DNA of 37,057 nucleotides. Source: Clostridia bacterium (GTDB taxonomy: Bacteria; Bacillota; Clostridia; UMGS1883). The notes under the pieces are model-generated. The model had not been told where the DNA came from, did no database searches, and saw only the letters and a list, made by a program, of their open reading frames with translations. Made by a program: the position numbers and the translations under genes. The stretch spans positions 1 to 37,057 of the forward strand of contig JAZNOC010000055.1 in NCBI GenBank assembly GCA_045580605.1, in the 5' to 3' direction. Of this stretch, positions 1 through 37,057 are shown one piece after another. The number at the start of each line of letters is the position of its first letter. Position 1 is the first letter of the stretch.

Positions 1-60
1 TATGTAATTTTATATGCTTACACATCATAGCACTATGATTTATAAGAGAGGATAAAAAGT

Positions 61-2160
61 ATGGAGTACAAATTTGAGGCCTGGGAAGGTTTTGGTGGCG
101 GAAGTTGGAAAAAAGAAATAAATGTACGAAGCTTCATCAAAAATAACTATACCCCTTATGACGGGGATGAAAGCTTTCTTGAGCCTCCAACAAAGGACAC
201 GCTCGACCTTTGGGAAAAGGTGCTCAAATTAAGCGCAAAGGAAAGAAAAGCCGGCGGCGTTCTGGATATGGATACAAAGATTATATCCACAATCACATCG
301 CATGGACCGGGTTATCTTGATAAAAACAAAGAGAAAATCGTAGGTTTTCAGACGGATAAGCCGTTTAAGCGTGCTCTTATGCCTTACGGTGGAATTCGTA
401 TGGCGGAAAGGGCGTGCACCGATAACGGTTATACTATAGATCCCGAAGTTAAGGAGTTTTTCTCAGTACACAGAAAAACACACAATGCCGGAGTTTTTGA
501 TGTCTATACTCCCGAGATGAGAGCGTGCCGCTCAAGTCATATTATTACAGGCCTTCCCGATGCCTACGGCAGGGGTAGGATTATAGGCGACTACAGGCGT
601 GTTGCACTTTACGGTGTTGATGTACTGATTGAAGATAAAAAAGAACAAAAGGTAATAACACGCTCAGCTATGCTTCCCGATATTATCCGTGCAAGAGAGG
701 AGCTTTCAGAGCAAATCCGTGCGCTTGAAGACCTCAAGAAAATGGCACTGAGCTATGGCTTTGATATTTCCCAGCCGGCAAGAGATACTAAAGAGGCTAT
801 CCAGTGGCTCTACTTTGGTTATCTCGCAGCCGTTAAGGAGCAAAACGGTGCGGCAATGTCGCTTGGCAGAACATCGACATTCCTTGATATTTACGCAAAC
901 AGAGATATCAAAAAAGGTATATATACAGAAAAAGATATACAGGAGTTTATTGACCATTTTATTATGAAGCTCCGTCTTGTAAAATTTGCACGTACTCCCG
1001 AGTACAACTCACTTTTCTCAGGCGACCCTCAGTGGGTTACGGAATCTATAGGTGGTATGACGGTAGACGGCAAGCATATGGTAACAAAAATGTCTTTCCG
1101 TTATCTGCACACACTTACAAACCTCGGTCCTGCGCCTGAGCCGAATTTGACGGTGCTTTGGTCAACTCAGCTTCCTGTAAAATTCAAGCGCTACTGTGCG
1201 AAAATGTCAATTGAAACATCTTCAGTTCAGTACGAAAATGATGACCTTATGCGCGTTGTACACGGTGATGACTATGCAATTGCCTGCTGTGTATCTTCAA
1301 TGCGTGTCGGCAAGGAAATGCAGTTCTTCGGCGCACGTGCAAATCTTGCAAAGTGTTTGCTTTATGCTATTAACGGCGGCGTTGATGAAATCTCGGGCGA
1401 GCAGGTTGCTCCCGAATTCCGCCCCGTAACGTCGGAATATCTTGACTTTGACGATGTTATGATAAAATATGATGAAATGATGAAGTGGCTTGCAGGGGTT
1501 TATGTAAACACACTCAATATTATTCATTATATGCACGATAAATACTGCTACGAAAAAATACAGATGGCTCTTCACGATAAAAACGTAAAACGCTGGTTTG
1601 CAACAGGTATTGCAGGACTTTCTGTTGTTGCCGATTCACTTTCTGCAATTAAGTATGCAAAGGTTAAGCCAATCCGCAACGAGAAAGGTATTGCAGTTGA
1701 TTATGAAATAGAGGGAGATTTCCCCAAATACGGTAACGATGACGACCGTGTTGACTCAATTGCAGTTGATGTTGTTCACAGATTTATGGGTCATATCAGG
1801 AAAAATCATACTTACAGAGAAAGTATTCCCACAACATCAATACTCACAATAACCTCAAACGTGGTTTATGGTAAAAACACCGGTGCCACACCTGACGGAC
1901 GTAAGAGAGGGGAACCGTTTGCACCCGGTGCAAACCCGATGCATCAGAGGGATACTCACGGTGCAGTAGCATCGCTGTCTACAGTTTCAAAGCTTCCTTT
2001 CAGGGATGCTCAGGATGGTATATCAAACACCTTCTCAATTATTCCGGGTGCACTTGGCAAGGACGACAGAATTTTTGCAGGTGATATTGAGGTCGACCTT
2101 GATTGCGAGGGCGGAGCATGCTTTTCACCTACTCTTTTCCAGGACCTCGACACAGACTAA
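61..2160 (+). CDS. pflB: Pyruvate formate-lyase (formate C-acetyltransferase), large fragment without the glycyl-radical domain
   Basis: 699-aa ORF with a PFL-type sequence throughout. It has the active-site Cys pair in [10 protein letters not shown] and conserved [10 protein letters not shown] and [17 protein letters not shown]. Homology stops near 2073, then 29 non-PFL codons run to TAA at 2158-2160. Confidence 0.9.
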
Positions 2161-2178
2161 CTTAAGGAGGAGATTTAA

Positions 2179-2421
2179 ATGGCAGCAACACAAAACCAAA
2201 TTAATAATTTAGTGTCTCTTCTTGACGGCTATGCCCAAAAAGGCGGACACCATCTTAACGTAAATGTTTTCACAAAGGAAACACTTCTTGACGCTCAGGC
2301 ACATCCTGAAAATTATCCTCAGCTTACAGTAAGAGTGAGTGGATATGCAGTTAACTTTGTTAAGCTTACGAAGGAGCAGCAGGATGAGGTTATCGCAAGG
2401 ACTTTCCATGATAAAATATAA
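2179..2421 (+). CDS. Free-standing glycyl-radical domain (PFL C-terminus, GrcA/YfiD-like)
   Basis: 80 aa carrying [39 protein letters not shown], the PFL C-terminal glycyl-radical signature (RVSGYAV). AAGGAGG SD at 2164-2170 lies 8 nt before the ATG. Same reading frame as 61..2160. Confidence 0.85.
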
Positions 2422-3157
2422 CACAAAGGGACTCATTCATTCGGTTGAAAGCTTTGGCACAGTTGATGGACCCGGCATAAGATATGTTGTGTTTATGCAG
2501 GGCTGTCCTATGAGGTGCCTGTACTGCCACAATCCTGATACGTGGGAAGTCGGTGCAGGGAAAGAGATGAGTGCCGAGCAAATCATTTCTGAATATAAAA
2601 AGAACAGCGTTTTTTATGAAAAAGGCGGAATTACGGTAACGGGCGGCGAGCCACTTCTGCAGATTGATTTTCTAATTGATCTTTTCAAAAAAGCTAAAGA
2701 AGAGGGCATCCATACTTGTATTGATACGTCAGGTATAGTCTTTGACGAAAACAATGTCAAAAAGATGGATGAGCTTATGAGATTTACCGATCTTGTGATG
2801 CTTGACATTAAGCATATTGATCCTGTAATGCACAGGGAAATAACGGGGATGGATAACGAAAATATTCTCGCCTTCGCAAAATATCTCGATGAAAAGAACA
2901 TTCCAATATGGATAAGGCATGTTGTTGTGGAGAATATTACAGATAACCCCGATGACCTTATCAGGCTCGGTGAGTTTATAGGAGAACTTAAAAATCTGCA
3001 GGCAGTTGATGTGCTTCCGTATCACACAATGGGGGTTTCTAAATATAAGGAGCTTGGTATAAAATATCCGCTCGAAGGTGTTTTGCCCCTCTCGGTTGAT
3101 GCGGCGTCAAAAGCGAGAAAGTTTATTATACAGGGAATAAAAAGAAAAAGGATGTAA
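2408..3157 (+). CDS. pflA: Pyruvate formate-lyase activating enzyme (radical SAM)
   Basis: [46 protein letters not shown] carries the CxxxCxxC radical-SAM motif typical of PflA. I chose the ATG at 2408 rather than the ORF-track 2339 start because the upstream extension overlaps the previous gene and is not PflA-like. Confidence 0.9.
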
Positions 3158-3176
3158 TTACATCCTTTTTCTTTTT
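3139..3176. terminator. Bidirectional rho-independent terminator between convergent pflA and the peptidase gene
   Basis: Perfect palindrome AAAAAGAAAAAGGATGTAATTACATCCTTTTTCTTTTT with A/T runs on both sides. Confidence 0.7.
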
Positions 3177-3182
3177 ATGTAT

Positions 3183-4289
3183 TTAGTTTTCTATTGCCTG
3201 CATAAACGTGATGTCCGAAAGCTTAAAGCCCTTTGATGCCACACATGTTTTGTCAAATGTAACACCCTTGTATCGACCTTCCGTTCCATACGCTGCTCCC
3301 GAGGTTGGAGCAGGGTCGTAGAATAAAACATCATTACCGTCAAAACCTACTGCAACCATAGTATGAGGGAAGCCTGCATATCTCACAAGCACGCCCTCGG
3401 GATGCGCTTTCAGTGCCTCTATAAGAGCACAGCGTACAACTGCATCCGACTTTTGCGGATTGTTTATATAAGTTCCGCCGGAAATATTATCGCGACCTCC
3501 GTAGTAAACGCTGGTTACAGGCAATGCAGATGTGAATCTCAAATTGTATGCCGAAATAATGTCGTAGTGATAGCAGTAAGCCCCATTGGATGTTTTTTGC
3601 AAATTGATTTGGGCAATATCGCTCGGGGTAACGCGAGTGCCTGTTACATTGGAAATAAGCATTGCATACGAGCATACCCAGCAGTAGCCGCTGCCGAAAC
3701 CAGGAAGCTGGAATTCCTCTTCATTCTGGAAATAGTATGTATGATTTTCAGGAAGCTGGGATGTGTAGTTATCGAAAACCTCAACTTCTTCATAAGCCAA
3801 CTGAGAGTCCTGCTGGTCTGACACAATCATATCATCAGAGCTCAGCTTTTGAAGATAGACAGTATTAGACGCCTTGTTGAAATTTACCGAATAGTTGAAA
3901 ATCCGTGCAAAATCACGAACTGCAATGCAAAGCCTTCCATTAATATAAACACATGGTGCGGAAAGTCTGTAAAAAACATACTCGTAAACTGACGTGCCCG
4001 TAAGGTCTGCAACAGTTATATATTCCTCATTTGGGACAATGCAGGTTGAAACGGTTCTACTGCTTACAACCGCGCTTTTTGGGTCGTCATATCCACTGTA
4101 TGAATAATCAAGCTCAGACGCAAGACTTTTTGCATCTGCATAAGTAACACCATCGCGAATAATCGGCTTTTGTGAAAGAGTGGTTTTAACACCATCAATA
4201 ACTAAATTTACGGGAGTATCCTCGTAAGCAAGAGTATGCACAGGTAGCAATATTAAAATTGTCAGAAAAACTGCCAGTATTTTTCTCAT
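3183..4289 (-). CDS. Secreted protein: copper-amine-oxidase-N-like stalk domain plus C39-like (papain-fold) cysteine peptidase domain
   Basis: Signal peptide MRKILAVFLTILILLPVHTLA. The N-terminal DGVKTTLSQKPIIRDGVTYADAKSLASEL resembles the Cu_amine_oxidN1 fold. The C-terminal GYCWVCSYAMLISN plus FPHTMVAVGFDGNDVLFYDP resembles a Cys/His peptidase_C39_2-type domain. Assignment is from motif memory only. Confidence 0.5.
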   Translation of the reverse strand: MRKILAVFLTILILLPVHTLAYEDTPVNLVIDGVKTTLSQKPIIRDGVTYADAKSLASELDYSYSGYDDPKSAVVSSRTVSTCIVPNEEYITVADLTGTSVYEYVFYRLSAPCVYINGRLCIAVRDFARIFNYSVNFNKASNTVYLQKLSSDDMIVSDQQDSQLAYEEVEVFDNYTSQLPENHTYYFQNEEEFQLPGFGSGYCWVCSYAMLISNVTGTRVTPSDIAQINLQKTSNGAYCYHYDIISAYNLRFTSALPVTSVYYGGRDNISGGTYINNPQKSDAVVRCALIEALKAHPEGVLVRYAGFPHTMVAVGFDGNDVLFYDPAPTSGAAYGTEGRYKGVTFDKTCVASKGFKLSDITFMQAIEN

Positions 4290-4383
4290 AAAGAAAACCC
4301 TTTCAGAAAGTGTTCTTTTATGATTTATTTATAACATAAACGACAAAAAAAGTCAATATAATAGATAAATTACAACCGTTTGA

Positions 4384-4412
4384 TTGACACTTCGGGATAA
4401 ATGTAATAAAAT
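4384..4412 (+). promoter_or_regulatory. Sigma-A type promoter for rluB
   Basis: TTGACA (4384-4389), 17-nt spacer, TAAAAT (4407-4412), about 30 nt upstream of the ATG at 4444. Confidence 0.5.
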
Positions 4413-4443
4413 AAGGAAAGTAAAAAACGAAGGTGGAAATTTT

Positions 4444-5157
4444 ATGAGACTGCAAAAATATATGGCGGAATGTGGTGTTAGTTCCCGCAGGGGAGCCGAA
4501 AAACTTATTGAGCAGGGGCGTGTACAAGTAAACGGCGAGATAATTGATTTTATGGGCTTTGATGTTGACGAAGAAAACGATGTCGTAGAAGTTGACGGCG
4601 CCGTTATCAAAAAGGAAACCAAAAAGTACTATATTATGCTTAACAAACCCAAAAACTATGTTACAACCGTGAGCGACGATTTAGGCAGGCCAACCATTAT
4701 GGAGCTTGTGCGTGATATAAAGGTAAGAATATACCCCGTAGGGAGACTTGACTTTGATACCACAGGGCTTATTATCCTTACTAACGACGGGGAGTTTGCA
4801 AACATAGTAACGCACCCGAAGCATGTTATAAATAAATCCTATATTGCAAGGATAAAGAAACCACTTGATGAAACTGAGCTTATGCGTCTTCGCACGGGCG
4901 TAGAGCTTGATGGTGTTATGACATCGAAGGCGGGGGCGGAAAACGTCAAAAATCCAAAGCACGGTGCCGAGGTCAAAATCACTATTCATGAGGGACGTAA
5001 TCGTCAGGTAAGGAGGATGCTTGAGAGCGTAGGAGCAGAGGTTTTAGCTCTTAAAAGACTTTCAATCGGCTCGCTTACTCTGGGCAATCTTCCGGAAGGC
5101 AAGTGGCGCCATCTGTCCGAAGCTGAAATAAACAAACTGAGAGGTAAAAAAAGATGA
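4444..5157 (+). CDS. rluB: 23S rRNA pseudouridine synthase, RsuA/RluB family (S4 domain plus catalytic domain)
   Basis: MRLQKYMAECGVSSRRGAEKLIEQGRVQVNG is an S4 domain. The catalytic motif is YPVGRLDFDTTGLIILTNDGE. The start is taken at the internal ATG at 4444, preceded by AAGGTGGA. Confidence 0.85.
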   Translation: MRLQKYMAECGVSSRRGAEKLIEQGRVQVNGEIIDFMGFDVDEENDVVEVDGAVIKKETKKYYIMLNKPKNYVTTVSDDLGRPTIMELVRDIKVRIYPVGRLDFDTTGLIILTNDGEFANIVTHPKHVINKSYIARIKKPLDETELMRLRTGVELDGVMTSKAGAENVKNPKHGAEVKITIHEGRNRQVRRMLESVGAEVLALKRLSIGSLTLGNLPEGKWRHLSEAEINKLRGKKR

Positions 5158-5501
5158 TTAAGGTAAACATTATTGAAGATGAAAGAGTACTAAAGTCCAT
5201 AGTTAAAGATGTAAAGGAAACAACGCTTGTAGCATGGGCTCAGGCAGGGGCGCAGTCGCTTGGCTACTGTGTGTTTGATATATCGGGCGAGATTATTTCA
5301 ATTGAACAAAAAGAAGATGTCTTCGAGCTTTTAATCAGATGTGCTTTAAATTGCCTCGATTTAAGAGGGGTAAGCACAGGATTTTCTTATAATAAAGAGC
5401 TTTTTGACGGACTTCTGATGCTTGGGTTTAAGAAAAACGAAGACGTATGCAGTGTTGATATAAAGGAGTTTTTCAAACCGTGTTGCCACTGCAAAGAATA
5501 A
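5154..5501 (+). CDS. Hypothetical 115-aa protein, translationally coupled to rluB
   Basis: ATGA start/stop overlap with rluB, with GAGAGG SD upstream. I recognise no family. C-terminal KPCCHCKE Cys cluster. Confidence 0.45.
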   Translation: MIKVNIIEDERVLKSIVKDVKETTLVAWAQAGAQSLGYCVFDISGEIISIEQKEDVFELLIRCALNCLDLRGVSTGFSYNKELFDGLLMLGFKKNEDVCSVDIKEFFKPCCHCKE

Positions 5502-5542
5502 AATGATGTAAAGAATAATTTACAATAAAATAAAAAATATTG

Positions 5543-5571
5543 TTGAAATATGGTTTGATATGGTATATAAT
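5543..5571 (+). promoter_or_regulatory. Sigma-A type promoter of the biotin-decarboxylase operon
   Basis: TTGAAA (5543-5548), 17-nt spacer, TATAAT (5566-5571). Confidence 0.6.
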
Positions 5572-5626
5572 TATGGTAAAATGGGAAGAATTTGAACATA
5601 TTTAAATTGAGCAGGAGGTACATAGT

Positions 5627-7105
5627 ATGAGTTCCATTGAAAAAGTATCTGACCTACTCGCAAGGAAAGCTGAAATAGCTCTCGGCGGAGGAAAGGAAAA
5701 ACTTGAAAAACAAAAACAAAATGGCAGTATGACTGCACGTGAAAGAATATCAGCCTTGTTTGATGAGGGAAGCTTTATCGAACTGGGTGCTTTTGTGTCT
5801 TCACGTAGCGAAAATACTGCAGCCGATGGCGTTGTAACAGGCTATGGTACTGTTGACGGAAGGCTTGTGTATGCGTACTCTCAGGACAAAACTGTTCTCA
5901 GCGGTGCGATTGGTGAACTTAATGCAGAAAAAATAGTTAAGCTTTTTGATTTGGCTCTTAAGATGGGTGCTCCAATCGTTGGCATGCTCGATTCTGACGG
6001 AGTGCGTCTTGAAGAGGGTGTGCTTTCTCAGGCGGCTATGGGTAAGCTTCTTTCATATTCTTCAAAGGTGAGTGGAGTTATACCCAACGTAAGCATTGTT
6101 TTCGGAAATTGTGCCGGCGGCAGTGCGATTGCGGCTGAAATGAGCGACTTTGTAATTATGAACGAAAAGACGGGCAGGCTTTTTGTGAATGGTCCGTCTG
6201 TTATAGAGGCATCTACAGGTAAAAAATCACCTGCCGACGCAAAGGAAAATGTAAATGTCAGCGGCAGTGCACATTTCCTTGCAGAGGACGATATGGGTTG
6301 CTTGGGAATGGCAAGACTTCTTCTTTCGTACCTTCCTTCAAACAATCTTTCTGATGCGTTTGAATTTGAAACTGCAGACGATATCAATAGAACAAGCGAT
6401 GTTCTTAATAATATTGATCAGATTGATGATATAAGAATAGTTATTGCCGAGGTTGCAGACGATAAGGCGTTCTTTGAGTCGCAGGCAGGCTACGCTGACG
6501 AAGCGGTAACGGGCTTTATCCGCCTTAATGGTTCAACTGTTGGTGCGATTGGAACAAACGGAAAGGAGCTTAGCGGAAAGGCGCTTCAGAAGGTTTCAAG
6601 GTTTGTACGTTTCTGCGATTGCTACAATATCCCTGTTCTTACATTTACCGATGTTGACGGATTTGTGGTAAATGCCTACGAGGAAGAATACGGCCTTGCA
6701 AAGAAAGCCGCAACACTTGTCTATTCATTTACGGGTGCGACAGTGCCTAAGGTAAATGTAATCGTAAAAAAGGCGTACGGCAGTGCATATACAATTATGA
6801 ACTCCTCTCAGTCAGGCGCAGACATTGTGTTTGCATATCCTACGGCAGAAGCTGCACCGCTTAATGCGGAGGCAGGTATCCGTGTTATTTATAACGACAG
6901 ACTTCAGGCAGGCGAAAACAAGGATATGCTCGCCCAGGAATATAAGGAAAACGATGCGTCTATATACAACGCTGCAAAACTTGGCTATGTAGACGATGTT
7001 ATTAATCCTTCCGAAACTCGCCAGAGAGTCATTGCGGCACTCGAAATGCTCAGAAGCAAGCGTGCAAGCGTGCCTTCACGCAAGCATGACAATATGCCGC
7101 TTTAA
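5627..7105 (+). CDS. Acyl-CoA carboxyltransferase (methylmalonyl-CoA decarboxylase alpha / transcarboxylase 12S-type)
   Basis: 492 aa. The N-terminal GGGKEKLEKQKQNGSMTARERISALFDEGSF and the two crotonase-like carboxyltransferase halves (FGNCAGGSAIAAEMSDFVIM; ITFTDVDGF) are typical of MmdA/PccB/GcdA. Confidence 0.85.
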   Translation: MSSIEKVSDLLARKAEIALGGGKEKLEKQKQNGSMTARERISALFDEGSFIELGAFVSSRSENTAADGVVTGYGTVDGRLVYAYSQDKTVLSGAIGELNAEKIVKLFDLALKMGAPIVGMLDSDGVRLEEGVLSQAAMGKLLSYSSKVSGVIPNVSIVFGNCAGGSAIAAEMSDFVIMNEKTGRLFVNGPSVIEASTGKKSPADAKENVNVSGSAHFLAEDDMGCLGMARLLLSYLPSNNLSDAFEFETADDINRTSDVLNNIDQIDDIRIVIAEVADDKAFFESQAGYADEAVTGFIRLNGSTVGAIGTNGKELSGKALQKVSRFVRFCDCYNIPVLTFTDVDGFVVNAYEEEYGLAKKAATLVYSFTGATVPKVNVIVKKAYGSAYTIMNSSQSGADIVFAYPTAEAAPLNAEAGIRVIYNDRLQAGENKDMLAQEYKENDASIYNAAKLGYVDDVINPSETRQRVIAALEMLRSKRASVPSRKHDNMPL

Positions 7106-7117
7106 GAGGTGAGTTGT

Positions 7118-7477
7118 ATGGAATTAAATGTAAAAAACGTAATAGCTGAAGGCCTTGCATACACTGTTATGGGTATAGTAGTAGTTTTTGCGGTGCTTGT
7201 TCTCATAATGCTTGTAATAAAGGCGATGGCACTTTTCAGCGCAGAAAAACCTCAGGTCGCAAAAGAACCTGAACAAATGCCAAAGCAGGCACCTGTGCAG
7301 GTAGCTGAAACTATAACAAAGAGCGATGATACAGAGCTTATAGCAGTAATCACTGCGGCAATAGCTGCAGCAATGGGCAAAAGTGCATCATCTCTTATGA
7401 TTCGCTCGTATAAGAAAATATCCGGCAATGCGTGGAACAGAGCCGGTAGAAGCGAAACACTTGAAAACAGATTTTAG
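7118..7477 (+). CDS. OadG/MmdD-like small membrane subunit of a Na+-transporting decarboxylase
   Basis: Single N-terminal TM helix (AYTVMGIVVVFAVLVLIMLVI) followed by ELIAVITAAIAAAMG, as in OadG-family anchors. ATG at 7118 follows AGAGGTGA. Confidence 0.65.
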   Translation: MELNVKNVIAEGLAYTVMGIVVVFAVLVLIMLVIKAMALFSAEKPQVAKEPEQMPKQAPVQVAETITKSDDTELIAVITAAIAAAMGKSASSLMIRSYKKISGNAWNRAGRSETLENRF

Positions 7478-7490
7478 GAGGATAAAAATT

Positions 7491-7856
7491 ATGAGAAAAT
7501 TTATTGTAAATGTAAACGGTAACTCTTACGAGGTTGAAGTTGAAGAAGTAGGCGGCGCAGCAACAGCTCCCGTAGCTGCACCCGCACCTGCAGCAGTTGC
7601 ACCCGCAGCTGCTCCTGCAGCTCCTAAAGCTGCTGTACCCGCAGGCGGCACAAGTGTTAATGCACCTATGCCCGGTAATGTTCTTGACATAAAGGTAGCA
7701 AACGGCGCAAGCGTTAAAAAGGGTGATGTACTTATCATTCTTGAAGCTATGAAAATGGAAAACGAAATCGTTGCTCCCTGCGACGGCACTGTTACAGTTG
7801 TTGCAACAAAGGGCTCTACCGTAAACAGCGGTGATGTGCTTGCAACTCTTTCTTAA
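7491..7856 (+). CDS. Biotin carboxyl carrier protein (1.3S / MmdC-type)
   Basis: Ala/Pro-rich linker followed by a biotinyl domain with the EAMKMENEI attachment motif. Start is the ATG at 7491 after AGGAGGA. Confidence 0.85.
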
Positions 7857-7882
7857 TTGGTAAGTTAGTAATTAAGAATGGA

Positions 7883-9127
7883 GTGATAAAATTGCTGGAA
7901 AAATTAGCTGTTGGCTTTGAACAGTTCTTTATGAACACAGGCCTTGCAAATATGTTTAACAACGGCGACACTGTATGGTGGAAAACCGTTGTTATGATTG
8001 CGGTTGCATGTGTGCTTCTTTACCTTGCAATTGTAAAAAAGTTTGAGCCGTTACTTTTGCTTCCGATTGCATTTGGTATGCTTCTTGCAAACCTTCCGCT
8101 TGGCGGGGTTATGCATCCCGAACTGTTTTTAGGGGACAAAATTGACTACGGTATGGTACTTAAAAAAGGCGGTCTTTTAGACCTTTTGTACTTAGGTGTT
8201 AAGCTTGGAATATATCCTCCGCTCATTTTCCTTGGCATAGGATGTATGACAGACTTTGGACCACTTATTTCTAACCCTAAGAGTATTCTCTTAGGCGCTG
8301 CTGCACAGATTGGCGTGTTTATCACATTCCTCGGTGCAATACTTCTCGGTGCTTTTCAGATTGGTGGTTTCGGTGCTGACGGCTCGATAGATACAATCTT
8401 TAAGGAAGCCGCATCTATCGGTATAATCGGCGGTGCGGACGGTCCGACGGCGATATATGTTACCAAAACGCTTGCACCTACACTACTCAGCGCAATAGCA
8501 GTTGCGGCATATTCTTATATGGCACTTGTGCCAATTATTCAGCCTCCGATTATGAAGGCTCTTACAACAAAGGAAGAAAGAATGATTGTTATGGAGCAGC
8601 TTCGCCCCGTAACAAAAAGGGAGAAAATACTTTTCCCGATAATAGTAACAATCGTGGTTGTTTTGCTTGTTCCCGATGCGGCACCGCTCGTAGGTATGCT
8701 TATGCTTGGTAACCTCTTTAAAGAGAGTGGCGTTGTCGAAAGAATAAACAAAACTGCGCAGAACGAGCTTATGAATATTATCACAATATTCCTTGGTATA
8801 ACTGTTGGTGCAACTGCTACGGCGGATACATTCCTTACACCAAAAACACTTCTTATAATTTGTCTTGGTCTTCTCGCATTCTCGGTAAGTACCGCTGCAG
8901 GTGTAATATTTGGCAAAATTATGTGTAAGGCAACAGGCGGCAAGGTTAACCCCCTTATAGGCAGTGCGGGCGTTAGCGCTGTGCCTATGGCGGCACGTGT
9001 TTCTCAGGTAGTTGGACAAAAGGAAAATTCGTCAAACTTCCTTCTTATGCATGCAATGGGTCCAAATGTTGCAGGCGTAATCGGCAGTGCCGTGGCAGCA
9101 GGTGTATTTCTTGCACTCTTTAAGTAA
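7883..9127 (+). CDS. oadB: Na+-transporting decarboxylase beta subunit (OadB/MmdB/GcdB family)
   Basis: Polytopic membrane protein containing [14 protein letters not shown] and [13 protein letters not shown], both typical of OadB. The start codon is uncertain (GTG at 7883 or TTG at 7892). Confidence 0.85.
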
Positions 9128-9143
9128 GAAAGGATAGATTAAA

Positions 9144-10547
9144 ATGGCTAATAAAAGCGTTAAAATAACAGAAACAATTCTTCGTGATGCTCATCAGTCG
9201 CTTATAGCTACAAGAATGACAACCGAGGAAATGCTCGGGGCAGTCGAGCTTCTTGACAAGGTAGGCTTTAATGCTCTCGAAGCATGGGGCGGCGCAACAT
9301 TTGACAGTTGCCTTCGTTTTCTCAACGAAGACCCGTGGGAAAGACTTAGAAAAATCAAGGACAAAGCAAAGAACACCCCTCTCCAGATGCTTTTCAGGGG
9401 ACAAAATATTCTTGGCTATCGCCACTACGGTGATGATGTAGTTGAATATTTTGTGCAGAAGTCAATAGCAAACGGTATTGATATTATAAGAATTTTCGAT
9501 GCACTTAACGACATCAGAAATCTCAGAACTGCAATCAATGCAACAATAAAGGAAAAGGGTCATGTTCAGGCGGCTATTTCTTATACAATCAGCCCTGTTC
9601 ATACAAACGAAAGCTTTATTGACCTTGCAAAGCAGCTCGAGGATATGGGCGCAAGCTCTATCTGTATAAAGGATATGGCAGGTCTTCTTACACCTTACAA
9701 TGCATTTGACCTTGTATCAGGCATGAAAAAGGCAGTAAATATCCCGATTGAGCTTCATACACACTATACAAGCGGTGTTGCTTCAATGACATATCTCAAG
9801 GCTATTGAAGCAGGCGTGGATATTGTGGACTGTGCTCTTTCACCCTTTGCTCTTGGTACATCTCAGCCCGCTACAGAGGCACTTGTTGCAACTCTTCAGG
9901 GCACAGAGTATGACACAGGCTATGACCTTAATCTTCTCAGTGATATTGCAGACTACTTCAGACCAATCCGTGAGAAATATCTCGAAAGCGGAACTCTTAA
10001 CCCCAAGGCTTTGGCAGTTGATGTTAACACACTTAAATATCAGGTTCCGGGCGGAATGCTCTCAAACCTCATTTCACAGCTTAAACAGCTCGGTGCGGAG
10101 GACAAGTTCCAGGAGGTTCTTAAGGAGGTTCCCCGTGTGCGTGAGGATGCAGGCTTCCCGCCGCTCGTAACACCTACAAGCCAGATTGTAGGTACTCAGG
10201 CAGTGTTTAACGTTGTTCTCGGCGAAAGATATAAAAATGTTACAAAGGAATTCCGTGGACTTATCCGTGGTGAATACGGAAAGACCTCGGTTGAGGTTAA
10301 CCCCGAATTTGTGAAGAAGATTATCGGCGATGATAAGGTTATTACCGGCAGACCCGCCGATGATATCCCCAACGAGCTTGATAAGTTCAGAAGCGAAATA
10401 AGCGAATATATCGAACAGGATGAGGACGTGCTCAGCTATGCGCTCTTTGGACCTGTTGCAACAAAGTTCTTTGAATATCGTCAGGGTCAGAAATATAAAA
10501 TAGATTCTGAGCTTGTGGATAAGGAAAATAACATCCATCCGATGTAA
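9144..10547 (+). CDS. oadA: Oxaloacetate decarboxylase alpha / transcarboxylase 5S-type carboxyltransferase, without a biotinyl domain
   Basis: ITETILRDAHQSL and HTHYTSGVA indicate an HMGL-like TIM barrel plus PYC_OADA domain. At 467 aa it ends before any biotinyl domain. Confidence 0.85.
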   Translation: MANKSVKITETILRDAHQSLIATRMTTEEMLGAVELLDKVGFNALEAWGGATFDSCLRFLNEDPWERLRKIKDKAKNTPLQMLFRGQNILGYRHYGDDVVEYFVQKSIANGIDIIRIFDALNDIRNLRTAINATIKEKGHVQAAISYTISPVHTNESFIDLAKQLEDMGASSICIKDMAGLLTPYNAFDLVSGMKKAVNIPIELHTHYTSGVASMTYLKAIEAGVDIVDCALSPFALGTSQPATEALVATLQGTEYDTGYDLNLLSDIADYFRPIREKYLESGTLNPKALAVDVNTLKYQVPGGMLSNLISQLKQLGAEDKFQEVLKEVPRVREDAGFPPLVTPTSQIVGTQAVFNVVLGERYKNVTKEFRGLIRGEYGKTSVEVNPEFVKKIIGDDKVITGRPADDIPNELDKFRSEISEYIEQDEDVLSYALFGPVATKFFEYRQGQKYKIDSELVDKENNIHPM

Positions 10548-10556
10548 AAGAAATTT

Positions 10557-10592
10557 AAAAACAGACTGATTGAAAAATCAGTCTGTTTTTTG
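10557..10592 (+). terminator. Rho-independent terminator of the decarboxylase operon
   Basis: ACAGACTGATT-GAAA-AATCAGTCTGT forms an 11-bp stem followed by TTTTT. Confidence 0.8.
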
Positions 10593-10653
10593 TTTAACAT
10601 TGGAAAACTTAGACAATAATATAAACAAATCCCATTCGGAAGGATTGATTTGT

Positions 10654-12168
10654 TTGAGCGAAGTTATTCTTGAAATGAAAAATATAAAAAAGAGCTTTTC
10701 GGGTGTGCCCGCACTTAAGAATGCGGCGCTTGAGGTGAAGATGGGCGAGGTACATGCCCTGATGGGCGAAAACGGTGCGGGAAAGTCAACGCTTATGAAA
10801 ATTCTGTGCGGGATATACCGTGCTGACTCAGGCAGCATAACATATTTCGGGAGCGAAAGAAGATTTGAAAATATTTCCCAATCACAACAGGCGGGGATAT
10901 GTGTTATTCATCAGGAGCTTAATATGCTCAGCCACCTTACCGTTGCACAAAATATATATATCGGACGGGAACCAAAGAAGGGAATATTCATAGACGACAA
11001 AAAGATGGAAAAGGATACGTCTATTCTTTTTAAGAAAATTGGGGTTGATATCTCACCGTCTGCAAAGCTCGGGGCCCTCACCGTGGGTAAACAACAGATG
11101 GTAGAAATTGCAAAGGCAATATCGCACGAAAGCAGGCTCCTTATCCTCGATGAGCCAACTGCTGCACTCTCTGACAGGGAGTCTGAGGAGCTTTTTAAGA
11201 TAATGAATGAGCTAAGAGGCAAAGGCATCGGTATGGTTTACATCTCGCATCGTATGAACGAAATAAAAAGAATTTCCGACCGTGTTACGATTATGCGTGA
11301 TGGAGAATATATAGGAACGGTAAACACAGCTGAAACCACTCAGGAAGAAATAGTTAAAATGATGGTCGGGCGAGAAATAGGAAGCATTAACAAGACAAAA
11401 AGCAATGTAAAACCCGATGCAAAAACTGTTCTCGAGGTAAAGAATATAAAAAATAACGATACTGTTCACGGTGTAAGTTTTAAACTCAGAAAGGGTGAAA
11501 TCTTAGGAATATCAGGTCTTATGGGAGCAGGAAGAACAGAGCTTGTACGCCTTATCTACGGGGCAGAGAAAAAGTCGGGCGGTGAAATTTTTATAAACGG
11601 AGTAAAAAAAGATATTCGCACGCCCGAAGAGGCGGTATCTGCAGGCGTTTGCTATCTTTCCGAGGACAGAAAAAGATACGGTCTGCTTGTCGAGAAAAAC
11701 GTGGCAGAAAACACCTCTCTTTCGTCAATTGATAAATATATACAAAACGGCTTCATTGATGATAAGCGCATCTATAAGGACTCAGTGTGGATAAACAGTG
11801 AACTTAGAACAAAGGCGGCATCGGTTACCCAGACAGTGCGTGAGCTTTCGGGCGGAAACCAGCAGAAAATCGTTATTTCAAAATGGCTTCTCCGTGATGC
11901 TGATATCTTTATATTTGATGAGCCGACACGTGGCATTGATATCGGTGCAAAAAGCGAAATATATTCCCTTATAGAAAAACTGGCTGCATCAGGGAAATCG
12001 GTTATTATGATATCTTCAGAGCTTGCGGAAATTTTAAGGCTGAGCGACAGAATTTTAGTAATGTGCGAGGGATATCTTACAGGCGAGCTTGATATCAGCG
12101 AAGCCACTCAGGAAAAAATTATGCAGCTTGCAACGCGAAGAAAAGCTATAGGAGGTAACAGAAAATGA
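10654..12168 (+). CDS. Sugar ABC transporter ATP-binding protein (RbsA/MglA-type, duplicated ATPase)
   Basis: Two ABC cassettes: Walker A GENGAGKST and GLMGAGRTE, plus signature LSGGNQQK. The ORF-track start at 10570 lies inside the upstream terminator. I propose TTG at 10654 (giving MSEVILEMKNI), with ATG at 10675 as an alternative. Confidence 0.85.
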   Translation: MSEVILEMKNIKKSFSGVPALKNAALEVKMGEVHALMGENGAGKSTLMKILCGIYRADSGSITYFGSERRFENISQSQQAGICVIHQELNMLSHLTVAQNIYIGREPKKGIFIDDKKMEKDTSILFKKIGVDISPSAKLGALTVGKQQMVEIAKAISHESRLLILDEPTAALSDRESEELFKIMNELRGKGIGMVYISHRMNEIKRISDRVTIMRDGEYIGTVNTAETTQEEIVKMMVGREIGSINKTKSNVKPDAKTVLEVKNIKNNDTVHGVSFKLRKGEILGISGLMGAGRTELVRLIYGAEKKSGGEIFINGVKKDIRTPEEAVSAGVCYLSEDRKRYGLLVEKNVAENTSLSSIDKYIQNGFIDDKRIYKDSVWINSELRTKAASVTQTVRELSGGNQQKIVISKWLLRDADIFIFDEPTRGIDIGAKSEIYSLIEKLAASGKSVIMISSELAEILRLSDRILVMCEGYLTGELDISEATQEKIMQLATRRKAIGGNRK

Positions 12169-13133
12169 AAACAACTTCGCAAATGAAATTCAGGCAAAAC
12201 ACCATAATCATAGTAGCGCTTGTACTTCTTATGCTTGTTTTTGCAATGCTTAATGTGCATTTTATAGACAGATTTAACATTGTTAGTATGGCTCAGTCGC
12301 TTGCGCCCTACGCCATTATGGGTCTCGGAGTAACATTTGTTATAGCATCGGGTGGTATCGACCTTTCAATCGGTACGGTCTGTATTGCATCGGCAGTTAT
12401 TGCAGGCAGGCTTTTTATGAATGGAATGCCGCTTTTTATGACCATCCCTGTGATGATTTTAATTGGCGGAATTTTTGGAGTGCTAAACGGCTTTCTTGTT
12501 GCAAAGCTCGGTCTGCCAAGCTTTATCGCAACGCTCGGTACGATGATGCTTTCGCGAGGACTCAGTGCACTGTTGGTTTCAATACCAAATATTTTTTTCT
12601 CGAGCGGAACGTGGTTTAACAAAGCTTTTTCCAATTACAACGGCTTCCCTACAGGGCTTGTGTGGATAATACTTTTTGCCGTTTTGTGTGCATATCTGAT
12701 GTATAAAAACAAAATTGGAAGATACATCCTTGCCATAGGCAGTAACGAGGAGGCAACTCGACTTTCAGGAATAAATACCGATAAATACAAAATGATTGCC
12801 TATATACTAAGCGGCCTTGGTGCAGGTATTGCGGCAATATTCTGGGCGGCATCGTTTGCAACGGTTGCCACTGCAACGGGTAACGGAATGGAGCTTGATG
12901 CTATTGCGGGAGTTTATATCGGCGGAACATCGGCGGCAGGCGGTGTGGCATCTGTTTCAGGCTCAGTTATCGGTGCGGCACTTCTTGTAGTAATCCGTAA
13001 CGGACTTAATTTTGTGCTTGCAAAGTTCAATCTAAACTTAAATTCCACCTATGTAACCTACGTGCTGACAGGAATTATTGTTATTGCAGCAGTGCTTACA
13101 GATGTGGTTAAAACAAAAAGTAAAAAGGAGTAA
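12165..13133 (+). CDS. Sugar ABC transporter permease (RbsC/AraH family)
   Basis: About 10 TM segments. GGIDLSIGT and LSRGLS motifs. ATGA overlap with the ATPase gene. Confidence 0.85.
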   Translation: MKTTSQMKFRQNTIIIVALVLLMLVFAMLNVHFIDRFNIVSMAQSLAPYAIMGLGVTFVIASGGIDLSIGTVCIASAVIAGRLFMNGMPLFMTIPVMILIGGIFGVLNGFLVAKLGLPSFIATLGTMMLSRGLSALLVSIPNIFFSSGTWFNKAFSNYNGFPTGLVWIILFAVLCAYLMYKNKIGRYILAIGSNEEATRLSGINTDKYKMIAYILSGLGAGIAAIFWAASFATVATATGNGMELDAIAGVYIGGTSAAGGVASVSGSVIGAALLVVIRNGLNFVLAKFNLNLNSTYVTYVLTGIIVIAAVLTDVVKTKSKKE

Positions 13134-13137
13134 GGAA

Positions 13138-14175
13138 ATGAGAAAACGTTTATTTACGCTGATTTTATGCGTGCTTTTGCTGTTTATGATGTCGGCATGC
13201 AGCAGCGGCGGGAGTGAGAACACAAGCAAAACAATTGCCGTGATTGCAAAGGGAGAGTCCCACGCATTCTGGCAGTCGGTAAAAAGCGGTGCCGAGGATG
13301 CCGCCGAAAAATACGGCTACACAATCACGTTCCGCGGTCCTGCAAGTGAGTCAGCAAAGGATATCCCCGCACAGCAGGAAATGATACAAACTGCTCTTTC
13401 AAACAACGTAGCAGGTATGGTGGTTGCAACAATAGGCGAAGGCTTTACAGACTCGCTCGTTCAGGCTTATGAACGCAAAATCCCCGTTGTGCAATTTGAC
13501 AGCGGTATCTGGGAAAAGGATATAGAAACACTTAATAATAACAATAAAAATCCTATAAAGTCATCGGTTGCAACCGATAATCGCATAGCGGCGGCACTTG
13601 CTGCGGAAAAGTTTTACGAGGCACTCCGCTCCGATATTTCGAAAAGCGAGAAATACATTCTCGGCATAATTCAGCACGATGAAACGCAAACGGGCATTGA
13701 CCGAGCAGGAGGATTTGAAGACAGATTTAAAGAGCTTGCCGAAGAAAATGATGACACAAAAGGCAAAGTTACAATTTACAAGGAAGTAAAACCAGGCGAT
13801 GCCGAAAATGCCTACAAAACAGCACTTGAAGCACTTGCCGACAAAGGGGCATCTGCAATATTTATGTCAAACGAGGGCGTTGTAAAGCAGGTCTACGATG
13901 CTGCATCTGCCGCAGGAACAAAGTACGACAAAATAAAATTCTGCGGTTTTGACGGTGGTACAAAGCAGATTGAATGGATGAAAGCCACCAAAGGTCCCAA
14001 GCTTATCGGCTCTGTTGTTCAGGACTCCTACAATATCGGATATCGTGCGGCAGAGCAGGTGATTTTTGCTATTGAGGGAAAATCAACAGAAAAAGAGGTT
14101 GCAATAGAGGGTGCATGGTGGGACAGCAGCAATGTTGACGAAATGATTCAGAAAAATCTTGTCTATAAAGGTTAA
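13138..14175 (+). CDS. Sugar ABC substrate-binding lipoprotein (type I periplasmic binding fold)
   Basis: Lipobox LLFMMSAC after ATG at 13138 (SD AAAGGAG). RbsB-like IAVIAKGESHAFWQSVKSGAEDAA. Confidence 0.8.
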   Translation: MRKRLFTLILCVLLLFMMSACSSGGSENTSKTIAVIAKGESHAFWQSVKSGAEDAAEKYGYTITFRGPASESAKDIPAQQEMIQTALSNNVAGMVVATIGEGFTDSLVQAYERKIPVVQFDSGIWEKDIETLNNNNKNPIKSSVATDNRIAAALAAEKFYEALRSDISKSEKYILGIIQHDETQTGIDRAGGFEDRFKELAEENDDTKGKVTIYKEVKPGDAENAYKTALEALADKGASAIFMSNEGVVKQVYDAASAAGTKYDKIKFCGFDGGTKQIEWMKATKGPKLIGSVVQDSYNIGYRAAEQVIFAIEGKSTEKEVAIEGAWWDSSNVDEMIQKNLVYKG

Positions 14176-14230
14176 TATTTAATTGAGTATTGAATATATA
14201 TAAAATAAAAAATTAAAAGGGGAGAAATTA

Positions 14231-15556
14231 ATGAGAAGAATTTTAAAGAAATCGGCAATCCTTTTCACAGTGGCGGCAATGGCGCTTTCCTGCGCGTCAG
14301 CGGCATTTGCTCAGTCCGAGATGGACAACATGGTTTTTGCAGGCTATGACCTTACAAATCCCGAAAGTCCGAACAGAATCTATAACGAGGTTATAGGTGG
14401 TCAGTATACAAACAAGCAGGTGCTTGTACCGGTTTCACCTCAGTGGAAAGCCGAGGGCTATGAGGCAGTTTATCCTTATGCAGGCTACAGCAGAATGTAT
14501 CTTGATAACAAAAAACAGCCCATTACTGCATACAATAACCTCTTCCCGCAGTGGGAAACGAGGCGCAGGGATTATATGTGGGAAATAAAGGCTCCGTATA
14601 TCATTTGGGAACGTCAGCAGACAAAGGTGAACGGAAAGACATGGCAATGGGACTACGGCAACGAAAAATTCGGAATTTCAGATTCCGTAGTTAAAACAAG
14701 AACAAACCGTCAGGCTTATGTTACCGATATTTCTATGAAAAAGTATGGCTTCGGCAGTTATCTTAAGGATGGAACTCCTTTAAATGATGCAAACGAAAAG
14801 ATGTATCAGTACTTCGGTGTAAAGGCATCTGACGAGTGGAAGCAACTTGTGAGTTCAACTCTTACAGTCCAGAAACTCAGCGAAAAGGACGAAAACAACC
14901 GCTATGTTTTAACTGACGAATATTTAAAATCAATTATTCCTGTAGTTCGCAGTAAATTCATAACCGCAAAGTTCAACGCAAAGGGAAATGCAGGTCTTGC
15001 AACAAAGAATGTAGCAGCCGAATATCTTCTCCATGCAGATGACAACTGGCAGTGGGACGGCGACTCCTTTGATGTTGTATATAATGCCAAGATTGACTGG
15101 ACAAAACCATCCTACGAAATGGCAGAGCCGTATAACTACTACCAGTATCTTATAGTTGACGGCGTAGTACTCGATGGTACAAACGGCAAGGACAGAATTC
15201 TTCGCTATACAGGCGGCAAGGCAACACCCAAGGTGGAGTGGAAATTCGCATTCTTCCAGCTTGCACAAAATAGCGAGGGTGCAGACGTATATGAAGTTGT
15301 AGAACAAAAATATGTTGGCGGTGCTAAGGCAACAAATGCTCAGGGCGAATATATCTACAGAATTCCCACAGGCGAATATGCAAACACTTACTTTAAACTT
15401 AACGGTAATCTGATAGAGTACTGGGCAGTTGACCGCAAGGGTAATAAATCACTGCTTGCCACAACCCCGAATACCACGGGAAATCTAGGCGGTCTTATTG
15501 ATGCTTATATGAGCGGGTCAATAAAGTATAACGGATACGTTCCATCAGACAATTAA
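14231..15556 (+). CDS. Secreted protein of unknown function, Trp/Tyr-rich with an internal repeat
   Basis: Signal peptide ending ASAAFAQ. Internal repeat: QWKAEGYEAVYPYAGYSRMYLDN versus DWTKPSYEMAEPYNYYQYLIVDG. There is no terminator between it and the ABC genes. Confidence 0.5.
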   Translation: MRRILKKSAILFTVAAMALSCASAAFAQSEMDNMVFAGYDLTNPESPNRIYNEVIGGQYTNKQVLVPVSPQWKAEGYEAVYPYAGYSRMYLDNKKQPITAYNNLFPQWETRRRDYMWEIKAPYIIWERQQTKVNGKTWQWDYGNEKFGISDSVVKTRTNRQAYVTDISMKKYGFGSYLKDGTPLNDANEKMYQYFGVKASDEWKQLVSSTLTVQKLSEKDENNRYVLTDEYLKSIIPVVRSKFITAKFNAKGNAGLATKNVAAEYLLHADDNWQWDGDSFDVVYNAKIDWTKPSYEMAEPYNYYQYLIVDGVVLDGTNGKDRILRYTGGKATPKVEWKFAFFQLAQNSEGADVYEVVEQKYVGGAKATNAQGEYIYRIPTGEYANTYFKLNGNLIEYWAVDRKGNKSLLATTPNTTGNLGGLIDAYMSGSIKYNGYVPSDN

Positions 15557-15561
15557 ACGTA

Positions 15562-15592
15562 AAATACGGTGTGCAATGCACACCGTATTTTT
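15562..15592 (+). terminator. Rho-independent terminator
   Basis: AATACGGTGTGCA / TGCACACCGTATT forms a 13-bp stem followed by a T-run. Confidence 0.8.
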
Positions 15593-15615
15593 GTATTTTC
15601 TTTTTAATATTTTTG

Positions 15616-15644
15616 TTGAAATGAAAAATATAAAATGCTATAAT
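15616..15644 (+). promoter_or_regulatory. Sigma-A type promoter of the two-component operon
   Basis: TTGAAA (15616-15621), 17-nt spacer ending in TGC, TATAAT (15639-15644). Confidence 0.6.
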
Positions 15645-15686
15645 ATAATGAGATGGGAATTTCAATCGGGAAAGGATAGATTTTAT

Positions 15687-16370
15687 ATGAAAATACTTAT
15701 TGTTGATGACGAAAAACTGCTTGTAAAGGGCATAAAATTTAATCTTGAACAAGACGGCTACGAAACAGAAGTCGCTTATGACGGTGAGGAGGCCCTCAAG
15801 CTTGCTCGTGATAAAAGTATATCCTTAATTATACTCGATTTAATGCTCCCCAATGTTGACGGGCTTACTGTTTGTCAGAAAATTCGTGAGTTTTCGACAG
15901 TGCCGATAATTATGCTTACGGCAAAAACTGAGGATATGGATAAAATCTTAGGCCTTGAGTACGGTGCTGATGACTACCTTACAAAGCCATTTAACATTCT
16001 TGAACTTAAGGCAAGGATAAAGGCGATTTTAAGACGTAGCTCAAGTGCGAGTGTTACAAGTGCAAAAAGCGTAACAACAGTCGGCGGAATAGAGCTTGAC
16101 TACAATCTCAGGAGAATAAGAATAGGAGACAAGTCTATTGAGCTTACAGCCAAGGAATTTGACCTTTGCGACCTTTTCATATCAAATCCTGGAAAGGTTT
16201 ATTCAAGAGATAATCTTCTTGACATTGTCTGGGGCTATGATTATCCGGGCGATATCAGAACGGTTGACGTTCATGTAAGAAGGCTTCGTGAGAAGATTGA
16301 GCCTGACGCAGCCGCTCCCACATATATACTCACAAAATGGGGGGTAGGTTACTATTTTAAAGAAAATTAA
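15687..16370 (+). CDS. OmpR/PhoB-family response regulator
   Basis: MKILIVDDE receiver domain with LDLMLP and a KPF motif. C-terminal winged helix (LTAKEFDL, RTVDVHVRRLREKIE). Confidence 0.9.
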   Translation: MKILIVDDEKLLVKGIKFNLEQDGYETEVAYDGEEALKLARDKSISLIILDLMLPNVDGLTVCQKIREFSTVPIIMLTAKTEDMDKILGLEYGADDYLTKPFNILELKARIKAILRRSSSASVTSAKSVTTVGGIELDYNLRRIRIGDKSIELTAKEFDLCDLFISNPGKVYSRDNLLDIVWGYDYPGDIRTVDVHVRRLREKIEPDAAAPTYILTKWGVGYYFKEN

Positions 16371-16377
16371 GGAGAAT

Positions 16378-17778
16378 ATGCATAGCATACGCTTTAAGCT
16401 TGTGCTGACATATTTTATCATAATCATACTTACATTGGGCTTTATAGGGACATACCTTACAAACTCAATGCAGCAGTATACACTTAATCAGAAAAAAATA
16501 CAAACGCTTTCTCAGGCTAATGTAATTGCGGGATATATTTCTCAGTATCAGGACCTTAGCGAGGAAAGCATCAACTATTTGCTTGAGCAGCAGCAGGTAG
16601 CAAGCAACAGCCGTGTGCTTATGCTTGATATGGATGCAAGGGTAACGTATGACTCAAACAATGGCGTTATGCAGGATATCTATATGCCGACGAGTGCTAT
16701 TCTCAGTGCGATTGAGGGTAGTAATACTGACGAAAAGGTCTATGACCCCAACGGCGATCTCATTATCGGTGCAGCAGTGCCAATAATAAAAAACAAGATT
16801 GTAACAGGAGTTATTTATTATCAGACCTCTGCTCAGGATACGGTTGACTTTATGAATCAGATATGGATGACAATGCTTATGCTTGCACTTTTAGTCAGCA
16901 TAATAGTTGGCGTTGTAAGCTTTGTAATGGCAGGCATAATTACTGCGCCTATCACAGACCTTACTGATAAAATAAGCAAGGCTGCAGACGAAAACACCGA
17001 CTTTTTCATTGAAGAAAAACTAAGTGGCGAGGTTGGGCGGCTTATCGATTCATTTAACAAAATAACGGATAAAATTCATACGCAGGAGCAAAAAAGACAG
17101 GAGTTTGTTTCAAACGCCTCGCACGAGCTTAAGACGCCGCTAAGCTCCATAAAGCTTATCAGTGATTCGCTTCTCAATGTTCCCGATGCAACGCGTGAAA
17201 TGACAAACGAATTTCTGACCGATATGAACATTCAGGTCGAAAGGCTTACCAGAATTGTAGATAAGCTGCTTACACTCACAAAAATGGATAATGATCAAAA
17301 TGTATCAAGGATGGAATTTGCCGTAACTGATCTTACCGAGCTTTGCACAAATATAGTCAAGGCGCTTCGCCCGCTTGCAGAACAAAAGCACATTACCCTG
17401 AGCTATGAGGCAGAGGCAACAATTTATTCCAAGGTTGAACGCGACAGGATTTGGGAAGCAATTTACAACATAATAGATAACAGCATCAAATATACAAAAG
17501 AAGGCGGAAATGTAGACGTTACCGTCTTTAAAGAAGAAAACAATGTTATAATAACGGTTAAAGACACAGGCATTGGTATTGCGTCTGAGGAAAGGTACAA
17601 AATCTTCGACAGATTCTACCGTGTGGATAAGGCACGTGCAAGAGAAACCGGCGGTACAGGTCTTGGCCTTTCAATTGCACTTACTGCTGTTGAGCTTCAC
17701 GGTGGTAACATTCAGGTAGACAGTGAGGAAGGTGTAGGAAGTACATTCCGCATAATAATTCCCATTACGTTTAAGTAA
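16378..17778 (+). CDS. Sensor histidine kinase (2 TM, extracytoplasmic loop, HAMP, HisKA, HATPase)
   Basis: H-box FVSNASHELKTPLS, N-box, and G-boxes DTGIGI / GGTGLGLSI. Confidence 0.9.
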   Translation: MHSIRFKLVLTYFIIIILTLGFIGTYLTNSMQQYTLNQKKIQTLSQANVIAGYISQYQDLSEESINYLLEQQQVASNSRVLMLDMDARVTYDSNNGVMQDIYMPTSAILSAIEGSNTDEKVYDPNGDLIIGAAVPIIKNKIVTGVIYYQTSAQDTVDFMNQIWMTMLMLALLVSIIVGVVSFVMAGIITAPITDLTDKISKAADENTDFFIEEKLSGEVGRLIDSFNKITDKIHTQEQKRQEFVSNASHELKTPLSSIKLISDSLLNVPDATREMTNEFLTDMNIQVERLTRIVDKLLTLTKMDNDQNVSRMEFAVTDLTELCTNIVKALRPLAEQKHITLSYEAEATIYSKVERDRIWEAIYNIIDNSIKYTKEGGNVDVTVFKEENNVIITVKDTGIGIASEERYKIFDRFYRVDKARARETGGTGLGLSIALTAVELHGGNIQVDSEEGVGSTFRIIIPITFK

Positions 17779-17798
17779 TTTCGAAAGGAAGGGATTAT

Positions 17799-18713
17799 AT
17801 GAAAAAGGTATTATCACTTATAATTACAATAGCCTTGGCTACAGCGCTCATTTCAGCGTGCGGAAAATCAAATAAAATGGTAAGTGTGTATTTTAAGGAT
17901 GCAACTGAAAATAAGCTCAATGAAGAAAAACGTGCAATTCCGGAAAAAGATAAAAAGGATGCAAAGGAAATTGCGAAATTTGCCGTTGCACAAATGATAG
18001 CTGGCCCACAAAGTGAGGGCAACAAGGCTCTTTTTCCCGAAAATACAAAGCTTCTTAGCATTGCCATAAATGGCGGTGTTGCAACGCTTGATTTTTCAAA
18101 ATCCTATAACGAAGCCCATAACGTTTCGGCGCTGCTTTTAAGACTTTCTATTGTAAATACGCTGTGCGGGATTAATGGTATCGACGGTGTTGTAATAAAT
18201 GTCGAGGGTAAGCCCATAGTTTCTGAAAGCACAGGAAAGGAGTTTGGTGTTCTTTCGCTTGAAAATATAGCGTTTGAAACTAACGATGTCCAAAACGGCG
18301 AAAAAACCACGGTCTCCCTTTATTTTCCGCAGAAAAACGGCGACAAGCTTGTCCGTGAAAATCGCAGTATAAAGCTTCAGAGTGCACTTTCGCTTGAAAA
18401 GGCAGTTATAGGTGAACTTATTAAAGGACCCGAAAAGGATGGCTGCACTCGTGCACTTCCCACTGATGTAAAGCTCATCGGTATAGAAACAAAGAACAAT
18501 GTTTGTTTTGTAAACTTCTCAAGCGAGTTTGTTTCAAAAACTCCGTCCAGTTCCCTTACAACAACGCTTTCGCTGTATTCAGTTGTAAACTCTCTTTGCG
18601 AACTTGAAGGCGTAGAAAGCGTTCAGATACTTGTTAACGGAGAAAACGGTGTAGAATTTGGTAACTTCGTACTTGATATTCCCTACGAAAAGAATGACGG
18701 TATAGTGAAATGA
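17799..18713 (+). CDS. Lipoprotein with two GerM-like domains
   Basis: Lipobox ALISAC. Two repeats of the pattern VYF...GP...TKLLSI..NGGVATLDFS, typical of the GerM sporulation/germination domain. Confidence 0.7.
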   Translation: MKKVLSLIITIALATALISACGKSNKMVSVYFKDATENKLNEEKRAIPEKDKKDAKEIAKFAVAQMIAGPQSEGNKALFPENTKLLSIAINGGVATLDFSKSYNEAHNVSALLLRLSIVNTLCGINGIDGVVINVEGKPIVSESTGKEFGVLSLENIAFETNDVQNGEKTTVSLYFPQKNGDKLVRENRSIKLQSALSLEKAVIGELIKGPEKDGCTRALPTDVKLIGIETKNNVCFVNFSSEFVSKTPSSSLTTTLSLYSVVNSLCELEGVESVQILVNGENGVEFGNFVLDIPYEKNDGIVK

Positions 18714-18719
18714 TAACAA

Positions 18720-18747
18720 GTGCGATCGAAAGGTCGCACTTTGTTTG
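18720..18747 (+). terminator. Weak terminator/attenuator hairpin
   Basis: GTGCGATC-GAAA-GGTCGCAC followed by TTTGTTTG. Confidence 0.4.
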
Positions 18748-18770
18748 CACATAGGAAAGGAGAAAGGAAA

Positions 18771-19121
18771 ATGAAACTTTTTGAAATTAAAGAAATTCTT
18801 GGTGCAGAGGTTTTTGCAGGGGAGGAACTTCTTGACAAGGAAATACACTCTGCTTGCGGAAGCGACCTTATGAGCGACGTACTTGCTTTTGTAAAGGACC
18901 AGGCGCTTCTTCTCACGGGTCTTGTTAACGGTCAGGTTGTACGTACGGCGGAAATGATGGACATAAAGGCAATAATCTTTGTTCGTGGGAAAAAGCCCAC
19001 CGAAGAGGTTATAGAACTTGCAAAGGAGTTTGGCATTGTGATTATGTCAACGCAGAGTGCTATGTATGCCTCCTGCGGAAAGCTCTACACAGCAGGTCTT
19101 GGTTTTGACGAGGTGGAGTAA
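18771..19121 (+). CDS. DRTGG-domain protein (first of two)
   Basis: 117 aa. ALLLTGLVNGQVVRTAEMMDIKAIIFVRGKKPTEEVIELAKEFGIVIMST matches the DRTGG-domain pattern. ATG at 18771 follows AAAGGAGAAAGGA. Confidence 0.7.
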   Translation: MKLFEIKEILGAEVFAGEELLDKEIHSACGSDLMSDVLAFVKDQALLLTGLVNGQVVRTAEMMDIKAIIFVRGKKPTEEVIELAKEFGIVIMSTQSAMYASCGKLYTAGLGFDEVE

Positions 19122-19543
19122 TGGAAAACTCAGTAAAACTTCACTACAAGGTGGATGAAAACGATTTCACCCTTGCGGGCGAGGCGAGCAGTGCCACGAA
19201 AAAGGTGCTTAAGCAGCTTGGATTTTCTGCCGAGGTTATCCGTAAGGTAGCAATAGCGATGTACGAGTGCGAAATAAATATGGTAATTCACGCTAACGGC
19301 GGCGAAATAGATGTTGAGATTTCGCCTGAAAAAATAGTAATGACACATAAAGACAAAGGCCCCGGAATAAAAGATATAGAGGCCGCTATGACGGCAGGCT
19401 ATTCAACCGCAAGCGAAAAGGTGCGTGAGCTTGGTTTTGGCGCTGGTATGGGGCTTCCGAATATGAAAAAGTATACCGACAGGCTCGACATAAAAACCGA
19501 GATTGGCGTTGGCACAACGGTTGAAATGACGGTGCTTGTCTGA
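19121..19543 (+). CDS. RsbW/SpoIIAB-like GHKL Ser/Thr protein kinase (anti-sigma-factor-type ATPase)
   Basis: 140 aa. ECEINMVIHANGG, DKGPGI and GFGAGMGLPNMKK are N, G1 and G2 boxes without a HisKA domain. The start overlaps the previous stop (TAATG). Confidence 0.75.
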   Translation: MENSVKLHYKVDENDFTLAGEASSATKKVLKQLGFSAEVIRKVAIAMYECEINMVIHANGGEIDVEISPEKIVMTHKDKGPGIKDIEAAMTAGYSTASEKVRELGFGAGMGLPNMKKYTDRLDIKTEIGVGTTVEMTVLV

Positions 19544-19559
19544 AAGGGGGAAAACTCCT

Positions 19560-20849
19560 GTGGAAAAGGAAAAAGGCATAATCTATCATAGCGTGCGTCT
19601 TGAACAGGATGCGTGCAAGGGGTGTACTACGTGTATGCGCTCGTGTCCCACTCAGGCTATCCGTGTTCAAAACGGAAAGGCTAAGATAATAAATGAGCGT
19701 TGTATCGACTGCGGTGAGTGTGTGCGCAGATGCCCTTACCACGCAAAAAAGGTCGTGTGCGACTCTATCGATAATCTTAAAAACTACAAATACAATGTGG
19801 CACTCCCGGCTCCTGCATTTTGCAGTCAGTTCAAAAGAGCTGAGGATATTGATATCGTGCTTTATGCACTTACGCAAATTGGCTTTGATGATGTTTTTGA
19901 GGTGGCAAGGGGTGCCGAGGTAATCACTCAAAAAGCAAAGGAAATGATTGAGGAAGGAAAACTGAAAAAACCTGTAATTTCCTCTGCCTGCCCTGCGGTT
20001 GTAAGGCTTATTGCAGTGCGTTTTCCGTCGCTTGCCGATAATATTATTCCGCTTACTTCCCCGATGGAGTGTGCTGCACAGATGGCAAGGGAGGAGGCAC
20101 GCAAAAAGACGGGTCTCACGGACGAAGAAATCGGTGTTTTCTTTATATCACCGTGTACAGCAAAAATCACAGCCGTAAAGCAACCGCTTGCGATTAACAA
20201 ATCTGCGGTAAGCGGCGTTGTTCCTATCAAAGATATCTATATGCTTCTGGCACATAAACTCGATAAAATCTCAGATGTACCGAGCCTTTCAAAGGCAGGT
20301 AAAAATGCGGTGTCATGGGCACGCAGCGGTGGAGAGGCAAATGCACTTGGCATTGATAACTTCGTTTGCGTTGACGGTGTACATAATGTAGTTAAAATAC
20401 TTGAAGAAATTGAAGATGATAAACTGAGGGACATAGACTTTGTCGAGGCTCTTGCATGCGTTAGCGGGTGTACCGGAGGACCGCTTAACGTCGAAAATGA
20501 TTTTGTTGCAAATTCACGCCTGAGAAATCTTGTAAAGGATTTACCCGAGGTTTGTCATCAAGAGTCAGAAAACATAATTGTTGTCTGGGATAAAAAACCC
20601 GAATACAAGCCTATTTCTCCGCTTGACGAAAATATGGCGGAGGCAATGCGTAAAATGGCTCTTATGGAAGAAATATACGCCCGACTCCCTCAACTTGACT
20701 GTGGAAGCTGCGGCAGTCCAAGCTGCCGTGATTTTGCAGAGGATATCGTTCGAGGGAAGGCAAAAGAGCGTGATTGTATTTTCAGGTTGCGTGAGAAGAT
20801 TGAGCTTCTCGGCAAGGAAATTACAGAGCTTGGTAAAATGATTGACTGA
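19560..20849 (+). CDS. Putative sensory [FeFe]-hydrogenase-like protein (2x[4Fe-4S] ferredoxin domain, H-cluster domain, C-terminal Cys4 Fe-S motif)
   Basis: CKGCTTCMRSCP and CIDCGECVRRCP are ferredoxin motifs. The H-cluster motifs are degenerate: SSACPAV, SPCTAKI, ALACVSGCTGGP. C-terminal CGSCGSPSCRDF..C. The start is GTG at 19560 (after AAGGGGG) or TTG at 19536. Confidence 0.75.
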   Translation: MEKEKGIIYHSVRLEQDACKGCTTCMRSCPTQAIRVQNGKAKIINERCIDCGECVRRCPYHAKKVVCDSIDNLKNYKYNVALPAPAFCSQFKRAEDIDIVLYALTQIGFDDVFEVARGAEVITQKAKEMIEEGKLKKPVISSACPAVVRLIAVRFPSLADNIIPLTSPMECAAQMAREEARKKTGLTDEEIGVFFISPCTAKITAVKQPLAINKSAVSGVVPIKDIYMLLAHKLDKISDVPSLSKAGKNAVSWARSGGEANALGIDNFVCVDGVHNVVKILEEIEDDKLRDIDFVEALACVSGCTGGPLNVENDFVANSRLRNLVKDLPEVCHQESENIIVVWDKKPEYKPISPLDENMAEAMRKMALMEEIYARLPQLDCGSCGSPSCRDFAEDIVRGKAKERDCIFRLREKIELLGKEITELGKMID

Positions 20850-20859
20850 GGTGAAACAA

Positions 20860-21186
20860 ATGACAGTTAAAGAAATTGCACAAAAGCTTTCTCTGAATAC
20901 GGTTGTTGATGCAAATGGCGATGCAAGCGTCAGCGGCTGTTATATTGGTGATTTACTCAGCCTTGTTATGAGCAAGGCGCAAAGCGGTGATGCGTGGATA
21001 ACAATTCAGGGAAATGTAAATGTTCCTGCAGTGGCTTCGCTCACGGGAGCAGCAATGGTAATCATAGCGGAGGGAATGGCACTTGATGAAAATGCAAGAT
21101 TGCGTGCTGAAGAAGAGGGCATTGCAATTTACTCCTCAGAAAAAAGTGCCTATGCGCTTGCGTGCGAAATTCAAAAGTGCCTATGA
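20860..21186 (+). CDS. DRTGG-domain protein (second of two)
   Basis: DAWITIQGNVNVPAVASLTGAAMVIIAEGMALDENARLRAEEEGIAIYSS has the same fold pattern as 18771..19121. ATG at 20860 follows GAGGTG. Confidence 0.65.
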   Translation: MTVKEIAQKLSLNTVVDANGDASVSGCYIGDLLSLVMSKAQSGDAWITIQGNVNVPAVASLTGAAMVIIAEGMALDENARLRAEEEGIAIYSSEKSAYALACEIQKCL

Positions 21187-21884
21187 AATATTACTACGAT
21201 TTACACATCCATTCGTGCCTCTCGCCTTGCGGAGATATGGATATGACGCCCCACAATATTGCGGGGATGAGCCATATTAACGGGCTTGATATTATTGCCG
21301 TGGCAGACCATAACACTGCCCGTAATATAAGAGCGGTAAGTGAGGCTGCTAATGAGTATAACATTCTGGTTGTTCCGGCAATCGAAGCAGAGTCGGCGGA
21401 AAATATTCATCTTCTTTGTTTGTTTCCGTCAATTTCCGACGCAGAAAAAATGGGAGAAATTTTAGAGCAGCATCTGCCGCCCGTAAAAAACCGTCCCGAC
21501 ATATTTGGCGAACAAACCATAATGAACGAACTCGATCAGCAGCAGGGCACGGTTGAAAAGCTTCTCATAAACGCAACAGACTTTCCGCTTGAAAAAATAA
21601 AAGAGCTTGCCGAAGGCTTTGGCGGTGTTTGTATGGCGGCTCATATCGACCGTGAGAAAAACGGAATTAACGCAATATTGGGATGCGTTCCAAAGGAACT
21701 TGGCTTTACAGCGCTTGAGATTTCATCAAGAGCACCCAAGGATTATCCAAGGGAAGAAAACTACTTTTACATAACCAACAGCGATGCGCATTATCTCACG
21801 GACATATCAGAAAAAATTAGCTCAATAGAGCTTAAAGAGAAAACAATTGACGAATTATTGAGAAAATTAAAATATTTTAGGTAA
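21183..21884 (+). CDS. PHP-family metal-dependent phosphoesterase
   Basis: YYDLHIHSCLSPCGD and IAVADHNT are PHP His/Asp motifs. ATGA overlap with the previous gene. Confidence 0.8.
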   Translation: MKYYYDLHIHSCLSPCGDMDMTPHNIAGMSHINGLDIIAVADHNTARNIRAVSEAANEYNILVVPAIEAESAENIHLLCLFPSISDAEKMGEILEQHLPPVKNRPDIFGEQTIMNELDQQQGTVEKLLINATDFPLEKIKELAEGFGGVCMAAHIDREKNGINAILGCVPKELGFTALEISSRAPKDYPREENYFYITNSDAHYLTDISEKISSIELKEKTIDELLRKLKYFR

Positions 21885-21899
21885 AAAGCAAGATTTATA

Positions 21900-21928
21900 T
21901 AGACAAGCTCAAGATAGTTTGATATAAT
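21900..21928 (+). promoter_or_regulatory. Sigma-A type promoter of the hydrogenase structural operon
   Basis: TAGACA (21900-21905), 17-nt spacer ending in TGA, TATAAT (21923-21928). Confidence 0.55.
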
Positions 21929-21968
21929 ATTCTATTGATAAAACAAAATTACAAGGAGGTCTAAAAAT

Positions 21969-22463
21969 ATGAGCAAACAGGCAGTTATTCCCTTCAAGGG
22001 AACAGCAGAACAGGAAAAAGAGCTTATGCAGGTTATTGCAGAGCACAAGGGCCAAGAGGGTGCACTTATTCCCGTTTTGCACAAGGCTCAGGAAATTTAC
22101 GGATATCTTCCGATTGAAGTGCAGACCATGATTGCAGAGGGTCTCGACGTAACTCTTGCAGAGGTTTACGGAGTTGTAACCTTCTACACACAGTTCTCAC
22201 TTAATCCCAAGGGAGAGTATAAGATTGCAGTATGTCTTGGTACAGCTTGCTACGTTAAGGGCAGCGGCGATATTCTCGACAAATTTAAGCAGATACTTGG
22301 TATCGGCGTTGATGAATGTACACCCGACGGTAAGTTCTCAATCGAGGCTACACGTTGCATAGGTGCGTGTGGACTTGCACCCGTTCTTACTGTTAATGAA
22401 GATGTTTACGGAAGACTCGTTGTTGACGATGTACCGGGCATCCTTGAAAAATATATGAACTGA
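21969..22463 (+). CDS. hydC: NuoE-like [2Fe-2S] subunit of bifurcating hydrogenase
   Basis: Thioredoxin-like 2Fe-2S pattern CLGTAC...CIGACGLAP. Strong SD AAGGAGG. Confidence 0.85.
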   Translation: MSKQAVIPFKGTAEQEKELMQVIAEHKGQEGALIPVLHKAQEIYGYLPIEVQTMIAEGLDVTLAEVYGVVTFYTQFSLNPKGEYKIAVCLGTACYVKGSGDILDKFKQILGIGVDECTPDGKFSIEATRCIGACGLAPVLTVNEDVYGRLVVDDVPGILEKYMN

Positions 22464-22465
22464 TT

Positions 22466-23020
22466 ATGCAGGAAATAAGCTTAAATATTTTGGATATTGT
22501 CCAAAATTCCATTCGTGCAGAAGCAACTGTTATTGAAATAAATATCCTTGAAGATACAAAGGAAGATGTACTTTCCTTTTGCGTTAACGATAACGGATGC
22601 GGTATGAGTGAAGAAATGCTTAAACAAGTGAGCGACCCGTTTGTTACTACGAGAACAACGCGAAAGGTCGGTCTTGGAATATCACTTCTAAAAGCCGCTG
22701 CGCAGGCAGCAGGCGGGGATGTTGAACTTTCGAGTGAGCTTGGGGTAGGAACAAAACTCTGTGCAAGCTTTAAGCACTCGCATATTGACCGTCAGCCGCT
22801 TGGCGATATCGGCTCTGTTATAGTAACGCTTATAACTACCAATCCCAAAACAGATTTTATTTATTCTCATACATATAACGGGCGTAATTTTACGCTTGAT
22901 ACTATGGAACTGAGAAAAATTCTCGGGGATGAGGTAAGCCTTTCGGAAATAAGTGTTATGCAGTGGATTAGTGAATATTTAAAAGAAGGTTTGTCAGAAA
23001 TTTATGGAGGTGTATTATAG
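22466..23020 (+). CDS. GHKL ATPase-domain protein (histidine-kinase-like, no HisKA or receiver partner)
   Basis: ILDIVQNSIRA (N box), NDNGCGM (G1), KVGLGISLLK (G2). The C-terminal about 80 aa are of unknown function. Confidence 0.75.
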   Translation: MQEISLNILDIVQNSIRAEATVIEINILEDTKEDVLSFCVNDNGCGMSEEMLKQVSDPFVTTRTTRKVGLGISLLKAAAQAAGGDVELSSELGVGTKLCASFKHSHIDRQPLGDIGSVIVTLITTNPKTDFIYSHTYNGRNFTLDTMELRKILGDEVSLSEISVMQWISEYLKEGLSEIYGGVL

Positions 23021-23392
23021 ATGAAAAGCATAGCAGAACTTGAGGCTATCAAGAAAAGAGTTCTTGATAACGTAAATTTAAGAAAAGAAAGAGAAGACGG
23101 CATCAGAATAGTTGTGGGTATGGCAACTTGCGGTATTGCAGCAGGTGCACGCCCTGTTATGACAGCTTTTCTGGAAGAGGTTGCAAAACGTCAGCTCGGT
23201 AACGTTGTTGTTGAGCAGACAGGTTGTATCGGTGTATGTCGTCTTGAACCTATTGTTGAGGTTTATGTTCCGGGTGAGGAAAAAGTAACTTATGTTAAAA
23301 TGTCGCCCGATAAGGTTTCGAAGATTGTTGCAGAGCACATCGTTAACGGTCGTGCAGTAGCAGAGTATACAATCGGTGCAGAACAGAACTAA
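23021..23392 (+). CDS. Thioredoxin-like [2Fe-2S] ferredoxin
   Basis: MATCGIAAGA ... GCIGVCRLEP Cys pattern. 123 aa. Confidence 0.8.
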   Translation: MKSIAELEAIKKRVLDNVNLRKEREDGIRIVVGMATCGIAAGARPVMTAFLEEVAKRQLGNVVVEQTGCIGVCRLEPIVEVYVPGEEKVTYVKMSPDKVSKIVAEHIVNGRAVAEYTIGAEQN

Positions 23393-23409
23393 GAAGGGAG
23401 TTGTAGATA

Positions 23410-25203
23410 ATGGATTTATATAGAGCTCATGTGCTTGTCTGCGGTGGTACAGGCTGTACCTCTTCAGGCAGTATGCAGTTAGTTGACGAGTTTGAAGAAC
23501 AACTCAAGAAAAACGGCCTTGAAAAGGAAGTAAAGGTTGTTAAAACAGGATGTTTCGGTCTTTGCGCACTCGGTCCCATCGTTGTAGTTTACCCCGAGGG
23601 TGCATTCTACAGCCGTGTTGAAAAGGATGACGTAGCAGAAATCGTTACAGAGCATCTTCTTAAGGGTAGAATTGTTAAACGCCTTGTTTACAGTGAAACT
23701 GTTGAAGAGGATTCTATCAAATCACTTAACGAGGTAACATTCTACAAAAAACAGATGCGTGTTGCACTTCGTAACTGCGGTGTTATAAATCCCGAAAACA
23801 TTGAAGAATATATAGCTTTCGACGGATACAAGGCATTGGCAACAGTGCTTACTGAAAAGACTCCTCAGGAAGTTATTGATATTATTAAGGCGTCAGGTCT
23901 TCGCGGACGTGGCGGCGGCGGTTTCCCCACAGGCTTAAAGTGGGAATTCGCATCAAAGAGTGTTAACGAGCAGAAGTATGTTTGCTGTAACGCCGACGAA
24001 GGCGACCCCGGTGCATTCATGGACAGAAGTATCCTTGAGGGCGACCCCCATAGCGTACTTGAGGCTATGGCTATCGCAGGCTATGCAATTGGCGCAAATC
24101 AGGGTTATATTTACATTCGTGCAGAGTATCCTATTGCCGTTCAGCGTCTTCAGATTGCTATTGACCAGGCTAAAGAGTATGGTATGCTTGGCGACGATAT
24201 ATTTGGTACAGGCTTCAGCTTTGATGTTGAGCTTCGTCTTGGTGCAGGTGCGTTCGTTTGCGGTGAGGAAACTGCTCTTATGACATCTATCGAAGGTCAT
24301 CGTGGTGAGCCGAGACCCCGTCCTCCGTTCCCTGCAGTTAAGGGCCTTTGGGGCAAGCCCACAATTCTTAACAACGTAGAAACTTATGCAAATATTCCCG
24401 TAATTATCAATAAGGGTGTTGAATGGTTTACATCAATTGGTACTGAAAAGAGCAAGGGTACAAAGGTATTCGCTCTCGGTGGTAAAATTCATAACACAGG
24501 TCTTGTTGAAGTTCCGATGGGTACAACTCTTCGTGAAGTTGTTGAGGAAATCGGTGGCGGTATCCCCAATGCCAAAAAGTTCAAGGGAGCTCAGACAGGT
24601 GGTCCCTCGGGCGGATGTATCCCTGCTTCTCTCATAGATACACCTATTGATTACGATTCACTTATTTCAATCGGTTCTATGATGGGTTCAGGCGGTCTTA
24701 TCGTAATGGACGAGGACAACTGTATGGTTGACATCGCTAAGTTCTTCCTTGAATTCACAGTTGACGAATCCTGCGGTAAGTGTTCGCCCTGCCGTATCGG
24801 TACAAAGCGTCTTCTTGAAATTCTTGATAAAATCACCAAGGGTAATGGTACTCTTGAAGATCTCGACCGCCTTGAGCTTCTTTGCAACAGCATTAAGAAT
24901 GCTTCTCTTTGCGGTCTTGGTCAGACAGCTCCCAACCCCGTACTTTCAACTCTCAGATACTTCAGAGATGAGTACATTGCACACGTTGTGGACAAGAAGT
25001 GTCCTGCAGGCGTATGTAAAGATCTTCTTAACTTTGAGATTATCGCCGATAAGTGTAAGGGATGTTCACTTTGCTCAAGAAAGTGTCCTGTTGGCGCAAT
25101 TTCAGGCGAAATCAAGAGTCCGTTTACAATTGATACATCAAAGTGTATTAAATGCGGTGCTTGTATTGAATCTTGTAAGTTTGGCGCAATCATTAAGAAA
25201 TAA
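23410..25203 (+). CDS. hydB: NuoF-like NAD(P)H/FMN subunit of bifurcating hydrogenase
   Basis: N-terminal 2Fe-2S (CGGTGC..CFGLCALGP), GRGGGGFPTGLKW FMN/NADH site, SLBB and CGKCSPCR 4Fe-4S, plus two C-terminal ferredoxin motifs (CKGCSLCSRKCP, CIKCGACIESC). Confidence 0.9.
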   Translation: MDLYRAHVLVCGGTGCTSSGSMQLVDEFEEQLKKNGLEKEVKVVKTGCFGLCALGPIVVVYPEGAFYSRVEKDDVAEIVTEHLLKGRIVKRLVYSETVEEDSIKSLNEVTFYKKQMRVALRNCGVINPENIEEYIAFDGYKALATVLTEKTPQEVIDIIKASGLRGRGGGGFPTGLKWEFASKSVNEQKYVCCNADEGDPGAFMDRSILEGDPHSVLEAMAIAGYAIGANQGYIYIRAEYPIAVQRLQIAIDQAKEYGMLGDDIFGTGFSFDVELRLGAGAFVCGEETALMTSIEGHRGEPRPRPPFPAVKGLWGKPTILNNVETYANIPVIINKGVEWFTSIGTEKSKGTKVFALGGKIHNTGLVEVPMGTTLREVVEEIGGGIPNAKKFKGAQTGGPSGGCIPASLIDTPIDYDSLISIGSMMGSGGLIVMDEDNCMVDIAKFFLEFTVDESCGKCSPCRIGTKRLLEILDKITKGNGTLEDLDRLELLCNSIKNASLCGLGQTAPNPVLSTLRYFRDEYIAHVVDKKCPAGVCKDLLNFEIIADKCKGCSLCSRKCPVGAISGEIKSPFTIDTSKCIKCGACIESCKFGAIIKK

Positions 25204-25220
25204 GAAAGGGGTGCAGTGAA

Positions 25221-26963
25221 ATGGAAATGGTTAATTTAAAAATTAATGGTCAGGATATTACAGTTCCTGCCGGATATACAGTTTTAGAGGCTGCACGCAG
25301 TGCAGGTATAGAGATTCCCACTCTTTGCTACCTTAAAGATATCAGCCAGACAGGTTCGTGCAGAATGTGTCTTGTTGAAATTAAAGGCGGAAGAGCACTT
25401 CAGGCAGCTTGCGTTTATCCCGTAAGCGAAGGTCTTGAGGTAATGACAAATACACCTAAGGTAAGAGAAACAAGACGTGTAACTCTTGAGCTTTTGCTCT
25501 CAAATCACGACAGAAAGTGCCTTACCTGTGCAAGAAACCGTAATTGTGAGCTTCAGGCTCTTGCTGAAGAGCTTGGCGTTGAAGATATTACATTCGATGG
25601 CGTAAGAACAGAATATGAGCTTGATAATCTTTCACCCTCTATCGTAAGAGATAACAACAAGTGCGTGCTTTGCCGCAGATGTATCAATGTTTGTAAGAAC
25701 ATCCAGACAGTTGGCGTTATCAACACAATGGAGCGTGGATTTAAGACTCAGGTTACTTGTGCATTTGAAGAAAGTCTTGGTAACGTTGCCTGCGTTAACT
25801 GTGGTCAGTGTATTGCAGTTTGCCCTGTAGGTGCACTTCGTGAAAAGGATTCTCTTGACGATGTATGGGCTGCTCTTGCAGACAGTGAAAAGCACGTTGT
25901 TGTGCAGACTGCTCCTGCAGTTCGTGCCGCTCTCGGTGAAGAATTCGGTTTTGAAATGGGTACACCTGTAACAGGCAAGATGGCAGCGGCACTTCGTCGC
26001 ATTGGCTTTGACAAGGTGTTTGATACTGACTTCAGTGCTGACCTTACAATTATGGAAGAGGGCACGGAGCTTATTGAAAGAATGACAAACGGCGGAAAGC
26101 TTCCGATGATTACATCATGCTCACCCGGTTGGGTAAAATTCTGTGAGCATAACTTCCCCGATATGCTTGACAACCTTTCAAGCTGTAAATCACCTCATGA
26201 AATGTATGGCGCAATCATCAAGTCATACTATGCTGAAAAAGAGGGTATTGACCCCAAGAACATCTATGTTGTGTCGGTAATGCCATGTACAGCTAAGAAG
26301 TTCGAAGCTCAGCGTGATGAGCTTTCAGTAAATGGATATCAGGATGTAGATGCAGTTATTACAACTCGTGAGCTTGCAAAGATGATAAAGCAGTCAGGTA
26401 TCCGCTTTGAAATGCTTCCTGATGAGAAGTTTGACGTTCCCTTTGGCGATGATGCTACAGGTGCAGGCGTTATCTTCGGTGCAACAGGCGGTGTTATGGA
26501 GGCAGCTATAAGAACAGTTGCAGACATTCTTGATAACACAAGCCACAGTGAAGTTGAATACGAAGCTGTTCGTGGATTGGAAGGCATCAAGGTTGCATCA
26601 GTTCAGGCAGGCGGAAAGACTATCCGTGCAGCAGTTGCACACGGTCTTGGCAACGCACGTGAGCTTTTAAATAAGGTAAGAAACGGCGAAATTGAACTTG
26701 ATTTCATCGAAATTATGGCTTGCCCCGGCGGTTGTGTAAACGGCGGTGGTCAGCCCATTGTTCCCGCAAGTGTAAGAATGGACAAGGATATTCGTGCTGA
26801 AAGAGCAAAGGCACTTTATCAGGAAGACAAAAACCTTCCTCTCAGAAAGAGCCACGACAATCCTTATATCAAGGCATTGTACGAAGAGTATCTTGAAAAG
26901 CCCGGTAGCCATAAGGCACATGAGCTTCTCCACACACATTATGTAGCTCGTCAGAAGCACTAA
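25221..26963 (+). CDS. hydA: [FeFe]-hydrogenase catalytic subunit, multi-cluster (bifurcating-type architecture)
   Basis: N-terminal 2Fe-2S, a His-ligated cluster (HDRKCLTCARNRNC), and two 4Fe-4S motifs. H-cluster motifs are ITSCSPGW, MPCTAKKFE and EIMACPGGCVNGGGQP. Confidence 0.9.
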   Translation: MEMVNLKINGQDITVPAGYTVLEAARSAGIEIPTLCYLKDISQTGSCRMCLVEIKGGRALQAACVYPVSEGLEVMTNTPKVRETRRVTLELLLSNHDRKCLTCARNRNCELQALAEELGVEDITFDGVRTEYELDNLSPSIVRDNNKCVLCRRCINVCKNIQTVGVINTMERGFKTQVTCAFEESLGNVACVNCGQCIAVCPVGALREKDSLDDVWAALADSEKHVVVQTAPAVRAALGEEFGFEMGTPVTGKMAAALRRIGFDKVFDTDFSADLTIMEEGTELIERMTNGGKLPMITSCSPGWVKFCEHNFPDMLDNLSSCKSPHEMYGAIIKSYYAEKEGIDPKNIYVVSVMPCTAKKFEAQRDELSVNGYQDVDAVITTRELAKMIKQSGIRFEMLPDEKFDVPFGDDATGAGVIFGATGGVMEAAIRTVADILDNTSHSEVEYEAVRGLEGIKVASVQAGGKTIRAAVAHGLGNARELLNKVRNGEIELDFIEIMACPGGCVNGGGQPIVPASVRMDKDIRAERAKALYQEDKNLPLRKSHDNPYIKALYEEYLEKPGSHKAHELLHTHYVARQKH

Positions 26964-26972
26964 AATAGCAAT

Positions 26973-27019
26973 ATATGGAGTAATTTGTGCAACTTGCACA
27001 AATTACTCCATATTCTTTT
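26973..27019 (+). terminator. Terminator of the hyd operon
   Basis: Perfect 20-bp inverted repeat ATATGGAGTAATTTGTGCAA / TTGCACAAATTACTCCATAT followed by TCTTTT. Confidence 0.8.
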
Positions 27020-27175
27020 GTAAAATTAGGTTAATGCGCATATTGAAATTTCATAAAAAATATTGTAGAATAATGTCGTACTAATTAAGTACAAACTTTT
27101 TTCATTTTCCCTCCTTTTAGTGGCAGAACGTGTAAACGCATCTGTCATTTTTTTTTGCAAAAAAATAATATATCT

Positions 27176-27330
27176 AAAAGGGTTGTCTCTCTAAACAAAT
27201 TCCCTGTATAATTATTAAAATTGTAGGGGTCGATGCCCACATCGACCCGAAAAAGCGGGCGGATGTGGGCATCCGCCCCTACAAAATGACATTTTATACA
27301 TTAGGTTTGTTTAAAGAGATAGCCCCTTTT
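27176..27330. repeat. 155-bp imperfect palindrome (MITE-like outer arms)
   Basis: The outer arm AAAAGGGTTGTCTCTCTAAACAAA (27176-27199) pairs with GTTTGTTTAAAGAGATAGCCCCTTTT (27305-27330). Inner TGTATAA / TTATACA arms also pair. It encloses the GC-rich doublet listed next. Confidence 0.6.
27222..27283. repeat. REPIN-like doublet: two inverted GTAG-headed GC-rich hairpins
   Basis: GTAG-GGGTCGATG-CCCA-CATCGACCC (27223-27248) and its inverted partner GGGCGGATG-TGGG-CATCCGCCC-CTAC (27257-27282). Each forms a 9-bp hairpin. The two stems differ by compensatory changes and the arms can also pair with each other. Confidence 0.65.
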
Positions 27331-27347
27331 TGATTTGAACCCTAAGT

Positions 27348-27584
27348 TTAAAAATCGTGCCTGCTTCCCGAGTAGATGTTATATTTTTCAAAAACACAAA
27401 CAATTTTTTCAACAACATCAAAGTCCTCCTCAATAGAGTCGTCCTGAATAATAGCCTTTATCGCTTCCAAAGCGGAAAGAGAAGCAGTGTTTATGCAATT
27501 ATTTACATCGATTTGAAGATTGCTTACAGATTGGTTTATGGTGTCAGATATTGCTTTTGCAAGCAATTCAAGTTTAATATTCAT
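27348..27584 (-). CDS. Hypothetical 78-aa acidic protein
   Basis: ATG at 27584 is preceded by AGGGGTGA. MNIKLELLAKAIS...EKYNIYSGSRHDF. I recognise no family with confidence. Confidence 0.5.
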   Translation of the reverse strand: MNIKLELLAKAISDTINQSVSNLQIDVNNCINTASLSALEAIKAIIQDDSIEEDFDVVEKIVCVFEKYNIYSGSRHDF

Positions 27585-27692
27585 AAAATCACCCCTAATG
27601 AGTATCATAACATATAAATATTAAATATACAACAGAAATTTCTAATATATTATAAAATAAAATGTTAACATATAATATTTGTAGAGTATTAT

Positions 27693-27881
27693 ATGAGGGT
27701 GATTGATGTGGCATTTACTCCAAGGGAAACAAAGAAAAAGGTTAAAGCAGGCTATAGAACTCTTTATATAACCGATGAATTATCAGAAAAGGTTGCAAAT
27801 CTTGCAAAGAAACATGATACAAGCTTTAATAACATAGTGATAAGTATAATAGAGGAATTTTTCAAAGAGAATGAGAAATAA
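27693..27881 (+). CDS. Small ribbon-helix-helix (CopG/Arc-like) DNA-binding protein
   Basis: RTLYITDELSEKVANLAKKHDTSFNNIVISIIEEF fits a beta-strand plus two-helix RHH pattern. An alternative GTG start at 27708 follows GAGGGTG. Confidence 0.55.
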   Translation: MRVIDVAFTPRETKKKVKAGYRTLYITDELSEKVANLAKKHDTSFNNIVISIIEEFFKENEK

Positions 27882-27883
27882 CT

Positions 27884-27908
27884 AAAGCACTTCAACGAAG
27901 TGCTTTTT
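27884..27908 (+). terminator. Terminator after the RHH gene
   Basis: AAAGCACTTC-AAC-GAAGTGCTTT followed by TTTTT. Confidence 0.75.
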
Positions 27909-27980
27909 GTTTTGTGGAGGATTACTTTTATTAGCGCTTTTTGCCCACACTGGGTTCGATTCCCCGTTTTAAATGCAATA

Positions 27981-28018
27981 AAAAAGACAAATCATACACA
28001 AGGTATGCTTTGTCTTTT
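27981..28018 (-). terminator. Terminator downstream of tRNA-Glu
   Basis: AAAAGACAAA..CATAC-ACAAG-GTATG..TTTGTCTTTT is an extended hairpin flanked by A/T runs, immediately 3' of the tRNA on the minus strand. Confidence 0.7.
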
Positions 28019-28019
28019 C

Positions 28020-28095
28020 TGGTGACCCCACGGGGAATCGAACCCCGGTCTTCGCCGTGAGAGGGCGACGTCCTAGGCCGCTAGACTATGGGGCC
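28020..28095 (-). tRNA. tRNA-Glu (anticodon CUC), CCA encoded
   Basis: Hand-folded 76-nt cloverleaf: acceptor GGCCCCA/TGGGGTC, D stem GTCT/GGAC, anticodon stem TCGCC/GGCGA with loop CT-CTC-AC, T arm CGGGG-TTCGATT-CCCCG, discriminator A, then CCA. Confidence 0.9.
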
Positions 28096-28115
28096 GTTTT
28101 TTAACGTGCTCATTT

Positions 28116-28144
28116 ATTATAATACGAATTTAAGGCAATGTCAA
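28116..28144 (-). promoter_or_regulatory. Consensus sigma-A promoter for tRNA-Glu
   Basis: On the minus strand: TTGACA (28144-28139), 17-nt spacer, TATAAT (28121-28116), about 20 nt upstream of tRNA position 1. Confidence 0.65.
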
Positions 28145-28191
28145 TACTTTTTTTGCTTTGAATTGAAATTTGCGTAATTTAGACAAACCTG

Positions 28192-28219
28192 TTGACTTTT
28201 AGCGTAATTATGTTATAAT
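28192..28219 (+). promoter_or_regulatory. Promoter of the thiT leader
   Basis: TTGACT (28192-28197), 16-nt spacer ending in TGT, TATAAT (28214-28219). Confidence 0.6.
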
Positions 28220-28242
28220 ATGTCTTGTAAAAAAATACGAAG

Positions 28243-28331
28243 ACGACTGGGGAGCTGCGAAGCGGCTGAGAGGAAATCTTAAGATTTCGACCCGTAACCT
28301 GATTTGGATAATGCCAACGTAGGAAGTTCGT
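28243..28331 (+). promoter_or_regulatory. TPP (THI-box) riboswitch aptamer
   Basis: ACGACTGGGGAGC...GGCTGAGAGG...CGACCCGTAACCTGATTTGGATAATGCCAACGTAGGAAGTTCGT contains the conserved GGGG.GC, CUGAGA, ACCUGAU and GGAUAAUGCC...GGAA blocks. Confidence 0.9.
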
Positions 28332-28346
28332 GAGAGATATTACACC

Positions 28347-28381
28347 TCCGAGGGACCTATTGGCGTCTTTCGGATTTTTTT
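28347..28381 (+). terminator. Riboswitch expression-platform terminator
   Basis: TCCGAGGGAC / GTCTTTCGGA forms a 10-bp stem (2 G-U pairs) followed by TTTTTTT, upstream of the thiT ATG. Confidence 0.7.
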
Positions 28382-28407
28382 ATAATAAAAATAAAGGGGT
28401 AATATTT

Positions 28408-29067
28408 ATGACAAAAACAAACACAAAACAACTTGTAGTTTCAGCGCTGATGATAGCGATTGGAACTGTGCTCTCAATGCTGAAGCTGTTCGAACTGCCA
28501 TTCGGGGGAACGGTTACGGTGGCATCTATGGTGCCCGTAGTACTTTTAGGCTACATATATGGAACACGTTGGGGGCTGTTTTCGGCGTTTATCTATAGCG
28601 TGCTTCAGCTTGTGCTTGGAGTGGCAACGGGTATAGTATCTACGATGTTTTTGCCGGGGGAGGAGCAAATGGCTCTCTGGATGGCACTGTCAATATGTAT
28701 TTTGGACTATATCCTCGCCTACGTAGTACTTGGTTTTGGCGGACTCTTTAAGGGTAAATTAAAGAGTGCAGGTCTTGAAATTTCGTTGGGTGCAATTTTA
28801 TCAGTATTTCTGAGACTTGTTATGCACACAATCTCGGGCTTTATTTTCTACGGTGCGTGGGCTGAGTGGTTTTTCAGCGGAGAGGGCGGTCTTGCAGATA
28901 TTTCGTTCCTCAGCGGATTTTGCACCTGGGTAATGGAAAATATTCAGGGAAAAGGACTTTCACTGTTTTATTCCGTAATTTATAATTCGGCGTATATGCT
29001 CCCTGAGCTCATAATTACTGCGATTGTAGCACCTATAATTTACAGGGCAATCAAAAAACAAATCTAA
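28408..29067 (+). CDS. thiT: Thiamine transporter ThiT (ECF-type S component)
   Basis: 219-aa protein with 6 TM segments directly behind a TPP riboswitch. LSMLKLFELPFGGTVTVASMVPVVLLGY is typical of ThiT. Confidence 0.8.
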   Translation: MTKTNTKQLVVSALMIAIGTVLSMLKLFELPFGGTVTVASMVPVVLLGYIYGTRWGLFSAFIYSVLQLVLGVATGIVSTMFLPGEEQMALWMALSICILDYILAYVVLGFGGLFKGKLKSAGLEISLGAILSVFLRLVMHTISGFIFYGAWAEWFFSGEGGLADISFLSGFCTWVMENIQGKGLSLFYSVIYNSAYMLPELIITAIVAPIIYRAIKKQI

Positions 29068-29070
29068 GAT

Positions 29071-29107
29071 AAAAAAACAAAGCAGGCATTGCCTGCTTTG
29101 TTTTTTA
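29071..29107. terminator. Bidirectional terminator between thiT and fadD
   Basis: AAAAAAA-CAAAGCAGGC-ATT-GCCTGCTTTG-TTTTTT. Confidence 0.8.
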
Positions 29108-30688
29108 TCTTTTAATCTTTAAAGTTGTTGTCTTTTCGAACTCAACGTCTGTTATTTCATAGCTTTTGATTTGCTTGTAGTGGACTAAGCGGCTATTCAT
29201 ATCTTCAATAAACTGTGCGATCTGCTTTTCTGCATCAGCACGCTCAATTTCGCGTTTGTGCACTATCTTGGCAGAGAGCGTATCAGCCTCATCTTTGTTT
29301 TCAAATACAACACATTCACTAACTGCATCACATTCGCAGAGAAGAGCCTCAAGCTCCTCGGGGAATACATTTTTTCCGTTACTGAGAACAATGACGTTTT
29401 TCTTTCTTCCCGTGATGAAAAGGTAATTGTCCTTGTCAAGATAACCCATATCCCCTGTATAGAAGTACCCATCATGGAAAACGGATGCATTAGCCTCGTC
29501 GTTTTTATAATATCCATTCATCACGTTGGGACCGCGTGTAATAATCTCGCCAATGCCATTTTCGTCGGCATTTACAATTTTAACATCGTTGCCGGGAAGA
29601 GGACGACCGACAGAATTTTTTCTCATATGAGTTTCATTTTCTGCAGATATGACGGGGGCAGTTTCAGTAAGGCCATAGCCCTGGATTGTAATAACACCGA
29701 TTCCATTAAAGAATTCAAGTGTTTCTGCTGAAGCAGGAGCTGCACCCACAATTATCATTCTGAGAGAACCGCCGAGTGCTGCATGAATATCCTTAAACAC
29801 TTTTCTTCTGATGTCTATGCCAAATTTTCTAAGAAATCCCGTAAGCTTAAGTGCTTTTTTAACTGTGCCAAGCTTGCCTGTGCTTTTAAGCTTTGCAAAG
29901 ATGGTATTTTTAATTTCGTCTATAATTCGGGGTACACAAACAAGTGTAGAAACATTGTATTCGTTAAGGCACTTGGCAAGACGAAGACCCTCACAAAATA
30001 CGTTGCACATACCGTTTGAAAGAAAGAGCATAATCTGTGTCATACCAAATGTATGATGGAAGGGAAGAAGCGCCATATTCACATCCTCAGGGTAAAAGCC
30101 TACCCACTGATTCATGGCATAAACATTAGAAGCAATGTTTTTTTGCGAAAGCATAACTACCTTTGACTTTGAGGTTGTGCCGGATGTAAAGAGAAGAAGA
30201 TTGGTTTTGCTACTATCTATTGCAATGCTTTTGTATTCTTCGCTCGCTTCGTTCTTAAGAAGTGCCTTAAATTCGTCGCTTTCTGTATTTATATGATTGT
30301 ATTCGCTGTGAGCTTCAAAAAAACTGTCGTATGCTTTATCGTGAAAAATAAGTGCCGGCTCTGAGCGAATGAGCTGGTCTTTGAATTCGTTTTCGGGAAG
30401 CATTCTGTCGATTGGAATAATGGTCGCATTGATACAAAGTGTTGCTAAGTACACAACCATCCATTCGTAACTGTTTTTACCGATAACAACAATTTTTTTA
30501 GCGGCACAATCATTTTCAAGAAGGTATGTTCCCAGCGATTCAACCTCGAAGCGTAAACGAGCGTAGGTAACATCGTCATAAGAAACTTCTTTTCCGTCTT
30601 TGTGTTTTATTTTAAATGCAGTTCTTTCGGGAAAAACCCTACTGCTGTTTTCAACAATTTCCCTGATATTATTAAATTCTGTTGCCAT
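29105..30688 (-). CDS. fadD: Long-chain fatty-acid-CoA ligase (AMP-forming adenylating enzyme)
   Basis: AMP-binding signature LLFTSGTTSKSKVVM, plus GYGLTE and YTGDMGYLD. ATG at 30688 (MATEFNN) follows AGGGAG. The ORF-track TTG at 30721 is less likely. Confidence 0.8.
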   Translation of the reverse strand: MATEFNNIREIVENSSRVFPERTAFKIKHKDGKEVSYDDVTYARLRFEVESLGTYLLENDCAAKKIVVIGKNSYEWMVVYLATLCINATIIPIDRMLPENEFKDQLIRSEPALIFHDKAYDSFFEAHSEYNHINTESDEFKALLKNEASEEYKSIAIDSSKTNLLLFTSGTTSKSKVVMLSQKNIASNVYAMNQWVGFYPEDVNMALLPFHHTFGMTQIMLFLSNGMCNVFCEGLRLAKCLNEYNVSTLVCVPRIIDEIKNTIFAKLKSTGKLGTVKKALKLTGFLRKFGIDIRRKVFKDIHAALGGSLRMIIVGAAPASAETLEFFNGIGVITIQGYGLTETAPVISAENETHMRKNSVGRPLPGNDVKIVNADENGIGEIITRGPNVMNGYYKNDEANASVFHDGYFYTGDMGYLDKDNYLFITGRKKNVIVLSNGKNVFPEELEALLCECDAVSECVVFENKDEADTLSAKIVHKREIERADAEKQIAQFIEDMNSRLVHYKQIKSYEITDVEFEKTTTLKIKR

Positions 30689-30874
30689 AAGATATTCAAC
30701 TCCCTGTAACGTAGTTTTCAATACTATATTATCACGACACAGAAACTATGTCAAGGAAATTATTAACTTTTACAAAAAAGCTAATGTGAGCTTACATTTA
30801 TTTGTTAAAACTTGTTGCGTTTTTTGATAAAATGTGATATGCTTTATAATAAATATAACAAAGGGGGAAGATGT

Positions 30875-32020
30875 ATGAAATGTATCATAAACGGAAAAAT
30901 CCTTTTAAAAGATAGAATTGCTGAAAATCTGGCAATTATTTTTGATCAAAAAATTGAAAAAATAGCCGATTTAAAGGATATAGACACTTCCGACTACGAA
31001 GTTATTGACGCAAAAGGAAAATTTGTATCACCGGGATTGGTGGATATGCATATTCACGGTTATCTTGGTGCCGATGTGTCGGATGGTGATGCCGAAGGAC
31101 TTAAAAAGATGGCAGAGGGCATTATAAAGAACGGTGTTACTGCGTGGTGCCCCACAACGATGACAGTTTCAAAGGAAGAGATTGAAAAAGCTTTTGATAC
31201 TGTAAGAGAACTCAAAAACAGCGGTAAATACTACGGCTCAAGAATTTTGGGAGTAAACAGTGAAGGTCCTTTTATCAATGCAGCGAAGAAGGGTGCACAG
31301 GCAGAGGAGCATATTTTAAAGCCTGACGGTGATTTTATCGAAAAACACTCAGATGTTGTAAAGCTCTTTACCATTGCTCCGGAGGTAGAGGGGGCGGAAG
31401 AATGTATAGAAAAGGTTGCCCAAAAGACCGATGTCCTGATTTCGATGGGCCATACAAACGCAACCTATGAAGAGGCGATGGCAGGGATAAATAAGGGTGT
31501 ACGCCACACCACGCATCTCTTTAATGCAATGACAGCCCTTTCGCACCGCAGCCCGGGCGTTGTGGGTGCAGCGTTGTCAAATGCTGATACAAGCGTAGAG
31601 CTTATAGCAGATACTTTCCACGTTGATAAAGGATTGTTCAACCTGATTTCAAAGGTAAAGGGAGATAAGATGTGCCTTATTACCGACTGTATAAGAGCAG
31701 GCGGCATGCCCGATGGTGATTATACTCTTGGCGGCCAGCCTGTACATAAAGAAGGCATTAAGTGTTTGATGCCCGATGGAACTATCGCAGGCAGTGTGCT
31801 AAAGCTCAATGAGGCGGTTTACAATCTTTATCAAAACTCTGACCTTGAGCTTTATGAGGCAGTAAAGTGTGCAACACTCAATCCTGCCAAGGCACTGGGT
31901 GAAGATAAGGAAATAGGCTCTATCGAAGTAGGTAAACGTGCAGATATAATAATCGTCGACGAAGAGTTTAATGTAAATATGACAATCCTCGACGGAGAAA
32001 TAAGATATAAAGGAGAATGA
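30875..32020 (+). CDS. nagA: N-acetylglucosamine-6-phosphate deacetylase
   Basis: VSPGLVDMHIHGYLGAD, MGHTNATYEE, THLFNAM and ADIIIVD are amidohydrolase/NagA motifs. ATG at 30875 follows AAGGGGGAAG. Confidence 0.85.
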   Translation: MKCIINGKILLKDRIAENLAIIFDQKIEKIADLKDIDTSDYEVIDAKGKFVSPGLVDMHIHGYLGADVSDGDAEGLKKMAEGIIKNGVTAWCPTTMTVSKEEIEKAFDTVRELKNSGKYYGSRILGVNSEGPFINAAKKGAQAEEHILKPDGDFIEKHSDVVKLFTIAPEVEGAEECIEKVAQKTDVLISMGHTNATYEEAMAGINKGVRHTTHLFNAMTALSHRSPGVVGAALSNADTSVELIADTFHVDKGLFNLISKVKGDKMCLITDCIRAGGMPDGDYTLGGQPVHKEGIKCLMPDGTIAGSVLKLNEAVYNLYQNSDLELYEAVKCATLNPAKALGEDKEIGSIEVGKRADIIIVDEEFNVNMTILDGEIRYKGE

Positions 32021-33390
32021 ATATGATAGCAAAACTTGAACCTGAATTTATGCCAATGGCAAAGGTGATAAACGAATTCAAAGAAGCAGTATCTAAGGCG
32101 GACTCTCAGGAGGTTGTTATCTCAGTTGAGAGAAACGGCGGGCTTATGGCAGTTTATAAGCTTGATGTTTATAAGGAAGGCACGGGCCATGACGAAGAAA
32201 ACTACGGCATAGTAGAAAGAATTATAAAGACACTTCTTTGGGCTAAGGGTGGATACAAGGTATACATTGCCGGCTCAAAATACATCTATGAACGTGTTGC
32301 TGACGACTACAGAGTTGGTGGCGCAAGAGAGTTTGACTTTAATTTTATGGCTCGCGTTTATGAAAAGGATTTTGAGGTTGTATATGTTGAAAATATAGCC
32401 GACGCACCCAAGGAAAATGACACATCATCACCCGTAGGCCGCCACTTAGACGGTTGCCGTATCGGCTTTGATGCCGGCGGCAGCGACCGTAAGGTTTCAG
32501 CTGTTGTTGACGGAGAAACGGTATATTCAGAAGAGGTTGTATGGTTCCCTAAATTACAGAGCGACCCTATGTATCACTATGAGGGTATTCTCAGTGCTAT
32601 GAAAACTGCAGCATCACACATGCCGAGGGTTGATGCTATCGGCGTTTCCTCAGCAGGTGTGTATATTGACAATAAGATAATGGTTGCGTCTCTTTTCTTA
32701 AAGGTATCAGACGAGGATTTTGATAAGCACGTTAAGAATATGTATATTGATGTTGCAAAGGAAATTGGTGATGTTCCCGTTGAGGTTGCAAATGACGGAG
32801 ACGTAACGGCTCTGGCAGGTGCAATGAGCCTCGAAGACAATAATGTTATGGGTATTGCAATGGGTACAAGTGAGGCTGCAGGTTATGTTGACAAGGATGG
32901 AAATATTACCGGCTGGCTCAATGAACTTGCGTTTGTTCCTGTTGACTTTAACAAGGGTGCTATGGTCGACGAATGGAGCGGAGACTACGGCTGCGGCGTT
33001 AAGTACTTTTCGCAGGATGCGGTTATTAAGCTTGCGCCCAAGGCGGGAATTGAACTTGACGAAAGTCTTTCTCCTGCGGAGAAGTTAAAGGTTGTTCAGG
33101 GCCTTATGGAGCAGGATGATAGCCGTGCGGCAGATATTTACGATACTATTGGTACATATTTTGGCTACACAATAGCGTATTACTCAATGTTTTATGATAT
33201 AAAGCATGTGCTTATAATGGGCAGAGTTACAAGCGGAAAGGGCGGCACAATCATCCTTAATAAAGCAAACGAGGTTCTTGCTAAGGAATTTCCTGAACTG
33301 TCTAAGAAAATTCAGCTTCATATTCCTGATGAAAAGGCAAGAAGAGTAGGTCAGTCTGTTGCGGCAGCAAGCTTGCCAAAGATAGGCTAA
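32017..33390 (+). CDS. ROK-like / ASKHA-fold sugar kinase with about 140-aa N-terminal extension
   Basis: RIGFDAGGSDRKVSAV (phosphate-1) and VANDGDVTALAGA are present. The classical ROK zinc motif CxCGxxGC is absent (SGDYGCGVKYFS instead). ATGA overlap with nagA. Confidence 0.6.
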   Translation: MNMIAKLEPEFMPMAKVINEFKEAVSKADSQEVVISVERNGGLMAVYKLDVYKEGTGHDEENYGIVERIIKTLLWAKGGYKVYIAGSKYIYERVADDYRVGGAREFDFNFMARVYEKDFEVVYVENIADAPKENDTSSPVGRHLDGCRIGFDAGGSDRKVSAVVDGETVYSEEVVWFPKLQSDPMYHYEGILSAMKTAASHMPRVDAIGVSSAGVYIDNKIMVASLFLKVSDEDFDKHVKNMYIDVAKEIGDVPVEVANDGDVTALAGAMSLEDNNVMGIAMGTSEAAGYVDKDGNITGWLNELAFVPVDFNKGAMVDEWSGDYGCGVKYFSQDAVIKLAPKAGIELDESLSPAEKLKVVQGLMEQDDSRAADIYDTIGTYFGYTIAYYSMFYDIKHVLIMGRVTSGKGGTIILNKANEVLAKEFPELSKKIQLHIPDEKARRVGQSVAAASLPKIG

Positions 33391-33440
33391 TTCAAAATAA
33401 AAGCTCTCTATTTCAATATAGAGAGCTTTTTATTTTGAAT
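33391..33440. terminator. Bidirectional terminator between the kinase gene and araC
   Basis: Near-perfect 50-nt palindrome TTCAAAATAAAAGCTCTCTAT-TTCAAT-ATAGAGAGCTTTTTATTTTGAA. Confidence 0.8.
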
Positions 33441-34211
33441 TTATTGCTGCCGCATTTCCTTTGGAGTTAAGCCGTAGTTTTTCTTAAATATTCTGTTGAA
33501 ATTCCTGAGGCTTCCGTAGCCTGATGCGTAGGCTATCTCACTTATAGGAAGGTCCGTATCATTAAGAAGATTTTTTGAATGATGTATCCTGAAAGAATTT
33601 AAAATGTCTGAAAAGCTTGAGCCACATCCGTTATTAAGTACCCTGCTCAGATGCGATACGCTTACCCCTAAAAAGTCGGAAACATCGCTCAGATATATAT
33701 TTTCTGTAAAATGGGCGGAAATATATGTCAAAGCTTTTCTGTAGAGGTCAAATTCGTGCTTGTCTCGTTCAACAACGCTGCAACTATTCATAAACAAAGA
33801 AAGCGTGTAGTATATAAGAGCCTTCTTTTTAAGATCGTCAGTCATTTTGGAGTCGGTTATGTCATCTATCATAACCTTGCAACAACTGTTAAAGCTGGTA
33901 ACAGGCGGATTGAACGTACTTTTTGTAAGTAGCTGCTTGTGCTCGTTTATGTAATCAGGCGGAAACGCTATAATAAAAATGTCGGAAAATTCTTCGGTTG
34001 AGTAGCTGTGTACTTCGTACGGAGCAATTATCATAACTTCGCCTTTTTTTACAAAGCGTGTTACCGTGTCTGTCGTAACAGTAAGTTCTCCATCAAGCAC
34101 AAAAATAAATTCCATATGACTGTGAATTGATGCAGGATTTAATGTATTTTGTCGCCTTGCGCAAAAGAAAAAGTCAGATATACCGCTCTCGTGTGAGATT
34201 ATATATTGCAT
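33441..34211 (-). CDS. AraC-family transcriptional regulator (cupin plus HTH_18)
   Basis: The N-terminal region HSHMEFIFVLDGEL looks like a cupin. The C-terminal region (ISEIAYASGYGSLRNFNRIFKKNYGLTPKEMR) is an AraC HTH. Confidence 0.85.
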   Translation of the reverse strand: MQYIISHESGISDFFFCARRQNTLNPASIHSHMEFIFVLDGELTVTTDTVTRFVKKGEVMIIAPYEVHSYSTEEFSDIFIIAFPPDYINEHKQLLTKSTFNPPVTSFNSCCKVMIDDITDSKMTDDLKKKALIYYTLSLFMNSCSVVERDKHEFDLYRKALTYISAHFTENIYLSDVSDFLGVSVSHLSRVLNNGCGSSFSDILNSFRIHHSKNLLNDTDLPISEIAYASGYGSLRNFNRIFKKNYGLTPKEMRQQ

Positions 34212-34260
34212 AAAAAACCTCCAAACATCAAAATTTGTCTATAATTATATATTAGATTTC

Positions 34261-34289
34261 TTGCATTGTCAATGTCATCAATATATAAT
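34261..34289 (+). promoter_or_regulatory. Candidate promoter for the DMT transporter gene
   Basis: TTGCAT (34261-34266), 17-nt spacer, TATAAT (34284-34289). Confidence 0.45.
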
Positions 34290-34309
34290 AAAGCTGTAGG
34301 GGGGATTGT

Positions 34310-35185
34310 ATGTATTATATTTTAGCTATGATTTCTGCCTGTGCACATGGGTTTACTCCTATTCTTAAGAAGAACTATGTAAAAAACTTAAGGAAAGTTA
34401 AGCTGAGCGGCGATATATATCTTCTTGTTAATATAACCGCTGCGGTGGTGTACTTCTTCTTCCTTGCAGGTGGAAAAGTGCCGCTTAATGTGCCGACATT
34501 TGCGTTTTCGGCAGTATATGCCTTTCTGGGATTTCTTTCCGTTATATACAGCCTTATCGTATTTAATCACGCATCGGTTGTTTACATAACCGTTATGACA
34601 GGGTCGCTCGCTACAATAATTCCATTTTTGTACGAACTTATATTTACGGACATTGTATTTTCAACAACAAAAATTATATCTGTATTTTTAAGAATTGCAG
34701 CAATAAGCGTGATGCTTGTGTTTAGTGATGATAAAAAAATCTCTCTTAAGGGGATGCTTCTTTGCGTGCTTTCAGGAACAATAAACGGCCTTGCAGGCGT
34801 TGTTGTCAGAATGTATGCAAGTGCCCCCGACGTCTTATCCGACGGAAGCTTTTTCTTCTGGACAAATATTATCACGCTGCCGATAATTTTCATAAATATA
34901 CTAAGAAAGACCGATGCAAAAGAGCTTGCCGATACCTTTAAGATGATAAAGCCAGTTAACTATGTGCTAGCCCTTGGCGGAATGCTTGTAAATAACGCAG
35001 TTACATTTGTTTCAATTGAAATTATCCGCCATATTTCTGGCACTGTTTACAACGTAATAAGCGGCTCGATTTCCTTGCTTGCCGCAAGTTTTATATCAGT
35101 TGTTATTTACAAGGAAAATGTTTCACTACAGACATATATAAGTGTTTTATTTTCAATTGTGGCAGTAGTACTTAGCTTAATTTAA
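34310..35185 (+). CDS. EamA/DMT-family transporter
   Basis: 291 aa with about 10 TM helices in two similar halves. No other motifs recognised. Confidence 0.6.
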   Translation: MYYILAMISACAHGFTPILKKNYVKNLRKVKLSGDIYLLVNITAAVVYFFFLAGGKVPLNVPTFAFSAVYAFLGFLSVIYSLIVFNHASVVYITVMTGSLATIIPFLYELIFTDIVFSTTKIISVFLRIAAISVMLVFSDDKKISLKGMLLCVLSGTINGLAGVVVRMYASAPDVLSDGSFFFWTNIITLPIIFINILRKTDAKELADTFKMIKPVNYVLALGGMLVNNAVTFVSIEIIRHISGTVYNVISGSISLLAASFISVVIYKENVSLQTYISVLFSIVAVVLSLI

Positions 35186-35203
35186 GTAAAATTGAATAAA
35201 ATA

Positions 35204-35256
35204 TTGAAATCTCGCCCTTTTTAAGCTATAATATAGGAAACGGCTTAAAAAGGGCG
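35204..35256 (+). promoter_or_regulatory. Promoter (TTGAAA-17-TATAAT) interleaved with a 14-bp-stem hairpin
   Basis: TTGAAA at 35204-35209 and TATAAT at 35227-35232. Hairpin arms CGCCCTTTTTAAGC (35213-35226) and GCTTAAAAAGGGCG (35243-35256) are followed by TTTGTGTTTG. Confidence 0.5.
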
Positions 35257-35281
35257 TTTGTGTTTGTAAAGGAGTGAAAAG

Positions 35282-35836
35282 ATGTATATTGTTAAGGAGA
35301 GATTAAATGAAACCATAAATGAGCTTGAAAGCACGCTTAAGAATTACGTGCTTCCGCTTTGGGAAGAGCTTCCCGATATAGAACTTTATATGGATCAGGT
35401 TATTACACTTACAGAGAAGTATCTCTCTGTTTTTTCGGGGGCAACGACAAATAAGATAATCACCCACTCGATGATAAATAACTATGTTAAGCTCGAAATT
35501 ATCCCCGCACCTGTTAAGAAAAAATACTCACGCATACATCTTGCATATTTAATTTTGCTTTGCACGCTTAAGCAAACGCTTGATATATCTACGATTAAAA
35601 AAATCATTGGGGCAAATCTTTCGGAGGAAGAGGTAAAGAAAATTTACAATTCCTTTGTAAAAAATCAGCAGAAGGCATTTTTGTATGTTACCGAAAATGT
35701 TCGCTCTGTTGCCGACCCCATTCTTAATTTAGAGGGCGACAATCAGGATAGAATGAACGATTTGCTTTTGCAGGTCGCATCCTCAGCAAACATCTTTAAA
35801 ATAATGACAAAAAAAATCACAGACCTTTCCGAATAA
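35282..35836 (+). CDS. DUF1836-like protein
   Basis: LPDIELYMDQVITLTEKYL ... MINNYVKLEIIPAPVKKKYSRIHLAYLILLCTLKQ resembles DUF1836. Assigned from memory. Confidence 0.5.
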   Translation: MYIVKERLNETINELESTLKNYVLPLWEELPDIELYMDQVITLTEKYLSVFSGATTNKIITHSMINNYVKLEIIPAPVKKKYSRIHLAYLILLCTLKQTLDISTIKKIIGANLSEEEVKKIYNSFVKNQQKAFLYVTENVRSVADPILNLEGDNQDRMNDLLLQVASSANIFKIMTKKITDLSE

Positions 35837-35840
35837 TTGC

Positions 35841-35869
35841 TTGACAAAGAAATGTGATTATTATAAAAT
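35841..35869 (+). promoter_or_regulatory. Promoter of guaB
   Basis: TTGACA (35841-35846), 17-nt spacer, TAAAAT (35864-35869). Confidence 0.55.
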
Positions 35870-35906
35870 AATATGAAATACACAAAGATAAGGAGAGAGA
35901 TTATTT

Positions 35907-36879
35907 ATGGCATATTATTTCAGCGAGCCTTCACGTACATTCAGTGAATATTTGCTTGTTCCGGGTTACACAGGGGAAAATTGCATTCCCGCAAATGTAA
36001 GCCTTAAAACCCCGCTTGTAAAGTACAAAAAAGGGGTGGAGGAGCCGGCAATTTCCTTAAACATTCCGCTCGTTTCTGCAATTATGCAGTCAGTATCTAA
36101 CGATACAATGGCTATTGCGCTTGCAAAAGAGGGCGGTATTTCGTTTATATACGGCTCTCAGTCTATTGAGGATGAGGCCGCTATGGTTGCCCGTGTAAAG
36201 AGCTACAAGGCAGGCTTTGTAGTAAGCGACAGTAACCTTAAGATTGATTCAACTTTGGCCGATGTACTTGCACTTGTTGAGGAAAAGGGCCACAATACGA
36301 TGGCTGTTACCGAAGATGGCACGCCTAACGGCAAGCTTCTCGGCGTTGTAACAAGCCGTGATTACCGTGTTAGCCGTATGGAAACAACAATGAAGGTTAA
36401 AGACTTTATGACTCCGTTTGAAAAGCTTATTTGTGCTCCCGAAAGCACAACTCTTAAAGAGGCAAACGATATTATCTGGGAAAATAAGCTTAACTCTCTT
36501 CCGATTATAAATGACAAGCAGGAGCTTAAGTACTTTGTATTCAGAAAGGACTATTCTTCTCACAAGAATAACCCCAACGAAGTTCTTGACGCTCAGAAGC
36601 GCTATATCGTAGGTGCCGGTATTAACACCCTTGACTACGAAAAGCGTGTTCCCGCGCTTGTTGAATCAGGTGCAGACGTGCTTTGTATTGACTCTTCCGA
36701 GGGTTATACTGCATGGCAGGCAAAAACAATTGCTTTCATTCGTGAAAAATACGGCGAAAGCGTAAAGGTTGGCGCAGGTAACGTCGTTGACCGCGAAGGC
36801 TTTATGTTCCTTGCAAAAGCAGGCGCTGACTTTATAAAGATTGGTATCGGCGGCGGGAGTATCTGTATCACACGGGAGG
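35907..36879 (+). CDS. guaB: IMP dehydrogenase (long clostridial type with CBS pair), 5' partial
   Basis: LLVPGYT, a CBS pair, DSSEGY and the catalytic loop [12 protein letters not shown]. The apparent end EVGS-stop (36880-36893) is read out of adapter sequence, so the true gene continues beyond the window. Confidence 0.85.
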
Positions 36880-37057
36880 AAGTCGGATCGTAGCCATGTC
36901 GTTCTGTGGGCCAAGGAGTTGATAGCCCCAGTTGTCTTCCTAAGACCGCTTGGCCTCCGACTTGTTGACCGCGAAGGCTTTATGTTCCTTGCAAAAGCAG
37001 GCGCTGACTTTATAAAGATTGGTATCGGCGGCGGTAGTATCTGTATCACACGTGAGC
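36786..37057 (+). repeat. 94-nt direct duplication of guaB sequence flanking the adapter (36786-36879 and 36964-37057)
   Basis: The copies differ at 3 positions. Two are synonymous third-codon positions (GGG/GGT at 36857, CGG/CGT at 36876); the third (36879, G/C) is a first-codon position adjoining the adapter. The layout insert-adapter-insert is what a circularised short DNB template gives. Confidence 0.85.
36880..36963. other. MGI/BGISEQ (DNBSEQ) sequencing adapter junction; an assembly artefact
   Basis: 36880-36921 is AAGTCGGATCGTAGCCATGTCGTTCTGTGAGCCAAGGAGTTG with one mismatch at 36909. 36922-36931 is a 10-nt index-like ATAGCCCCAG. 36932-36963 is TTGTCTTCCTAAGACCGCTTGGCCTCCGACTT, the exact reverse complement of AAGTCGGAGGCCAAGCGGTCTTAGGAAGACAA. 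Confidence 0.9.

Follow-up and report, generated by a model that had tools for sequence, protein, structure and literature searches.

Introduction

Pyruvate formate-lyase (PFL), the most widespread glycyl-radical enzyme, is one of the main routes by which gut anaerobes convert pyruvate to acetyl-CoA. The enzyme is vulnerable to oxygen, which irreversibly cleaves it at the radical glycine, and we know of only one remedy that has been studied, the spare part YfiD/GrcA of Escherichia coli.

PFL-AE activates E. coli GrcA, which can stand in for the radical domain of PFL; how it binds the damaged enzyme is still unclear (PMC8683613, PMC13450708). When a truncated E. coli PFL (tPFL, residues 1-695) was combined with YfiD, its activity equaled that of the wild type once activated (Andorfer et al. 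2021, PMC8683613). The same tPFL bound YfiD poorly and showed 32-fold less activation, and PflB residues 696-733 proved necessary for YfiD binding (PMC8683613). Such weak binding and activation indicate that assembly in trans is not automatically efficient.

Here we analyze a 37,057-nucleotide stretch from Clostridia bacterium (contig JAZNOC010000055.1), referred to as the window, which probably carries a three-gene operon for an obligately two-subunit PFL. We found no description of a natural split PFL, or of the small radical-domain protein GrcA3, in the searchable literature, and no paper using the name GrcA3 in the literature searched.

Results and Discussion

Operon layout and complementary boundaries of the two PFL pieces

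All three genes lie on the forward strand. The first (61..2160) encodes a 699-aa PFL catalytic body without a glycyl-radical domain, recognized by TIGR01255 and Pfam matches. It ends in a TAA codon at 2158-2160, which is followed by a Shine-Dalgarno sequence AAGGAGG (2164..2170), a second in-frame TAA (2176-2178) and, 8 nt downstream of the Shine-Dalgarno sequence, the ATG of the small ORF at 2179. This small ORF (grcA3, 2179..2421) encodes an 80-aa free-standing glycyl-radical domain matching NF038360 and Pfam Gly_radical. The segment between the PFL-homologous parts (2074-2202) measures 129 nt, or 43 codons, and shares the frame of both ORFs. The third gene, pflA (2408..3157), starts with an ATG at 2408, overlaps grcA3 by 14 nt and encodes a 249-aa PFL-activating radical SAM enzyme that scores 304.9 bits against TIGR02493 PFLA (cut-off 231.75). 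A terminator-like hairpin with a T-run (3137..3178) marks the end of the operon, and no terminator-like site was found between the body and grcA3 in the window. Re-reading the sequence reproduced every coordinate of the initial annotation.

The body matches positions 1-664 of the 744-position PFL equivalog model TIGR01255 with 1095.6 bits (cut-off 994.2), and its Pfam PFL-like match has an E value of 5e-221. The catalytic Cys409-Cys410 pair (nt 1285-1290) is intact, and both cysteines are invariant in 70 homologues. Of the features expected of a TIGR01255 member, the body therefore has a score above the curated cut-off and the catalytic pair; the glycyl-radical domain is absent from this polypeptide, and model positions 664-744 of 744 are found on the 80-aa ORF. 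The Pfam Gly_radical model is divided in the same way, with positions 1-50 of 106 on the body and 49-106 of 106 on the small ORF. The initial annotation had suggested aligning both ORFs to E. coli PflB and GrcA; against PflB (PDB 1H16) the body covers residues 9-681 and the small ORF residues 683-756. The homology boundaries of the two pieces are exactly complementary.

Homologues of the body are 698-725 aa long, and all six of the C-termini inspected end in a comparable tail. An AlphaFold2 model of the body built from 70 homologues had a mean pLDDT of 52, falling below 35 in the tail; the alignment had little depth, since every homologue that could be retrieved is 77-94% identical. When used in a fold search, this low-pLDDT model recovered E. 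coli PFL only.

GrcA3 as the probable radical domain of the neighboring PFL

The small ORF scores 164.9 bits (cut-off 158) against NF038360, "autonomous glycyl radical cofactor GrcA3", and the match runs end to end, with residues 4-80 on positions 2-78 of the 78-position model. Since the cut-off is passed, the small ORF is a member of a family already named in the NCBI annotation library. The motif RVSGYAV occupies residues 52-58 and places the predicted radical glycine at Gly55 (nt 2341-2343). R52, S54, G55, Y56, A57 and V58 are invariant in 16 homologues.

The initial annotation had linked this ORF to E. coli GrcA/YfiD. The link is right in kind, as the NF038360 score shows, but it does not extend to the E. 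coli type: against TIGR04365 (spare_glycyl), a family of proteins of about 127 aa with an N-terminal extension that contains E. coli-type GrcA/YfiD, the score is 92.2 bits for a cut-off of 170, and the match is limited to residues 19-79 on model positions 65-125. A partner PFL with its own radical domain, which characterizes the E. coli type, is likewise not what the adjacent body in the 37-kb window represents. GrcA3 aligns to residues 68-125 of E. coli GrcA with 40/56 identities, versus 61/76 to an unsplit clostridial PFL, and by these alignments it lies far nearer to the C-termini of clostridial PFLs than to E. coli GrcA.

Hundreds of homologues of the 80-aa protein occur on long contigs under the name "autonomous glycyl radical cofactor GrcA". 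An exhaustive search of representative genomes with the 80-aa ORF returned mostly fragments and mis-called starts, and no family counts were drawn from it.

The NCBI family name, given by analogy with E. coli GrcA, could suggest that GrcA3 serves as a genuine spare for another, full-length PFL encoded elsewhere in the genome, of which 37 kb is visible, while the adjacent body is inactive or has some other role. We consider this improbable. The boundaries of the two pieces fit each other exactly, and synteny of body, grcA3 and pflA holds in nearly all loci. The body is highly conserved and keeps its catalytic Cys pair. In Lachnoclostridium phytofermentans, the sole listed PFL candidate outside two microcompartment-type enzymes is the split-operon gene; the two microcompartment-type enzymes are presumably not PFLs. 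Comparison of the two pieces instead points to GrcA3 as the sole radical domain of the neighboring PFL and not a spare part. Because the body itself carries no radical domain, the small protein would be obligatory, and the "built-in spare part" of the initial annotation understates its role.

Conservation of the split across genomes

Among the 80 best-matching species genomes, which were assembled independently, 78 are split in the same way, which rules against both chance and an assembly artefact. Cultured taxa carrying the split include Beduini massiliensis, Ruminococcus sp. YE71, Sellimonas caecigallum and L. phytofermentans, whose split operon is consistent with Cphy_2823 to Cphy_2820. The genomes of the last three are complete, that of S. 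caecigallum under accession CP173660. L. phytofermentans is a formate producer (PMC3561251, PMC9765743). The small-ORF start has an SD-like motif no farther than 20 nt away in 73 of 75 cases (74 loci and the window). A pflA-type CxxxCxxC motif is present downstream in the window and in 61 of the 78 related loci with enough sequence, and the same 14-nt overlap with pflA recurs in six other loci. The adjacency of pflA noted in the initial annotation is therefore a feature of most loci.

Comparison with near relatives gave pN of 0.04-0.07 versus pS of 0.58-0.94 for grcA3, a selection check proposed earlier for the 80-aa ORF, and pN of 0.13-0.21 versus pS of 0.62-0.84 for the body tail. Both grcA3 and the tail are under purifying selection. 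Together with the intact catalytic Cys pair and the recurrent SD-like motif, these results bear out the view that the two-piece PFL is maintained rather than decaying and looks expressed, and the split PFL is real and conserved across families and many species. Pseudogene decay of an ordinary pflB, or stops added by an assembly or sequencing artefact, might be suspected since metagenome-assembled genomes can hold errors and the initial annotation regarded the contig as chimeric at one end. This explanation is hardly credible given that dozens of independent assemblies, and isolate genomes too, show the same architecture, that pN is far below pS, that the small ORF has a dedicated Shine-Dalgarno sequence and ATG, and that the body scores above the curated PFL cut-off.

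The geometry of the junction is not conserved. In 56 two-ORF cases (55 loci and the window), the small ORF is in the same frame as the body in 18, at +1 in 21 and at +2 in 17, so that the in-frame arrangement of the window is due to chance. Spacers between the ORFs range from 3 to 118 nt and differ in sequence from locus to locus. The stop/SD/stop/ATG arrangement, described initially as an in-frame cassette, consequently does not hold as a unit. Stop-codon read-through was considered and rejected, as there are two in-frame stops here and two thirds of loci have the ORFs in different frames. We likewise rejected a split intein or trans-splicing, given a tail of 28 aa, a leader of 8 aa and Pfam matches confined to PFL-like and Gly_radical.

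A further proposal was that a gene-splitting mobile element, or an inserted cassette that duplicated its target site, left the segment behind. The sequence A-ATT does occur at both edges of the 129-nt segment, which has no counterpart in E. coli PFL, but a match of 4 nt is to be expected by chance. Neither an endonuclease nor a transposase ORF lies between the pieces, and no second copy of the segment was found in the window. Frame and spacer vary freely while protein-level conservation of the coding part extends across families, and the near-universal distribution of the split among the species compared is not the patchy one of a mobile element. We regard a mobile origin as very improbable.

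A conserved tail with a cysteine pair

The acidic C-terminal tail of the body (2074..2157) has no counterpart in ordinary PFL and carries two cysteines, C682 (nt 2104-2106) and C687 (nt 2119-2121). The tail consensus is xIFxGDLxVDLDCxxGACxxPTLFEGLD, with the core motif DC..GAC..PTLF.GLD. At least two cysteines are present in the body-fused tail in 57 of 58 two-ORF loci, in addition to the window, and one split locus (L059) has no Cys pair. The spacing varies from CxC, CxxC and Cx4C up to Cx6C.

In 19 three-gene loci, the Cys pair is instead found on a separate protein of 57-110 aa, annotated as "hypothetical" and encoded between the body and GrcA3. The N-terminus of this middle protein resembles the start of the radical domain. 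The tail matches the C-terminus of the middle-ORF family (hhalign 95%, E 2.6e-8), which indicates that it is a conserved element sharing homology with the C-terminal part of a small protein encoded separately in other lineages; the tail is accordingly no filler within an insert. In the alignment of middle ORFs, the second Cys and the next Pro are invariant, and the Cys-pair motif aligns immediately ahead of the radical loop. For the middle ORFs, no Pfam or NCBIfam match exceeded the curated cut-off, the tail profile had no match in the PDB beyond the PFL core, and a profile search with the tails returned short contig-edge fragments only.

Conservation and weak alignments suggest, speculatively, that the tail is most likely a docking or placeholder stub for GrcA3. 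Alternatively, the tail or middle protein might be no passive stub but a regulator, one that senses redox state or metal or quenches radicals and gates access of GrcA3. The Cys pair is nearly always located between body and GrcA3, either fused or in its own ORF, and the invariant Cys and Pro of the middle ORFs just ahead of the radical loop would suit such a role. However, the variable Cys-Cys spacing argues against a rigid metal site, the pair is missing from L059 and no family or structure was matched, and we consider a regulator unlikely. Returning to the stub, we tentatively propose a broader picture, in which the PFL of a large part of the gut and rumen Clostridia might consist of three components: a body without radical domain, an exchangeable GrcA3 and a Cys-pair stub, either fused or separate (57-110 aa). 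The stub might be a decayed first half of the radical domain that controls docking, activation or redox-dependent release of GrcA3. If this were true, the stub would be a natural counterpart of the unexplained need for PflB residues 696-733 in YfiD rescue.

Proposed mechanism and origin

In the proposed two-subunit enzyme, the 79-kDa body contains the barrel and the Cys-Cys active site and ends at the equivalent of E. coli PflB residue 681; the 9-kDa GrcA3, translated from its own strong ribosome-binding site, is a complete glycyl-radical domain (corresponding to PflB 683-759). The co-encoded PflA would place the radical on Gly55 of GrcA3. GrcA3 may then dock into the body, completing the barrel and bringing the radical loop beside Cys409/410, much as E. 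coli YfiD reconstitutes truncated PFL in vitro. Oxygen damage could be repaired by exchange of the 9-kDa subunit, because the oxygen-labile part would be a cheap separate protein. The complex of body and GrcA3 in Clostridia bacterium is a prediction from sequence, and a second, intact PFL may lie outside the 37 kb of its genome that is visible.

The split may have originated by fission, or by duplication followed by decay, within clostridial PFL. The Cys-pair tail could be the remnant of an intermediate element, which elsewhere is a separate protein similar to the radical domain over its first half. By a speculative analogy, the tail stub may correspond to the PflB residues that YfiD needs for binding (696-733).

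An always-separate, replaceable 9-kDa radical subunit would represent another evolutionary answer to oxygen cleavage, carried by hundreds of species of Ruminococcaceae, Oscillospiraceae and Lachnospiraceae. There is also a point for annotation, as the bodies carry only the label "formate C-acetyltransferase" and the middle ORFs are entered as "hypothetical protein".

Comparison with known systems

Phage nrdD and similar genes split by homing-endonuclease cassettes are likewise glycyl-radical enzyme genes in two ORFs. Unlike those splits, the one described here shows neither an endonuclease gene nor a patchy distribution, and inserted DNA is not conserved.

The small ORF showed no difference from NF038360 and belongs to this family, yet the name GrcA3 conveys neither the truncated partner PFL nor its conserved Cys-pair stub. 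E. coli GrcA/YfiD is similar in being a small free-standing RVSGYAV protein homologous to the PFL radical domain. However, a radical domain is retained in E. coli PflB, where GrcA comes into play only once oxygen has cleaved the enzyme, whereas the body here is without the domain. E. coli GrcA is a 127-aa protein with a disordered N-terminal half, and its gene is located elsewhere; the 80-aa GrcA3 has no disordered half, is encoded between the body and pflA, and starts 10-15 residues earlier in PFL coordinates.

The best sequence matches of solved structure are PDB 38lb (739 aa, 1147.9 bits) and 38la (687 aa, 1132 bits), both titled "Formate acetyltransferase", for which we found no paper. While 38la ends at ALGK, 38lb runs past it with ...NVMFGECDM..., resembling the present tails, and lacks a radical domain; the rest of its tail does not align to the tail profile. 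Both appear to be truncated split-type PFL bodies.

A further parallel is tPFL with YfiD, where a PFL body without radical domain is also complemented in trans by a small radical-domain protein. That combination is artificial, whereas the natural body is without residues 696-733 and has a tail or middle protein instead, and the split PFL may lend itself to clean experiments on radical-domain docking, on activation in trans and on repair.

Split gene and complementary boundaries

Re-reading of the sequence bore out all coordinates that the initial annotation had given for a split pyruvate formate-lyase (PFL). On the forward strand, a PFL body of 699 aa at 61-2160, with its TAA at 2158, is followed by AAGGAGG at 2164-2170, between the body stop and the next start codon, by a second in-frame TAA at 2176 that was read from the sequence, and by a small ORF of 80 aa at 2179-2421, which opens with the ATG at 2179 and contains RVSGYAV. 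pflA starts at 2408 on the same strand (TIGR02493, 304.9 bits vs a cut-off of 231.75), and a terminator-like hairpin lies downstream of it at 3137-3178; no such hairpin was found between the body and the small ORF. The start of pflA and the end of the small ORF share 14 nt at 2408-2421 (ATGATAAAATATAA). The same -14 overlap is present in the related loci L022, L041, L043, L051, L052 and L059, and this recurrence suggests translational coupling of the two genes.

By profile searches the body and the small ORF are exact complements. The body matches positions 1-664 of the 744 in TIGR01255, the PFL equivalog (1095.6 bits vs a cut-off of 994.2), and the small ORF matches positions 664-744. Pfam Gly_radical (106 positions) is divided over the two ORFs as 1-50 and 49-106, and in alignment with E. 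coli PflB the body reaches as far as residue 681, with residues 683-756 covered by the small ORF. Catalytic residues of the body are intact.

Identity and origin of the small ORF

The small ORF matches NF038360 (NCBIfam 'autonomous glycyl radical cofactor GrcA3') end to end with 164.9 bits vs a cut-off of 158, while its scores for E. coli-type GrcA (92.2 vs 170 bits) and GrcA2 (103.8 vs 145 bits) stay below the respective cut-offs; we refer to it as grcA3. Its proposed homology to the radical domains of E. coli PflB (45/67 identities) and GrcA (40/56) was upheld by alignment, but the C-terminus of a clostridial PFL, that of locus L075, is nearer (61/76). In PFL coordinates, the start of GrcA3 also precedes that of the region common to GrcA and PFL. 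This start and the greater closeness to clostridial PFL C-termini point to a probable origin within a clostridial PFL gene and not by recruitment of enterobacterial GrcA. Since the adjacent body has no radical domain of its own, GrcA3 is the sole radical source in this operon, a statement at the level of the operon; 37 kb of the genome is visible, and another PFL may lie elsewhere in it. The two-piece enzyme proposed initially is supported, and its description as carrying a built-in spare part is not.

Conservation among related genomes

When a single genome was scanned for each species, at least 585 sites were found to encode a relative of the small ORF, and the best 80 were inspected. In 78 of these 80 the radical domain is on a short ORF with a stop upstream; continuous PFLs were found only in L075 (ordinary, 744 aa) and L054 (794 aa). 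Split loci among the best 80 belong to Acutalibacteraceae, Oscillospiraceae, Ruminococcus, Lachnospiraceae and Erysipelotrichales, and isolates are represented by Beduini massiliensis, Ruminococcus sp. YE71, Sellimonas caecigallum and Lachnoclostridium phytofermentans. In the protein database, homologues of 80 aa number in the hundreds, individual ones occurring on over 200 contigs, and carry the NCBI name 'autonomous glycyl radical cofactor GrcA'. Homologues of the body have lengths of 698-725 aa, and the acidic, Cys-containing tail that ends the window's body (2074-2157) has a counterpart on all six C-termini inspected. Two truncated-type bodies, P0393 (805 aa) and P0394 (821 aa), are ~100-120 aa longer than the other homologues of 61-2160; their C-termini carry a tail and no radical domain, and the precomputed domains of P0394 place PF11230 between PFL-like and Gly_radical.

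Against near relatives, pN is 0.04-0.07 for the small ORF and 0.13-0.21 for the tail, vs a pS of 0.58-0.94, which is near saturation. Of 75 cases (74 loci and the window), 73 have an SD-like motif ahead of the small ORF, and pflA lies downstream in 61 of the 78 loci having enough downstream sequence. These results agree with the initial view of a locus maintained rather than decaying. An artefact or a pseudogene is rejected on the recurrence of the split, isolates included, and on pN far below pS.

The segment 2074-2202 had also been read as an in-frame stop/SD/stop/ATG cassette, possibly left by a mobile element, with A-ATT at both edges as a target duplication. Across 56 two-ORF cases (55 loci and the window) the second ORF is in the same frame in 18, at +1 in 21 and at +2 in 17, and the spacers range over 3-118 nt with sequences that vary by locus, so a cassette inserted as a unit does not hold. 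The A-ATT repeat is four bases only, no endonuclease ORF is present at the split, and no second copy of the 129-nt segment was found within the 37-kb window. The mobile-cassette reading is therefore rejected.

Conserved tail and middle protein

Past ALGK(D/E)x, split bodies share the consensus xΦFxGDΦxΦ(D/E)Φ (Φ, hydrophobic), which is absent from ordinary PFL. Of the 58 two-gene loci among the best 80 of at least 585 sites, 57 then carry a Cys pair plus the motif DC..GAC..P(T/N)LF.GLD, as does the window. In 19 other loci of this set the tail has no Cys, and body and grcA3 are separated by a third ORF, 57-110 aa long (L072, at 3583-3789; also L032, L036, L048, L053, L055, L057, L060, L061, L063, L066, L067, L071, L074 and L076-L080). 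L059 (~1842-4240, Lachnospiraceae MAG; tail ..DDDVFFAGDALNVDGMKLD), with no Cys pair on body tail or middle ORF, is the sole such split locus among the 77 of determinable type in the best 80.

The middle protein is labeled 'hypothetical protein' in GenBank (e.g., ABX43182.1 of L. phytofermentans ISDg, WP_072417395.1), and no Pfam or NCBIfam family matched it above the curated cut-off. Its N-terminus (..ΦDELVxMΦDxΦΦxxGxGHxNΦ..) resembles GrcA3 positions 2-32 (E 4e-5; hhalign 88%, E 3e-6). Its C-terminus, DC..G..AC.xPT and then an acidic end, has the Cys-pair motif in common with the window tail (hhalign 95%, E 2.6e-8). When the families are aligned jointly, AC.xPT(L) falls on (N/K)YPQLT, directly before the radical loop, at a low similarity that is suggestive only; on this reading, the middle protein would resemble PflB 683 to ~730 minus the radical loop and last helix.

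L054 (~1838-4222, Treponemataceae MAG, JAZRJV010000003.1) encodes an unsplit PFL of 794 aa, in which an insert containing Cys (..GKDSSIDLASMKNYGNCMSCDTATIMAAPTVAETLANPVQ..) occupies the exact split position of the window's gene. This third state, a single polypeptide, may be intermediate or re-fused.

PflB residues 696-733 are missing from the body while a stub, as tail or middle protein, is always present, so we propose, with fairly low confidence, that the stub may help GrcA3 dock or hold its place. Conservation is the basis for assigning any function to the tail, and a part in redox chemistry or regulation is a serious alternative. For the body, AlphaFold gave a model with a low pLDDT of 52.

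A predicted two-piece PFL and known systems

Gene content, boundaries, conservation and catalytic residues support a predicted two-piece enzyme. By analogy with established PFL biochemistry, PflA would take hydrogen from Gly55 of GrcA3, which would give the body its last barrel strand, radical loop and C-terminal helix; the radical would then move to Cys410/409 of the body. The likely gain would be cheap replacement of the oxygen-cleaved part. In L. phytofermentans the gene order is body, middle ORF, grcA3 and pflA. The literature counts Cphy_2823 among the PFL candidates, gives cphy2820 as the activase, and records formate as a measured product (PMC3561251, PMC9765743). The split operon fits Cphy_2823 to Cphy_2820, which offers indirect in vivo support for a two-piece PFL.

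PFL with an autonomous glycyl-radical protein is already known as a kind, and the small-protein family is named in NCBIfam. We found no published description of a split PFL with a separate GrcA3 in the literature searched, and a review on glycyl-radical enzymes dated June 2026 covers spare parts of YfiD type only (PMC13450708). The closest solved sequences to the body are PDB 38lb_A (739 aa) and 38la_A (687 aa), both 'Formate acetyltransferase' and, compared with window 61-2157, far closer to the body than E. coli PFL. 38la ends at ALGK, and 38lb runs on for ~50 residues with the tail-like NVMFGECDM. Because both lack the radical domain and were missing from a fold library with a closing date of 2026-04-08, a truncated body of this type appears to be under study by others, and novelty is therefore lower; no linked paper was found. 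The relevance is chiefly to glycyl-radical enzyme researchers, through the conserved stub.

That such an arrangement can work is known from E. coli PFL(1-695) with YfiD, which, once activated, equals the wild type in activity, with weak binding and 32-fold less activation; YfiD binding requires PflB residues 696-733 (PMC8683613). The natural split body, in contrast, has no counterpart of 696-733 and has instead the stub, as tail or middle protein. An obligatory radical subunit in trans, a body truncated at PflB 681 and the conserved Cys-pair stub distinguish this system from those already known.
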